NCBI RefSeq assembly: GCF_049554935.1 | Contig: NZ_CP186926.1 | Location: 128,001-192,000, forward strand | DNA length: 64,000 nt | Direction of reading: 5' to 3' | DNA from: Methanocaldococcus indicus | GTDB taxonomy: Archaea; AGJL01; Methanococci; Methanococcales; Methanocaldococcaceae | Shown here: in pieces, positions 1 through 64,000 of the stretch | How the letters are laid out: each line of letters starts with the position of its first letter | Numbering within the stretch: position 1 is the first letter of the stretch | Translations under genes and position numbers: made by a program | The notes under the pieces: generated by a model | Seen by the model: only the letters and a program-made list of their open reading frames with translations | Database searches by the model: none | What the model was told of the DNA's origin: nothing

Positions 1-970
1 TTTTGGACTTTAAATAATTTATCAAATCCTTTGCTAAATTTATTGCCTCTTTGCTATCTTCTCTAACAACAAAACCAAAAGACAATGGCTTTATAGCCCA
101 CTTATTACTAAATATTGGTAAAAGTTTTTTGTGCAATTCTTCATTAGCTATTATTAGAGAGGTTTTTGAACTAATAGATATAGGTAAATTTAGCTCTTTA
201 CCATTTTTATCTGTTATTTTTGCATTACTTTCTTTACAAATTATATAACTCCCAGCAATATCAAACAATCTTGCAGATTCATTTAAATTTATATATGCAT
301 CTAATGCTTTATTAGCTACAAAACACATCTCCAAAGATATAGAACCAAATAACCTAATTCTCCTAAATAATCTATCTTTTAACATATCTAATAGTTCATT
401 TGATAATCCATATACAAATAGTCCAACAGATGCCTTTTTTAATTCATTAACTTTACTTACACTTAATTTTATTTTTTCATCACCTTTAATTAGATAAGCC
501 CCTTTATTCTTAATAGCATAGAACACTTCTTTATCCTTAGTAGCTAAACTTTTTACAACTCCTAAATACACATCATTAATTGAATAGTTCTTATATAGAT
601 ATTTCTCAATAAATTTTATGTCCTTATTTTTTAAGATTTTTTTGTCTTCTTCTTTAATTTTTATAATTCCAACAGATGTAGAATAGACAGGAATGTTTTT
701 TAGTGCATTATATGTTCCATCTATTGGGTCTAATATATAGATATAGTTTATTTCATCACCTAAAACTTTTAATCCAATCTCTTCACTCAATAAAATTCCA
801 CCATACTTCTCTAAAACATTTATTGCTATATTTTCAGCTATAATATCAATCATTTTTGTTGGAGTACCATCAGCTCCAATCTTGACAGTTTTTCCAGCAT
901 TTTCCCATCCAATAATGGGCTGTATTCTCTTATCAATTTCATTTACCAATTTAAGAGCAACATCTAACAT
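1..970 (-). CDS. Bifunctional NADP phosphatase/NAD kinase (inositol monophosphatase-like N-terminal domain), runs off the window edge
   Basis: Not in ORF track. Manual minus-strand translation from ATG at 970: MLDVALKLVNEIDKRIQPIIGWENAGKTVKIGADGTPTKMID...LSEEIG...ILDPIDGTYNA (IMPase/FBPase motifs), open to position 1, where 'NKWAIKPLSFGFVVREDSKRAINLA' resembles the start of the NAD kinase domain. Confidence 0.85.
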   Translation of the reverse strand, partial: MLDVALKLVNEIDKRIQPIIGWENAGKTVKIGADGTPTKMIDIIAENIAINVLEKYGGILLSEEIGLKVLGDEINYIYILDPIDGTYNALKNIPVYSTSVGIIKIKEEDKKILKNKDIKFIEKYLYKNYSINDVYLGVVKSLATKDKEVFYAIKNKGAYLIKGDEKIKLSVSKVNELKKASVGLFVYGLSNELLDMLKDRLFRRIRLFGSISLEMCFVANKALDAYINLNESARLFDIAGSYIICKESNAKITDKNGKELNLPISISSKTSLIIANEELHKKLLPIFSNKWAIKPLSFGFVVREDSKEAINLAKDLINYLKSK

Positions 971-1122
971 CTTTTCCCTCAGAGAGTAATAAATTATTAA
1001 ACAATGAATTTGTCATTATCTTTCATTAAAAATATTTATCATGATTTTTCATTATCAAATAACTATATATACTACTTTTTTTAAAAAATAAACACTGAAA
1101 AATAGGTAATTGGGGGAGAGGT

Positions 1123-1242
1123 ATGGAAGAGACTAATATCAAAAAAGATATATTAAGGGCATATAGATGTAATATATCTAAGGTATTAGGTTATATATTA
1201 GCTTTGTTATTAATTTTAGTCTTAGTATCTATAATAGTTTAA
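1123..1242 (+). CDS. Small (39 aa) putative single-pass membrane protein upstream of trkA
   Basis: Manual translation MEETNIKKDILRAYRCNISKVLGYILALLLILVLVSIIV*; purine-rich RBS GGGGGAGAGG just upstream; stop 11 nt before trkA. Confidence 0.6.
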   Translation: MEETNIKKDILRAYRCNISKVLGYILALLLILVLVSIIV

Positions 1243-1253
1243 AGGATTAAATT

Positions 1254-1904
1254 ATGTATATCATAATTGCTGGATTGGGAAGAGTAGGATTTACCTTAGC
1301 AAAATCCTTAGAAAAGAGAGGCCATGATTTAGTATTGATAGATATTGATAAAGAGAGATGTAAATTAGCTTCTATGGAGATTGATTGTATTGTTATAAAT
1401 GGAGATTGTAGAAAATCAAAAGTTTTAGAAGATGCAGGAATTGAGGAAGCTGATATATACATTGCTGTAACTGGTAGAGAAGAAATAAATATTTTAAGTG
1501 CATTGTTGGCTAAAAACTATGGAGTTAATAAAATACTTGCAAGAATCTCTGAGATTGAGCATAAAGATATACTTGAGAAACTCAATATATTAACAATTTC
1601 CCCTGAATTAGTTGCTGCAAGTTATATAGAGAAAATGATTGAAAGACCTGGTGTTTTAGAATTGTTTGTTATTGGTAAGGGAGAGGCAGAAATATTAGAA
1701 TTTGTAATTCCAGAAAGTTGTAAAGTAGCTAATAAAAAAATTAAAGAGCTTAATCCAGAAGATTATTTAATTATTGCAATATATGAAAATGGTAATTTGG
1801 AGATACCAAAAGGAGACACAGTCCTAAAAGTAGGACAAAAAGTTTTAGTTTTAGCTAAAAAGGAAAGTATTAATAAAGTAAAAGAGCTATTTTCATTAGA
1901 CTGA
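1254..1904 (+). CDS. trkA: Trk potassium uptake NAD-binding protein (RCK_N + RCK_C)
   Basis: IIIAGLGRVG Rossmann motif, 'INGD...LEDAGIEEAD', C-terminal TrkA-C 'IPKGDTVL'. Confidence 0.92.
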   Translation: MYIIIAGLGRVGFTLAKSLEKRGHDLVLIDIDKERCKLASMEIDCIVINGDCRKSKVLEDAGIEEADIYIAVTGREEINILSALLAKNYGVNKILARISEIEHKDILEKLNILTISPELVAASYIEKMIERPGVLELFVIGKGEAEILEFVIPESCKVANKKIKELNPEDYLIIAIYENGNLEIPKGDTVLKVGQKVLVLAKKESINKVKELFSLD

Positions 1905-2804
1905 GAAAATTTTTATTACTTTTTCTCTTAACTTGTCTATTAATATATCTTTTTTATCTTCATCTACTAAAACAATTACACAACCTCCTCCTCCAGCTCC
2001 AGTAAGTTTAGCTCCATAACTATATTTATTAGCTATTTCAACAACTTTATTTATTTTTGGAGTTGAGATATTTAACTTATCTAAAAGTATATGATTTCTA
2101 TATAAAAGATTACCAAATTCTTCAAAATCATTAGTTCTATATGCAATATCTACTAAATTATCTATTTCTTTAAAAATTTCCTCTTTATTTTCTTTTTTAG
2201 CAACTTCAGTAACTAATTCAGCTGTTCTTTTTTTTCTTTCTTCAACATACAAGATTAAAAATTTACATTTCTTTAAAAAATTATTAAATCTTTTAGGAAC
2301 TTCTTTTATATTATTATTTTTAATTTCTAATGCTTTCCTTAATGCTATTGTTGCAGTATCTGTCCTGCTTGCTTTTCCTTGAACTTCTTTCTCAACCAAA
2401 TATGATAAATATGCTACTTCCTCATTAGAAAGATTAACATTAAAGAATTTAGATAATGCCTTTATTGTACCAACTGTTATGGATGCTGAACTACCCAATC
2501 CACAACTTATAGGAATCTCTGAATATATATCCAAAACAAATCCTTTATCTAACCTATCCAAATAATTTTCTGAAAATAGTTCAATTGCCTTTATAACATA
2601 ACTAAAATCTTTATCATTAAATGTTAAATTATAATCTAATTTAATTGATTTATTTAAATTATTTAAATTAATTTTTATAGTATTTTCATTATTCTCATAT
2701 ATGTTAATTTTTGAATAAATGTTTATAGGGATAGATATTGCTCTATATCCATAAACAACAGCATGCTCTCCAAATAATATACATTTAGAAGGTGTTATTA
2801 TCAT
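1896..2804 (-). CDS. mvk: Mevalonate kinase
   Basis: GHMP motifs PSKCILFGEHAVVYG, PISCGLGSSAS, KLTGAGGGG. Confidence 0.95.
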   Translation of the reverse strand: MIITPSKCILFGEHAVVYGYRAISIPINIYSKINIYENNENTIKINLNNLNKSIKLDYNLTFNDKDFSYVIKAIELFSENYLDRLDKGFVLDIYSEIPISCGLGSSASITVGTIKALSKFFNVNLSNEEVAYLSYLVEKEVQGKASRTDTATIALRKALEIKNNNIKEVPKRFNNFLKKCKFLILYVEERKKRTAELVTEVAKKENKEEIFKEIDNLVDIAYRTNDFEEFGNLLYRNHILLDKLNISTPKINKVVEIANKYSYGAKLTGAGGGGCVIVLVDEDKKDILIDKLREKVIKIFSV

Positions 2805-4240
2805 TTTATCATCATATTCCTTAAAATTTTTAATCTTTTTATAGAAATATTGTTGTATATGTCTTTCAATATTTTTGTGTCTATATTTGCCTCTGAATTT
2901 ATTATTTCCAGTTCAATAAAGTTTTCAAATTTATCATTTAGTTCAATATTTGATATAATAATAGTGTTCAATCTATTTATTAACATTAACAAAATATTCT
3001 TTATATTATCTTTATTTTCCAATTTTACAGTACTAAAAATTCCTTCTTGTTTTATTTCTTTATTTGAAATTATTGAGATATATTCAAATCCAATATCTTT
3101 TATAGCCCTAATAATATCCTCTAAATTTGTAGGTTTTTGATGACAATATAAACCAATTAAAACAAGAATATTTTTTGGATTTGTAGTATATTTCTTTAAA
3201 AATATTTTTTTGTCTTCTATGTATTCACCAAAAAATTTTATAACTAATGAATTTTTTAAGAAATTTTCTAAATCATCAATATTTATAAATTTTGTAGAAT
3301 ACCAGAAAGGTTTAGTAATATTTGAAAAGACATGGTTATTTATCTTTTTCTTTAATCTTAGTAAATTCCTTTTTTCAAGTAATTTATTGTATAAATCATC
3401 TAAAGAAATTTCTTTATTGAAATCTAAATCTAAAAGAATATTTATTAAATATCCTTCTTCAAAAGTCTCCAACTTAAAAAGAGCACATAGTATTGATAAT
3501 TTTTTATATTCTTCATATTCTTTTACTGTATGTATTCCTAAATCCAAAGCATTGTAGTAATCTTTTGCTGTTTGGAATCCTAAGGAAATAGCTGTATAAT
3601 ACTCTACAGCATCTGTAAATCCTCTTTTTATGGCATCAAAGTATTCATTATAATTACCAAATCCTATTTTTAAAGCTTCTAAAAAAGTATTAAAATTGTT
3701 GAAATAGTTGTTAGTTGCAAATTTATATATATCATAATCATTAGAAACAGCTACACTTTCTTTAAATCCATTTTTTAAGTAGTATATAAGATAAACATCA
3801 TCAAAATATTTCTCTACTAAATTATGTTCCTTTAAAATTTCTAAACATCCAATATATCCCAATTCCTTAGCTCTTAAATATTCTTTAACATCTTTAAATC
3901 CAGAAGTTTTGAACCTATTATATTCTTCTAATGAACCTAATGTTTTAAATATATAATATTCTTCTGCAGTAAATCCTAAAATTTTAGCTTCTATGTAGTC
4001 ATATAAATTTTCAAACCCATAGGCATCAATGTAATAAATTATATTTTTATTTTCATCTACAATATAAAATATATCTATTATGTTATCTTTATATTTAAAA
4101 ATTGTGTTTATTTTTAGTTTATCAACATATTCTAAAAATTTCTCTATATCATCAAGTTTTATTTTTTCATATCTGTCAAAATCTCCAAAATTTATAATTT
4201 CAATACCTATAGTCTTTATTTTCAATAGTTTGTAGTCCAT
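2801..4240 (-). CDS. Hypothetical protein with ~14-aa G-F-x4-(D/E)-Y-x2-A-x3 repeats
   Basis: 479-aa ORF with visible repeats such as GFENLYDYIEAKIL, GFKDVKEYLRAKEL, GFGNYNEYFDAIKR, GFTDAVEYYTAISL, GFQTAKDYYNALDL; ATGA overlap with mvk. Confidence 0.75.
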   Translation of the reverse strand: MDYKLLKIKTIGIEIINFGDFDRYEKIKLDDIEKFLEYVDKLKINTIFKYKDNIIDIFYIVDENKNIIYYIDAYGFENLYDYIEAKILGFTAEEYYIFKTLGSLEEYNRFKTSGFKDVKEYLRAKELGYIGCLEILKEHNLVEKYFDDVYLIYYLKNGFKESVAVSNDYDIYKFATNNYFNNFNTFLEALKIGFGNYNEYFDAIKRGFTDAVEYYTAISLGFQTAKDYYNALDLGIHTVKEYEEYKKLSILCALFKLETFEEGYLINILLDLDFNKEISLDDLYNKLLEKRNLLRLKKKINNHVFSNITKPFWYSTKFINIDDLENFLKNSLVIKFFGEYIEDKKIFLKKYTTNPKNILVLIGLYCHQKPTNLEDIIRAIKDIGFEYISIISNKEIKQEGIFSTVKLENKDNIKNILLMLINRLNTIIISNIELNDKFENFIELEIINSEANIDTKILKDIYNNISIKRLKILRNMMIK

Positions 4241-4258
4241 TTGTGACCCAAATATTCT

Positions 4259-4447
4259 CTATTTTACTCCTAATTTTTTCAATATTGGACAGTTAGGAAC
4301 TTCTACATTCTCAGTGTTGTATTCTTCCTTTAACATATTTATAAGTCCTTTTATGTTCTTTCCTCTACATGCCTCACATCTTACAACTATAATATTGTCA
4401 TCTTCTTCAAAATCATTATCATTTTTACATACTATTTTTATTTTCAT
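4259..4447 (-). CDS. Small Cys-rich protein, CGGC-domain-like
   Basis: 62 aa, 4 Cys (IKIVC...CEACRG...PNCP); start overlaps the guaAA stop. Confidence 0.6.
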   Translation of the reverse strand: MKIKIVCKNDNDFEEDDNIIVVRCEACRGKNIKGLINMLKEEYNTENVEVPNCPILKKLGVK

Positions 4448-5010
4448 TATTCACCCTCTTTAAATATTCCACACACTATACAGAAGTTCTTTAAAATATC
4501 TGAACCATATTCAGTATGAGCTACCTCAGGATGAAATTGTACTCCATAAATCTCTTTTTCTTTATGTTTCATAGCTTCAATTTTACATATATCAGAATGA
4601 GCCAAAATCTCAAAATTTTTTGGGAGTGTTTTAACTTCATCTTTATGAGATGCCCAAGCATTAAACTCTTTTGGAATATTTTTAAATAAATCATCCTCAT
4701 TATCTACATAAATCTTTGTTAATGCATACTCTTCTTTATTAGCTTTCCCTACTTCTCCCCCATAAGCTAATGCTATTAATTGATGTCCTAAACATATCCC
4801 TAATATAGGAACTTCAGCATTTAAAGCAATATCTATACAGCCCTTAGCTTTCTCAATATCTGGACCACCACTTAATATAATCCCTTTATAGTCTTTCAAC
4901 TCTTCCAATGTTACTGTATTAGGCAAAATTTTTGATTTCACTCCTAAATACTTCAAACTTCTAAAAATTCTATGCACATATTGCCCTCCATTGTTTATTA
5001 TTGCTATCAT
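4447..5010 (-). CDS. guaAA: GMP synthase glutamine amidotransferase subunit A
   Basis: Class I GATase triad motifs: [24 protein letters not shown]. Confidence 0.95.
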
Positions 5011-5015
5011 CTATC

Positions 5016-5378
5016 TCACTCCATCTCAACAACTTCAACAGGCTCTAAAGGAATATTTTTTAAAACTTTTCCAATAGTGGATTTTGCTATCCTTATAGCA
5101 TGTTCTTGGTTCTCTGCATTGAACACTTTCATAGATAAAAGAACTCCAACTAATCCTGTTCTTGCAACTACTAAGACACAATCTATTAGCTCTCCACATT
5201 TAGGACATATTGTTAAACCAACATCAATATCCACATAATTTAATCCAGCTTTATTTAGCATCTTCCCTATCTGAGAGATAGCCACATTAATAGCGTCTTC
5301 TATATCATCAACATTTCTCACAATATAGGCAGCTTGTAAAGTTACATGATAATTAGGCATAGTTCTCACCTTCAACAA
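5016..5378 (-). CDS. DUF555/UPF0212 family protein
   Basis: '[17 protein letters not shown]...CPKCGE...[25 protein letters not shown]' matches this archaeal family; start probably at the second Met. Confidence 0.8.
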
Positions 5379-6151
5379 TAAACAAATTCTTTAACTTTCT
5401 CTTCTATATTTTCACTTTCCATTATAGATGAGCCAATTAAAGCAGCATCAGTAAATTTTAAAATATACTTTAAATCTTCCTTAGTATATATACCACTTTC
5501 TCCAATTTTTATTTTATTTTTTGGGATTAGTTGAGAAAGTTTTTCAGTTGTTGATAAATCTATCTTTAATGTAGATAAATCTCTATTGTTTATTCCAATT
5601 ATTTTAGCTCCAAAATCTAAGGCTAAATCTATCTCATCCTCACTATGTGTCTCAACTAAACACTCCAATCCTAAATCATCAGCATAATCTAAAAACTTTC
5701 CTAATTCATCTTTTAAAACTCTAACAATTAATAATACTGCATTAGCTCCAATTGTATGGGCAATATCTAACTGATATTTATCAATAATAAAATCTTTCAT
5801 TAAAATAGGAATAGAAACAGCCTTTCTTGCTAATATTAAATTTTCATAACTACCATTAAAATAGTCTTTCTCTGTTAATACTGACAATCCTATAGCCCCT
5901 CCTCTTTCTATCTCTCTTGCAATCTCACCAACATCATTAATATTCCTAATATTTCCCTTTGAAGGTGAAGCTGGTTTTATTTCAGCTATTATTGGATTAT
6001 ATTTGCAGTATTTAATAAATTTTGATAATCTTAGTTTTCTCTTTTTTTCAATGTTTTCATCAACTAAATCTATTAATTTTTTTAAAATATTTTCTTTTTT
6101 TTCATTCTCTAATGACAACTTTCTCTTTAATACTATCTCTCTCAGTATCAT
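5372..6151 (-). CDS. trpC: Indole-3-glycerol phosphate synthase
   Basis: [42 protein letters not shown]. Confidence 0.95.
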
Positions 6152-6557
6152 AAGTATCCTCAGATTCCTTAATTTTCTCTATACATACATCCTTTGGAGC
6201 TAAAAGAATATGCTCATTTCCTAAGAGTATAGCACTTCCTCCCATTTTGGCAATTTCATTTTTTAATTTTGATAGTAAATCTATAAATTCATCATCAGCC
6301 TCTCTCTCAATATCTGGAATTTTACCAATAACTAAATCCCCTTTTTCAACTAATATAATAGCATTTAGAGCATCTTGCTCATTAGATATTTTACAAACTT
6401 TAATAACTATCTTATACTCTGGCTCAGGCTCAACATGTAACTCTTCTATCTCATCAATATAGTTCTCTAAATTTTCCTTTTTTTCTGGTTTAATCTTTTC
6501 ATTTTTTTCTTTTTTTATACCAAATATTGCTTTTAAAAGTTCTAACACTACATTCAC
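6102..6557 (-). CDS. sepF: Cell division protein SepF (archaeal)
   Basis: Acidic N-terminal linker then SepF-like core 'IVIKVCKI...GDLVI...LKNEIAKMGGSAILLGNEHILLAPKDV'. Confidence 0.7.
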   Translation of the reverse strand: MNVVLELLKAIFGIKKEKNEKIKPEKKENLENYIDEIEELHVEPEPEYKIVIKVCKISNEQDALNAIILVEKGDLVIGKIPDIEREADDEFIDLLSKLKNEIAKMGGSAILLGNEHILLAPKDVCIEKIKESEDTYDTERDSIKEKVVIRE

Positions 6558-7108
6558 CTTTTTAGATATTTATATATATTGTTTATTAAGATTTCTAATC
6601 CTTCTCCAGTTTTAGCAGACACAAGAATAGGCGTATTCTTTAATCTATATTCAACATAATTTTTAACTTTTTCTATTTCCTCATAATTTAATAAATCACA
6701 CTTATTAATTACAACTATTATGGGTTTTTGATATCTAAATTTTAAAAGATGATGTAATCTTTCAAAATCCCTTAATAAACCAACAGTTCCATCTACAATA
6801 TGAATAATTAAGTTAGAATTATCTATTTCTTTATAACTTTTTTCCAATATTGAAGATGTTAAAGCTACTTTACCTCCTTTTTGAGTATATAATCCACCTA
6901 AATCTACAAATACAATATCTGCAAATTCTGGATTTTTCTTAGATTTCCCTATTTTAATTTTTCCCCAATACTTTTTAATAGGATTTTTTGTAGTTCCTGG
7001 AATTTCTGAGGTTAGAGATATATATCTCCCAAATAATGCATTCATTAAAGAAGATTTTCCAGCATTTTCAGGCCCAATAATTGCTATTTTAAACTCCAAC
7101 TTTACCAC
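6554..7108 (-). CDS. Era-like small GTP-binding protein
   Basis: G1 GPENAGKSS, G2 PGTT, G3 DLGG, G4 NKCD, G5 SAKTG. Confidence 0.9.
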   Translation of the reverse strand: MVKLEFKIAIIGPENAGKSSLMNALFGRYISLTSEIPGTTKNPIKKYWGKIKIGKSKKNPEFADIVFVDLGGLYTQKGGKVALTSSILEKSYKEIDNSNLIIHIVDGTVGLLRDFERLHHLLKFRYQKPIIVVINKCDLLNYEEIEKVKNYVEYRLKNTPILVSAKTGEGLEILINNIYKYLKR

Positions 7109-8014
7109 TTATTTATTTTTTTCAATGTCTTCATAAAGTTTAGCTGCTAACTTATGACATTCTGCTAAACCTAATGCAGCAACAGCACCAACTAAACCCT
7201 CTTCTCCCTTTATTGGAATTAATTTAATATTATTTCTTAAAGCTATCTGTTTAGCTTCTTCTAAACTGACAATTTCTCTTTTAGCTTTTAATGTAAAAAG
7301 TTTCATACTCTTAGATGCAAACAATCCATTATATACTGCTATTGCTGTCTTATCAGAATAACTCTCCTTTTTTAGTATATCAACTACTTTATCAATAATC
7401 TTATCTTTGTTCTCTGGTAGTGTGGCAAAGCTCAATGCTATTGATACACAATTTTGAGTTTTATTTGGAGTTCCAGGATAGAGTTGTATTATGGTATGGT
7501 CTAAATAATATCCTAATTTTAATCTCTCTATTTCTAACCCAATTTTATGTGCTAAAACCCAAGTGGCTCCTTTCTCTTTATTGTCAGTATCATCTATACC
7601 AATAACTAACTTTTCCATTTTTGGTGTTATAACCTGACTTCTTCCTAATTTTGAGCCACCACCTTTATTTAATATTTTTATATCAACAACGTTCTCAGCT
7701 GTCTTTCTTAACTCAGCTCCAACTCCTGCCCCAGCTAAGCCAGCATAAGTAATATAAATATAGTTATTATCAACTTTAACCTCTTCAATTCCAGCAGCTG
7801 ATAATGAGGGAACTAACTTTAAATTTTCTTTTCCAACTTTACAAACAAAATGATGCTTATTACCTTCTCTCCATGCAGCTAAAATTAAGGGAGATGTCTT
7901 TTTATATTGATAAACTAACCACTCAGAACCATTTGGGCAAGGATGTTCTTCAACAATCTCTACAATATTTTTCTCATAGTTATTTTCTATCATTGCAATT
8001 ACTCTCTTATACAT
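7109..8014 (-). CDS. Methanogenesis marker protein 11 (TiaS N-terminal-like C-terminal domain)
   Basis: 'EEHPCPNGSEW', 'YAGLAGAGVG', 'IGIDDTD..KGATW', 'QLYP..PNKTQNC', 'GLVGAVAALG'. Confidence 0.8.
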   Translation of the reverse strand: MYKRVIAMIENNYEKNIVEIVEEHPCPNGSEWLVYQYKKTSPLILAAWREGNKHHFVCKVGKENLKLVPSLSAAGIEEVKVDNNYIYITYAGLAGAGVGAELRKTAENVVDIKILNKGGGSKLGRSQVITPKMEKLVIGIDDTDNKEKGATWVLAHKIGLEIERLKLGYYLDHTIIQLYPGTPNKTQNCVSIALSFATLPENKDKIIDKVVDILKKESYSDKTAIAVYNGLFASKSMKLFTLKAKREIVSLEEAKQIALRNNIKLIPIKGEEGLVGAVAALGLAECHKLAAKLYEDIEKNK

Positions 8015-8016
8015 AA

Positions 8017-8430
8017 CTATTCTACCCTAAATTTTTTAGATATTGCTCTTATTATGTCCCCATCTGAAATAATACCAACCAATTTATTATTTTTATCTAA
8101 AACAGGAAGTTGATTTATAATTTCTTTTTTATTAGGTATGTCCATCTTCATTATTGCATCTTTTATAGTTTCATCTTCATAAATAGTTATTACATCCTTT
8201 GTCATAACATCCTCAACAGTTGTCTCCAAAGAATACTTATCTTTTATTAGATTATATCCTATATCTGTTGTAGTTATTATTCCTATAACTTTTCCATTCT
8301 CTACAACTGGAAGAGAACTTATTTTATGTTTAAGCATCTTCTCAAATGCTTTAACAACTGTCTCGTCCTTACTAATTGTTATAACATCCTTTGTCATTAT
8401 CTCCTTAACTTTTATATTTAAAATATCCAT
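8017..8430 (-). CDS. CBS domain pair protein
   Basis: Two CBS repeats ([13 protein letters not shown] / [13 protein letters not shown]); start moved to Met17 (8430) to avoid overlap with cbiF. Confidence 0.9.
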
Positions 8431-8443
8431 TGCTATCCCTTCA

Positions 8444-9208
8444 TTATTTCCTAAACATATGTTTAAAGTCCTTATCATATAATTTAGAATAACTATAATG
8501 CTTAGGATTTAAAACATCTCCTACAATAATTAAAGCTGTTCTATTTATTCCTGACTCTTTTACTTTATTAGCAATATCTTTCAAAGTTCCAGTTATGATT
8601 TTTTCATCTGGCCATGATGCTTTATAAACAACTGCAACAGGAGTATTTTCATCATAATGTTTCTTTAAGCTTTCAACAACTTTATCAATTAATGATACTC
8701 CTAAATATATAGCCATTGTTGATTTATGCTTAGCAAGTTCTTCCAACTTTTCTCTTTCAGGAACTTTTGTTCTACCTTCTGGTCTTGTTATAATAACTGT
8801 CTGAGAAACATCTGGGAGAGTTAGCTCTATTTTTAAACTTGCTGCTGCTGCAAATAAAGAAGTAACTCCTGGAATAATTTCAACATCAATATTATGCTTT
8901 CTTAACTCATCTATTTGCTCTTTTATAGCCCCATATATTGAAGGGTCTCCCGTATGGAGCCTAACAACTTTTTTCCCTTCTTTAACACCCTTAACCATAA
9001 CATTTACTATTTCATCTAAACTCATCTTTGAGCTATCATAAATTTTAGCATTCTTTTTGTTGTAGTTTAAAAGTTCTCTATTAACTAATGAGCCAGCATA
9101 GATAATAATATCTGCTTCCTCTATAGCTTTCTTACCTTTTATAGTAATAAGTTCTTTATCCCCTGGACCTGCTCCAACAATCACAACTTTATTCATAATT
9201 CCTACCAC
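8444..9208 (-). CDS. cbiF: Cobalt-precorrin-4 C11-methyltransferase
   Basis: [41 protein letters not shown]. Confidence 0.93.
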
Positions 9209-9291
9209 ATCTAAATTGGAATAACAATAAAATTTACTAAGTAATATTTAATATAATAATGTTGATTTTTTAAATAACAAATATTATTAAT

Positions 9292-10404
9292 ATGCAAAAA
9301 TATGAATATGGTGGTAATGTGCTAACTCCTTGGGAAACACCTGAAACTATAAACTATAAAAGGACTATGGAACAGTTTGGTATTAAAGAGTTTAACTTTG
9401 ATTTAGACCATCACTTTTTTAGGAGAAAAATTATTTTAGGGCATAGAGATTTTGATAGGATATATAACTGTATAAAAGAGAATAAAGAGTTTGCAGTTGT
9501 TAGTGGAATGATGCCATCTGGAAAAATGCATTTTGGACATAAGATGGTTGTAGATTTAATTAAATTCTATCAAAACTATACTGATAAAATATATATCCCA
9601 ATAGCTGATTTAGAGGCTTATTGGGCAAGAAATATAGATTTTGAAAAAACTAAAAATTTAGCTATAGAGGAATATATTATTAATTATGTTGCATTAGGTT
9701 TAGATATTGATAAAGCTTTTATCTATCTTCAATCAAAATATAGTAAAGTTAAGGATTTATCTTTTAGATTTGCTAAAAAAACTAATTGGAGTGAGCTTAA
9801 AGCTATATATGGTTTTGGAGGAGATACTAATATTGGACATGTATTTGCACCTCTTATACAAGTAGCTGATATTTTACATCCTGAATTTGATGAAGATTTA
9901 AATAAAAATCCTATCCCTGTTGTTGTTCCAGTTGGGTTAGACCAAGACCCTCATATAAGATTAACAAGAGATATAGCTAAAAGAGTAAAGATTATTGAGC
10001 CATCATCTACATACCATAGATTTATGAGAGGTTTATTAGGAGGAAAAATGAGTTCATCTAAGCCAGAAACAGCTATTTTCTTAACTGATGAGGAAAAAGA
10101 AGTTAAGAAGAAAATATTCTCAGCTAAAACAGGAGGAGGAAAAACATTAGAAGAGCATAAAAAGTATGGTGGAAATCCAGAGGAATGTGTTATATATGAA
10201 CTATTCCTATATCACCTAATTTTAGATGATAAGGAACTTCTTAATATTTATGAAAGTTGTAAAAAAGGAGAATTAACCTGTGGAAAATGTAAAAAATTGG
10301 CTTATAATTTAGTTATTGAATTCCTAAAAAATTTAAAAGAAAAAAGAGAACAAGCAAAAGAAATTGTTAATGAGAAAATTAAAGAAGGAAAAATTTTAGT
10401 GTAG
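9292..10404 (+). CDS. trpS: Tryptophan--tRNA ligase
   Basis: TPWE, GMMPSGKMHFGH, VPVGLDQDPH, KMSSS; true start may be GTG at 9319. Confidence 0.95.
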   Translation: MQKYEYGGNVLTPWETPETINYKRTMEQFGIKEFNFDLDHHFFRRKIILGHRDFDRIYNCIKENKEFAVVSGMMPSGKMHFGHKMVVDLIKFYQNYTDKIYIPIADLEAYWARNIDFEKTKNLAIEEYIINYVALGLDIDKAFIYLQSKYSKVKDLSFRFAKKTNWSELKAIYGFGGDTNIGHVFAPLIQVADILHPEFDEDLNKNPIPVVVPVGLDQDPHIRLTRDIAKRVKIIEPSSTYHRFMRGLLGGKMSSSKPETAIFLTDEEKEVKKKIFSAKTGGGKTLEEHKKYGGNPEECVIYELFLYHLILDDKELLNIYESCKKGELTCGKCKKLAYNLVIEFLKNLKEKREQAKEIVNEKIKEGKILV

Positions 10405-11478
10405 GTGATAATAACTATGAAATTTATAGTAAAAACTGGAAGGGGTTTTGAGAATATTGTGATAAATCATTTAAAAAATTTAGTTAAAGAAGATTTTAAA
10501 GCTATTCCTTCACCAGATGGATTTCATGGTGTTGTTATTGTTGAGTGTGAAAAAGATATTAGAGATAAAATTTTAGAGATTCCTGAGGTAGAGAGAGTTT
10601 TAAAAGTAGATTTTGAAGTTCCAGCAGATTTCAATTCTATTGTTAATACTGCTGAAAAAATAAAAGAATTTATAAATGAAAATGATAAATATGCCGTTGA
10701 AACAATAAAAAGAGGAGAAAAAGATTATAATTCAATAGATATAAATAAGGTTTTAGGTGCTAAAATAAAGGATTTAACAAATGCAAAGGTTGATTTAGAA
10801 AATCCTAATAAAGTTGTTTATGTTGAGATATTTAAAGATAAGGCATATATATGTATAGAAGGAAAAGATGAACTTAAAAATAGAAAATACTCAAAAGATA
10901 AATTAAATGCAAGGAAATTATTTAAAAAGGTTGTTGTTGTTCAAATGCCATATTTGGGTGAAAAGAAGGTATGTAGAAAATTTGGAGAGGCTATTGGAAG
11001 AGCAGCTCAGGCATTTGAAATTAGAGAGCTCATTATTGCTCCAAAAGAGAAGGTAGATGCTTATGAACTAATGGAATTTTTAAAAGGTGTGAAAGTAGGA
11101 CAAGAATCAAGGTATGATATACAAAAAAGAGCTTATCCTTTTGACATAAAGAAAGTTAAAGTTTCTGTCCAAGATTTATATCAGGTTGTTAGAGATAAAA
11201 GAAGGAAAAATAGATTAATTATTATTACTGACCCAAAAGGAGATGAGATATATAAAGTGAAAAATAAACTTTTAAAAGATTTAGAAAGAAAAAGAGAAAT
11301 ATTAGTTTTATGTGGTTCAAGAGAAGGGATTCCAAGAGGTTTGTTTAGATTTGCTGATTATGTCTTAGATTTAGCTCCAAAAATGACCTTTGCTACTGAA
11401 CATACTATTCCAACAGCTTTAACTGCTTTATTCACAATATATAGTGAGAAGTTTGAGAATAATGATAACAAAAAATAA
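10405..11478 (+). CDS. THUMP domain + SPOUT-family putative RNA methyltransferase
   Basis: N-terminal THUMP (VETIKRG...VDLENPNKVVYVEI); C-terminal SPOUT knot (GRAAQAFE, TDPKG, GSREGIPRG...DLAP..TFATE). Confidence 0.8.
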   Translation: MIITMKFIVKTGRGFENIVINHLKNLVKEDFKAIPSPDGFHGVVIVECEKDIRDKILEIPEVERVLKVDFEVPADFNSIVNTAEKIKEFINENDKYAVETIKRGEKDYNSIDINKVLGAKIKDLTNAKVDLENPNKVVYVEIFKDKAYICIEGKDELKNRKYSKDKLNARKLFKKVVVVQMPYLGEKKVCRKFGEAIGRAAQAFEIRELIIAPKEKVDAYELMEFLKGVKVGQESRYDIQKRAYPFDIKKVKVSVQDLYQVVRDKRRKNRLIIITDPKGDEIYKVKNKLLKDLERKREILVLCGSREGIPRGLFRFADYVLDLAPKMTFATEHTIPTALTALFTIYSEKFENNDNKK

Positions 11479-12082
11479 GTTAGATACTATACTGAAAATA
11501 TTGGATATTGTATTTACAGTAGAAATTATTGTATCATTTATCCTTTCAACATACAATTTTGAATATAGCAACATACTAATATTTTTTGATTATATCTCAA
11601 TATCTTATTTTACATTTATGTTCTTCTATAACTTAGTTAGAGAAAAAAATAAAATTAATTTTTTTAGGAATATATATAATATAATTGATGGTATTGTTGT
11701 TTTTGCATTTGTTTTATACACTCTACAAATATTTTCATCAAAGGCATTTATTGGTTTGAGAGTTATTAATTTACTTAGGATATTAGTTATCCTTAGAGTA
11801 ATTAAGCTTAGAAATATACAGTATCCAGAGATTATGAACTTTATTACAATACTTATAATATGTTTTATAAGCTCATGTTTTATCTGGATATCAGAAAGTG
11901 GCAAAAATCCTAAAATTCATAATTTTTTTGATGCATTCTATTTTACAACTATATCTATAACAACAGTGGGATATGGAGATATAACTCCTGTAACTACTGA
12001 GGGAAAATTAATAATTATATTCTCAGTTTTAATATTCATATCTGGGCTATTAACAACATTACAAAAAGCTCTACAAAAGTAA
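11444..12082 (+). CDS. mvp: Voltage-gated potassium channel (MVP-like, 6 TM)
   Basis: Selectivity filter TTVGYGD; S4 sensor LRVINLLRILVILRVIKLR. Confidence 0.88.
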   Translation: MRSLRIMITKNKLDTILKILDIVFTVEIIVSFILSTYNFEYSNILIFFDYISISYFTFMFFYNLVREKNKINFFRNIYNIIDGIVVFAFVLYTLQIFSSKAFIGLRVINLLRILVILRVIKLRNIQYPEIMNFITILIICFISSCFIWISESGKNPKIHNFFDAFYFTTISITTVGYGDITPVTTEGKLIIIFSVLIFISGLLTTLQKALQK

Positions 12083-12091
12083 ATAATAATT

Positions 12092-13642
12092 TTATGGCCA
12101 AGTTATTAGTTTAGGAACTTCTGGGAGTTTTTTAATTTTTTTCTTTATTATTGGATGCCAATCATCAAAGTTAAATCCATATTGAGAGAGATAACCAACA
12201 ACCCATCTTGTTAATCCATATCCTGTACATCCTGTCCAAACTTTTCTATTCTTATAATCTTTAATTTTAAATCCTTCCACAAAGTGAGTTCCATGGACAT
12301 TGGCAGATGTTACTGCCACGCCTTTTTTTTCATTGTATTTCTTTATATAGTAAGGTAAAGCTAACCTCATCTCATACTTTGGGACATCTGGAAACTCTAT
12401 ATCTCTTTCCTCTTTTTTTCTACCTTCTAAATAAAATGGGTCATCTCCCACCTCTACCCAATACTCTAAATCTAATTCCTCAGCTAACTCTTCTCCTACT
12501 TTTAAAGTTTTGTCTCTTATTTCTTCAACTACTTCTGGTTTTCCAATCCAAATACACTCTACTCTTAAAAATTCATTTACTCTATCTAATCCTCTTGCTC
12601 CACCACCTTCCCATCTATATGTCCATCCACTTCTATCAAAAAACATTATTGGTTTATCAACATCTATAACCTCTTTCTCAAACAACTGATAGAATGGCTC
12701 ACATTGTGCAGGAGCTAAAACATAACTTGGGTCTCTTAATAAATTTTTTAATTTTTGTATTGGTATCTCTTTTTTAATTATCATCTCATTAACAAAGTCT
12801 TCAAAAAGTTCAGGCTCTCTTTTTGGAGGTGAAACATAGTACATTCCTTCTGGTAAGCCCTCCAAATACCTCATCTTATACATAACTTCTAATGGTATTA
12901 GCTTAGGTAGTAGAACTTCTACAAAACCTATCTTTTTAATTTTTTCAACTAATAACTCTTCAAAAGCTCTTAATAAGGATGTTATTGGTGGAAGATATAT
13001 CCACTGTCCTCTTCCAGGAAACTTTTTAACCCATCCAAGTTTTTCAGCTACATCAGTTGGGTCTTCAAAGAACTTAAACTCTCTACTTGGTTTATATTCT
13101 TTAACAACTGTTCCAGGAGGAATCTTACAAACCTTTGATGTTAAATCCTCTTTCTCTAATTCTTCTCTAACAAATTTTATAGCTCTATCTATAATGTTTC
13201 TTTTTAAATCTCCCTCTTCTAAATTTTCAAAAATTAATATTATCTTGTTATCTAATATCTCACTTTTACATTCTGGGACATTTAATTTTTTGAGATTTTT
13301 TATTTTATTATCTTCAATCTCAATAATATATTTATCTACAACAACCTTCCTAACTCCAATTTTAAAATCTTTTCCTAATTTTTGAGCTAATGCTTTTTTT
13401 AATCTTATTATAGCATCATGTGCCCTACTATATCTCCCAGAGACAATATTTAAAAATAGTTCTTTTCCACAAATATTATAATCAACTATTTTAGATGCTT
13501 CTTCCTCTTTACCTTTTGGAACACCTTTTAAAAATAACTCAGATGAATTTTTTAAAATCTCCTCAATTGCTGCTTTTACTTCTTCATTATCAATATCTTT
13601 ACTAAAAATTATTTTTCCATTTAAATTAAATTTCATCTCCAT
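12092..13642 (-). CDS. serS: Serine--tRNA ligase, methanogen type
   Basis: Methanogen-type N-domain ([13 protein letters not shown]), [23 protein letters not shown]. Confidence 0.95.
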
Positions 13643-13839
13643 ATTTAACCCATATCTTAGTTTTTGTCTAAGGATAAAATAAATTTAACAAATATATACC
13701 TTTTTATTATAAATTTGTATATTTAAATATATAAATATAAAAAATAATATTATCAATGTAATATATAACAATTATTATTAAACAAACTAAAAATAGCCAT
13801 ATTCTTTATTATTTTATTTTTTAGCTAACCGTTCATTTT

Positions 13840-13889
13840 GGGCCGGACATAAGCCCTTAGCGCCCTTTCAGTGTCTGGATACTCTGCTG

Positions 13890-13893
<4 letters not shown>
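13840..13893 (-). other. 3' arm of 23S pre-rRNA processing stem with bulge-helix-bulge motif
   Basis: Inverted repeat of 16849-16902; pairing gives bulge AAA, 4-bp helix GGUG/CACU, bulge GAA. Confidence 0.9.
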
Positions 13894-16848
<2,955 letters not shown>

Positions 16849-16850
<2 letters not shown>

Positions 16851-16902
16851 CCCAGCAGAGTATCCAGATTTCACCAGGGCGCTAAGGGCTTATGCCCGGC
16901 CC
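16849..16902 (-). other. 5' arm of 23S pre-rRNA processing stem
   Basis: Complementary to 13840-13893. Confidence 0.9.
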
Positions 16903-16966
16903 TCATCTTTTATCGGGCCCTTCACCCACAACTTTTTAAAGTTGTGGGCTGCATTTATTTTTTTAG

Positions 16967-17039
16967 TGGACCCGGTGGGATTTGAACCCACGGCCTCCGG
17001 CTTGCAAGGCCGGCGCTCTCCCAGCTGAGCTACGGGCCC
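16967..17039 (-). tRNA. tRNA-Ala(UGC) in the 16S-23S spacer; CCA not encoded
   Basis: GGGCCCGTAGCTCAGCTGGGAGAGCGCCGGCCTTGCAAGCCGGAGGCCGTGGGTTCAAATCCCACCGGGTCCA folds as a cloverleaf with TGC anticodon. Confidence 0.97.
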
Positions 17040-17049
17040 ACTAATCCTA

Positions 17050-17100
17050 TGAGGCAAGCCCCTCGCTTGGGTTTTCGGTGTCCCTACTGTAAGCCAGCCC
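17050..17100 (-). other. 3' arm of 16S pre-rRNA processing stem (BHB)
   Basis: Inverted repeat of 18634-18684; bulge AAA, helix GGUG/CACC, bulge GAA. Confidence 0.9.
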
Positions 17101-17112
17101 AAATTTTTTCTC

Positions 17113-18590
<1,478 letters not shown>

Positions 18591-18633
18591 TAAGTGGAGT
18601 ACGGCCGCAAGAAAGGAAAGACCTTTCTTGCGG

Positions 18634-18684
18634 GGGCTGGCTTACAGTAGGGATTTCACCAGCCCAAGCGAGGGGCTTGCCTCA
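18634..18684 (-). other. 5' arm of 16S pre-rRNA processing stem
   Basis: Complementary to 17050-17100. Confidence 0.9.
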
Positions 18685-18821
18685 GCCCCAACCCTTTTGG
18701 ATTGGGGACGCATTTCAATTGCATCCAATAGCACAAACCTGATTTTTGTAATGTTTTTAGGATTAAAACAATGTGGGTTATATTTAACATAGTAGTTATA
18801 ACATAACACTTACAAAAACTA

Positions 18822-21575
18822 ATGACACAAAAAAATAAGATAGTGAAATATATGATTTTAATAATAGCTGAAAAGCCAAGTGTTGCAAAAAAAATTGCTA
18901 ATGCATTAGGAAAAGCTAAAAAAAAGATAATGAATAATGTTCCATATTATGAAGTAGAAAGAGATGGAAAAAAGATTTGTGTAGCAAGTGCAGTAGGACA
19001 TCTATTTACATTAATAGAAAAAAACAAGGAATTTGGAAAGTATCCTGTTTTTGATATTAAATGGGCTCCTGCTTATATAGAGAAGGGAAAAGAGTATGTA
19101 AAAAATTATATTGATACATTAAAGGAGCTTTCAAAAGATGCTGAAGAGATATATATTGCAACAGATTATGATTTAGAGGGAGAGCTTATAGGATATCATG
19201 CATTAAAATACTGTTGTGGGAGAGATAAAGCTAAGAGAATGATTTTTTCATCATTAACTAAGAAAGAACTAATAAAAGCTTTTGAGAATCCTAAGAGTAT
19301 AGATTATGGACTAGTTGATGCAGGAGAGTGTAGGCATATAGTAGATTGGTATTTTGGAATTAATTTATCAAGAGCTTTAATGAACTCATTGAGGGCTGTA
19401 AATAGATGGAAAGTTTTAAGTGTTGGGAGAGTCCAGGCCCCAGCTTTATCCTTCTTAACTGAAAGAGAAAAAGAAATAAAAAACTTTAAGCCAAAACCAT
19501 ATTGGATTTTATATCTCCTATTACAATCATTAAAAGCTTTACATAAAAAGGAAAAATTTTGGAATGAAGAAGAAGCTAAAAAGATATATAACAAAATTAA
19601 AGATGAAAAATATGCTGTTGTAAAAGATGTAAAGAAAACTAAAAAAGAGATAAAGCCTCCTGTTCCTTATGATTTAGGAACTTTACAAAGAGAAGCTTAC
19701 AGTTATTTTAAAATCTCACCTAAAGAGACACAAGATATAGCACAAAAGCTTTATGAGAAAGGACTATGCATACATCCAGAGACACTAATACTATTACCTA
19801 ATGGAACTAAGAAAATTAAGGAGTTAGATGATGAAGGAGAAATATTATGTTTAAATAACAGCTTAAAACTAACAAAATCCAAATATAAACTTTTAAAAAG
19901 AACTGTGAAAGAAAAACTTATAAAAATAACTTTAACTGATGGAACTGAACTTATTACTACAAAAGAACATCCAATTTTGGTTTATAGAAACAAGTTAATA
20001 TTTATCCCAGCTGAAAAACTAAAAGAAAATGATAAAGTAGTAAAATTAAAATTATCAAATAATAAAGGATTAAATTTGGATAGATTTTCATCTAATTATA
20101 TGGATAATAATTTAAAGAGGATAGTAGATGGAGATGTTTATATTCAAAAAGTTAAAAAAATTGAAGAGATTGATTATGAAGGAGAAGTTTATGATTTAGT
20201 AGTTGAGAAATATCATAACTTTATAGCAAACAATATAGTTGTGCATAACTGTTCTTATCCAAGGACATCAAGTCAAAAACTACCTAAGGATAATGAATAC
20301 TTAAAATCTATCTTAAAAATTTTAGAAAAAAAACCTGAATATAGCTTATTTGCCAAGGAAATCTTAAAGAACAATTTAAAACCTGTTGAAGGTAAAAAGG
20401 ATGATGCACATCCTGCTATACATGTTGTAGATATTCCAAAAGAAGAACTTTCAGAAAAAGAAAAGAAAATTTATGATTTAATAGCAAGAAGAACCTTAGC
20501 ATCTTTCTATTACCCAATGATTAGAGAATATATAAAAGCAATTTTAGATGTAAAAGGAGAAGAGTTTATACTTTCAGGTGCTAAAACCATAGAAAAAGGT
20601 TGGTATGAAATTTTTCACTTTCCAAGATATGATGAGATAAATCTCAACCTTAAAAAAGGTGAAAAGGTAAAGATTGACAAAGTTGTTTTAGAAAAGAAAG
20701 AGACACAACCTCCTAAAAGATATACATTATCATCTATAATTAAAGAGCTTGAAAAAAGACAGTTAGGGACAAAATCCACAAGAGCAGAGATTATTGATAA
20801 ATTAATAAAAAGAGGATATGTAAAAGAGGAGAATGGAAGTCTTTATGTTACTGAATTGGGAGAGAGTGTAGTAGAAACTCTAAAAAAGTTTTGTCCTGAA
20901 ATAGTTGATGAGAAATTAACAAGAGACTTAGAGGAAAAATTGGAGAATATACAATATCAAAAAGTTAAAAAAGATAATGTTTTAAAAGAAACTGAGCAAA
21001 ATCTTAGAAAAATTTTGGAAGAGTTTAAAAACAAAGAGAAAGATGTTGGAAAATTCTTGTCTGAGAAAGTAGATAAAGATGTTAAAGTTGTTGGACAGTG
21101 TGAATGTGGTGGTGATTTAATTTTAATTAGGCATAAAAAAGGAAGGTTTATTTCATGCTCAGAAAAATGTGGAAAAACATACTCTCTACCAAAAAAAGGA
21201 AAAATAGAAATTACTAAAAAGAAGTGTGAAGAGTGTGGCTCACCAATATTAAAAATAGAAAATAAGGAAGTTTGCATAAATCCAGAATGTCCATCCAAAT
21301 CTAACATAAAGGAAAATAAAGAAAATATAGAAGAAAAAGATGAAAAAGTTTGCCCAAAGTGTGGCTCAAAATTGATTATAAAGAAAGGGATATATGGAGA
21401 GTTTTATGCCTGTCCAAACTATCCAAAGTGTAAATACACAGAGAGTATAAAAGAAGTTGTTGGTAAATGTCCAAAGTGTGGCTCAAACCTAATTATAAAA
21501 GTGGGAAAATATGGAAAATTTATTGGATGTGAGAACTATCCAAAATGTAAATATACTGAAAAAATTAAGAAATAA
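18822..21575 (+). CDS. topA: DNA topoisomerase IA, intein-containing, with C-terminal zinc ribbons
   Basis: TOPRIM IIAEKPSVA, ATDYDLEGE, SVGRVQ, catalytic SYPRT, GTKSTRA; CxxC repeats at C-terminus; start probably Met11 (18852). Confidence 0.95.
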   Translation: MTQKNKIVKYMILIIAEKPSVAKKIANALGKAKKKIMNNVPYYEVERDGKKICVASAVGHLFTLIEKNKEFGKYPVFDIKWAPAYIEKGKEYVKNYIDTLKELSKDAEEIYIATDYDLEGELIGYHALKYCCGRDKAKRMIFSSLTKKELIKAFENPKSIDYGLVDAGECRHIVDWYFGINLSRALMNSLRAVNRWKVLSVGRVQAPALSFLTEREKEIKNFKPKPYWILYLLLQSLKALHKKEKFWNEEEAKKIYNKIKDEKYAVVKDVKKTKKEIKPPVPYDLGTLQREAYSYFKISPKETQDIAQKLYEKGLCIHPETLILLPNGTKKIKELDDEGEILCLNNSLKLTKSKYKLLKRTVKEKLIKITLTDGTELITTKEHPILVYRNKLIFIPAEKLKENDKVVKLKLSNNKGLNLDRFSSNYMDNNLKRIVDGDVYIQKVKKIEEIDYEGEVYDLVVEKYHNFIANNIVVHNCSYPRTSSQKLPKDNEYLKSILKILEKKPEYSLFAKEILKNNLKPVEGKKDDAHPAIHVVDIPKEELSEKEKKIYDLIARRTLASFYYPMIREYIKAILDVKGEEFILSGAKTIEKGWYEIFHFPRYDEINLNLKKGEKVKIDKVVLEKKETQPPKRYTLSSIIKELEKRQLGTKSTRAEIIDKLIKRGYVKEENGSLYVTELGESVVETLKKFCPEIVDEKLTRDLEEKLENIQYQKVKKDNVLKETEQNLRKILEEFKNKEKDVGKFLSEKVDKDVKVVGQCECGGDLILIRHKKGRFISCSEKCGKTYSLPKKGKIEITKKKCEECGSPILKIENKEVCINPECPSKSNIKENKENIEEKDEKVCPKCGSKLIIKKGIYGEFYACPNYPKCKYTESIKEVVGKCPKCGSNLIIKVGKYGKFIGCENYPKCKYTEKIKK
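19767..20249 (+). mobile_element. Mini-intein (161 aa, no endonuclease) in TopA
   Basis: LYEKGL|CIHPETLILL (block A), TTKEHPILV (block B), VYDLVV..HNFIANNIVVHN|CSYPRT (blocks F/G). Confidence 0.93.
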
Positions 21576-21578
21576 AAT

Positions 21579-22061
21579 TCATTTTTTCTTTATAAAGTGA
21601 CCAATAGTGAAATATTCTTCATCTCCTCCTGAGGTGTAGTAATCATAATCCTCTTTATCAGCTGTTAATTTTATTTTTAAAAACTTCTCTAATATTTTTA
21701 TCTCCTTATCATTTGGTTCTAATTCATATCTTTCAAATTTTCTTAGTACAGTTTCTTTCATTTTCAATTTTTTAGCCAATTCTTCAATTGATAGTCCCAT
21801 TTTTTCTCTTGCCTCTCTTATTACATCTCCATAATCCTCTCTTAAATCTGGAAGAGTATCAAATAAATCTCTATATGGTTTTTTTCTTTTTTGGTAAGTT
21901 GTTGATGATGTTATTAATTTTTTCTTTTTACCAATTCTTGAATAAGTTTTAGGAGTTTTACCAAACTTAGCACAATCTTTACATACTTGCATTTCAACTC
22001 CTTCAATACTTACTTTATAGAGTTTATCAACTAATTTCCCACACAATTCACAAGTCTTCAT
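21579..22061 (-). CDS. Archaeal multiprotein bridging factor 1 (aMBF1, TIGR00270)
   Basis: CELCG...VC.DC.KFG zinc ribbon plus HTH ([19 protein letters not shown]). Confidence 0.9.
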
Positions 22062-22142
22062 AACTTTTACCTAAAATAATTGTTTTGTAAAACTTTATAT
22101 AGTATATCGTATATATAATTTTAACAAAACAAAATATTTATA

Positions 22143-22466
22143 GTGATAGTCATGACAGAAGAAAAAAAAGAAATAAAAATAGAGGTTCCTACTGATTTAG
22201 TTGAGAAAATAGAAAAGCTATCTGATTTTTTAAATAAAATTAAAAAGAAAGAAGTAATTAGCAAAGATAAAGTTGAGGAAATGTTAAAGATTTTGGATGA
22301 AATTAAACAAAGATTACCAAAGTTAGAGGTAGATTTAGAAAAAATTATGAAAGCATTAGAAGGAACTGGTAGTGAAGTAAAATTAACATTTAATGAGTTA
22401 AAATTAGATGGAGAAATTAGCTTAAAGATAATACCATTAGTTAAAGAAAAGAAAAAAGAGGAATAA
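22143..22466 (+). CDS. Hypothetical protein, charged and helical
   Basis: 107-aa ORF with coding-like composition; divergent from aMBF1. Confidence 0.7.
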   Translation: MIVMTEEKKEIKIEVPTDLVEKIEKLSDFLNKIKKKEVISKDKVEEMLKILDEIKQRLPKLEVDLEKIMKALEGTGSEVKLTFNELKLDGEISLKIIPLVKEKKKEE

Positions 22467-22468
22467 TA

Positions 22469-22888
22469 TTGAAGTTTGAAGATTACTTAAATTATATTTT
22501 TTTATTTCAAGATGTAATAAAAGAAGGAAATTTAAAATTTGAGATTAAAAATCTCTTTTGTATTGTTGTTGATAACAAAACTATTTTAATAAATATATTG
22601 GATATTAAAAATTTAAAAAAGATAGTTAATCTTTTATCTATTTTACAAGAAGAGAGAAACAAAAAAAAAGATATTGATATTGTTGAGAAGTTAAAAGAGT
22701 TTAGAGAATTATTAAAATATTTGAACAATATAGGAAAAAAATTTAAAGACAACAAAAAGAAATTAATATTTTTATATAAAAATAGAGAGTTGTTCATCTT
22801 AGGAGAAGGTGGAGGAATATTTATAAAATACGCAAAAATTAATAAATTTGCTCTACTATCATTTATAAAAGAATTTTTAGAGAAATAG
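22469..22888 (+). CDS. Hypothetical protein
   Basis: 139-aa ORF with TTG start after GAGG, 2 nt after the previous stop. Confidence 0.65.
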
Positions 22889-22904
22889 AATAAAGAGGGA
22901 ATAT

Positions 22905-23819
22905 ATGTTAGAGCAAATAAAAAGAAATACTGTTGAGATTGTTAGTGAAGAAGAACTTAAAAAAATTTTAGAAAAAGATGAAAAAAAGGCATATATTGGT
23001 TTTGAGCCAAGTGGAAAGATACATTTAGGACATTATCTCCAAATAAAAAAAATGATGGATTTAGAGAAGGCAGGATTTGATATAATAATTTTATTAGCTG
23101 ACTTACATGCATATCTAAATCAGAAAGGAACATTAGAAGAAATTAGAAAGATAGGAGAATACAACAAAAAAGTTTTTGAAGCTATGGGATTAAAAGCAAA
23201 ATATGTATATGGAAGTGAATTCCAATTAAACAAAGATTATACATTAGATGTCTATAAGTTGGCTTTAAAAACAACTTTAAAAAGGGCAAGAAGAAGTATG
23301 GAGTTAATAGCAAGGGAAGATGAAAATCCTAAGGTAGCAGAAGTTATTTACCCTATAATGCAAGTTAATGACATAAAACATTTAGATGTTGATGTAGCAG
23401 TTGGAGGAATGGAGCAAAGAAAAATCCACATGTTAGCAAGAGAACTTTTAGATAAAAAAGTTGTTTGTATCCATAACCCTGTCTTAACTGGATTAGATGG
23501 AAAAGGTAAGATGAGCTCATCTAAGGGAAATTTCATAGCTGTTGATGACTCACCTGAAGAAATTAAAAGTAAGATAAAGAAAGCTTATTGTCCAATTGGA
23601 GTAATAGAAAATAATCCAATATTGGAGATAGCAAAATACTTTTTAGAGTATCCTTTAACAATAAAAAGACCTGAGAAGTTTGGGGGAGATTTAGAAATAG
23701 AGAGTTATGAAAAGTTAGAGGAATTATACAAAAATAAGGAGATACATCCATTAGATTTAAAAAATACTGTTGCAGAAGAATTAATAAAAATTTTAAAACC
23801 AATTAGGGAGAAATTATGA
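22905..23819 (+). CDS. tyrS: Tyrosine--tRNA ligase
   Basis: [36 protein letters not shown]. Confidence 0.97.
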
Positions 23820-25144
23820 AAGTTGTTATTATTGGTGGAGGAGCAGCTGGATTAACAACAGCATCAACAATAAGAAAATACAACAAAGATATTGAAATAT
23901 ATGTAATAACTAAGGAGAAGGATATAGCTTATTCTCCATGTGCAATTCCTTATGTTATTGAAGGGAAAATAAAGAGTTTTGATGATATTATAATGCACAC
24001 TCCTAAATATTACAAAGAAAAGAAAAATATTAACATATTAACTGAAACAGAGGCAGTAGATATAGACAGTAAAGAGCAAAAAGTTAAATGTGTAAAAGAT
24101 GGGGAAGAGATTATTTTAGATTATGATTATTTAGTATTGGCTACTGGCTCCACTCCATTTATTCCTCCAATTGATGGAGTTAATTTAGAAGGAGTATTTA
24201 CTGTAAAGAATATAGAAGATGGTAGGAAAATTTTAGAGTATATGAAAAAATGCAAGAGAGTTGCTGTTATTGGTGCTGGGGCTATTGGTTTAGAAATGGC
24301 CTATGCCTTTAAAAAAAGAGGATTAGATGTCTTAGTTGTTGAAATGGCTCCACAAATTTTACCAAGATTCTTAGACCCGGATATGGCAGAGATTGTTCAG
24401 AAGTATTTAGAGGATGAAGGAATTAAATTTATATTATCTAAGCCATTGGAGAAGATAATTGGTAAGGAAAGAGTAGAAGGGATATGTGTAGATAAAGTTG
24501 TTTATGATGTAGATATGGTTATTCTTTCTACTGGTGTAAGACCAAATATTGAATTAGCTAAAAAAGCAGGAGTAAATATTGGGAAGTATGCAATAAAAGT
24601 AAATGAAAAGATGCAAACATCTATAAATAATATATATGCTGTTGGAGATTGTGTTGAAGTTATTGATTTTATAACAAAAGAAAAAACTTTATCACCTTTT
24701 GGTTCAACTGCTGTTAGGCAGGGAAAAGTTGCAGGATTAAATATAGTGGGGAGAGAAGCTAAATTTACCCCTGTATTGAATTCAGCTGTTAGTAAGATAG
24801 GTAAGTTGGAAATAGCAGGGACTGGATTAACTGCTTTCTCAGCAAATTTAAAAAGAATTCCTGTTGTAGTTGGAAAAATAAAAGCTCTCAGTAGAGCAAG
24901 ATACTATCCTGGTGGAAAAGATTTATATATAAAATTAATATTTGGAGACAACAGAAAAATATTAGGTGGGCAAATAGTTGGATATGAAAGAGTTTCTGAG
25001 AGAATTGATTTAATAAGTTTAGCTATTAGAAATGGTTTAACTGTTGAGGACTTATACTTAGGGGAATACTGTTACTGTCCTGCAACAAAGATGGTTAATG
25101 AGCCAATATCATTAGCTGCTGAGGATGCTCTAACTAAATTTTAA
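23816..25144 (+). CDS. FAD-dependent NADH oxidase / CoA-disulfide reductase family protein
   Basis: GGGAAG, redox Cys [23 protein letters not shown]. Confidence 0.88.
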
Positions 25145-25155
25145 AAACTTTTTTT

Positions 25156-25941
25156 GTGTTCATTATGATTATAACTGTTGCCTCTGGAAAGGGAGGAGTT
25201 GGAAAGACAACTACATCTGCAAGTTTGGCTGTTGCATTGGCTAAGTTAGATAAGAAGGTTTTAGTTATTGATGGAGATATTTCTATGGCTAATTTAGGGA
25301 TACTCTTTAATTTAGATAAGAAAAAACCTTCTTTACATGAAGTATTATGTGAAGAGTGTGATGTTAGAGAAGCAATTTATAAGCATAAAACAGGAGTTTA
25401 TGTATTACCAACAAGCTTATCATTAGAAGGTTATAAAAAGGCAGATATTGATTTATTTCCAGATGTTGTCAATGAGATAGCAGATGATTATGATTATGTC
25501 ATTATTGATGCACCTGCTGGATTAAATAGAGAGATGGCTACACATCTTGCAGTTGCTGATAAACTTCTTTTAGTTGTGACTCCTGAGATGTTCTCTATTG
25601 TAGATGCAGTAAGATTAAAAGAATCTGCTGAAATGGCTGGAACTCCTCTTTTAGGGATAGTTTTAAATAGAGTTGGAAGAGATTTTGGTGAGATGAGGAA
25701 GGATGAAATAGAGTTTTTAATAAAAGGGAAGGTTTTAGTAGAAATTCCAGAGGATGAAAATATAAGAAATGCAGCTTTAAAAAAGATGACAGTTCTTGAA
25801 TATAAAAAGAATTCTCCAGCTTCATTAGCATATTTAAGATTAGCTTCCATAATAGCAGGAGTACCATTGGATATAGAAATTCCAATTGTTAGAAAAAAAG
25901 AGAGTTTAATTGATAAAATAAAAAAACTAATTTTTAGATAG
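25156..25941 (+). CDS. minD: MinD-family ATPase (archaeal)
   Basis: VASGKGGVGKTT, IDGD..MANL, IIDAPAG, VLNR. Confidence 0.9.
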   Translation: MFIMIITVASGKGGVGKTTTSASLAVALAKLDKKVLVIDGDISMANLGILFNLDKKKPSLHEVLCEECDVREAIYKHKTGVYVLPTSLSLEGYKKADIDLFPDVVNEIADDYDYVIIDAPAGLNREMATHLAVADKLLLVVTPEMFSIVDAVRLKESAEMAGTPLLGIVLNRVGRDFGEMRKDEIEFLIKGKVLVEIPEDENIRNAALKKMTVLEYKKNSPASLAYLRLASIIAGVPLDIEIPIVRKKESLIDKIKKLIFR

Positions 25942-25943
25942 TT

Positions 25944-26438
25944 ATGATTTATAAAAAAATAGCCAATCTAAATAAAGAATTTAAACTATTAAATGAAGAG
26001 AAGATATTATTAGGAACTGATGGAAGTGTAACAAATATATTGGAGATTTTATTTGAAGATGAGTGCAAGGTTAAAACAATAAATCAGTATATTAAAGATA
26101 ATATAAATTATAGAGAAGTTATACTTAAAGTTAGAGATGTTCCATTAGTTTATGCTATTTCAAAGACACCATTTGAAAATATAGAAGATGATTTAAGAGA
26201 TGAGATAAAGAGGGATTTATTATCAGCAGATATACCAATTGGGAAAATTATAAAAAAGTATAATTTAGAGACAAGAAGAGAGATTAAAGAAGTAGGGATA
26301 AAAAAATTAGATAATTATCTAAAAAATTTACTAAAAACTAACTATGACTATCTCCCAAAAAGAACTTATAATATAATTTATAAAAATAAGATTTTAATGG
26401 AAATTTGTGAAATTTTTGCAATTAGAGGGAGATTATGA
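25944..26438 (+). CDS. DUF98 / chorismate pyruvate-lyase-like protein
   Basis: 'ILLGTDGSVT..LE', 'YREVIL', 'DIPIGKII', 'RTYNI'. Confidence 0.8.
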   Translation: MIYKKIANLNKEFKLLNEEKILLGTDGSVTNILEILFEDECKVKTINQYIKDNINYREVILKVRDVPLVYAISKTPFENIEDDLRDEIKRDLLSADIPIGKIIKKYNLETRREIKEVGIKKLDNYLKNLLKTNYDYLPKRTYNIIYKNKILMEICEIFAIRGRL

Positions 26439-27433
26439 AAGAAGCTATGTTTTATGAAAAATTAAATGGAAATGTTAGATGTTTATTATGTCCAAGATAC
26501 TGTATAATTCCAGAGGGAAAAGTTGGTTTTTGTAGGAACAGACAAAACATAAATGGCAAGTTATATGCTATTGGATATGGAAAAGTGTGTTCATTAGCCA
26601 TAGACCCAATAGAGAAGAAGCCACTTTATCATTTTTATCCAGGGACTAATGTTTTATCATTAGCGATAGCGGGATGCAATTTTAGATGTATGCATTGTCA
26701 AAATTGGCAAGTTTCTCAAGTTTCTCCTTTGGATGTTCCATATAAGGAGATGTCTCCAGAGGATGTTATTAATCTTGCTAAATATTACAATTCTCCAGGA
26801 GTTTGTTATACTTATACAGAGCCAACAGTATATTATGAGTTTATGTATGACACATCTAAATTGGCTCATGAACATAATTTATTCAATGTTATGGTTACAA
26901 ATGGATATATAAATGAGGAACCTCTCAAAATTCTGCCAATGGATGCTATGAATATAGATATAAAAGGTAATGAGAGATTTTATAATGAGATATGTAAAGC
27001 TGAATTAGAGCCTGTTTTAAAAACTTGTAAGTTGGCTAAAAAATTAGGTATTTGGATTGAGATAACTAACCTTATAGTTCCTGGCTATAATGATAATTTA
27101 GAAGATATAATGTTTATTATTGAATTTGTTAGAGATGAGTTAGGGAGAGAGGTTCCTCTTCACTTTACAAGATTTCATCCAGATTATAAACTGTTAGATG
27201 TTCCACCAACACCAATAGAAACATTAGAAAAAGCAAGAGAATTAGCTTTAAAAGCTGGTTTAAAGTATGTTTATATAGGAAACGTTCCAGGACATGAAGG
27301 AGAACATACTTATTGTCCAGAATGTGGAGCCTTGTTAATTAAAAGAGATATATTTAATATAGAGTTTGTTAATTTAGATGTAGAAAATAAAGAATGTATA
27401 GTTTGTGGAGAGAAAATAGATATTATATTATAA
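26435..27433 (+). CDS. amrS: AmmeMemoRadiSam system radical SAM enzyme
   Basis: CLLCPRYC, DPIEKKPLYHFYPG, CNFRCMHCQNW, YTYTEP, YVYIGNV...CPECG. Confidence 0.88.
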   Translation: MKEAMFYEKLNGNVRCLLCPRYCIIPEGKVGFCRNRQNINGKLYAIGYGKVCSLAIDPIEKKPLYHFYPGTNVLSLAIAGCNFRCMHCQNWQVSQVSPLDVPYKEMSPEDVINLAKYYNSPGVCYTYTEPTVYYEFMYDTSKLAHEHNLFNVMVTNGYINEEPLKILPMDAMNIDIKGNERFYNEICKAELEPVLKTCKLAKKLGIWIEITNLIVPGYNDNLEDIMFIIEFVRDELGREVPLHFTRFHPDYKLLDVPPTPIETLEKARELALKAGLKYVYIGNVPGHEGEHTYCPECGALLIKRDIFNIEFVNLDVENKECIVCGEKIDIIL

Positions 27434-28603
27434 CCATTTATCCAAAGTTATTTTTTCTTTATAGTAGTTTATTTTTTGTGGATAGAAAGAAATTTCTCCA
27501 TATTTTCCACCACCACCAGGAACAATATATATTTTATTTTCTCTGAATAGTTTTATTGTATTTGCTACTCTATCATTTATATTTTTTAATTCTTCTATAT
27601 CAACATTTATCAAAACATTTATCTCATTTTTGTATTTTTCTATAAATTTTTCCCAAATTGTTTGGACAGTTTTTGTTAGAACACCTCTATTGTAAGTTAA
27701 ACTTATAATTTCTGCCAATGGGATGATATGGATATACTTTGCTCTAAAAGTTGGATGTTCTACTTTTCCATCACTTAGTTCAAGGACTCTATCATAAACA
27801 CCCTTTTTTACTCTTCCACCACATTCAGGACATTTCCAATTAAATTTTTTAGCATCATCTAATTTAAACTTAATATAACATTTAGAGCAAGCAGTTAAAT
27901 GATACTTTCCCAACTCTGGGAATAGGCCAACATTACTAACAACTTTTTTATGTTTAATAGCCTTTTTTATCCCCTCAAAATTTTCCTCAATATTTCCAAT
28001 ACTATCAACTTTTAAAATGTTGAACTCTCTTCCTAATCTATGTGGATGATATGAATGTGCATCAGAGTTTGACAAAAAAACAAACTCTCTCAATTCTTTA
28101 ATCATATCAGCCATTTTAGTATCAGCAGATAAACCCAACTCAATAAAATCAGGTTTTTTTTCATAACATTGATAAATTGAATCAAAAGTTTTATAGATAG
28201 ATGTCCAAGGAGTAAAAGCATGAGCAGGCCCTATTAATCCATCAACATCTCTTACAAAATCTAAAATTTCTCTTCCAGACAAATAGACTTTTGGCCTTCC
28301 TTCTGTATCTAAATCTTTTGAGTATCTTTTAAATTTCTCTCTTAGTTCTTCCACTTTCTCTATAGAAGGTAAAATTATAAGATGATGAACTCTATCCTTA
28401 TCCTCAACCTCAGTAGTTAATATAATTTCTCTATCTTTAAATTTTTTAATTTCTTCTAAGTATTTTGGATTTAAGCAGTCTCCTGTTCCTACTATATCTA
28501 AACCCTTAATTTTACTGTATTTTAGTATATTCTCTATATTCATATCTTTTGAAGTTCCACCAGAATATTTAGAATGAATATGAAAATCTACATTTACAAG
28601 CAT
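27428..28603 (-). CDS. TIGR00375 PHP-domain protein (endonuclease Q family)
   Basis: DFHIHSKYS, GTGD, HHLII, PAHAFTPW, ELGLSAD, SNSDAHS..RLGRE, GKYH..AC..C...CP.CGG, GGGGKYG. Confidence 0.85.
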   Translation of the reverse strand: MLVNVDFHIHSKYSGGTSKDMNIENILKYSKIKGLDIVGTGDCLNPKYLEEIKKFKDREIILTTEVEDKDRVHHLIILPSIEKVEELREKFKRYSKDLDTEGRPKVYLSGREILDFVRDVDGLIGPAHAFTPWTSIYKTFDSIYQCYEKKPDFIELGLSADTKMADMIKELREFVFLSNSDAHSYHPHRLGREFNILKVDSIGNIEENFEGIKKAIKHKKVVSNVGLFPELGKYHLTACSKCYIKFKLDDAKKFNWKCPECGGRVKKGVYDRVLELSDGKVEHPTFRAKYIHIIPLAEIISLTYNRGVLTKTVQTIWEKFIEKYKNEINVLINVDIEELKNINDRVANTIKLFRENKIYIVPGGGGKYGEISFYPQKINYYKEKITLDKWL

Positions 28604-30226
28604 TTACATCCTCTCAGGACATTCTATTCCCAATAAATTTAATCCAGTTTCAATAGTATTTTTAGTTTTTTCAACAAGATATAATCTAAATTTCTTTAAA
28701 TCTTCATTACTTTCTTTTAAAATAGGACATTTTTCATAGAATTTATTGAATATTTTAGCTAATTCTATTAAATAGTTGGCTAATAAAGAAGGCTTTTTAT
28801 TTTTAACAACTTCCTCAACAGCATATCTAAATTCATATATTTGCTTTATTAGTTCTTTCTCTTCTTTACATAAATCTACTTTTTTAAGTTCTCCTTTGTC
28901 TTTCTCTAATAATCTTATACATCTAACATATGCATACTGTATAAATGGACTTCCAGATTTTTCAAAATCTAATGCATCCTCCCATTTAAATATAAAAGAT
29001 TTTTCAGGAGAAACTTTAACAATATTGAATCTAACAGCACCAACTGCTATTTTTTTTGCAATATCCTCTGATATATTTCTTTTTTTACATTCCTCTAATG
29101 CTCTTTTATATGCCTCCTCCAAAAATTCATCTGTTGAAATAAATCTACCTCTTCTTGTGCTCATAGAGCCCTCTGGAAGAGAGATAAATTCATAAAACAC
29201 TATCTCAGGAACATCTGAATTTAACAACTTTAAAGCACATTTTAACATTTCAGCAGTTAGTTTATGGTCTGCTCCAAGAACATCAATACACTTTCCTTTT
29301 TTTATTTTATCAAAGTGATAAGCTATATCTCTTGTAGTGTAGAGAGTAGTTCCATCTTCTCTTGTTAATACTAATCTTTTTTCAATGCCAAAATCTTCTA
29401 AATTTAATTTTAACACATTTCCTTCTTCCTCAACTTTTCCAGTTTCTTTTAACATCTCTAAAATCTCATAAACTAACCCATTTTTTATATAGTTACTTTC
29501 CCAAACAAATACATCATGTTCTATATTTAGGTTATTTAGAGTTTCTTTAATTCCATCTAAACAGTATTCAACAGCAAACTTATACTTTTTAGTTATTTCA
29601 TTTTCTATATTATTTTTTAATGAGTTCTCATACTCTACCATTAATTTTTTAATTTCATCCTCTAAATCTTTATTTTCTTCCAATAACTTATTAATTTTTA
29701 TATATATCTCTGCTATGGCATGGTCTTTCTTTTTTTCTTTGTCCAAAGTAAATTTTTCTAATCCCAAAACTACAAGAGCCATCTGTCTGCCCATATCATT
29801 GACATAGTAGTGAGTTTCAACATCATAGCCATAAAATTTAAATATTCTCTTTAAACTATCTCCAATTATTGCATTTCTTAAATGTCCTATATGAAGAGGA
29901 CCATTAGGATTTGCTGATGTGTGCTCTAAAATTATTTTTTTATTCTTTTTTTCAAATTTTGTATCTAAATATTTAGCTATCTCAAAATAATCTAAATAGA
30001 AGTTTATATATCCTCCAAAAACCTTTATATCTTCTACTCCTAAAATGTTCTTTTCTTTTAGTTTTTTAGCAATCTCTTCAGCAATTTCCTTAGGATTTTT
30101 TTTCAATTCTTTTGCTAATTTAAATACATTTATACAATAATCTCCCATATCAATATTTGGTGTTTTATCTACTTTTGCATCTAAAAATTCCTTAACATTT
30201 TTTTCAATCTCTCTTTTTATATCCAT
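28604..30226 (-). CDS. argS: Arginine--tRNA ligase
   Basis: EHTSANPNGPLHIGHLRN, YVNDMGRQ, MSTRRG, QYAYVR. Confidence 0.96.
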   Translation of the reverse strand: MDIKREIEKNVKEFLDAKVDKTPNIDMGDYCINVFKLAKELKKNPKEIAEEIAKKLKEKNILGVEDIKVFGGYINFYLDYFEIAKYLDTKFEKKNKKIILEHTSANPNGPLHIGHLRNAIIGDSLKRIFKFYGYDVETHYYVNDMGRQMALVVLGLEKFTLDKEKKKDHAIAEIYIKINKLLEENKDLEDEIKKLMVEYENSLKNNIENEITKKYKFAVEYCLDGIKETLNNLNIEHDVFVWESNYIKNGLVYEILEMLKETGKVEEEGNVLKLNLEDFGIEKRLVLTREDGTTLYTTRDIAYHFDKIKKGKCIDVLGADHKLTAEMLKCALKLLNSDVPEIVFYEFISLPEGSMSTRRGRFISTDEFLEEAYKRALEECKKRNISEDIAKKIAVGAVRFNIVKVSPEKSFIFKWEDALDFEKSGSPFIQYAYVRCIRLLEKDKGELKKVDLCKEEKELIKQIYEFRYAVEEVVKNKKPSLLANYLIELAKIFNKFYEKCPILKESNEDLKKFRLYLVEKTKNTIETGLNLLGIECPERM

Positions 30227-30235
30227 AAATCTCCC

Positions 30236-31876
30236 TCATTTTATTGTTATTTTTGCATTTAAGAATACTGGACCTCTAACATCAATAACTTTATTTTCTC
30301 CCATAATTTGCTTTAAAGCAAGTTCGTCAATTTTTAGATTTATATCACTTAAACTTCTAACAATTGGAACTCTAAAACTAAATTCATCAATATTAGATAA
30401 AAGAGCCTCCTCAATTTTAGCTGTTAATTTTAGAATAACACTTTCAATATACTTAATATTTAAGCAAACTCCTTCTTCTTTAGCTTTTTTTAGTATCTTT
30501 TTATACTCTTCTTTAATTCCTTCCAAACTTTCAGGAATTCCATATATATTTCCATCATAGATATAGATATCATTTAAAACAGCAGGACCAAGAAGTTTTT
30601 TACCTTCTTCTTTTTCATAGATATTGACAATAATCTCTCTTTTTTCAGAGTTGAACATTAGTTCTTTAACTATATCTATGGAGCAGGGAGCCTCTAAATC
30701 TTTATTTTCAATACATTTATTTATTATTTCATAAGAAAACTGGTAGAGTTCATCTAATATTGGATATTTATCAACTTTAATTAATTCAGCTATTTCTTTA
30801 TCATCTAATCTGTAATCATAGAATTGAGGATACACCATCTTTCTAACGTCATCGTAGTTGTATAGAATCATTGCCAATCTTTCTACACCTAAACCTAAGT
30901 TCATAACTGGGACATCTATATTGTAGTTGGATAAAGCTATTGGACAATAAACTCCAAAAGTTGCAACTTCTAACCAACCTATTTTAGGATGATATGCATA
31001 AACCTCTGTCTGTGTTTCAGGGACATAGTATTTACTTCTTTTTTCATCTAATTTAAATTTAAATCTTTCAAATCCAAACTGTCCTAATAAAGCTTCTGCA
31101 ACAGCCTTACCATCATCTACATTTACATCTTCTCCAACAATAACACATGAAGCAGAATGATAACTCATAAGGTGACTCCTATCTTCTCTCTGTTCTCTTC
31201 TAAAACATCTATCAATTGAGAATAATTTTAAAGGTAATTTTCTTTTTTTAATTAATGAGCTTATAGTAATAAACCATCCAGAGGTCATATGGCTTCTTAA
31301 TGTTAAATCTGTTGGAAGAGGTTTTAATTCTTTAAACTCAGGAAAAGCCTTTTCTAAAATTTTCAATGAAAGTTCATCTGATATATTTAGAGATTTAGCA
31401 ATCTCTAAAACTAAATCATCTCCATCAATTGCTCCTTTTTTATATAGATGAAGTGTCTCTCTTAACTTTTCTTTTTTCTCATCATCTAATTTAACTCCTA
31501 AACTTTCAATAATCTCAATTTTTTCATTACTTATACCTACATCAGGTCTTGGTAAGCCTGCTAAATAAAAACATCTATCTAAGACAGCCAAAGCTTCTGG
31601 ACCAAATTGATTATAAATATCTCTTTCAGATACTATAATTGGATTTATAACTTCTTCAAATCCCATTCTTAAATAAGCTTGTCTTAATCTTTCAATAGTT
31701 TCCATAACAGGATGAACTTTTCCAAATTCTATTTTTATTCTTGGATATCTTTGGTTTATATGTTTCTCTTTTATTAGTTCCTTACTTTTTAACCAAGCTT
31801 TTTCAAAATCTTTTTTAGCAAGATTTTTAATTTCTTCAAACATTTTAAACCCCTCTAAGTGAAAGGTTATTAGCAA
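30236..31876 (-). CDS. sepS: O-phosphoserine--tRNA(Cys) ligase
   Basis: QFGPEALAVLDRCFYL, LRSHMTSGWF, FRREQRED, NLGLGVERLAM; start likely Met12. Confidence 0.96.
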   Translation of the reverse strand: MLITFHLEGFKMFEEIKNLAKKDFEKAWLKSKELIKEKHINQRYPRIKIEFGKVHPVMETIERLRQAYLRMGFEEVINPIIVSERDIYNQFGPEALAVLDRCFYLAGLPRPDVGISNEKIEIIESLGVKLDDEKKEKLRETLHLYKKGAIDGDDLVLEIAKSLNISDELSLKILEKAFPEFKELKPLPTDLTLRSHMTSGWFITISSLIKKRKLPLKLFSIDRCFRREQREDRSHLMSYHSASCVIVGEDVNVDDGKAVAEALLGQFGFERFKFKLDEKRSKYYVPETQTEVYAYHPKIGWLEVATFGVYCPIALSNYNIDVPVMNLGLGVERLAMILYNYDDVRKMVYPQFYDYRLDDKEIAELIKVDKYPILDELYQFSYEIINKCIENKDLEAPCSIDIVKELMFNSEKREIIVNIYEKEEGKKLLGPAVLNDIYIYDGNIYGIPESLEGIKEEYKKILKKAKEEGVCLNIKYIESVILKLTAKIEEALLSNIDEFSFRVPIVRSLSDINLKIDELALKQIMGENKVIDVRGPVFLNAKITIK

Positions 31877-31959
31877 AAAAATTATATATTTATCAAATAG
31901 ATATAATCTTTTTAAAAATAATTTATCTGATATAAAAAAATTTTATAAGGGGATACAAT

Positions 31960-32634
31960 TTGCTACCAAAAGATACATTGAAAAAGGATATGTTTGCAGA
32001 ATTTACACTTAATAAATCTTTTAACACATATAAAGGTAGAGTGTTAAAGGCAGATTTTAACAGTCCATTGGAAGGAGTTGTAGTAGTTAATAGAAAAGAC
32101 CAAATATACTTTTATCCTCTTTTAGCTTTGCATATGATTAAGCCAACAAATTGTTTTCCAACAAATGTGATTCCTAAAACATCTCTTCCAGTTAATCCTA
32201 AGAATATTCATATAAAAGAAGCATTATCAAGAATTGTAGGAAGGACTGTTAAAATATTCTATGAAAATCCAAAAACATCATATTTAGGTAGATTATTAGG
32301 ATTTACAAGAGGTTGTTTTTCTTGGAGTTTGGTTATGGAAATACATGGAGAAATTTATATCTTCTTAAATCCTGATTATATGATGTATTATGGGACAGTT
32401 TGGAAATTTTTAAAAAATAACCCACCTTATGAAAGACCCAAATTAATGAATATAACCAAGACGGCACAATATTTAAAGAGATGTTTATTAGAAGATGTTA
32501 AGATTGAATCAAGTTATCCAAGAATAAATATAGATAATAAGGTGTTTGTATATCCTTATGGTGTTGTTGGAGAAGATGACTATTTAAAAGAAACAGTAAT
32601 GGAAATATTAAAAGAGAAAGAATTTTTATCCTAA
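31960..32634 (+). CDS. Hypothetical protein, possibly tandem Sm/Lsm-like beta-barrels
   Basis: 224 aa; 'LSRIVGRTVKIFYENPKTSYLGRLLGF' resembles an Sm1 motif; the fold call is inference. Confidence 0.7.
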   Translation: MLPKDTLKKDMFAEFTLNKSFNTYKGRVLKADFNSPLEGVVVVNRKDQIYFYPLLALHMIKPTNCFPTNVIPKTSLPVNPKNIHIKEALSRIVGRTVKIFYENPKTSYLGRLLGFTRGCFSWSLVMEIHGEIYIFLNPDYMMYYGTVWKFLKNNPPYERPKLMNITKTAQYLKRCLLEDVKIESSYPRINIDNKVFVYPYGVVGEDDYLKETVMEILKEKEFLS

Positions 32635-32659
32635 AATTTAAATTTTAGAAGGTAATAAT

Positions 32660-33358
32660 ATGAGAGCTATATCTATATTAAGTGGGGGATTAGATTCAAC
32701 AGTAGCAACTCTAATAGCTAAGAAAGAAGGTTATGATATTTTGGCATTGACTTTTAACTATGGACAAAAAGCTGCTAAGAGAGAGATAAATTCTGCAAAA
32801 AAGATAGCTGAAATTTTGGGAATAGAGCATTTAGTTATTAACTTAGATTTTGTTAAAATGTTTAAAAAAAGTGCTTTAATAACAAACAAAGACATTCCTA
32901 AGTTAAAAATAGAGGATTTAGACAAAGATATTGTTTATGAAACTATGAAAGCTGTTTGGGTTCCTGCAAGAAATGTAATATTTTTGGCTATTGCAGCAGG
33001 TTTTGGTGAAGATAGAGATGCTAAAAAAATATTTATTGGAATAAATAAAGAAGAAGGAACAACATTTCCAGATAATACATTAGAGTTTATTGATAGATAC
33101 AACAAGGTTTTAGAGTTGGGGACATTAAACAAAATTAAAATTGAAGCACCTCTTTATAATCTAACTAAGGAAGAAATAGTTAAATTAGGAAAAAATTTAG
33201 AAGAAGAGTTAAATGTTGAAATTTTGAAGTATTCATATTCATGTTATAAAGACAATGGAGAGGACTTTTTACATTGTGGAGAATGTGAAAGTTGTGTAAG
33301 AAGAAAAAGAGCATTTATATTAGCTAATGTTAAGGATGAGACAAAATATATTAAATGA
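32660..33358 (+). CDS. queC: 7-cyano-7-deazaguanine synthase
   Basis: SGGLDST, FNYGQ, VPARN, FPDN, SCY...HCG.C.SC..R. Confidence 0.95.
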   Translation: MRAISILSGGLDSTVATLIAKKEGYDILALTFNYGQKAAKREINSAKKIAEILGIEHLVINLDFVKMFKKSALITNKDIPKLKIEDLDKDIVYETMKAVWVPARNVIFLAIAAGFGEDRDAKKIFIGINKEEGTTFPDNTLEFIDRYNKVLELGTLNKIKIEAPLYNLTKEEIVKLGKNLEEELNVEILKYSYSCYKDNGEDFLHCGECESCVRRKRAFILANVKDETKYIK

Positions 33359-33378
33359 AACTTTAAATTAAAATAAAT

Positions 33379-33398
33379 ATCCTCAAAAAACTGAGGAT
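33379..33398. terminator. Short hairpin between convergent queC and DCCP genes, possible terminator
   Basis: ATCCTCA-AAAAAC-TGAGGAT inverted repeat in the convergent gap. Confidence 0.35.
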
Positions 33399-33468
33399 TG
33401 TATTATTTGAGATATTAATGAAAAGTAAAACTACAAAAAGAAGGTTAAAAACATTAAAATAAATAAAA

Positions 33469-34599
33469 CTAAATCATTTCAATAAATGCCTCTAATCTTG
33501 TTTTTAGTTGTTCTCTATCACTTTCAGAGTAATCTGTCTCAATTCTAATAATAGGAATTCCTTCCTCTTTTAAAGCATCCTCTACTTTTTTTCCTTCAAT
33601 ATTGAATGTATGACAGTATTGTAATGTGTAATAAACTACTCCATCAACATCTAACTCTTTAACTAATCTTTTTATATTTTCAATTCTTTCATCATTTTTA
33701 TATCTGCAAGCACAAGGAATTTTGAAGTATCTTTTTGCAATATCCTCTATACTATAACCTTCAACAAAATTCTCAAAATATCTTGTTCCAGTACAACTTT
33801 CTTCCCCAACAACAACTCCACCAACTTCTTCAATTAATTCAACAATTTTATTGTTCCCTGCAACCATAGGACATCCAGTTATTAAAATTCTTTTTCCATC
33901 ATAACCTTCTCCTTTCTTAACTCTTTCCTCTAACTCTTTAATTAAATCTTCTAAGATTTCTATTGTATCATCAATATCCAACAAATAAGCAAATTGGAAT
34001 AATTTTAAAACATCTAATCCTTTTATTGGAGCTGGTTTATTCTTTCTTAATTCATAGAGTTTATAAAATAATTCTCTAAGTTTATTTACTTTATCTACTG
34101 CTTCTTTTAATTTTTCTTCAGTTATTTTATTTCCTGTCTCTTTCTCAACTAATTCTTTTAACTTTTCAACTTCTTTTATCCAGATTTTTAAAGAATCCTC
34201 ATCTTTCATATGAGGAAGATGCATAATATGCATAGGAACCATTTTTTCCATCAATTCAAACATCTTCTTTTTACCTTCACAAGTAGTTTCTCCAATAACT
34301 ATATCTGATGCCTCAAAATAAGGGCATGATTTTGCTTTTTTAAATCCATAAGATGATTTTATTAAAGGGCAGAGATTTCTTGGTAAATCTTCTTCAGCTA
34401 TTGGGATTGTATCATTTTTACCCCCACACAAACCTACTGGAATTGCATTAGCAGCTAATATAATCTCTATTGGAACATAAGCACAAAACATACCAAAAAC
34501 TTTTCTACCTTCTTCTTTTTGTTTGTAGAGTTGTTCTTTTCTATTCTTGAATTTTTCCATTAACTTTTCAATTGCTTTTAGTTTCATAAATCTCACCAA
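33469..34599 (-). CDS. Double-cubane-cluster protein / 2-hydroxyacyl-CoA dehydratase family
   Basis: [66 protein letters not shown]. Confidence 0.85.
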
Positions 34600-34657
34600 A
34601 AAGTAGTTTGTAAATTTTTTATTATTATTGAAAATATATGTTTAGCTATTAGAAAAT

Positions 34658-35395
34658 TTAATATCCTAAAAGAGCAGCACCAACACAACACACAATTTGT
34701 GGCTCATTTGGAACAAAAATATTTTTGTCTATTCTACTTTTTAATTTCTCAACAAATATTTTGTTTTTTGCAACTCCTCCACTAAACACAATATTATTAA
34801 TTTTTAATCTATTAATCATTGGAATAACTCTATCTATTATACTATCATAAACTCCCATTAAAATTTCTTCTTTTGGAACTTTTTTAGATAGTAAGCTTAT
34901 TATTTCACTTTCAGCAAAAACAGCACACATTGATGATATTTTGGCAGATTTTTCTGATTTAATTTTATTAATATCTTCCTTTTTGATTTTTAAGATATCT
35001 AATGCCTTCTCTAAAAACTTTCCTGTTCCTGCTGCACATTTATCAGATAGAATAAAGTCCAAAACATTTCCATCTTTATCAATTTTTAAAACCTTTGTAT
35101 CTTGCCCTCCAATATCTAAGACACCATCAGCCTCTTTAAAAAAATAATTTGCACCTTTTCCCAATGCTATAACTTCTGGAACTACCTTATCAGCAAAACT
35201 AATTTTATGCCTACCATATCCAGTTGCTATAATTTTGTCTATTTGATATTTTTCCTTAATGTCTTTAACAATTTTTAATAATGTATCTTCATCAATAACA
35301 ACTCCAATATCTATAATATCATAAAAAACTATTGAATTCTCTTCCATTCCTACAATTTTTGTGGTTGTTGAGCCAACATCTATACCTAAAATCAT
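34658..35395 (-). CDS. ATP-dependent [4Fe-4S] activator (HgdC/BcrAD ASKHA family)
   Basis: GIDVGSTTTK, ATGYGR, DIGGQDTK, KCAAGTGKFL, SSMCAVFAESE, SGGVA. Confidence 0.92.
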   Translation of the reverse strand: MILGIDVGSTTTKIVGMEENSIVFYDIIDIGVVIDEDTLLKIVKDIKEKYQIDKIIATGYGRHKISFADKVVPEVIALGKGANYFFKEADGVLDIGGQDTKVLKIDKDGNVLDFILSDKCAAGTGKFLEKALDILKIKKEDINKIKSEKSAKISSMCAVFAESEIISLLSKKVPKEEILMGVYDSIIDRVIPMINRLKINNIVFSGGVAKNKIFVEKLKSRIDKNIFVPNEPQIVCCVGAALLGY

Positions 35396-35410
35396 CTATA
35401 TCACAATATA

Positions 35411-35513
35411 TTATTGTTATTAACAATAAAATTAATAAACTATTAAACTAAACTATTAACTATTAGATAAACTATTAAAACCTACTTATCAGCTAAATTA
35501 ATATCTTAGCTGA
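35411..35513. promoter_or_regulatory. Divergent intergenic region with two palindromes and four AACTATTA repeats
   Basis: TTATTGTTA-T-TAACAATAA (35411-35429); AACTATTA at 35438, 35451, 35458, 35470; TCAGCTAA-n9-TTAGCTGA (35489-35513). Confidence 0.5.
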
Positions 35514-35534
35514 AAACTCTTTTTTGATTATTTA

Positions 35535-36503
35535 ATGTTTTTAATTTATTTAAAAGGTGAGATTTTGAAAATAGCTATTATAGGAGCTTCTGGGAAAGTA
35601 GGGAGTGCAACTGCTGTTTTGTTAGCTAAGGAGCCATTTATGAAAGATTTGGTTTTAATTGGAAGAGAAAAATCATTAAATAAATTAGAAGGTTTAAAAA
35701 TGGATTTGTATGATGCAGTTGCAGGAGCAAGAAGTGATGCCAATATCTATGTCTCAACAGATGAGAATTTAAAATGTGTTGAAGATTGTGATATTGTTAT
35801 AATAACAAGTGGAGTGCCAAGAACTGAAGGTATGAGTAGAGTTGAATTAGCAAAAATTAATGCTAAGATTGTTAAAAACTATGTAAAAAAAATTTCTGAA
35901 ATAACAGATACAAAGATTTTTATGATAACTAATCCAGTAGATGTTATGACTTATAAGGCATATATTGAATCTAGCTATAATAGAGAGCAGGTTTTTGGTT
36001 TAGGAACTCACTTAGATTCTTTAAGATTTAAAGTAGCTATTGCCAAGTTCTTTAAAGTTCATATTGATGAAGTTAGAACAAGAATTATTGGAGAACATGG
36101 AGAAACAATGGTTCCTTTATTATCTGCTACATCAATTGGAGGAATTCCTATAGAGAAATTTAATAACTTCAAAAATTTACCTCTTGATGATATTATTGAA
36201 GATGTGAAACATAAAGGAGAAAAAATTATAAAATTAAAAGGTGGCTCTGAATTTGGTCCTGCCTCTGCAATAGTTAATGTAGTTAGATGCATAGCAAACA
36301 ATGAAAAGAGATTATTAACACTCTCTACATATTTAGATGGAGAATATGGACTGAAAGATTTATGTATAGGAGTTCCTGTAAAAGTAGGTAGAGAAGGAAT
36401 TGAAGAAATTGTTGAGATTGAGCTAAAAGAAGATGAAAGAAATGCTTTTTTAAAATCAGCTGAAAGGATAAAAAAATACTGTGAGGAGGTTAAATATATA
36501 TGA
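35535..36503 (+). CDS. mdh: LDH-like malate / L-2-hydroxycarboxylate dehydrogenase
   Basis: IIGASGKVG, TSGVPR..GMSR, TNPVD, GTHLDSLRF, IGEHG; start likely TTG near 35565 after GGTGA. Confidence 0.92.
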   Translation: MFLIYLKGEILKIAIIGASGKVGSATAVLLAKEPFMKDLVLIGREKSLNKLEGLKMDLYDAVAGARSDANIYVSTDENLKCVEDCDIVIITSGVPRTEGMSRVELAKINAKIVKNYVKKISEITDTKIFMITNPVDVMTYKAYIESSYNREQVFGLGTHLDSLRFKVAIAKFFKVHIDEVRTRIIGEHGETMVPLLSATSIGGIPIEKFNNFKNLPLDDIIEDVKHKGEKIIKLKGGSEFGPASAIVNVVRCIANNEKRLLTLSTYLDGEYGLKDLCIGVPVKVGREGIEEIVEIELKEDERNAFLKSAERIKKYCEEVKYI

Positions 36504-36925
36504 ATTGGAAAATTGAATTAGCAAGAATTTTAAAAAATCTAAATGCATTTAAAGGTTCAAGACCTCTTTTAGATACTCCTACTTTATTAATGGTTAAGAG
36601 TATATGTAGAGATGAGATTAATGAAGATATAAAAAGTTATTTAACAAAAAAATTAAAAGAACTAAATTATGAGATTGTTGATGATATTGATGAAATTGAA
36701 GAGTTTGTAGAAGGAATACATAATGTTTTAAGAGGGGAAGATACATATTTGGACTTTTTAGGATTTGAAAAAGTTAAAGAAGGATTTTTAAATATTGGAT
36801 GTGAATGTGACTATGTTATTGGAAAAAAAGGTAATCTTATGGTAGGACTTACTCTATATTATGACAAAATTAGAAAAAATCCTAAGTTTATAGAGGCTGT
36901 TGCTCTTTTAAAAGAAATAGAATAA
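36500..36925 (+). CDS. DUF2120-like methanogen protein
   Basis: 'AFKGSRPL', 'GFEKVKEGF..IGCECDY' pattern; coupled to mdh by ATGA overlap. Confidence 0.65.
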   Translation: MNWKIELARILKNLNAFKGSRPLLDTPTLLMVKSICRDEINEDIKSYLTKKLKELNYEIVDDIDEIEEFVEGIHNVLRGEDTYLDFLGFEKVKEGFLNIGCECDYVIGKKGNLMVGLTLYYDKIRKNPKFIEAVALLKEIE

Positions 36926-39316
36926 TTATTTTGGAAGAATCATTTTTCTAATTTTTTCAACATTTTTTATATATTTTTTATTAAAGATTTTTGAGATTCT
37001 TTCAATTGCATTAAGTAATAAAAGAAGTTGCTCTAAATAGATATACAAATCTCCACTATAAACCATAATTTTATAATCTTCATACATTATCTTAGCTATT
37101 TGTCCTGGATTTTTTCCTGTTGCTCTCAAATTTAATATTATTTGTAAGATTTTTAAATGTTCATCTACTCCTTCAAATTCCATTATAATCTCTGTCAATA
37201 AATCTTTAATTTGCTTTTCTGATATTTTTCCAAAGTTTTCTTTTATTATCTCCAAAGCATCAAAGAATCTTATTGGTAAATTAATATTTAACATTTGGTT
37301 TAATTTATTCCTCAAAGTTGGAGATAAATAAACATTTTCAAAAGGCATAATCTCAATAATTAACTTTAAGATATCTTCATTTTTTAAAATACTCTCTTTA
37401 ATTTTTTCAGCTACTTTTGGATATAAAAAGGATAATGCAACAGCCCTACCATAGTTAGTTATATCTCTATTTTTAACCATACCATACTTTTGTAGGTTTT
37501 CTAATATCTTAGTTGTTGAGAATGATTTACCTATATATGGGACTCTTTCAATATCTTTTATATTTGCTGATAGAGTAGCTAAGATTTGCTCTTCTTCTTC
37601 ATCTTCTGTCCATTCCACTTTTATATCTTCTGGCTTAGATGTTAATAGTTTAAAAGCTACTTCATCCTCACTCTCAACCATCTTAGCATGATACTTTTTC
37701 CCTATCTCTACTAAAAGATAAACTTTCCCTAACTCATGCATCCCCTTCCTTCCAGCTCTTCCACACATCTGTTGGAATTCAGATGGTGTGAGCCACTCTC
37801 CCCCCATAGCCAAACTTTCCAATATAACAGTTGAAGCTGGAAAATCAACACCAGCAGCTAATGCAGCAGTTGTAACCACACATTGAATTCTTTGCTTAGC
37901 AAAATCTTCCTCCACCTTCCTTCTTCTAAAATAATCTAAACCTGCATGATAGTAATCTGCTTTAATTCCTTTTGATTTTAAAGCTCTTGCAATCTGTTCT
38001 GCTCTTCTCCTTGAATATGTAAAGATTAAGCACTGTCCCCTATAACTATACTTAGAGATTGTATTCCACTCTTTTTTAACAATCTCCTTAATTATATTTA
38101 TTTTATTGAATTCATTTTTACAAAAAATAAGATGCCTCTCCAATGGAACAGGTCTTCCATTATATAAAACTAAATTAGCCCCCAATTTTTTTGATAGTTC
38201 TTTTGGATTTCCAATAGTTGCAGATAAATAAATCTTTTGAGCATCTTTAAACTTCTCTCTTACTCTACCAATTAATCCATCTAATCTCGCTCCTCTCTCC
38301 TCTAAATTTAAAGAATGGACTTCATCAATTACAACAGTTCCAACATCTTTAAGTTTATTTGCCCTTATTAAATAATCTATTCCTTCATAAGTTCCAACGA
38401 TTATATCCGCATCTAATGAAGTATTAATATCCAACTTTTTTCCTATTCTTCCCATTCCTACTCTTAAAGCTACTTTAAATCCTAATTTTTCATATCTTTC
38501 TTTAAATTCTAAATACTTCTGATTTGCTAATGCAACTAAAGGAACTAAAAATAAAAATTTCTTTTTCTTTTCAATTAAATTCTTGATTCCTGCTAACTCT
38601 CCAATTAATGTTTTTCCTGATGATGTTGCTGAAACAATTAGCAAATCTTTTCCTTTTAATAATCCAGCCTTAACTGAAAGAGATTGAACTGGCAAAAGTT
38701 CATTTATATTTCTACTTTTAATAGATTTTTTAAGTTCTTCAGGAATATCTAAATCATCTATTTTTAACAATTCAATATCTTCCTTATCTCCTTCTAAAAC
38801 ATCAAATTTTGTTAGTTCTGGCTTAGATACTGGATTTTTTAAATTCAAAAGAGAAAGAACTTTATCAACATCTTTAAATTTTCTTAAAAATTTCTCTATT
38901 AGCTCATCTGGTAAATTAACTTCATACTTAACTTCCTCAATAGCACAATTTAAACAAATATAATAATTCATATATTTACATCTTGTTTTATTTGGTAATT
39001 TTTTATAAACCTCTTTTAATAGACAGAAAGGACATAACTTTATAAACTCATACTTAATATTTAAGCTCTTAAAAACATCTTCAAGCTCTTTATCAGCTAA
39101 ATAAACTTTTTTTTCTTTTTTTAAAAGTTCTAAAACTTTTGATGGTTGAATTAATTTATCTCCTAATCTACACTTAAATAATCTGTATCTATCTCCAACT
39201 TTCTTATATAAACAAAAAATTTTTTTATTCTTCTCTACCTTTTCACCTTCATCAATATTCTTAACTTTAACAATCTCAATTTCATCCTTTTTTTTCTTTT
39301 TCTTTATAATAATCAT
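36926..39316 (-). CDS. Archaea-specific Ski2-like SF2 helicase (ASH-Ski2 type)
   Basis: N-terminal CPFC...CLNC, ATSSGKT, DEVH, SAT, YHAG, AGVDFPA, QMCGRAGR. Confidence 0.88.
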   Translation of the reverse strand: MIIIKKKKKKDEIEIVKVKNIDEGEKVEKNKKIFCLYKKVGDRYRLFKCRLGDKLIQPSKVLELLKKEKKVYLADKELEDVFKSLNIKYEFIKLCPFCLLKEVYKKLPNKTRCKYMNYYICLNCAIEEVKYEVNLPDELIEKFLRKFKDVDKVLSLLNLKNPVSKPELTKFDVLEGDKEDIELLKIDDLDIPEELKKSIKSRNINELLPVQSLSVKAGLLKGKDLLIVSATSSGKTLIGELAGIKNLIEKKKKFLFLVPLVALANQKYLEFKERYEKLGFKVALRVGMGRIGKKLDINTSLDADIIVGTYEGIDYLIRANKLKDVGTVVIDEVHSLNLEERGARLDGLIGRVREKFKDAQKIYLSATIGNPKELSKKLGANLVLYNGRPVPLERHLIFCKNEFNKINIIKEIVKKEWNTISKYSYRGQCLIFTYSRRRAEQIARALKSKGIKADYYHAGLDYFRRRKVEEDFAKQRIQCVVTTAALAAGVDFPASTVILESLAMGGEWLTPSEFQQMCGRAGRKGMHELGKVYLLVEIGKKYHAKMVESEDEVAFKLLTSKPEDIKVEWTEDEEEEQILATLSANIKDIERVPYIGKSFSTTKILENLQKYGMVKNRDITNYGRAVALSFLYPKVAEKIKESILKNEDILKLIIEIMPFENVYLSPTLRNKLNQMLNINLPIRFFDALEIIKENFGKISEKQIKDLLTEIIMEFEGVDEHLKILQIILNLRATGKNPGQIAKIMYEDYKIMVYSGDLYIYLEQLLLLLNAIERISKIFNKKYIKNVEKIRKMILPK

Positions 39317-39319
39317 ACT

Positions 39320-40555
39320 CTAAACCTCTCTTAACATATCATAAAAGACATCAACCATCTTTATAATGTCTTCAATTAAAATATACTCATTTGGCTGATG
39401 TGCTGTTCCTCTACCAATTCCCCAAACAGCTACATCATAACCTCTTTCCCTTAAAAATGCTGCTACTGTTCCTCCTCCCATCCCACAAAGTTTAGGATTT
39501 ACATTTAAAACTTTTTTAATGCTTTTAGATAGTTCTTTAACAACATCAGAATCTTTATCAGTATAGTTAGGATTTTCTTTTTTTAATATTTCATACTCTA
39601 TTTTTGGGGAGATAGATTTATCAAAATATTTTATATACTCACTAAAATCAAAGTTTTTTATAAATTCTTCAATTTCTTTAACTATATCATCTAATTTGTA
39701 GTATGGAAGAATTCTACAATCAAAAACAACCTCTACATATCCAGGAATTGTATTAGGATTCTCAATATTGTTTTTTAAAATTGTTGGTTCAAATGTTGAA
39801 TATTTTGGTAAAAAAATCGTATCTTCTTTATTAAATTTTTTGTATAAGTAATTATATAAATTATTTGCAAAGTTGAAAGCTATTATGTTGGCATTTAATC
39901 CCTCCTCAGGAGTTGAACCATGACATTGCTTACCTTTTATTTTAAACTTTATCCATAAAATTCCTTTTTCACCAATTTCTATTAAATCTCCTTTATCAGA
40001 AGAGAAATCAGGAACAATTATTAAATCATCTTTCTTAAATATTTTATCTTCAAAGTTCAATAAGTATTTTAATCCATACTCACTTCCATCTTCCTCATCA
40101 GAGACAAAAATTAATGATAAATTGTATTTAGGAGTTATTTTTTCTTCAAATATCTTCTTAATTAATAAGAGAGATGATACTATTGCTTTATGATTATCTT
40201 CTACTCCCCTACCATATATTTTATTTCCTTTAACAACAGCTTCATAAGGATTTGTGTCCCATAATCTTAAATCTCCTTCTGGGACAGTATCTAAATGAGA
40301 TATTATATGTAAAGTTTTTTCTTTCCCAAAATCAATTTTAAATACTATGTTTGGTCTTTCTAAATTGTATTTATCAACAACATTATACTCACTTAATGAA
40401 TAGTTTTTTATATTATATTTTTTTATATAATTGTTAATAACTCTCTTGACATATTCAGCTTTTTCCTTTTCTCCTTTTCCACCAAAAGATGGATTAACAG
40501 AGTTAATTTTAACTAAATCTTTTTGTAGAGAAATAACTTCTTCCCTAATTGACAT
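39320..40555 (-). CDS. M20 family metallohydrolase (DapE/ArgE-like)
   Basis: SHLDTVP, YGRGVEDN, SDEE, HGSTP, AHQPNE. Confidence 0.9.
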   Translation of the reverse strand: MSIREEVISLQKDLVKINSVNPSFGGKGEKEKAEYVKRVINNYIKKYNIKNYSLSEYNVVDKYNLERPNIVFKIDFGKEKTLHIISHLDTVPEGDLRLWDTNPYEAVVKGNKIYGRGVEDNHKAIVSSLLLIKKIFEEKITPKYNLSLIFVSDEEDGSEYGLKYLLNFEDKIFKKDDLIIVPDFSSDKGDLIEIGEKGILWIKFKIKGKQCHGSTPEEGLNANIIAFNFANNLYNYLYKKFNKEDTIFLPKYSTFEPTILKNNIENPNTIPGYVEVVFDCRILPYYKLDDIVKEIEEFIKNFDFSEYIKYFDKSISPKIEYEILKKENPNYTDKDSDVVKELSKSIKKVLNVNPKLCGMGGGTVAAFLRERGYDVAVWGIGRGTAHQPNEYILIEDIIKMVDVFYDMLREV

Positions 40556-40584
40556 GATTTCCCTCCTCTAAATTATATAAAATT

Positions 40585-41097
40585 GTGTTGTTTATGAAAC
40601 TATATATATATCATGCCAACCAATGTAATCCAAAAAAATGTACTGCTTTAAAGATGGCTAAATTTAATAAAGCTATTATACTTAAAAATCCTTACAAGAT
40701 AAATAAAAAATCTTTAGTATTAACACCTTTTGCAGAAAAAGCAGTTTCCCCAGAAGATAGAGAGATTGTAGAAAAGTTTGGAATAACTGGATTAGATTGC
40801 TCTTGGAATGATATTGAAAAACTTAAAAAATTCAAATTTATTAATGAAAGAGCTTTACCATTCCTTATAGCTTGTAATCCTACAAACTATGGAAAGCCAT
40901 TTAAACTCTCAACACTTGAGGCATTTATTGCTACTCTTTATATAACCAATTTTAAAGAAAAAGCTTATGAATTAGCAAGATTATATAAATGGGGAGAAAC
41001 TTTTATAAATGTGAATTATGAATTATTAGAGAGATACAGTAAAGCTAAGAATTCAAAAGAAATTATTGAGATTCAAAAAGAATATATAGAGAGGTGA
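40585..41097 (+). CDS. tsr3: 16S rRNA aminocarboxypropyltransferase
   Basis: [25 protein letters not shown]....LSTLEA, KWG.TF. Confidence 0.9.
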
Positions 41098-41102
41098 AAC
41101 AG

Positions 41103-41246
41103 ATGCCATTTGAAGAAGCTGTAAAGAGAGTTTTGCTAAAAAAGATATGTTTAAGATGTAATGCAAGAAATCCATGGAAAGCAGAAAAATGTAGAAAATG
41201 TGGATATACAAAGTTAAGACCAAAAGCTAAAGAACCAAGAGGATAA
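41103..41246 (+). CDS. rpl40e: 50S ribosomal protein L40e
   Basis: Not in ORF track. [57 protein letters not shown]. Confidence 0.95.
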
Positions 41247-41262
41247 ATTAAAAAATAAATTT

Positions 41263-42327
41263 TTATTTGTTTATATTTAACTTAAGATTTGCAATATTTA
41301 CTATAACTTCTTTAAGCTTTTTATCTTCAATCTTTTCAGGAATAACATCAAAATCAATAATGTTCTCATAATCTTTTTCTTTTATTTTTGTATTTGTAAT
41401 TAAGCTTTCCATTTCTTCAAATTCTTTCAACATTCTCTTTAATCTTCTAAGTTCAATTTCTAATTTTATTAGTTTATCTTCATCTACCTTTTCATCTGCA
41501 AGCATTTGTAAATAATTGATAATTAACATATGTTCTCTAAATGTTAGTTTAGTTACTTTTCTTGTTGATTCAACATCTATTCCCTTAGCTATTTTCAATA
41601 ATTTTAATATAGCTTTTTCAGAGAGATATCCTAAAAAGTGATATTGATACAATACATCCTCTAAGTTTTCTTTACCTATAAGTGAAATTAAAACTTCTAA
41701 AAATTTCATAACCAAAAGAAACTTCTCTGGTGTTAGAGGGATATCTTCAATTTTATACCTTTTGTCTTTATTTTCAGTTTCAGTTATAGTAATATTCCCA
41801 TTTTTATTTATATTAACTTCTTCAAGATTTTCAATAACTCCTTCTCTAATTCCTGCTGGTGGTCTATTTGGTTTATTAAATTTTATTCTTTTTCTTTGTT
41901 TATTATCAATTATGTAAATTGGTCTATAATAGACAGTCTTTATTTTTTCAATTTTTGCCATTCTATGTTGAACAGTATCAGATGTTAATAATACAGAGTT
42001 TGTTTTTTTGGCTATTTCTCTAATCATTGCATCAAGTTCTCCACTCTCAGCCAAAGAAATTTTTTCTAAACTTGGCCTCTCTCCAACAAATACAACCTTA
42101 ATGTTGAGAATTTTTTCTGCTTTTCTTAATAATTCTAAAACATCTAACCCTATAAAACCTTCCATTCTTTTTTTATTAGCCATATTTTCAATTTCAGCCA
42201 ATACAACATTTGGTATATAAACTGTACAATTTCTTATCTTCCCAGTTTTAATTAATTCTTCTAAAACTCCATTAATTATTACTGAAGTATCTACACATAC
42301 ATCAATTCCATCAAACCCATCAAACAT
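41263..42327 (-). CDS. PIN domain (PINA-type) fused to an ArlD/E (FlaD/E) domain
   Basis: N-terminal VDTSVII, VLAEIE, GERP, SGELDAMIRE, LLTSD; C-terminal KIEDIP...MKFLEVL...GKENLEDVL..Y..LGYLSEKAILKLLKIAKGI...KLT..EH...LEIELRRLK; start at Met31 of the ORF after GGGGA. Confidence 0.78.
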   Translation of the reverse strand: MFDGFDGIDVCVDTSVIINGVLEELIKTGKIRNCTVYIPNVVLAEIENMANKKRMEGFIGLDVLELLRKAEKILNIKVVFVGERPSLEKISLAESGELDAMIREIAKKTNSVLLTSDTVQHRMAKIEKIKTVYYRPIYIIDNKQRKRIKFNKPNRPPAGIREGVIENLEEVNINKNGNITITETENKDKRYKIEDIPLTPEKFLLVMKFLEVLISLIGKENLEDVLYQYHFLGYLSEKAILKLLKIAKGIDVESTRKVTKLTFREHMLIINYLQMLADEKVDEDKLIKLEIELRRLKRMLKEFEEMESLITNTKIKEKDYENIIDFDVIPEKIEDKKLKEVIVNIANLKLNINK

Positions 42328-42411
42328 ACAAATCCCCCAAACACTTTTAATAAGATAATTATAAAAATAATTTTTAAAATTGTAGTATATAAATGTTGAT
42401 GGTCGTGAATT

Positions 42412-43702
42412 ATGCACTTTATAAAGCTAAAAAGAAGAGAAGAAAATATTAAAAATCTAAAAGAAAAGAGTAAAAAATTTAGGTTAAAATTTAGGGATAA
42501 AGAACTTAAAAATTATTTAAAAGAATATCCTTTAAATCTAAATAGATATTTAACCAACTACTACACAGGAGGAATTATAAAAAAATATCCTGAGGATTTT
42601 ATTGTTGAGGAGGTAACTCCTGAAAAGATAATTTTAGAGGTTGGAAAGAATATAGAGTTTAAAGATGTTGAGAATTGGAAAGGTAACTTTATTCACTTCA
42701 CATTAGAAAAAAAGAACTGGACTACCTTAGATGCTATTAGAGAAATAGCCAAAAAAGTTGGTGTAAAAAGGAAGCATTTTGGATTTGCTGGGAATAAGGA
42801 TAAAGTAGCTATAACCACACAAAGAGTTGGTTGTTTTAATGTTCCTCTTGATAAATTAAAAAATGTTAGAATAAAGAATATTGTATTAAGAGATTTCCAA
42901 AAAGTTAATAAAAAAATAAAACTTGGAGATTTGTGGGGAAACAGATTCACTATAAGAGTTAGAGAACCAAAAATTTTGGGAGAAGAACTAAAAAATATCT
43001 TAGAAGATGCTAAAAATAACTATACTCACTACATAAATTACTATGGAATACAGAGGTTTGGTGAAAAAAGGCCTATAACTCATATAGTAGGTAGATTAAT
43101 CTTAGAGAGAAATTGGGAATTAGCTTTCTATCTATATTGTGGAACTCCTCTAAGCTATGATGATGAAAAAAACAAAATTAGCAAGAAAATTAGTAGATGA
43201 GGAGGAATTTAAAGAAGCATTAAAAATTTATCCAAGGGTTTTTTTATATGAAAGAAGGATGATACAGGCCTATTTAGAGAGTGGAGATTATAAAAAAGCT
43301 TTTAAAATTTTACCACCTTATTTAAGATGTATGTTTGTAAATGCATATCAATCATATCTTTTCAATGAAATTATTAATAAGAGATATGAATATGGATTTA
43401 ACAAGTTAGAGGGAGATATAGTATATAAATATCCTACTGGTGCTGTTTTTGGTTATAAAGTTAAGTTTGCCTCAGGAATTCAGGGAGAGATAGAGAAAGA
43501 AATATGGGAAAGTGAAAATTTAGAAAGAGAAAAATTTAAAATTGAAGATTTTGGAAGTTTTCAGGGAGATAGAAGGGAGATGATACAAAAAATTTATAAT
43601 TTTGATTATATATTATACAATAATAGTTATGTAGTAAAATTCTGTCTAAGAAAGGGATGCTATGCTACAACTGTACTAAGAGAATTTTTAAATGAGAGGT
43701 GA
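42412..43702 (+). pseudogene. truD: tRNA pseudouridine(13) synthase, split by one extra A in an A7 run (real mutation or sequencing error)
   Basis: ORF1 has PEDFIVEE, FAGNKDKVAITTQ, NYYGIQRFG; ORF2 (+1 frame) has FVNAYQSYLFN, GDRR, GCYAT.VLRE; junction at GAAAAAAAC 43165-43173. Confidence 0.85.
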
Positions 43703-44564
43703 ATTTAACATGTGGGTTCAACTAAAAACCTATATCTTATTAGGATTTTTGATAGGATTATTATATGCTATATTCCTTATCTTACATATACATCCACTAT
43801 TTGCTATAATCTTAGCAGCTATTCCAAATATTATAGCTTATTATTACTCAGATAAATTTGTTCTTATGTCTTATAATGCCAAAATTTTAGAGAGACATGA
43901 ATTACCTTGGTTACATGCTATGGTAGAAAGAGTAGCAAGAAAAGCTGGAATTCCAAAACCAAAAGTTGCATTAGTTCCTATACAAACACCTAATGCATTT
44001 GCAACAGGGAGAAATCCTGAGAATGCTGTTGTAGCAGTTACAGAGGGAATTTTAGAATTGCTATCTCCAGAGGAGTTAGAGGGAGTTATTGGTCATGAGA
44101 TTGGACATATTGTCCATAGAGATATATTGATTGCCACAATAGTTGCAACAATAGCAGGAGCTATAACTTATATAGCAGATTGGTTTATTTGGTTTGGAGG
44201 CTTCTTCTTTTCACATGAAGATGAAAATAATCCATTTGAAATGTTAGCAGGAATCTTGTTGATAATTTTAGCACCAATAGCAGCAATGTTAATACAGTTT
44301 GCAATATCAAGACAGAGAGAATTTTATGCAGATGAAGAAGGGGCTAAACTTACACATCCTATATGGTTAGCTAATGCCTTAGCAAAGTTAGAGAAAGGTG
44401 TCCAATACTATCCATTAGAACATGGAAATCCTGCAACTGCTCATCTGTTTATAGTAAATCCATTTAGAAGTGATTTTATAGCTAAACTCTTCTCTACACA
44501 TCCTCCAACAGAGGAAAGAATTAAAAGGTTAATGGAATTAGCCAAAAAAATGAAAAGATATTAA
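43692..44564 (+). CDS. htpX: Membrane zinc metalloprotease HtpX
   Basis: PNAFATGR, GHEIGH (HExxH), SRQREF.AD, FSTHPP..ERI. Confidence 0.95.
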   Translation: MRGEFNMWVQLKTYILLGFLIGLLYAIFLILHIHPLFAIILAAIPNIIAYYYSDKFVLMSYNAKILERHELPWLHAMVERVARKAGIPKPKVALVPIQTPNAFATGRNPENAVVAVTEGILELLSPEELEGVIGHEIGHIVHRDILIATIVATIAGAITYIADWFIWFGGFFFSHEDENNPFEMLAGILLIILAPIAAMLIQFAISRQREFYADEEGAKLTHPIWLANALAKLEKGVQYYPLEHGNPATAHLFIVNPFRSDFIAKLFSTHPPTEERIKRLMELAKKMKRY

Positions 44565-44565
44565 A

Positions 44566-44751
44566 TTACTTTACCTTTTTAAAGAAAATGTCAATATTTG
44601 CTGTTTCATGTGTTTTATGCTGTAAAGATATGTTTAATAATCTTTTGTATATTTTACATTCTTTGTGGTAGCAGTATATTTTAAAACTTAAATATGATGT
44701 TAATACTAAAGATACTATTGTGCATATTACCAATAACATTAGCCACATCAT
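44566..44751 (-). CDS. Small putative single-pass membrane protein (61 aa)
   Basis: Hydrophobic N-terminus and basic tail; RBS AGGTGA upstream. Confidence 0.55.
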   Translation of the reverse strand: MMWLMLLVICTIVSLVLTSYLSFKIYCYHKECKIYKRLLNISLQHKTHETANIDIFFKKVK

Positions 44752-44851
44752 ACATAATCACCTACATAATTAAATTAACTATTAAGTAAATTATATAAAG
44801 TTATCTTTTAATTTACAAATGTAAAGTAGTTTTGTATTGGGTGTCTTTTGT

Positions 44852-45577
44852 ATGTATTCTATAAAGATGAGAGCATCTAAACAAAATAAGCATATTTCAG
44901 GAGCTGAAAGGATAGTTAATAAAGATGAAATTAAAAAAGCTGTTTTAGAAGTTTTGGAGAGAGCTTTAAATCATGAGAATGGAGAACCTGATTTTATAAA
45001 TATTAAAGTGGAAAAATTAGATAGAGTTAATTTTATTCCTACTTTACCAATATACACAATAGAATGTAAAAATAAAGAAGAGGCAAGAAAGAAAGCAAAA
45101 GAATTACTCCTAAATGAGGGAATTCCAGAGGAAGTTATTGAAAAAGCTTTTAAAATTATAGATAAAGGAGGAATGAGGGGAGCAGCTATCTTAAATTTAA
45201 AGGGAGAAAGATTAGATAAAAATAAAGAGAGAGGTGTTAGAGTTAAAAATATAGACACATCTAAAAAATTAAAGGAAAAAATATTAGATGGTTTAGGAAC
45301 AGAGAGAACTGTTGATGCAATAGCAATAGCTACAAAAGTTATACATTTAGGAGTTATAGCAGAGTTATGCACATCAGATAATAAGAGTTACACAACTGGA
45401 TATGTAGCAACTAAAAAAGGATATTTTAGAATAACTAACTTAAAAAATGTCAATGAAACTGGAGGAAGGGTATTTTTTGTAGATGATAATATTGATATTG
45501 ATGAACTTATATATAAGTTGGAGAATGAGCCATATATTGTGACTGAACATGATAGAGAGAATAAAAAAAGAGCTTGA
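44852..45577 (+). CDS. bioW: 6-carboxyhexanoate--CoA ligase
   Basis: [32 protein letters not shown]...YTTGYVA, GGRVFF; start set to ATG 44852. Confidence 0.92.
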
Positions 45578-46661
45578 AGAAATAAAAAAACTTGGTTTAT
45601 ATAGAAAGTTATTAAAGAAGAAAGGTTTAGATTTTTCTTCAAATGATTATTTATGCCTATCAAAACATCCTGAAATTATACAGGCAGTGAAAGAAGGTTT
45701 AAAATATGGTTTTGGTGCAAGTGGTTCAAGATTAACATCAGGAAATATAAACCATGAAATATTAGAGGAGAGATTAGCAGAATTTAAAGAAACTGAAAGA
45801 GCTCTAACTTTTCCTACTGGTTATCAGACTAATGTTGGAGTTATATCTACACTATGTAAAAAAGGAGATTTAATTTTAAGTGATGAGTTGAATCATGCCT
45901 CTATAATTGATGGTTGTAGATTATCTAAGGCAGATAGAATTATTTATAAACATCTAAATTATGAGGAAGTAGAAAATATCTTAGAAAGAGAATACAAAAA
46001 TTATGAAGATATATTTATTATTACTGATACTGTCTTTAGTATGGATGGGGATTTAGCAGATTTGAAAAGATTAAAGAAGATAGCTGATGAATACTCAGCT
46101 ATTTTGATTGTTGATGATGCTCATGGCACTGGAACTGTGCATAAAAAGGGGGCTCTAAAATATTTTAATGTAAAAGGAGACAACATTATCCAAATTGGAA
46201 CTCTCTCCAAAGCTTTTGGTGGTTTAGGAGGATTTGTTTGTTCTACTGATGAAGTTATTGAATATTTAATAAACAGATGTAGAAGTTTTATATATACAAC
46301 CGCTCTCCCTCCATGTATTGTTGAAGGTTGTTTAAAAGCTTTGGAAATTATTGATAAAGGGAAATTAACTAAAAAACTTCAAAAAAATATTAATTTGGCA
46401 AATAAAATTTTTAAAGATTTTATTTTAGAGGAAAAAGTAACTCCAATATATCCATTTATTTTTAAAGACAAAACTATGGAGATAGCCAATTATCTACAAA
46501 AGAACAATATATTTTGTGTTGCAATAAGATATCCAACAGTCCCAAAAGGTTTAGAAAGGATAAGAGTTAGTATAAATGTTAATCATAAAAAAGATGATTT
46601 AAAACTTCTATGTGAAAAAATCAAAGAAAAATTATATATTGAACATGAGAAAATTAGTTAA
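45549..46661 (+). CDS. bioF: 8-amino-7-oxononanoate synthase
   Basis: [48 protein letters not shown]. Confidence 0.95.
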
Positions 46662-46686
46662 TAAATAAAATCATTATGGTGTTGTT

Positions 46687-47238
46687 ATGGCAGATATATA
46701 TGTTGATTGTGAAGATAAATATGCAAAAGAAATATATACAAAAGTTATTCAAACAGCATTAGAAGATTTAATTTTAGGTAAATCTTTAATAAGAGTTGAG
46801 TTTATAGCAAGGGAGAAAGAACCTTATTTTATTTTAGGAGTTCTTCCAAAACCAACAAGAAAAATAATCAAACTAAGAGATATGGCTGAAATTGTTGAAG
46901 AGAAAAAAGTTGATGGAAAAAGAATTTATAAATTAAAGATAACTGATGAAACATACCTTCCCTACCTTTTAAAGAAGATTCATGTTATTGAACAACCATC
47001 AAGATTTGAGATAATAACTGATTCAGATATAGATTTAGATATGGATGTTTATGATACAAGTAAAGATTTTATTGATAGAGTTTTAGATTTTATGTATAGA
47101 GTATTTCCAGAAGGTATGAGAATTAAAAAAAGCTTTATAGATAAGGCAATTGTTTTAATAGCGTCTGAAAGACCTTTAAAACCTGAAGAAATTGAAAAAG
47201 CTGAAAAATTAAAAGAAAAATTAGAAAATTTAAAGTGA
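46687..47238 (+). CDS. Methanogenesis marker protein 17
   Basis: 'EPYFI', 'ITDETYLPYLLKK', 'QPSRFEI', 'RVFPEGMRI', 'IASE'. Confidence 0.8.
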   Translation: MADIYVDCEDKYAKEIYTKVIQTALEDLILGKSLIRVEFIAREKEPYFILGVLPKPTRKIIKLRDMAEIVEEKKVDGKRIYKLKITDETYLPYLLKKIHVIEQPSRFEIITDSDIDLDMDVYDTSKDFIDRVLDFMYRVFPEGMRIKKSFIDKAIVLIASERPLKPEEIEKAEKLKEKLENLK

Positions 47239-47242
47239 AACT

Positions 47243-48346
47243 ATGAATATTGGTGTAATTGGAGGAGGGCAACTTGGGAAGATGCTTGGATTAAAAGCAA
47301 GAAAATTTAGCTTTGATATAAAAGTTTTAGACCCAAATCCAAAATGTCCTGCTTCTCAAGTTGCTGAAGTTGTTGTGGGGGATTTATATGATGAGAAAAA
47401 AATAAAAGAATTAGTTGAGTGGTGTGATATCACAACTTTTGAGATAGAAAAAACAAATACCACTATTTTAAAAGAACTTTATGATGATGGGTATAAAATA
47501 TATCCTTCTCCTTATGTTTTAGAAATAATTCAAGATAAATATATCCAAAAAGAGTTTTTAAAAAAACATAATATTCCTGTCCCAAAATATAAAAAAATTG
47601 ATTCTCTGGATGAGATAAAGGAGTTTCCTGTTGTTCTAAAAGCAAGAAAAGGAGGTTATGATGGAAGAGGTGTTTTAATATTAAAAAGTGAAGAAGATTT
47701 AAAAAATGCTTTTAATACTCCATCATATATTGAAGAATTGGTTGATATAAAAATGGAATTGGCTATTATGGTTGCAAGAAACTTAGATGGAGATATCAAG
47801 TGTCATCCTGTTGTGGAGATGGCTTTTGATGAGAGAGCCAATATTTGTGATACTGTTATAGCTCCTGGGAGGATTCCTGATGATGTAAAAGAAGAAGCTA
47901 AGAAAATTGCTATAAAAATTGTTGAAGCTTTTAATACAGCCGGAATATTTGGAATAGAAATGTTTTTAACAAGAGACAATAAAATTTTAGTAAATGAAAT
48001 AGCTCCAAGAGTTCATAACTCAGGACATTACACAATAGAGAGCTGTATAACTTGCCAGTTTGAGCAACATTTAAGAGCTATCTGTAATTTTCCTTTAGGA
48101 GATACTACTCAAACTATTCCAGCAGTTATGGTTAATATCTTAGGTGAAGGTGAAGGAAAACCTAAAATTTATGGTTTAAATGAAGCTTTATCAATTCCAG
48201 GAGTTTCTGTTCATATATATGGAAAAGATTATGTTAAACCATTTAGAAAAATGGGGCATATAACTGTTGTAGATAAAGATATTAATAAAGCAATAGAAAA
48301 AGCCAATAAAGTTAAGTATATCCTAAAAATAAGGGGGGAAGAATGA
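47243..48346 (+). CDS. purK: N5-carboxyaminoimidazole ribonucleotide synthase
   Basis: [50 protein letters not shown]...RKMGH. Confidence 0.95.
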
Positions 48347-48855
48347 AAGTAGGTATTATAATGGGCTCAGACTCTGATTTACCTGTTATGAAAGATGCTG
48401 CTGAAATGTTGGAGAAGTTTAATATTCCTTATGAGATAACTATTGTCTCAGCACACAGAACTCCTGATAGAATGTATGAATATGCTAAAACAGCTGAAAA
48501 GAGAGGGATAGAAGTTATTATAGCAGGAGCTGGTGGGGCTGCACATCTTCCTGGAATGGTTGCATCAATAACACATCTACCAGTTATTGGTGTTCCTATA
48601 AAGAGTAAAGCTTTAAAAGGTTTAGATTCCCTCCTATCAATTGTCCAAATGCCTCCAGGTGTGCCAGTTGCTACTGTGGCAATAAATAATGCTAAAAATG
48701 CAGCTATCTTAGCAGCTGAGATTTTGGCTATTAAATATCCAGAAGTTAGAGAAAAAGTTATAAGATATAAAGAGGAACTAAAAAATATGGTTGAAGAAAA
48801 AGCTAAAAAATTAGAAGATATTGGATATAAAGAATATCTTAAAAGTATGAAATAA
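48343..48855 (+). CDS. purE: N5-CAIR mutase (class I PurE)
   Basis: [36 protein letters not shown]. Confidence 0.96.
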
Positions 48856-48864
48856 GGTGGAAAA

Positions 48865-49284
48865 ATGGTAAATTTAGGTTTTGTTATAGCTGAGTTCAAT
48901 AGAGATATAACATATATGATGGAAAAGGTAGCTGATGAGCATGCTGAATTTTTAGGAGCAAAAGTAAAATATAAAATATTAGTTCCTGGTGTGTTTGATA
49001 TTCCTTTAGCTGTTAAAAAGCTTTTAGAGAAGGATGATGTTGATGCAGTTGTAGCTATTGGATGTGTTATTGAAGGAGAGACAGAGCATGATGAAATAGT
49101 TGTCCATAATGCAGCAAGAAAAATAGCTGATTTATCTGTTCAATACAACAAACCAGTAACATTAGGAATATCTGGCCCAGGAATGACAAGATTACAAGCA
49201 CATCAAAGAGTAGATTATGGTAAAAGAGCAGTTGAAGCAGCTGTTAAAATGGTTAAGAGATTGAAGGAGTTGGATAAAAAATGA
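48865..49284 (+). CDS. ribH: 6,7-dimethyl-8-ribityllumazine synthase
   Basis: [29 protein letters not shown]. Confidence 0.95.
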
Positions 49285-49568
49285 TTTTAGAAGAAGTTTA
49301 TAATACAATAAAACAAAGAATTAAAGAGAAACCAGAAGGTTCTTATGTTGCTAAATTAACAACTGATGATAGTAAATTAGCTATAAACAAGATATGTGAA
49401 AAGATAGGGGAAGAGGCAACTGAGTTGATATTAGCTGGAAAGGACAACAAAAAAGAAGAAATTATTTATGAATCAGCAGATTTAATATTCCATATAATGG
49501 TGTTATTAGCTTATAGAGGAATAGAACTTGAAGAGATTTTTAAAGAGTTTGAAAGAAGAAAAAAATAA
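49281..49568 (+). CDS. hisE: Phosphoribosyl-ATP pyrophosphatase
   Basis: [22 protein letters not shown]. Confidence 0.95.
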
Positions 49569-49590
49569 ATAATTTTTAAATATCTTTTTT

Positions 49591-50151
49591 TTGGGGAAGA
49601 TAATGATAAATCCAGAAAAATTAAAAGTTGGAGATGTTATATATTTAAATGGAACTATATATACTGCAAGAGATAAGGCACATCTAAAAATTATAAATAT
49701 GCTAAAAAATGGAGAAGAACTACCATTTAATTTAAAAAATAAAATTATTTATCATGCTGGACCAATAATGAAGAAAGTTAATGATGAGTGGAGATGTGTG
49801 TCAATAGGTCCAACAACATCAGCAAGAATGAACGATGTTGAGGAGGAGTTTATAAAATTAACTGGAATCTCTGGAATTGTTGGTAAAGGTGGAATGAAAA
49901 ATGAACTTTTAGATACATTTAAAAAATATAAAGTAGTTTATTTAGCTGCTCCTGGTGGATGTGCTGTATTATTAGCCAAATGTGTAAAAAAAGTTGAAGA
50001 TGTTTATTTTTTAGAATTAGGGATGCCAGAGGCCGTATGGAAGTTAAGAGTAAAAAACTTTGGACCATTAATTGTTAGTATGGATAGCTATGGAAAAAGT
50101 ATATATAAAGAAGTTGAAGAGAAAGTTAAAGAAAAACTATCTACTCTTTGA
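49591..50151 (+). CDS. Fumarate hydratase / tartrate dehydratase beta subunit
   Basis: TARDKAH, YHAGP, GPTTSARM, GKGG, LGMPEA, GPL.V.MD. Confidence 0.9.
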   Translation: MGKIMINPEKLKVGDVIYLNGTIYTARDKAHLKIINMLKNGEELPFNLKNKIIYHAGPIMKKVNDEWRCVSIGPTTSARMNDVEEEFIKLTGISGIVGKGGMKNELLDTFKKYKVVYLAAPGGCAVLLAKCVKKVEDVYFLELGMPEAVWKLRVKNFGPLIVSMDSYGKSIYKEVEEKVKEKLSTL

Positions 50152-50407
50152 GTTTATCATGATAGGATGCATAGGCAATAGCATGAGCCATAAATGGAGC
50201 TAATATTAAATATACAACAGCTAACAATATTTTTCCTAATGCTAAGAAAATTATAAAACATGCACAGTCAATAACACCAACTATGTGGATTCTTGCATAT
50301 ACAATATTCTTTTTATCTTTCTCAACCCATAACCTATAACTTGCAAATAATACACCAAGAGAAGCAAGAAATATTAAAAGATATCTAATAATTTCAATAT
50401 ATTCCAT
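50141..50407 (-). CDS. MnhG/PhaG-like small membrane subunit (energy-converting hydrogenase B subunit-like)
   Basis: Three hydrophobic segments; 'YARIHIVGVID', 'PFMAHAIA'. Confidence 0.7.
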   Translation of the reverse strand: MEYIEIIRYLLIFLASLGVLFASYRLWVEKDKKNIVYARIHIVGVIDCACFIIFLALGKILLAVVYLILAPFMAHAIAYASYHDKLKE

Positions 50408-50416
50408 TTTATCTAC

Positions 50417-51235
50417 CTATAACAATGGTTTAGGTTGATTTTCACTTAGGACTGGTAGTTTTTCTAAGGTTATTAATACATTATCTAAATCTTTTACTCT
50501 CTCTAATATTATATTTTTTCCAAAATCAGTTAAAGCAAATATAGGAATTGTCTTTCCAATTTGTAGCTTTGGTTTAACTTCTCTTGTTTTTTTAGATGCA
50601 CATGCTGTTATAATATCAAAATGTTCAATTTTATCAATATTTATTAGATGAACTCCAAAAGTAAGAATTTTTATATCTCCATTTTCTAAACTTTTAATTT
50701 TTTTAGCATCTTTTGAATTTGTTACAGTTACTGCTATCCTTTTATATCCTAATTCTATAGCCTTTTTTACTCCCTCAAACTGATTAATCTCTGCTGTATC
50801 TTTGTTTAATACATAACCTCCATGTTTTTCTATTCTCTCTATAACCTCTTTTATAGGATATGTTTTTATAATTCCTGATATCCTACCACAAAGTCCTTGA
50901 ACTAAATAAGGATTAGATGTTATAACTGTTCCAGCACAGTCTGCAACAACAACTGCACAATCTAATGCCTTATGTTTTAAAGCACTCATCAATATTTCAG
51001 AAGCTCCAAAAGGAACAATATATTTATCTTCAATTACTTTTCTATTTTTAGTAAATAATCCAAACTCCTTAATTCTGAATTCTATATTCTCCCTAATTTT
51101 ATCTTTATCAATCTTTTTTATTCCTCTATGCTTATCATATATTGGACAATATTCTAATTTTGTATCTTCAACCTTAACAACCTTTCCATCTTTAATATAT
51201 ACTCTTGCTCCCAATGCTTCCATAATATGATACAT
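50417..51235 (-). CDS. Methanogenesis marker protein 8 (DUF2099)
   Basis: HIMEALG, YCP, NIEFRI..FG, FGASE, DCAGTV, VQGLCGRISG, TACAS. Confidence 0.82.
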   Translation of the reverse strand: MYHIMEALGARVYIKDGKVVKVEDTKLEYCPIYDKHRGIKKIDKDKIRENIEFRIKEFGLFTKNRKVIEDKYIVPFGASEILMSALKHKALDCAVVVADCAGTVITSNPYLVQGLCGRISGIIKTYPIKEVIERIEKHGGYVLNKDTAEINQFEGVKKAIELGYKRIAVTVTNSKDAKKIKSLENGDIKILTFGVHLINIDKIEHFDIITACASKKTREVKPKLQIGKTIPIFALTDFGKNIILERVKDLDNVLITLEKLPVLSENQPKPLL

Positions 51236-51250
51236 AAAAACACCAAAGAT

Positions 51251-51643
51251 TTAGAATCTACATTTACCAAATTCTAAGACAGCAAGATATTTTAAAATTA
51301 ATGTTATAAATATAACTACTGATGCTCCTGCAAATATATAACTTAATTGTTGTGAAGACACTGCAAAATATATTAAAAAGAGAGTTATATAACTTGCAAT
51401 TATTGCATACAAAAATCTCTCTAATTCATACATATAGACAGTTAATAATGAGAAAGTTGTTATTTTTTCAATAATCTTTAATAAATTGCTTCTCAACATT
51501 ATCATATTTTCTAAGTATTTTGTATCTTCTCCTGCTCTTAATTTTTTACAGAATTTGATAACTAATAGATAGCCTCTTATAATTGGCCAAGACAACATCA
51601 AATAAAAGAAAAAACTAACTAAAAATATTAAAATATCTTGCAA
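51251..51643 (-). CDS. Hypothetical membrane protein
   Basis: 130 aa with 3-4 hydrophobic segments; TTG start after GGTGA. Confidence 0.65.
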   Translation of the reverse strand: MQDILIFLVSFFFYLMLSWPIIRGYLLVIKFCKKLRAGEDTKYLENMIMLRSNLLKIIEKITTFSLLTVYMYELERFLYAIIASYITLFLIYFAVSSQQLSYIFAGASVVIFITLILKYLAVLEFGKCRF

Positions 51644-51832
51644 AATATCACCATATATTTTTTTATTTAAACTGTTTTTGAAGTTCTATATAAATGTTTT
51701 GTTAGCATTTGTTATACCAAACATAAATATATATAAAATAAACAATATAAATAATCAAAATTTTTATAAATAAGAAATACTCTAAAACATCATAATTGGA
51801 ATTGAACAAAAATATTACTATTAGGTGAAAGA

Positions 51833-52798
51833 ATGTTAAGTGTTAATGAAAAGGCATACAATATTGTTAAAGAGATGATAGCAAATAAGGAAGAGTTAAA
51901 TATTGATGTTATAAAGTTGGAAAATGGAGCTACTGTCTTAGATTGTGGAGTTAATGTTCCAGGTAGTTGGGAAGCAGGAAAATTATTTACAAAGATATGT
52001 TTAGGAGGTTTAGCAGAAGTTTCCATATCACCATCTCCTTATGAATCTATTGTATTACCATATGTAAAAGTTAAAACCTCTCACCCTGCTATTTCAACAC
52101 TTGGCTCACAAAAAGCTGGGTGGGTAGTTAAAGTTGGTAAATACTTTGCTATGGGTTCAGGTCCAGCAAGAGCATTAGCTAAGAAACCTAAAAAAACCTA
52201 TGAAGAAATTGGCTATGAAGACAACTATAACAAAGCTGTTTTATGTTTAGAGGCTTCAAAACTACCTAATGAAGAAGTAGCTGAATATGTTGCTAAGGAA
52301 TGTGGTGTAGAAGTTGAAGATGTCTATCTTTTAGTAGCACCAACAGCTTCATTAGTTGGTGCTATACAAATCAGTGGAAGAGTAGTTGAAAATGGAACTT
52401 ATAAGATGTTAGAAGTTTTAGAGTTTGATGTTAAAAAAGTAGTCTATGCTTCTGGATTAGCTCCAATTGCTCCAATTGTTGGAGATGACTTTACAATGAT
52501 GGGAGTAACAAATGATATGGTTCTTTATGGAGGAGTAACTCAATACTATATAAAATCTGATGAAAATGATAACATAGAAAGTTTAGCTAAATCTCTACCA
52601 TCAGTTGCATCAAAAGATTATGGAAAACCATTCTTAGAAGTATTTAAAGCAGCTGATTATGATTTCTATAAAATAGATAAAAGTATGTTTGCTCCAGCTG
52701 TTGTTGTGGTTAATGACATAACAAAAGGAAAAATCTACAAATCTGGAAAAGTTAATGTAGATATTATTAAAAAATCTATTGGCTTAATTGAATTGTAA
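51833..52798 (+). CDS. mch: Methenyltetrahydromethanopterin cyclohydrolase
   Basis: MLSVNE, SQKAGW, GSGPARAL, QISGRVVE, TND..LYGG, DFYKID..MFAPA. Confidence 0.96.
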   Translation: MLSVNEKAYNIVKEMIANKEELNIDVIKLENGATVLDCGVNVPGSWEAGKLFTKICLGGLAEVSISPSPYESIVLPYVKVKTSHPAISTLGSQKAGWVVKVGKYFAMGSGPARALAKKPKKTYEEIGYEDNYNKAVLCLEASKLPNEEVAEYVAKECGVEVEDVYLLVAPTASLVGAIQISGRVVENGTYKMLEVLEFDVKKVVYASGLAPIAPIVGDDFTMMGVTNDMVLYGGVTQYYIKSDENDNIESLAKSLPSVASKDYGKPFLEVFKAADYDFYKIDKSMFAPAVVVVNDITKGKIYKSGKVNVDIIKKSIGLIEL

Positions 52799-52888
52799 AT
52801 TCTAAAATAATATTCTCTATTTTTTGAAAATAATCATTATTGTCTTATATTAACTAAAAAATCTTTTAAAATTTTTTTTATTTCTATA

Positions 52889-52905
52889 ACCGAATAGTTT
52901 ATATA
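52889..52905 (+). promoter_or_regulatory. BRE/TATA promoter upstream of the polyamine operon
   Basis: ACCGAATAG-TTTATATA matches the methanococcal strong-promoter pattern. Confidence 0.6.
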
Positions 52906-53005
52906 TAACTTTTTTATTATTAGCTAAAAAATTGTAAGTATTGATTACATTATTTTATATAAAATCAATTTAATTCAAAAAATAACAGATAATAGGTGAG
53001 TAATT

Positions 53006-53503
53006 ATGGAAAAAATTGATATCTTTGTGAGGATTCCAAATACAATATCATTAGTGGCAGGAAAAGGAGAAGGAGAGACAGAATTAAATGCTTTTGACAG
53101 AGCTTTGTTAGATGCTGGTGTTGGTAATGTAAATTTAGTTAAAATGAGTAGTATTATGCCTCCAAAAGCTGAATTAGTGGAAATTCCTAAATTACCTATG
53201 GGAGCTTTGGTTCCAATAGCTTATGGATGTATAACCTCCAAAGAACCAGGAGAGTTAATAGCTGCTGCTGTATCTGTTGCATTTCCTAAGGATGAAGAAA
53301 AATGTGGATTAATAATGGAGTTTAGTGGAAAATGTTCAAAAAAAGAAGCAGAAGAAAGAGTTAGAGAAATGGCTAAGATAGGTTTTGAAATGAGAGGATG
53401 GGATATTAAGAAGATTGAGAGTATTGCTATTGAGCATGAAGTTGAAAAAATTGGCTGTGCATTTGCTGGAGCAGTATTATGGTATAAGGAGGTGATAAGA
53501 TGA
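53006..53503 (+). CDS. pdaD: Pyruvoyl-dependent arginine decarboxylase
   Basis: LNAFD.ALL.AG.GN.NL, Ser-Ser cleavage site MSSIMP, G.IME. Confidence 0.93.
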
Positions 53504-53871
53504 TAAAATTCTTAGGAAAACACATAATATTAGAGTTATGGGGATGTGAAAGCAAGGCATTAGATGATGAAAAAGGAATAGAGAAGATGTTAATAGATAG
53601 TGTCAATGCTTGTGGAGCTACATTAATATGTACAAAAACACATAAATTTTCACCACAAGGAGTAACAGGAGTAGCTGTATTAGCAGAAAGTCATATATCT
53701 ATACACACATGGCCTGAGTTAGGTTATGCAGCTATGGATATATTCACTTGTGGAGAGCATGTTGAACCAATAAAAGCTGTTCCAATAATAAAAGAGTTCT
53801 TAAAACCAAAGCACATAGAGATATTAGATTTAAAAAGAGGTATAAGAATAGAGGAGGGGGATAAAATTTGA
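53500..53871 (+). CDS. speD: S-adenosylmethionine decarboxylase proenzyme
   Basis: [32 protein letters not shown]. Confidence 0.95.
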
Positions 53872-54719
53872 ATTTTAATTGTTGGTTTACTGAAATACAC
53901 AATAACAATATTTCTTTTTCTGTAAGAGTTAAAAATATCTTATATATTGGTAAATCAAAATATCAAGAAATAGTGGTAATAGATACTTATGACTTTGGTA
54001 GAGCTTTGATATTAGACAACACTTTTCAAACTACTGAAAGGGATGAATTTATTTATCATGAGTTAATTACTCACATCCCTCTCTTCACACATCCAAATCC
54101 AAAGGATGTATTAGTTATTGGAGGAGGAGATGGTGGAACAGTAAGAGAAGTTTTAAAGCATCCAGTTGAAAGAGTTGATTTTGTAGAGTTAGATGAGAAA
54201 GTTATAGAAGTAGCTAAAAAATATCTACCAAAGTTAAGTTGTAAAATAGATGATGAAAAAGTTAATCTAATTATAACAGATGGAATAAAATATGTTGCTG
54301 AAACAGATAAAAAATATGATGTTGTTATTGTAGATTGTCCTGACCCAGTTGGACCAGCTAAGGGCTTGTTTGAAAAAGAATTTTATAAAAATGTATTTAA
54401 ATGTTTAAAAGAAGATGGTTTAATGGTACAACAAACAGAGAGTCCTTTGTATGATTTAGAACTAATAAAAAATATTGCTAAATATCTAAAAGATGCAGGA
54501 TTTAGTATTGTTATGCCTTATTCTTATCCTATGCCTACTTATCCAAGTGGTATGTGGAGCTTTACATTAGCATCTAAAAAATATAACCCTCTTAAAGTAG
54601 ATGAGAACAAAATAAAAGAAAAGTTAAAAAGTATGGAAACTAAATATTATGATGAAGAAGTCCATAAAGGAATATTCTTAGCAACACCAAAGTTTTTAAA
54701 AGATGCAGTTAAGTTTTAA
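53868..54719 (+). CDS. speE: Polyamine aminopropyltransferase
   Basis: SKYQEI, LILD...[35 protein letters not shown]. Confidence 0.95.
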
Positions 54720-55878
54720 TTTTTAAGATAATATAAGATAAAACAAATGTAAATAATGAAGATATTAAAGTTGCTAAACTTGCTCCAACAATGCCATAAC
54801 TCTTTATCATAATAATATTTAAAAAAATATTTATTATAATTCCAAATAATACAGAGCATAAAGAATATTTAGCAAATCCTAAACCTTGGAGAGCTGAGGA
54901 TACAATTGAAAAATAACTTAAAAAAAGTGAAGATATAGACAAAATTCTTAAAGCTAAAATTCCCTCACTATTTTTTATTTTAAAGAAGAAATATAAGATT
55001 ATATCTGGAAATAGTAAAAAAACTATTATAATTGGTAAGGAAATTATAGTATTATAAATTAAACCTTTTTTTAATAAATCTAAATTTTTAGTTTTGGCTA
55101 TTTTTGGTAATAGAGGAATTGATATTGCACTTGCAACTATAAAGATTCCTCTTGATAATAAAGATGAGTAGCCATAAACTCCACTCCAAAAACTACCTAA
55201 AAATATCATTATAATAATGTTATCAATATCTCCAAACAACCTAAAAGAGGATGAAGTTAAAGCTATTGGTATAGAGTATTTTAAGATATCTAAACAATAT
55301 TTAAAATTTAAGGAATATTCAATAGCATTCCTTACAAAGTTAAAGAAAAATATTCCAACAGTTAAATAGGATAAAGCTATTGACAAAAAAGCTCCAATAA
55401 CACCAATGAATGAAAATATTATTAAAAATAAAACTTTTAAAGAACTCTCTAAAATCCATGATAAAGATAAGTATCCAAACTTAAAAGTTCCTTGTAAAAT
55501 GCCTCTAACAAATGCTATTATTGTAGATAACAATATACAGAGTCCTAACACATAAAAAAGAGAATCACTCAGATTTAAATAATAACCTCCTAAAATATAT
55601 TTTATAGTTATAACTAAAAAAAATCCTATCAATGATAAAATAATCATAACTAACAGTATAGATATATTAACTTTTTTTCCCTCAGCTGTAAATTTTGCAA
55701 TTGATGGAGGAATTCCAGAGGAAAAGAAGATAGTTAATGTGTCAAGTATTGGCATTAATGCTCTAACAATTCCAAAACCTTCTGTATTAAAGAAGAAAGC
55801 AACTAAAAAATAGTATAAATAAGCTAATCCTTTTGTATAAATATTTGAAATTAAAATATATAAATTCTCTTTTTTCAT
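54709..55878 (-). CDS. MOP-superfamily flippase / polysaccharide exporter
   Basis: About 12 hydrophobic segments; 'GVYG', 'LLPKI', 'YGIVGASLAT'. Confidence 0.82.
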   Translation of the reverse strand: MKKENLYILISNIYTKGLAYLYYFLVAFFFNTEGFGIVRALMPILDTLTIFFSSGIPPSIAKFTAEGKKVNISILLVMIILSLIGFFLVITIKYILGGYYLNLSDSLFYVLGLCILLSTIIAFVRGILQGTFKFGYLSLSWILESSLKVLFLIIFSFIGVIGAFLSIALSYLTVGIFFFNFVRNAIEYSLNFKYCLDILKYSIPIALTSSSFRLFGDIDNIIIMIFLGSFWSGVYGYSSLLSRGIFIVASAISIPLLPKIAKTKNLDLLKKGLIYNTIISLPIIIVFLLFPDIILYFFFKIKNSEGILALRILSISSLFLSYFSIVSSALQGLGFAKYSLCSVLFGIIINIFLNIIMIKSYGIVGASLATLISSLFTFVLSYIILKIKT

Positions 55879-55903
55879 ATCCCTACTCCTAAAAAAATTT
55901 AGA

Positions 55904-58900
55904 TTAATTTATAGATATTATTTCTTTATAGAGTTCATCTAAAACTTTTTGATAATCTTCTTTTCCCTCTTCTATTAAATCCATTTTTTTCTCTAACTCT
56001 CTTGTTCTTTCTTCTGAGATTAAATGATAATAGTTGTTAATTAAATAGTTATATACTTCAATTCCTAACTTAGTTGGAATAAGCTTACCTTTATTTTTAC
56101 TTTTTACTACATAACCTCTATCTAACAATTTTTTAATAATTTGGGCATAAGTAGAAGGTCTTCCTATACCTCTCTCTTTCATTAATTTAACAACTTCCCC
56201 CTCATCATACAGAGGTTTAGATGGAACTTTCTTAATATCTTTTTCTAAAATTTTTAGTTTATCCTTCTCTATCCTTGGAAGTTTTTTTAGATAGATATTG
56301 TAAAATCTTAGCCAACCATCAAACTTAATATCTATATAACCCTCAACTTTCTCATTCAATTCTTTTATATATATTTCTTCATACTCTAAAATTGCTTCCT
56401 TTGTTTGTGATGCTATAAACCTTTTAAATATTAAGTCATAAACTTTTATGTGATTTTTAGTTAGTTTTATATTATTTTCTTTTAAAAATTCTATAAATTC
56501 CTCAGTGTCCATTGGCTTTGTTGGACGAATACATTCATGTGCTCCTTCCATATAATACTCTCTATTTTTAAGATATTCCTCTAAATTTTTAAGTTTTAAA
56601 TATTCTTTTGCAACCTTCATTCCATCTAATGATACTCTTGTTGAAGACGTTCTATGATATGTGCAGTTGTGTGAGATAACACCATTGGATATGAAATTTT
56701 GGTTATTTTCAATGCTTAAATCATAGACATATCCATTATAAGGAATATCTTCCACTTTTTTGACTCTAACAAATGATATGTCCCCATAAACAATCTTTTC
56801 TAAAAATTTCTTATGTTCTGAATTATTTGCATATCTCAGCACTGTTTTTAATTTTTTCCTTGGAATATTATTTGTTTTCTTTTTATACCAATTTTCAATA
56901 TGTATTTTGGTATCTTCTAAGATTTTTTTTCTTCCTTTTTCAAATGTTAATTTCTCAAATATTTCTTTTACTGGTAGTAAATCACATTCAAATCTTTCTT
57001 TATGTTCTTTTTTATATGTCTTATAACAATTTATGAAAATATCTTTTCTAATTCTCAAATATACTGCAATTTTCTCCTTAAATCTCTCTAATGACTTATT
57101 GCTTATTATTAAAGAATAAGCTTCTCTATTTTTATGTATAGTATTTAAGATACCAATTGAGTTTAAGTAAATTCCTATCTTTTCTAAAACATCTTTTCTT
57201 TTTGATGTTAAAGTCATTCTTAAATTATGTTTTTTTACCTTTTTATCATAAAGTAGTGAGAAGCATCCATCTGTATCAAAATATCCAGCAATTAATGCAT
57301 TTATATAACTCTCTGGAAGAGAGAAAATAATACCATTTAGTTTTCCATCTCTCATTCCTAATTTTCTTAAAATTTCAGCAATAATTGGATTTGAGATATT
57401 TACTTGACCACCAGAAATCCAATTATGTAAGAATGGGAATATATCATCCAATATTCTTTTAACATCCTTTAATGGTGTTTGTGAAATCTTAATTTTACTA
57501 TCCTGAATACATCCATCTCCTAACACTAAACCAGCAAAATACCAAAACTTTTCATCTAACTTAAATAATGGGATTTTCTTAGTACCTGCAACACTTTTAT
57601 ATATGTATTTTGCTTCTTTCTCAACATCATTTAAATTGAAATTCCATTCAATTAAATATTTTAATGGAACTCTTCTGTTTCTTAAATATTTATATTTTGT
57701 GCTTGTTTTAATGTTATTTCTGATAAATTCTGCTATTTTTTCAAATATAGTAGAGTTTTCATCAAACTCTATTAATACATTAGTTATATCCAAATATTTT
57801 AAAAGATTTAATAGGGAAATTGGCTTCCTTTCAACTTTATAGTTAAATGGCATTGCAATGTAATCATTTTCTTTAATATCTTTTGCAGGTATCCACCTTA
57901 GTTGAGAATCTCTTAAAACTAATAAGCAGTGGTCTGGAGTTGCTTTTAACTCATAATTATTTGATAGGACAATTTTTCTTAAATTTCCATTATATTTTAA
58001 TTTCCAGAATTTAATAGATGTATCTCTTTTAATTGATAAATCATCCAAATCTAATGATAGAATATTTCTCTCTTTAGCATTGACAATATCCTCAATTGTC
58101 TCAATTCTTCCATCTCCTAATACAACATAAGTATCTGGGGTTAAACATAGCCCTAACTCAAACAAATCTTGGGCAATTCTCATTACTTCATCTACTCCTA
58201 AACCAAATCTTTTAGTTGCTTCCTCCAATAAAGTGTCTGTTGTAAATGGTGGTAATGGTGAGAGTGTTTTTTCATAAATATTTACATCTACACTAACCTC
58301 ATCCAAATTAAAATCATCCTCTACAACTTTTCCAATATATATATCTCCTTCCAATCTTAATGTTAGATAAGGAACTCTCTTTTTGTATTCTTCATATCTC
58401 TCTATAATCCAACCTAATACAGGGGTTTGCACTCTTCCAGCAGAAAGATAGTTCTTATTAAATACTTCCCAAAGTTTTTCACTTAATCTAAAACCTATCC
58501 ATCTATCTTCTATCCTTCTAACAACTTGACTTTTAACTTTATTCTCATCCATATCTAACTTTTCATTATTCTTAAATTGCTCAACAGCTCTTAAAATTGC
58601 TCTCTTAGTTATTTCATTAAATCCTAATCTATAAATATTTCTGTTAAATGGTAGTGAGTTAAGATAGATATCATAACCTATTTTTTCTCCTTCTGTATCT
58701 ATATCTGTAGCTATAAATATTGCATCAACTTCATCAGCTATCTCCCTTATAACTTCAATATTGTCCTTACTATCCATAAAATTGATTTTTTCCCCTTTCT
58801 CTAAAAGAGATTTTATTATTTCATCTACATTTTTTTGGTCTGTAAATTGCTCTCCATTTATCTTTTTAATTGAGCAATAAATTGGAATATATATATTGTT

Positions 58901-60739
58901 AATTTTTACTCCATAAAATCCTTCTCTTGTTACTAAATCAAAGACATGTCCTCCACTTGCAGTAATTAGTAAATTTAAATCTCCAATACAAATTTCATAT
59001 ATATTTCTATTATTAATTTTTCTTACAGATGGCTTACCAAAGAAGTTTGCAATAGTTCTTGCTTTATTAGGACTTTCAACAACCATTAATACAGATTTTA
59101 ATAAATCTGGGACTTTACCTATTTTTCTTCCTTCTTTCAATTTTTTTCTGTCTTCATCTATCTTTTTTAAAAGTTCTTCTATATTTATTTCTTCCAATCT
59201 TTTAAATTCACTTTCATACATAAATAGCATATATTTTTTTAAATGTTCAAAAATTTCATTGTCATCAACTAATACAATACTTGCTCCTTTTGTTAGACCA
59301 AACTCTGTCATCCTTGAAGTTCTTCCAGATGCTTGGATATATGTTTTAATATCAGGAATCAAAATATATATATCTCCTTCAATTTCTCTCAATGAAAATC
59401 TTTTTAATCCAACTTTTTTCTCTAAAATCTCTCTAATTTCATCTAAGCTCTTACCTTCTATTTCAATATCTTCTTTTAATTTACCCTTTTCTTTTAAGCT
59501 TTCTAAGTATTCCTTAACTCTCATCTTAAATTTTGGAATTCCATAAAATATGGCATATCTTACTCTTTCAGGGATATCTAAACCTCTAACTAAGACACCA
59601 TAATATGAGGCAACTCCTACTAAGATATCAATCTTTCCATCTTTAAAATCATCAAATCCTTTTTTATCTTTTGAATGTATTAATTTAGCATTTATCCCTT
59701 CTTTTATTAAGAGTTCTTCTATTTCCTTAGCTTTTTCAACACCATAATCTAAGGATACAAAAACTAATCCACCTGAGCCAAACTTTTTTATAATCTCTAA
59801 AATCTTGTTTTCATCAAAGTCAGTATATAAATCTTCAACATCTCTTAACTTATTCATTCCAAAACCAACTTCAAAATCTAACAACTCCCTATATAGTTTA
59901 ACTCTATCTCCATAACTTTTTCCAGTTGCAGAAGCAACAACTAAACAACCATGATTTATATTTTTTATTTTTTCTTTTAGTTTTTCTCTTAATTCCATAG
60001 CATTCTCTAACTTACCTTTTCTAATTAGATAAATTATCTTATAAGCTTCATTTATAATCTCTTCACTAAATCCTAAAAGTTTTAAAGTTCTATCTATATT
60101 TTTAGATGCTTTTAAAAGAGCATCAACATCATCAACAAAGATAAAGTCAAATTTAGTATTTAACTCATGCTTAGCTAAAAAGTTGGATGTTGTAATTAAT
60201 ATATCAAATTCATTATTCTCTATACACTCCTTAACTTCTTTTTTCTCTTTATTTTTTAATTCAGAGTGGTATGCCATAACTTTAATATTTAAATTTCCTT
60301 TTTCAATTAAAGATAAAGCTCTTTCATAAGTTTGTTTTACTAAGAGTGTTGTTGGCAAAATAATATAGCACTTTTTTCCTTTTTTAGATAGATATAGGGA
60401 CATTAAGAGTCCAAAGAAACTCTTACCTACTCCTGTTGGAGCTACAATAGAGAAACTCTTATTTTTTAAAACTCTCTTAGCCCAAGTTTTTTGGATACTT
60501 AATAACTCAATGTCCAATTTTTTTGCAAATTCTTCAAATTCTTTAAATTCGTTCCAAACTTTGCAGTATGTTCTTAATTCTTTTAATTTATCATTTTCTT
60601 TTAAAATTCTGCACAATTCTAATTTATCTATAATCTTCTCTATATCCAAACAATTATTACAAACTCCTACATTTAACCTATCTGATGTTATCTCATTCTT
60701 ACAGTTTGGGCACATCTCTTTAAATATCATTGGTATCAT
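55904..60739 (-). CDS. rgy: Reverse gyrase with intein
   Basis: N-terminal CPNC, APTGVGKS, DDVD, RGLD.PER, QASGRTSR, VESPNKA, SAGRVQTP, catalytic TYHRT, GIGRPSTYA. Confidence 0.97.
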   Translation of the reverse strand: MIPMIFKEMCPNCKNEITSDRLNVGVCNNCLDIEKIIDKLELCRILKENDKLKELRTYCKVWNEFKEFEEFAKKLDIELLSIQKTWAKRVLKNKSFSIVAPTGVGKSFFGLLMSLYLSKKGKKCYIILPTTLLVKQTYERALSLIEKGNLNIKVMAYHSELKNKEKKEVKECIENNEFDILITTSNFLAKHELNTKFDFIFVDDVDALLKASKNIDRTLKLLGFSEEIINEAYKIIYLIRKGKLENAMELREKLKEKIKNINHGCLVVASATGKSYGDRVKLYRELLDFEVGFGMNKLRDVEDLYTDFDENKILEIIKKFGSGGLVFVSLDYGVEKAKEIEELLIKEGINAKLIHSKDKKGFDDFKDGKIDILVGVASYYGVLVRGLDIPERVRYAIFYGIPKFKMRVKEYLESLKEKGKLKEDIEIEGKSLDEIREILEKKVGLKRFSLREIEGDIYILIPDIKTYIQASGRTSRMTEFGLTKGASIVLVDDNEIFEHLKKYMLFMYESEFKRLEEINIEELLKKIDEDRKKLKEGRKIGKVPDLLKSVLMVVESPNKARTIANFFGKPSVRKINNRNIYEICIGDLNLLITASGGHVFDLVTREGFYGVKINNIYIPIYCSIKKINGEQFTDQKNVDEIIKSLLEKGEKINFMDSKDNIEVIREIADEVDAIFIATDIDTEGEKIGYDIYLNSLPFNRNIYRLGFNEITKRAILRAVEQFKNNEKLDMDENKVKSQVVRRIEDRWIGFRLSEKLWEVFNKNYLSAGRVQTPVLGWIIERYEEYKKRVPYLTLRLEGDIYIGKVVEDDFNLDEVSVDVNIYEKTLSPLPPFTTDTLLEEATKRFGLGVDEVMRIAQDLFELGLCLTPDTYVVLGDGRIETIEDIVNAKERNILSLDLDDLSIKRDTSIKFWKLKYNGNLRKIVLSNNYELKATPDHCLLVLRDSQLRWIPAKDIKENDYIAMPFNYKVERKPISLLNLLKYLDITNVLIEFDENSTIFEKIAEFIRNNIKTSTKYKYLRNRRVPLKYLIEWNFNLNDVEKEAKYIYKSVAGTKKIPLFKLDEKFWYFAGLVLGDGCIQDSKIKISQTPLKDVKRILDDIFPFLHNWISGGQVNISNPIIAEILRKLGMRDGKLNGIIFSLPESYINALIAGYFDTDGCFSLLYDKKVKKHNLRMTLTSKRKDVLEKIGIYLNSIGILNTIHKNREAYSLIISNKSLERFKEKIAVYLRIRKDIFINCYKTYKKEHKERFECDLLPVKEIFEKLTFEKGRKKILEDTKIHIENWYKKKTNNIPRKKLKTVLRYANNSEHKKFLEKIVYGDISFVRVKKVEDIPYNGYVYDLSIENNQNFISNGVISHNCTYHRTSSTRVSLDGMKVAKEYLKLKNLEEYLKNREYYMEGAHECIRPTKPMDTEEFIEFLKENNIKLTKNHIKVYDLIFKRFIASQTKEAILEYEEIYIKELNEKVEGYIDIKFDGWLRFYNIYLKKLPRIEKDKLKILEKDIKKVPSKPLYDEGEVVKLMKERGIGRPSTYAQIIKKLLDRGYVVKSKNKGKLIPTKLGIEVYNYLINNYYHLISEERTRELEKKMDLIEEGKEDYQKVLDELYKEIISIN
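56666..58147 (-). mobile_element. Reverse gyrase intein (494 aa) with LAGLIDADG homing endonuclease
   Basis: LFELGL|CLTPDTYV, ATPDH, LAGLIDADG motifs FAGLVLGDG and IAGYFDTDG, VYDLS...NFISNGVISHN|CTYHRT. Confidence 0.95.
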
Positions 60740-60981
60740 AGTTACTCACTCATTAAATTTTTGAATGTATTTTTATTATCCATTATCCATAAAGATTTTT
60801 AAATTTAAAAATTATGCTCTCATCAACATATATGTTTTAAAATTAAGTTGTAGATATAGACAATTAAACTATTAAATTCTTAGAAAATTTAAAATCTTAC
60901 TATGACTATTTATTATATATTTCTTTGTTTGAACAAGATGTATTAAAATACTTTGTTAAAAATATAAATTGGTGAAGGTAT

Positions 60982-61761
60982 TTGAAAAAAAGGAACATAA
61001 CTGAACTACAAATTTTAGCTGAAATTTTAAGAAAACAGCCTCATATAAAACAGAAAGAAATAGCTGAAAATTTAGGAATAACTGTTCAAGCTGTTTCAGA
61101 GCATATTAGGAATTTAGTTAAAGAAGGATATATTACTGCAAAAGGTAGAGGAGAGTATGTAATAACTGAGAAAGGAATTAAAAAATTAAAAGATTGGATG
61201 TCTGAATTTAAGAAATATTTAGAAGAGATATCAGCAGCCATATATAGATATAAAGATGTTTGGCCAGCAATTGCAGAAGAAGATGTTAAAGAAGGAGATG
61301 AAGTATATCTCTATATGTATAGAGGAAATATATATGCCTCAAAAAATAAAAAAACAAGTGCAAAAGGAACTGTTTTAGTTGGTGGCAAAAAAGGAGAAGA
61401 TATAGCTTTACATAATTTATCTGGAATAATTCCAATTGACAGGGATGTTAAAGTTTATATCTTTAAAGTTCCACCAGAAATATTTGGAGGTTCTAAGAAA
61501 GTAGATTATGATTTAATTAAAGAGAATATCAAAAATTTAGATAACTATGTTGTTGCTACAATGGGAACTGTTGGATATGTTGTTGCTAATAAACTCAATT
61601 TAACACCTGAGATTAGATTTGCAGTTGGAGATGGAATAATTAAAGCAATTGAAAGAGGTACAAATGTTATTCTATTTGTTACTGGAAAGATGTCTGAAAA
61701 GATTATTAAAAAATTAGAAAAACATAAAATATCATATCAAATTACTGATGTTCAAAGGTGA
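60982..61761 (+). CDS. Winged-helix transcriptional regulator (COG1497-like)
   Basis: QKEIAENLGITVQAVSEHIRNLVKEGY...GRG.Y..T.KG. Confidence 0.82.
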   Translation: MKKRNITELQILAEILRKQPHIKQKEIAENLGITVQAVSEHIRNLVKEGYITAKGRGEYVITEKGIKKLKDWMSEFKKYLEEISAAIYRYKDVWPAIAEEDVKEGDEVYLYMYRGNIYASKNKKTSAKGTVLVGGKKGEDIALHNLSGIIPIDRDVKVYIFKVPPEIFGGSKKVDYDLIKENIKNLDNYVVATMGTVGYVVANKLNLTPEIRFAVGDGIIKAIERGTNVILFVTGKMSEKIIKKLEKHKISYQITDVQR

Positions 61762-61764
61762 GTA

Positions 61765-62853
61765 TTGTTGTTAATTGCTCACTTGTCAGATACTCATTTA
61801 GGATATAGGCAGTATAAATTAGATGAAAGAGAAGAGGACATTTACAACTCTTTTAAAGAATGTATTAATAAAATTATTGAAATTAAGCCAGATATTGTTA
61901 TCCATTGTGGAGATTTGTTCCATAGCACAAAACCACCAATTAGAGCTTTGAGGTTGGCTATATCAGCTTTTAGAAAATTAAAAGAACTAAATATTAAAAC
62001 TTATATAATTCCTGGAAACCATGAAATTCCTGGAAGGAGAAAGGTAGAGAGTCCTCTATCATTAATTAAAGATTATGTAAAAATATTGGATGGGAACTAT
62101 GATGTTATTAATGAATTATTTATATGTGGATGCAAATATACAAGAGATTATAATAGACAGGAATTATTAGATAAAATTAACTATCTGGATTGTTTAGCAA
62201 AAGAATATAAAAAATCCATAATAATGTTACATCAAGGGGTTTATCCATATATACAGGACTATGAATTATATAAAGAGAACTTGCCAAGAAATATAAAATA
62301 TATAGCTCTTGGACATCTCCATAATAGAATTTTAGAAAACTTGGATAATGATAGGTTATTAGCTGTCTCTGGCTCAACTGAGATAATTGATAGGAGAGAG
62401 TATGAAGATTACTTAAAAAATGGTAAAGGATTTTATTTATTTGATTATAGCAAAGATTTAGACAAAAATGATATTGAAAGAATAAATATAAAATGTAGAG
62501 ATTTTGTTGAAGTAAATATTGAAAATTTAGATGATATTGAAAGTTATATAAATAAAATAAAATCTTTAAATAAACCTATTGTCTTTGGAAAAGTAAGATT
62601 AGATTTAAGAAGTATATTTGAGAGGAAAATAAAAGGACTTGTATTGGCCAATAGAGTAAGATACTATGAAGATATTAAGGATATTGAAGTAGAAAGTAGA
62701 GAGAGTATAGATACAAAAAAACTATTGTATGAGTTTTGTGAAAAAAATAAAGTTGATGGTGAATTTGCCTATAAAATATACAAACTTGTCTCTGAGAATA
62801 ACTTAGATGAATTAAAGAACTTTATTAATGAATATTATAAATCTAAGTTTTAA
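61765..62853 (+). CDS. mre11: DNA double-strand break repair nuclease Mre11
   Basis: SDTHLGYRQY...REED, HCGDLFH, PGNHE, MLHQ, ALGHLH, SGSTE. Confidence 0.88.
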   Translation: MLLIAHLSDTHLGYRQYKLDEREEDIYNSFKECINKIIEIKPDIVIHCGDLFHSTKPPIRALRLAISAFRKLKELNIKTYIIPGNHEIPGRRKVESPLSLIKDYVKILDGNYDVINELFICGCKYTRDYNRQELLDKINYLDCLAKEYKKSIIMLHQGVYPYIQDYELYKENLPRNIKYIALGHLHNRILENLDNDRLLAVSGSTEIIDRREYEDYLKNGKGFYLFDYSKDLDKNDIERINIKCRDFVEVNIENLDDIESYINKIKSLNKPIVFGKVRLDLRSIFERKIKGLVLANRVRYYEDIKDIEVESRESIDTKKLLYEFCEKNKVDGEFAYKIYKLVSENNLDELKNFINEYYKSKF

Positions 62854-63796
62854 AATAGAACATCTTTAAGTATTCTAATAAATCATTAACATCGTCCATT
62901 TTCTCTAACTCTTTAGTAGATATAACAGGAATATTTTTATATTCTTTTTCTTTCTTTTTTAATATTAAAACTGAAAACCCATTAATTAATTTTGATAGTT
63001 CTTTTACAATTAGAGCTCTCTGTTCTACATCTTCATTTGCTCTCTCTTCAATATTTGTCAGTAAGATTATGTTTTTTTTCTTCTCTTTTCCCTCTTCTAA
63101 AGCATCAAATGGAGCCTTTTCAAAAACAAAAGATTTAAATCCTAAACTATTAAAAATATTTATAATTTCCTGTTTGTAGTCATCCAATGGCTTATCTTCT
63201 TCTATATTTTTGTCATTTTCATCTTCAATTGGCTCAAATAAATCAATACCTCTAACTAATGGAGCATCTAAACATTCCTCTATTTTCATTGCTACTTCAA
63301 CTGATGGGTTTGCTGAGTATGTCTCATACTTATATATTGCTTTTCTTGAAACTCCTACCATCTCAGCCAATTTTCCAGCAGATATTCCTCTCTCTTCTCT
63401 AACTCTTTTTAAGGTTTCTCCATCTATCTTTACAAAACATCCTCCTCTATATGCATAAATAATGGGTGGGCTACCTTCTAAAAAATCTTTTAATGTCTCC
63501 AAAGTAACTGATTTTATGTTGTATCTATCATAGACAATACCTCTCTCCATAGGAGCATTTCTTGTCCTTACACCAATAATCAAAGGAACAGCAGATAAAA
63601 CCCTACAAATCTTTTTTAATTCAATTGATTGTTCTCTACTAATACTATCAATGTTTTTTAAAATTTTTAATATTAGTTTTACATCATCTCTACATGCTAA
63701 AATATCAAAACAACTTCTTCCAAGTGGCTTAGATACTATAAAGTTGTGTGTTTTTAATAAATTAATACATTCAGATATTATAATCTCTCTCATCAT
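62843..63796 (-). CDS. Archaeal Cro/C1 HTH transcriptional regulator (COG1395-like)
   Basis: SCFDILA..LKILKNID, GIVYDRY, RGG.FV.IDG..L...RE, LA..VGVSRKAIYKYE, APFDA. Confidence 0.82.
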   Translation of the reverse strand: MMREIIISECINLLKTHNFIVSKPLGRSCFDILACRDDVKLILKILKNIDSISREQSIELKKICRVLSAVPLIIGVRTRNAPMERGIVYDRYNIKSVTLETLKDFLEGSPPIIYAYRGGCFVKIDGETLKRVREERGISAGKLAEMVGVSRKAIYKYETYSANPSVEVAMKIEECLDAPLVRGIDLFEPIEDENDKNIEEDKPLDDYKQEIINIFNSLGFKSFVFEKAPFDALEEGKEKKKNIILLTNIEERANEDVEQRALIVKELSKLINGFSVLILKKKEKEYKNIPVISTKELEKMDDVNDLLEYLKMFYFKT

Positions 63797-64000
63797 ACCA
63801 CCTCTAAACTCATCTTCTATATAATAATTTCTATTAAAGTTTATAAATTTAATGCATATATATCAAAAATTTTAAAGTATAAAATTTAGATTGCACCAAT
63901 AATATTAATTAAATTATTTATTTATTAATTTAAATTAACAAAATAGAAAAGTATATATAGAACTTCTAAGACATAAAATTAGTAAGAAGAAAAAAAAGGT

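Follow-up and report, generated by a model that had tools for sequence, protein, structure and literature searches.

The archaellum of euryarchaea is driven by a motor whose least understood parts are the proteins ArlC, ArlD and ArlE. In the sections of PMC10117864 and PMC7534055 that treat them, these proteins are placed at the motor, where they are mutually dependent and dependent on ArlH, and the former source states in its account of them that no atomic structure of ArlC/D/E exists. A natural protein that reuses the domain characteristic of ArlD and ArlE (the ArlD/E-type or DE domain) gives a handle on what this domain binds. Another family, PINA (SisPINA, Methanocaldococcus jannaschii MJ1533, PRK13764), carries its PIN domain ahead of a T2SSE-type ATPase and a KH domain; the passages of PMC6061704 concerned with nuclease function and the PIN domain report no nuclease activity for a PIN of the PINA type. 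Here we describe a gene that brings these two families together, a real and new domain combination of narrow distribution.

The gene lies in a 64,000-nucleotide stretch of the Methanocaldococcus indicus genome (the window, whose coordinates are used throughout). From N- to C-terminus, its product is laid out as a PINA/MJ1533-type PIN domain, a disordered linker of about 50 residues, an Arch_fla_DE domain and a helical tail of about 50 residues:

41263..42327, minus strand: whole fusion gene, 354 codons plus stop (41263-41265), from the open reading frame list and translation
42386..42393, minus strand: candidate TATA-box-like TTTATATA, 59-66 nt upstream of the ATG, read from the sequence
42333..42338, minus strand: Shine-Dalgarno-like GGGGGA, 5 nt upstream of the ATG, read from the sequence
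41923..42300, minus strand: PINA/MJ1533-type PIN domain, residues 10-135, from Pfam PIN, PRK13764, 3i8o, Foldseek and pLDDT
41764..41922, minus strand: linker, residues 136-188, a basic stretch followed by a low-complexity Asn/Glu/Thr-rich stretch
41410..41763, minus strand: diverged Arch_fla_DE (ArlD/E-type) domain, residues 189-306, from Pfam, alignment and model
41266..41409, minus strand: C-terminal helical tail, residues 307-354, pLDDT 45-76

The 354-aa frame opens with an ATG whose methionine aligns with the starting methionine of a homologous fusion protein in a sister species. We take the GGGGGA run to be Shine-Dalgarno-like, and TTTATATA is presumably TATA-box-like, both by comparison with consensus motifs; the latter sits inside the 84-nt divergent spacer that the fusion gene has in common with truD. 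The gene is divergent from truD on one side and convergent with rpl40e on the other, where a Tsr3-like gene also lies.

The PIN head is readily assigned. Residues 10-125 match Pfam PIN (PF01850) at 42.3 bits, above the gathering cut-off of 23.6, and the acidic tetrad D13, E45, D99 and D117, present in both fusion proteins, aligns with that of 19 PINA PIN domains (in an alignment that also included the PIN-X protein of genome G015). Against the NCBIfam PINA-type ATPase model PRK13764, model positions 5-134 alone match (E 1.9e-33; 115.9 bits versus a cut-off of 340), indicating that the ATPase and KH parts are absent, and no T2SSE-type ATPase or KH domain was matched in the fusion protein by Pfam at E <= 1. 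The domain matches PDB entry 3i8o at E 1.7e-32 by sequence. Its AF2 model, with pLDDT mostly above 90, has a PIN fold, and Foldseek superimposed it on 3i8o with a TM score of 0.87 and an rmsd of 1.2 over 128 columns, followed by 5f4h and 5yww; by sequence as well as by fold, the fused PIN is nearest to MJ1533 and SisPINA. Given the full acidic tetrad, we predict that it is a metal-dependent nuclease or, failing that, a module that binds nucleic acid.

The ArlD/E-type domain also passes its Pfam cut-off and is the most diverged in the order. Pfam Arch_fla_DE (PF04659) matches residues 189-277 across profile positions 2-95 of 96, at 43.9 bits (44.6 bits in the sister fusion) versus a cut-off of 21. 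Gap-poor similarity to ArlD/E extends over approximately residues 183-306 (nt 41410-41781), with 23-40% identity to 44 ArlD/E rows, and the model consists of five helices with pLDDT above 90 for approximately residues 190-300. A search of the PDB with the modelled DE half gave no match at E <= 0.001, so the fold offers no clue to function. When all DE domains of the order were scored, those of the two fusions were the weakest matches (46.5 and 47.3 bits versus 83-106 for canonical ArlD/E). Near-invariant ArlD/E positions are kept at 16/28 in the source genome (G000) and 14/28 in the sister species (G008); two tryptophans and one serine that are invariant in 44/44 ArlD/E rows are replaced in both fusions. 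The fold-defining core is kept, including Y229, H266 and E292. A complex prediction for fusion residues 182-354 with the genome's own ArlE, run without controls, scored 0.21 and 0.17 relative to a mark of 0.32, and we count it neither for nor against binding.

The segments around the DE domain are variable. The linker has pLDDT below 50 at residues 151-172 and 180-188, is unconserved, has about 31 aa fewer in the fusion of the sister species, and contains a 3-nt in-frame deletion variant at 41817. In the model of the whole protein, both domains exceed a pLDDT of 90, the linker falls below 50 and pTM is 0.46, so the PIN and DE domains have no set arrangement with respect to one another. The tail is missing from ArlD and ArlE: all 44 rows stop where residue 306 aligns, and the fusion runs on to residue 354. 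It is weakly conserved in the sister protein (for example, a common VNI motif), resembles the ArlC of the same genome in no way and brought no Pfam match that passed the cut-off.

The genuine arlC-D-E-F genes are located at about 650 kb on contig C1 of the source genome, and the fusion gene lies outside this cluster. The 60 DE-domain matches in the order comprise 28 D/E pairs (adjacent or near; the one region inspected, the genome's own, is an arl cluster), the two fusions and two orphans. Both fusion-bearing genomes have arlD, arlE and archaellins. The EarA motif TACATA occurs twice in 202 nt at the arl promoter (its frequency across the window is 0.89 per kb) and was found zero times upstream of the fusion genes, in 173 nt in the source genome and 187 nt in the sister genome. 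The orphan DE-domain proteins, from two other genera of the order (genomes G037 and G039), are encoded beside cdh genes outside the arl operon. One of them comes from a genome that is 99% complete and lacks archaellin genes as well as arlD/E, so DE domains need not work at an archaellum.

The PIN-DE architecture is confined to one species pair, 2/40 genomes of the order; the sister-species protein is 313 aa long, 45% identical and encoded in another genomic context. A word-index protein search with residues 180-354 returned the query alone, a profile search with an alignment of the C-terminal half yielded, among longer proteins, four plain FlaD/FlaE proteins, and the ESM Atlas held PIN and PINA clusters only. 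Viral and metagenome contigs scanned with alignment A4 contained no relatives. We found no paper in a literature search for Arch_fla_DE or PF04659, and nothing relevant, judging by titles and the opening of abstracts, in one linking PIN domain, archaellum, FlaD and nuclease.

These results bear out, in part, a preliminary description of the locus made without database searches. The architecture that it had proposed, a PINA-type PIN, a linker and an ArlD/E domain with neither ATPase nor KH, holds by the Pfam and PRK13764 matches, with all four of its acidic PIN positions found in both fusions, and the ATPase that it called absent is indeed missing. The stretch that it likened to ArlD/E (approx. 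41410-41760) matches the computed interval, and its low-complexity linker agrees with the composition and low pLDDT of that segment. Also confirmed were the neighbours rpl40e and truD and the site outside the arl operon. The architecture had appeared novel, and it remains so: only two proteins among 1.84 billion representatives were recovered at E <= 1e-30.

Trees point to a single origin. The DE domains of the two fusions form one clade (support 99/99), as do their PIN domains (97/99). The fused PIN falls outside the order's PINA clade (99/95), and the fused DE, on a very long branch, belongs neither to the E clade nor to the D groups. Between the same two species, the branches of the fused DE are about 7-9 times as long as those of ArlD/E. 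The fusion was assembled in the common ancestor of the two sister species from a paralogous PINA-type PIN and an archaellum ArlD/E domain, and has evolved fast since. Both fusion genes sit at synteny breakpoints, and the genes flanking the sister copy lie far apart in the source genome. The Tsr3-like gene, which stood in for its neighbour rpl40e in the search, and truD were not adjacent in 5/5 relatives.

How might such a protein work? For this small, soluble, two-domain protein, the likeliest principle is that of an effector plus an address. The PIN head would be the effector, cleaving or at least binding nucleic acid; a disordered tether of about 50 residues would join it to the diverged ArlD/E domain and its short helical tail, and the ArlD/E-type domain, as a protein-protein assembly module, would set where and with whom the PIN acts. 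The likeliest partners would be ArlD and ArlE, which carry DE domains themselves and belong to the motor's cytoplasmic ring. We tentatively favour this account of a lineage-specific effector with an address for ArlD/E, and put it somewhat below an even chance. Docking of a nuclease at the motor, a possibility that the preliminary description raised and that domain homology suggests, is weakened by the DE domain being the most diverged in the order, by its loss of invariant residues, by the site outside the arl operon, by the lack of an EarA motif and by the orphan in a genome without archaellin; these results do not refute it. A bolder reading, which we think quite improbable, treats the fusion as a Rosetta stone which reveals that PIN heads of the PINA type and the archaellum motor are physically linked. 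PINA joins its PIN to a T2SSE ATPase, an ATPase type to which ArlI belongs as well, and the ring around ArlI is ascribed to ArlC/D/E, so the fusion would put a PIN nuclease head on ArlH/ArlI/ArlCDE. If this were true, RNA or DNA could be cleaved locally at the base of the motor, whether to turn over arl transcripts, for instance, or to attack nucleic acid that enters at archaella; alternatively, nucleic acid could control the motor.

Other explanations would deny the protein such a role, and the most radical denies that the gene exists. A fragment of a PIN gene might have been joined to a fragment of arlD/E during assembly, a concern raised in the preliminary description. Overlapping and nearly identical contigs from a second study (runs X2 and X3) cover the gene from end to end; none spans PIN to DE with 31 letters on both sides, and one X2 contig has a joint that skips 666 nt (41274 to 41941, or 222 whole codons), flagged as unreliable with a shorter side of 22 letters. 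These two features would suit a chimera, but the separately assembled sister genome encodes the architecture in one frame, and the true PINA, arlD and arlE lie elsewhere in the genome and share only 31-49% identity with the domains of the fusion. The presence of the same architecture in the sister species, elsewhere in the genome, together with the tiling contigs, shows that the gene is not an assembly chimera, and this explanation is effectively refuted. If the gene were genuine but a recent chimera, fused by accident and now drifting with little or no function, this could account for the confinement to a single species pair, the very long branches and the site at synteny breakpoints. However, the differences listed in the second study's contigs (30) are 25 synonymous and 5 conservative non-synonymous changes, and each of the 4 indels within the coding sequence has a length divisible by three. 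The two species both have an intact frame and retain the catalytic and core residues. The fusion gene is now under purifying selection, and we consider such drift very improbable.

Granted a function, the DE-type domain may have been repurposed as a module for self-oligomerisation or for some other partner, which would leave an oligomeric PIN nuclease that stands by itself and whose RNA or DNA targets have nothing to do with motility. We regard this as a serious possibility, if rather less than likely. The loss of the otherwise invariant tryptophans and serine, the change of 12 to 14 of the 28 near-invariant positions, the weakest DE score in the order, the extra C-terminal tail and the lack of both an operon link and an EarA motif all fit it, as do the cdh-linked orphans, one of them in an archaellin-free genome, and the commonness of stand-alone MJ1533-like PIN proteins in archaea. 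Conversely, the fold-defining core has been kept under purifying selection, which is compatible with retained binding to relatives, and we know of no role for DE-domain proteins outside the archaellum; none is described in the sections on these proteins in PMC10117864. The protein could also be a regulator and not an enzyme, its DE or PINA-like PIN domain mimicking a subunit and competing for the ArlCDE ring or for a PilT-like ATPase hexamer (ArlI or PINA), thereby modulating archaellum assembly or rotation, or PINA function. Both of its modules are paralogous to ring-assembly subunits (the genome's PINA is PIN + T2SSE + KH, and its ArlI a T2SSE ATPase), SisPINA forms hexamers according to the relevant part of PMC6061704, and rapid change between species together with constraint inside each would suit a modulator. 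Yet the two proteins, at 45% overall identity, both retain the complete set of four acidic PIN residues, and this speaks for a role in catalysis or metal binding. We consider a purely regulatory protein improbable.

The tentatively favoured pairing of effector and address has consequences either way. Docking at the motor would make the fusion the first enzyme-like accessory of an archaellum known to us. If it does not dock there, the fusion and the orphan DE proteins would mark the DE domain as a module for assembly in general and not a part exclusive to the archaellum. The restriction to one species pair limits the general importance of the fusion itself.

Among known systems, VapC-type PIN toxins share the PIN fold and the acidic tetrad. 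Unlike them, the fusion gene is adjoined by no small co-directional antitoxin ORF (its flanks being rpl40e, the Tsr3-like gene and truD), and its best matches are PINA-type PINs and not VapC; with no PADLOC match either, a VapBC toxin-antitoxin system was rejected. A defence-system reading was likewise set aside: PADLOC returned nothing for the window protein and, for the sister fusion, two matches of about 14 bits (E 0.0045 and 0.0057) that we treated as noise. The orphan DE proteins resemble the fusion in being DE paralogues encoded away from the arl operon and in continuing for a short stretch beyond the domain's C-terminal end, but have no PIN and retain both tryptophans; being only 24-28% identical to the fusion DE and nearer to ArlD, they are an independent offshoot. 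PINA-type PIN heads occur elsewhere with other C-terminal modules (DUF11, unknown domains), consistent with a modular effector. In two such proteins, a 284-aa protein of genome G015 and the PIN + DUF11 protein P0058, an N-terminal PINA-like PIN is similarly followed by an unrelated module, but these modules are unrelated to Arch_fla_DE.

The two parent families remain the closest. The fusion PIN is 47-50% identical to the PINA PINs of the order and has the same four acidic residues; in contrast to PINA, the fusion has neither T2SSE ATPase nor KH, and a full 642-aa PINA with all three parts is encoded elsewhere in the genome. In ArlD and ArlE (FlaD/FlaE; components of the euryarchaeal ArlCDE motor), the DE domain forms the extreme C-terminus, whereas the fusion adds a tail of about 50 aa, does without 12-14 of 28 near-invariant residues including both tryptophans, is encoded outside the arl cluster and not between arlC and arlF, and is joined to a PIN. 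Its DE domain nonetheless scores above the Pfam cut-off and aligns end to end with 44 ArlD/E domains.

The fusion gene encodes a PIN domain followed by an archaellum ArlD/E-type domain, as the preliminary description had claimed; that description, which also placed the gene between rpl40e and truD, was right in every detail checked. The features of this part of the window are:

41263..42327, minus strand: fusion gene, ORF by translation, 354 aa
42412-43702, plus strand: truD, split between overlapping 262-aa and 181-aa frames
36926-39316, minus strand: 796-aa DEAD/Helicase_C protein with a Lys-rich N-terminus and a C-terminal DUF5814 domain

A Tsr3-like gene and rpl40e lie downstream of the fusion gene, and truD lies upstream and divergent. 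We took the start to be the ATG at 42327 because GGGGGA lies five bases before it and the sole close relative has its initial Met at the aligned position; an alternative GTG-started frame up to 42417 would run into the start of truD. The split in truD is caused by one extra A in a seven-A run (43166-43172), where six would restore the reading found in the sister species, whose TruD is a single 429-aa frame (429-457 aa in five relatives). Either a genuine frameshift or a sequencing error in the homopolymer could account for the extra A.

Judged by profile cut-offs, the protein is a member of both domain families: Pfam PIN matches residues 10-125 (42.3 bits, cut-off 23.6) and Arch_fla_DE matches residues 189-277 (43.9 bits, cut-off 21). 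The PIN had been described as PINA-type but lacking the ATPase, and indeed the PINA-type NCBIfam model PRK13764 is matched over its first 134 positions only (E 1.9e-33; 115.9 bits, where the cut-off is 340), which means that the protein has neither the ATPase nor the KH part. We aligned the PINs of both fusions with the PINs of 19 of the order's PINA proteins and of one additional PIN protein; acidic residues D13, E45, D99 and D117 are retained in both fusions, whose PINs share 47-50% identity with the order's PINA PIN domains. Among solved structures, the nearest by sequence is that of the MJ1533 N-terminal domain (3i8o, E 1.7e-32), which the AlphaFold2 (AF2) model of the full protein matches with a TM of 0.87 (rmsd 1.2 Å, 128 columns), followed by the SisPINA structures 5f4h and 5yww. 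A complete PINA (PIN, T2SSE and KH in a 642-aa frame) is encoded elsewhere in the same genome. The two fused PINs cluster (97/99) in a 38-row PIN tree, outside the order's PINA clade (99/95) and at no settled position among PINA-like PINs, so the fused PIN is no recent copy of the resident PINA.

The C-terminal half is a diverged member of its family. Residues 183-306 align nearly gap-free, at 23-40% identity, with 44 ArlD/E rows (42 domain stretches from 20 genomes of the order, including the host's own, and two library proteins). The two fused domains group together (99/99) in a 44-domain DE tree, with very long branches (tips 1.18 and 1.24, stem 1.2), and fall outside both the ArlE clade (100/100) and the ArlD groups. 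The two host species are sisters for ArlD and ArlE alike. Their summed tips come to ~0.34 for ArlD and ~0.27 for ArlE but to 2.4 for the fused DE domain, which has thus diverged at roughly 7-9 times the speed. The 44 rows have 28 positions with at least 90% conservation; 16 of these are retained in the window's protein and 14 in the sister protein, and two Trp and one Ser, invariant in 44/44 rows, are substituted in both. No Arch_fla_DE match in the order's 40 genomes scores lower than the two fused domains (46.5 and 47.3 bits, against 83-106 for canonical ArlD/E). The column of residue 306 is the last for every ArlD and ArlE; the fusion runs ~50 residues further, into a tail that matches no Pfam family and does not resemble ArlC.

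In the AF2 model, built from a 64-row alignment, most of the PIN domain has pLDDT above 90, as do residues ~190-300, modelled as a five-helix bundle; values fall below 50 at residues 151-172 and 180-188 and are 45-76 in the tail (pTM 0.46). The protein is thus predicted to consist of two folded modules joined by a flexible tether. A model of the C-terminal half alone (mean pLDDT 81) had no PDB match at E<=0.001.

The architecture is rare. A word-indexed search of 5.8 billion clusters found both domains together, among 22 matches, only in the query and one other protein (P0002), and an exhaustive HMMER search of 1.84 billion representatives returned 353 proteins at E<=0.001 but only these two at E<=1e-30. 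A Pfam scan of 16 among the matches listed included four with two matched stretches and five matching the C-terminal half only; these nine were PIN-plus-other, PINA or plain ArlD/E proteins. Within the order, 2 of 40 genomes carry the fusion, both from sister species of one genus, in different genomic contexts (synteny is generally poor in the genus). Five other proteins are 79-95% identical between the two species (TruD N-part 80%, Tsr3-like 82%, HMG-CoA reductase 84%, Ftr 95%, ArlE 79%) and the fusions 45% overall (PIN part 62%, DE part ~45%), with a linker that is not conserved and is ~31 aa shorter in the sister protein. One fusion event in the pair's common ancestor followed by fast divergence is the simplest history.

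What might such a protein do? From its anatomy, the best-supported principle is an effector plus an address: a flexibly tethered PIN head whose partners the DE-type protein-protein module would decide. ArlC, D and E are described as euryarchaeal motor components, assigned to the cytoplasmic ring, that bind CheF adaptors, and the polar placement of ArlD and ArlCE as mutually dependent and dependent on ArlH (PMC10117864, PMC7534055). PINA is a hexameric ATPase acting on Holliday junctions, and the available text of the source reports no nuclease activity for its PIN (PMC6061704). That the fusion docks at ArlD/E assemblies is a tentative proposal to which we give somewhat less than an even chance. 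In its favour are the DE homology itself and the arl genes in both hosts, a co-occurrence without statistical weight because the hosts are one sister pair; the window's host has a complete cluster (four archaellin genes, then arlC, D, E, F, G, H, I and J). Against it stand the divergence of the DE domain (invariant residues lost, tail added), the position outside the arl operon, and the missing EarA motif, given as TACATA (PMC10665913), which was not found upstream of either fusion gene and occurs twice in 202 nt of the arl promoter. A further point against is that two other genera have orphan DE-domain proteins encoded next to cdh genes. One of the two genomes (G039; 99% complete, single contig) has no archaellin and no arlD/E match, yet encodes such a protein. 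To a repurposed module acting independently of the archaellum we give a somewhat lower chance than to docking. The orphans (171 aa, L056 4251-4766 in G039; 161 aa, L057 4529-5014 in G037) share 38% identity, resemble ArlD more than they do the fusion, and adjoin acetyl-CoA synthase/CODH genes near an rRNA operon. In the host's arl promoter region (L034 12259-12460) the two TACATA copies are spaced 12 nt apart; an AT-rich, TATA-like stretch follows them, ahead of the first archaellin gene. Outside the window and distant from the main arl cluster, a frame of the CheF-arch family (347-aa ORF) and an extra archaellin-like frame (233-aa ORF) lie 1.2 kb apart (G000:C1:375318-376007 and 377188-377799); a second CheF-arch frame is at C1:695729-696379.

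The remaining readings are less probable. With the acidic residues kept in both fusions, a non-catalytic regulator or competitor seems improbable. A marginal young gene, a reading that the narrow distribution might suggest, has a slim chance: 25/30 of the single-base differences listed within the CDS are synonymous, the other five are conservative (K>R, E>D twice, R>K, R>S), and all four indels (3, 3, 6 and 9 nt) are multiples of three, together indicating purifying selection on a translated frame. The same synonymous-rich differences and in-frame indels rule out an assembly chimera for practical purposes, and an artefact is scarcely credible. Both Pfam domains also occur together in a 313-aa protein of G008, a genome of the same genus that was assembled separately, and a single 82.5-kb contig from X1, a possible source run, covers the whole stretch; near-identical contigs from two runs of a different study (X2 and X3) tile the gene, with no single piece listed spanning both domains. 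One X2 metagenome contig has a joint (41274-41941) skipping 666 nt, or 222 whole codons, which would leave a PIN-only frame; its shorter side is 22 letters only and was flagged unreliable.

The fusion is real and unusual, yet confined to one species pair, and any link to the motor is hypothetical. No account of a PIN-ArlD/E architecture turned up in the papers searched, in keeping with the original claim of novelty. The locus has no toxin-antitoxin-type neighbour and no defence-family match. Lacking an ATPase and a KH domain, the protein does not qualify as a PINA; it differs from ArlD and ArlE proper in its locus, its C-terminal end and its invariant residues, and so is neither of these. Other PINA-type PIN heads carry different C-terminal modules. 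In a third species of the genus, a 284-aa protein (L032 4690-5544; G015:C1, ~245.7 kb), whose gene adjoins that of the proteasome alpha subunit, has a head with ~40% identity to the fusion's PIN and the acidic residues retained, followed by a C-terminal half of ~150 aa that matches no Pfam family. PINA-type heads with varied C-terminal modules would fit a modular effector.
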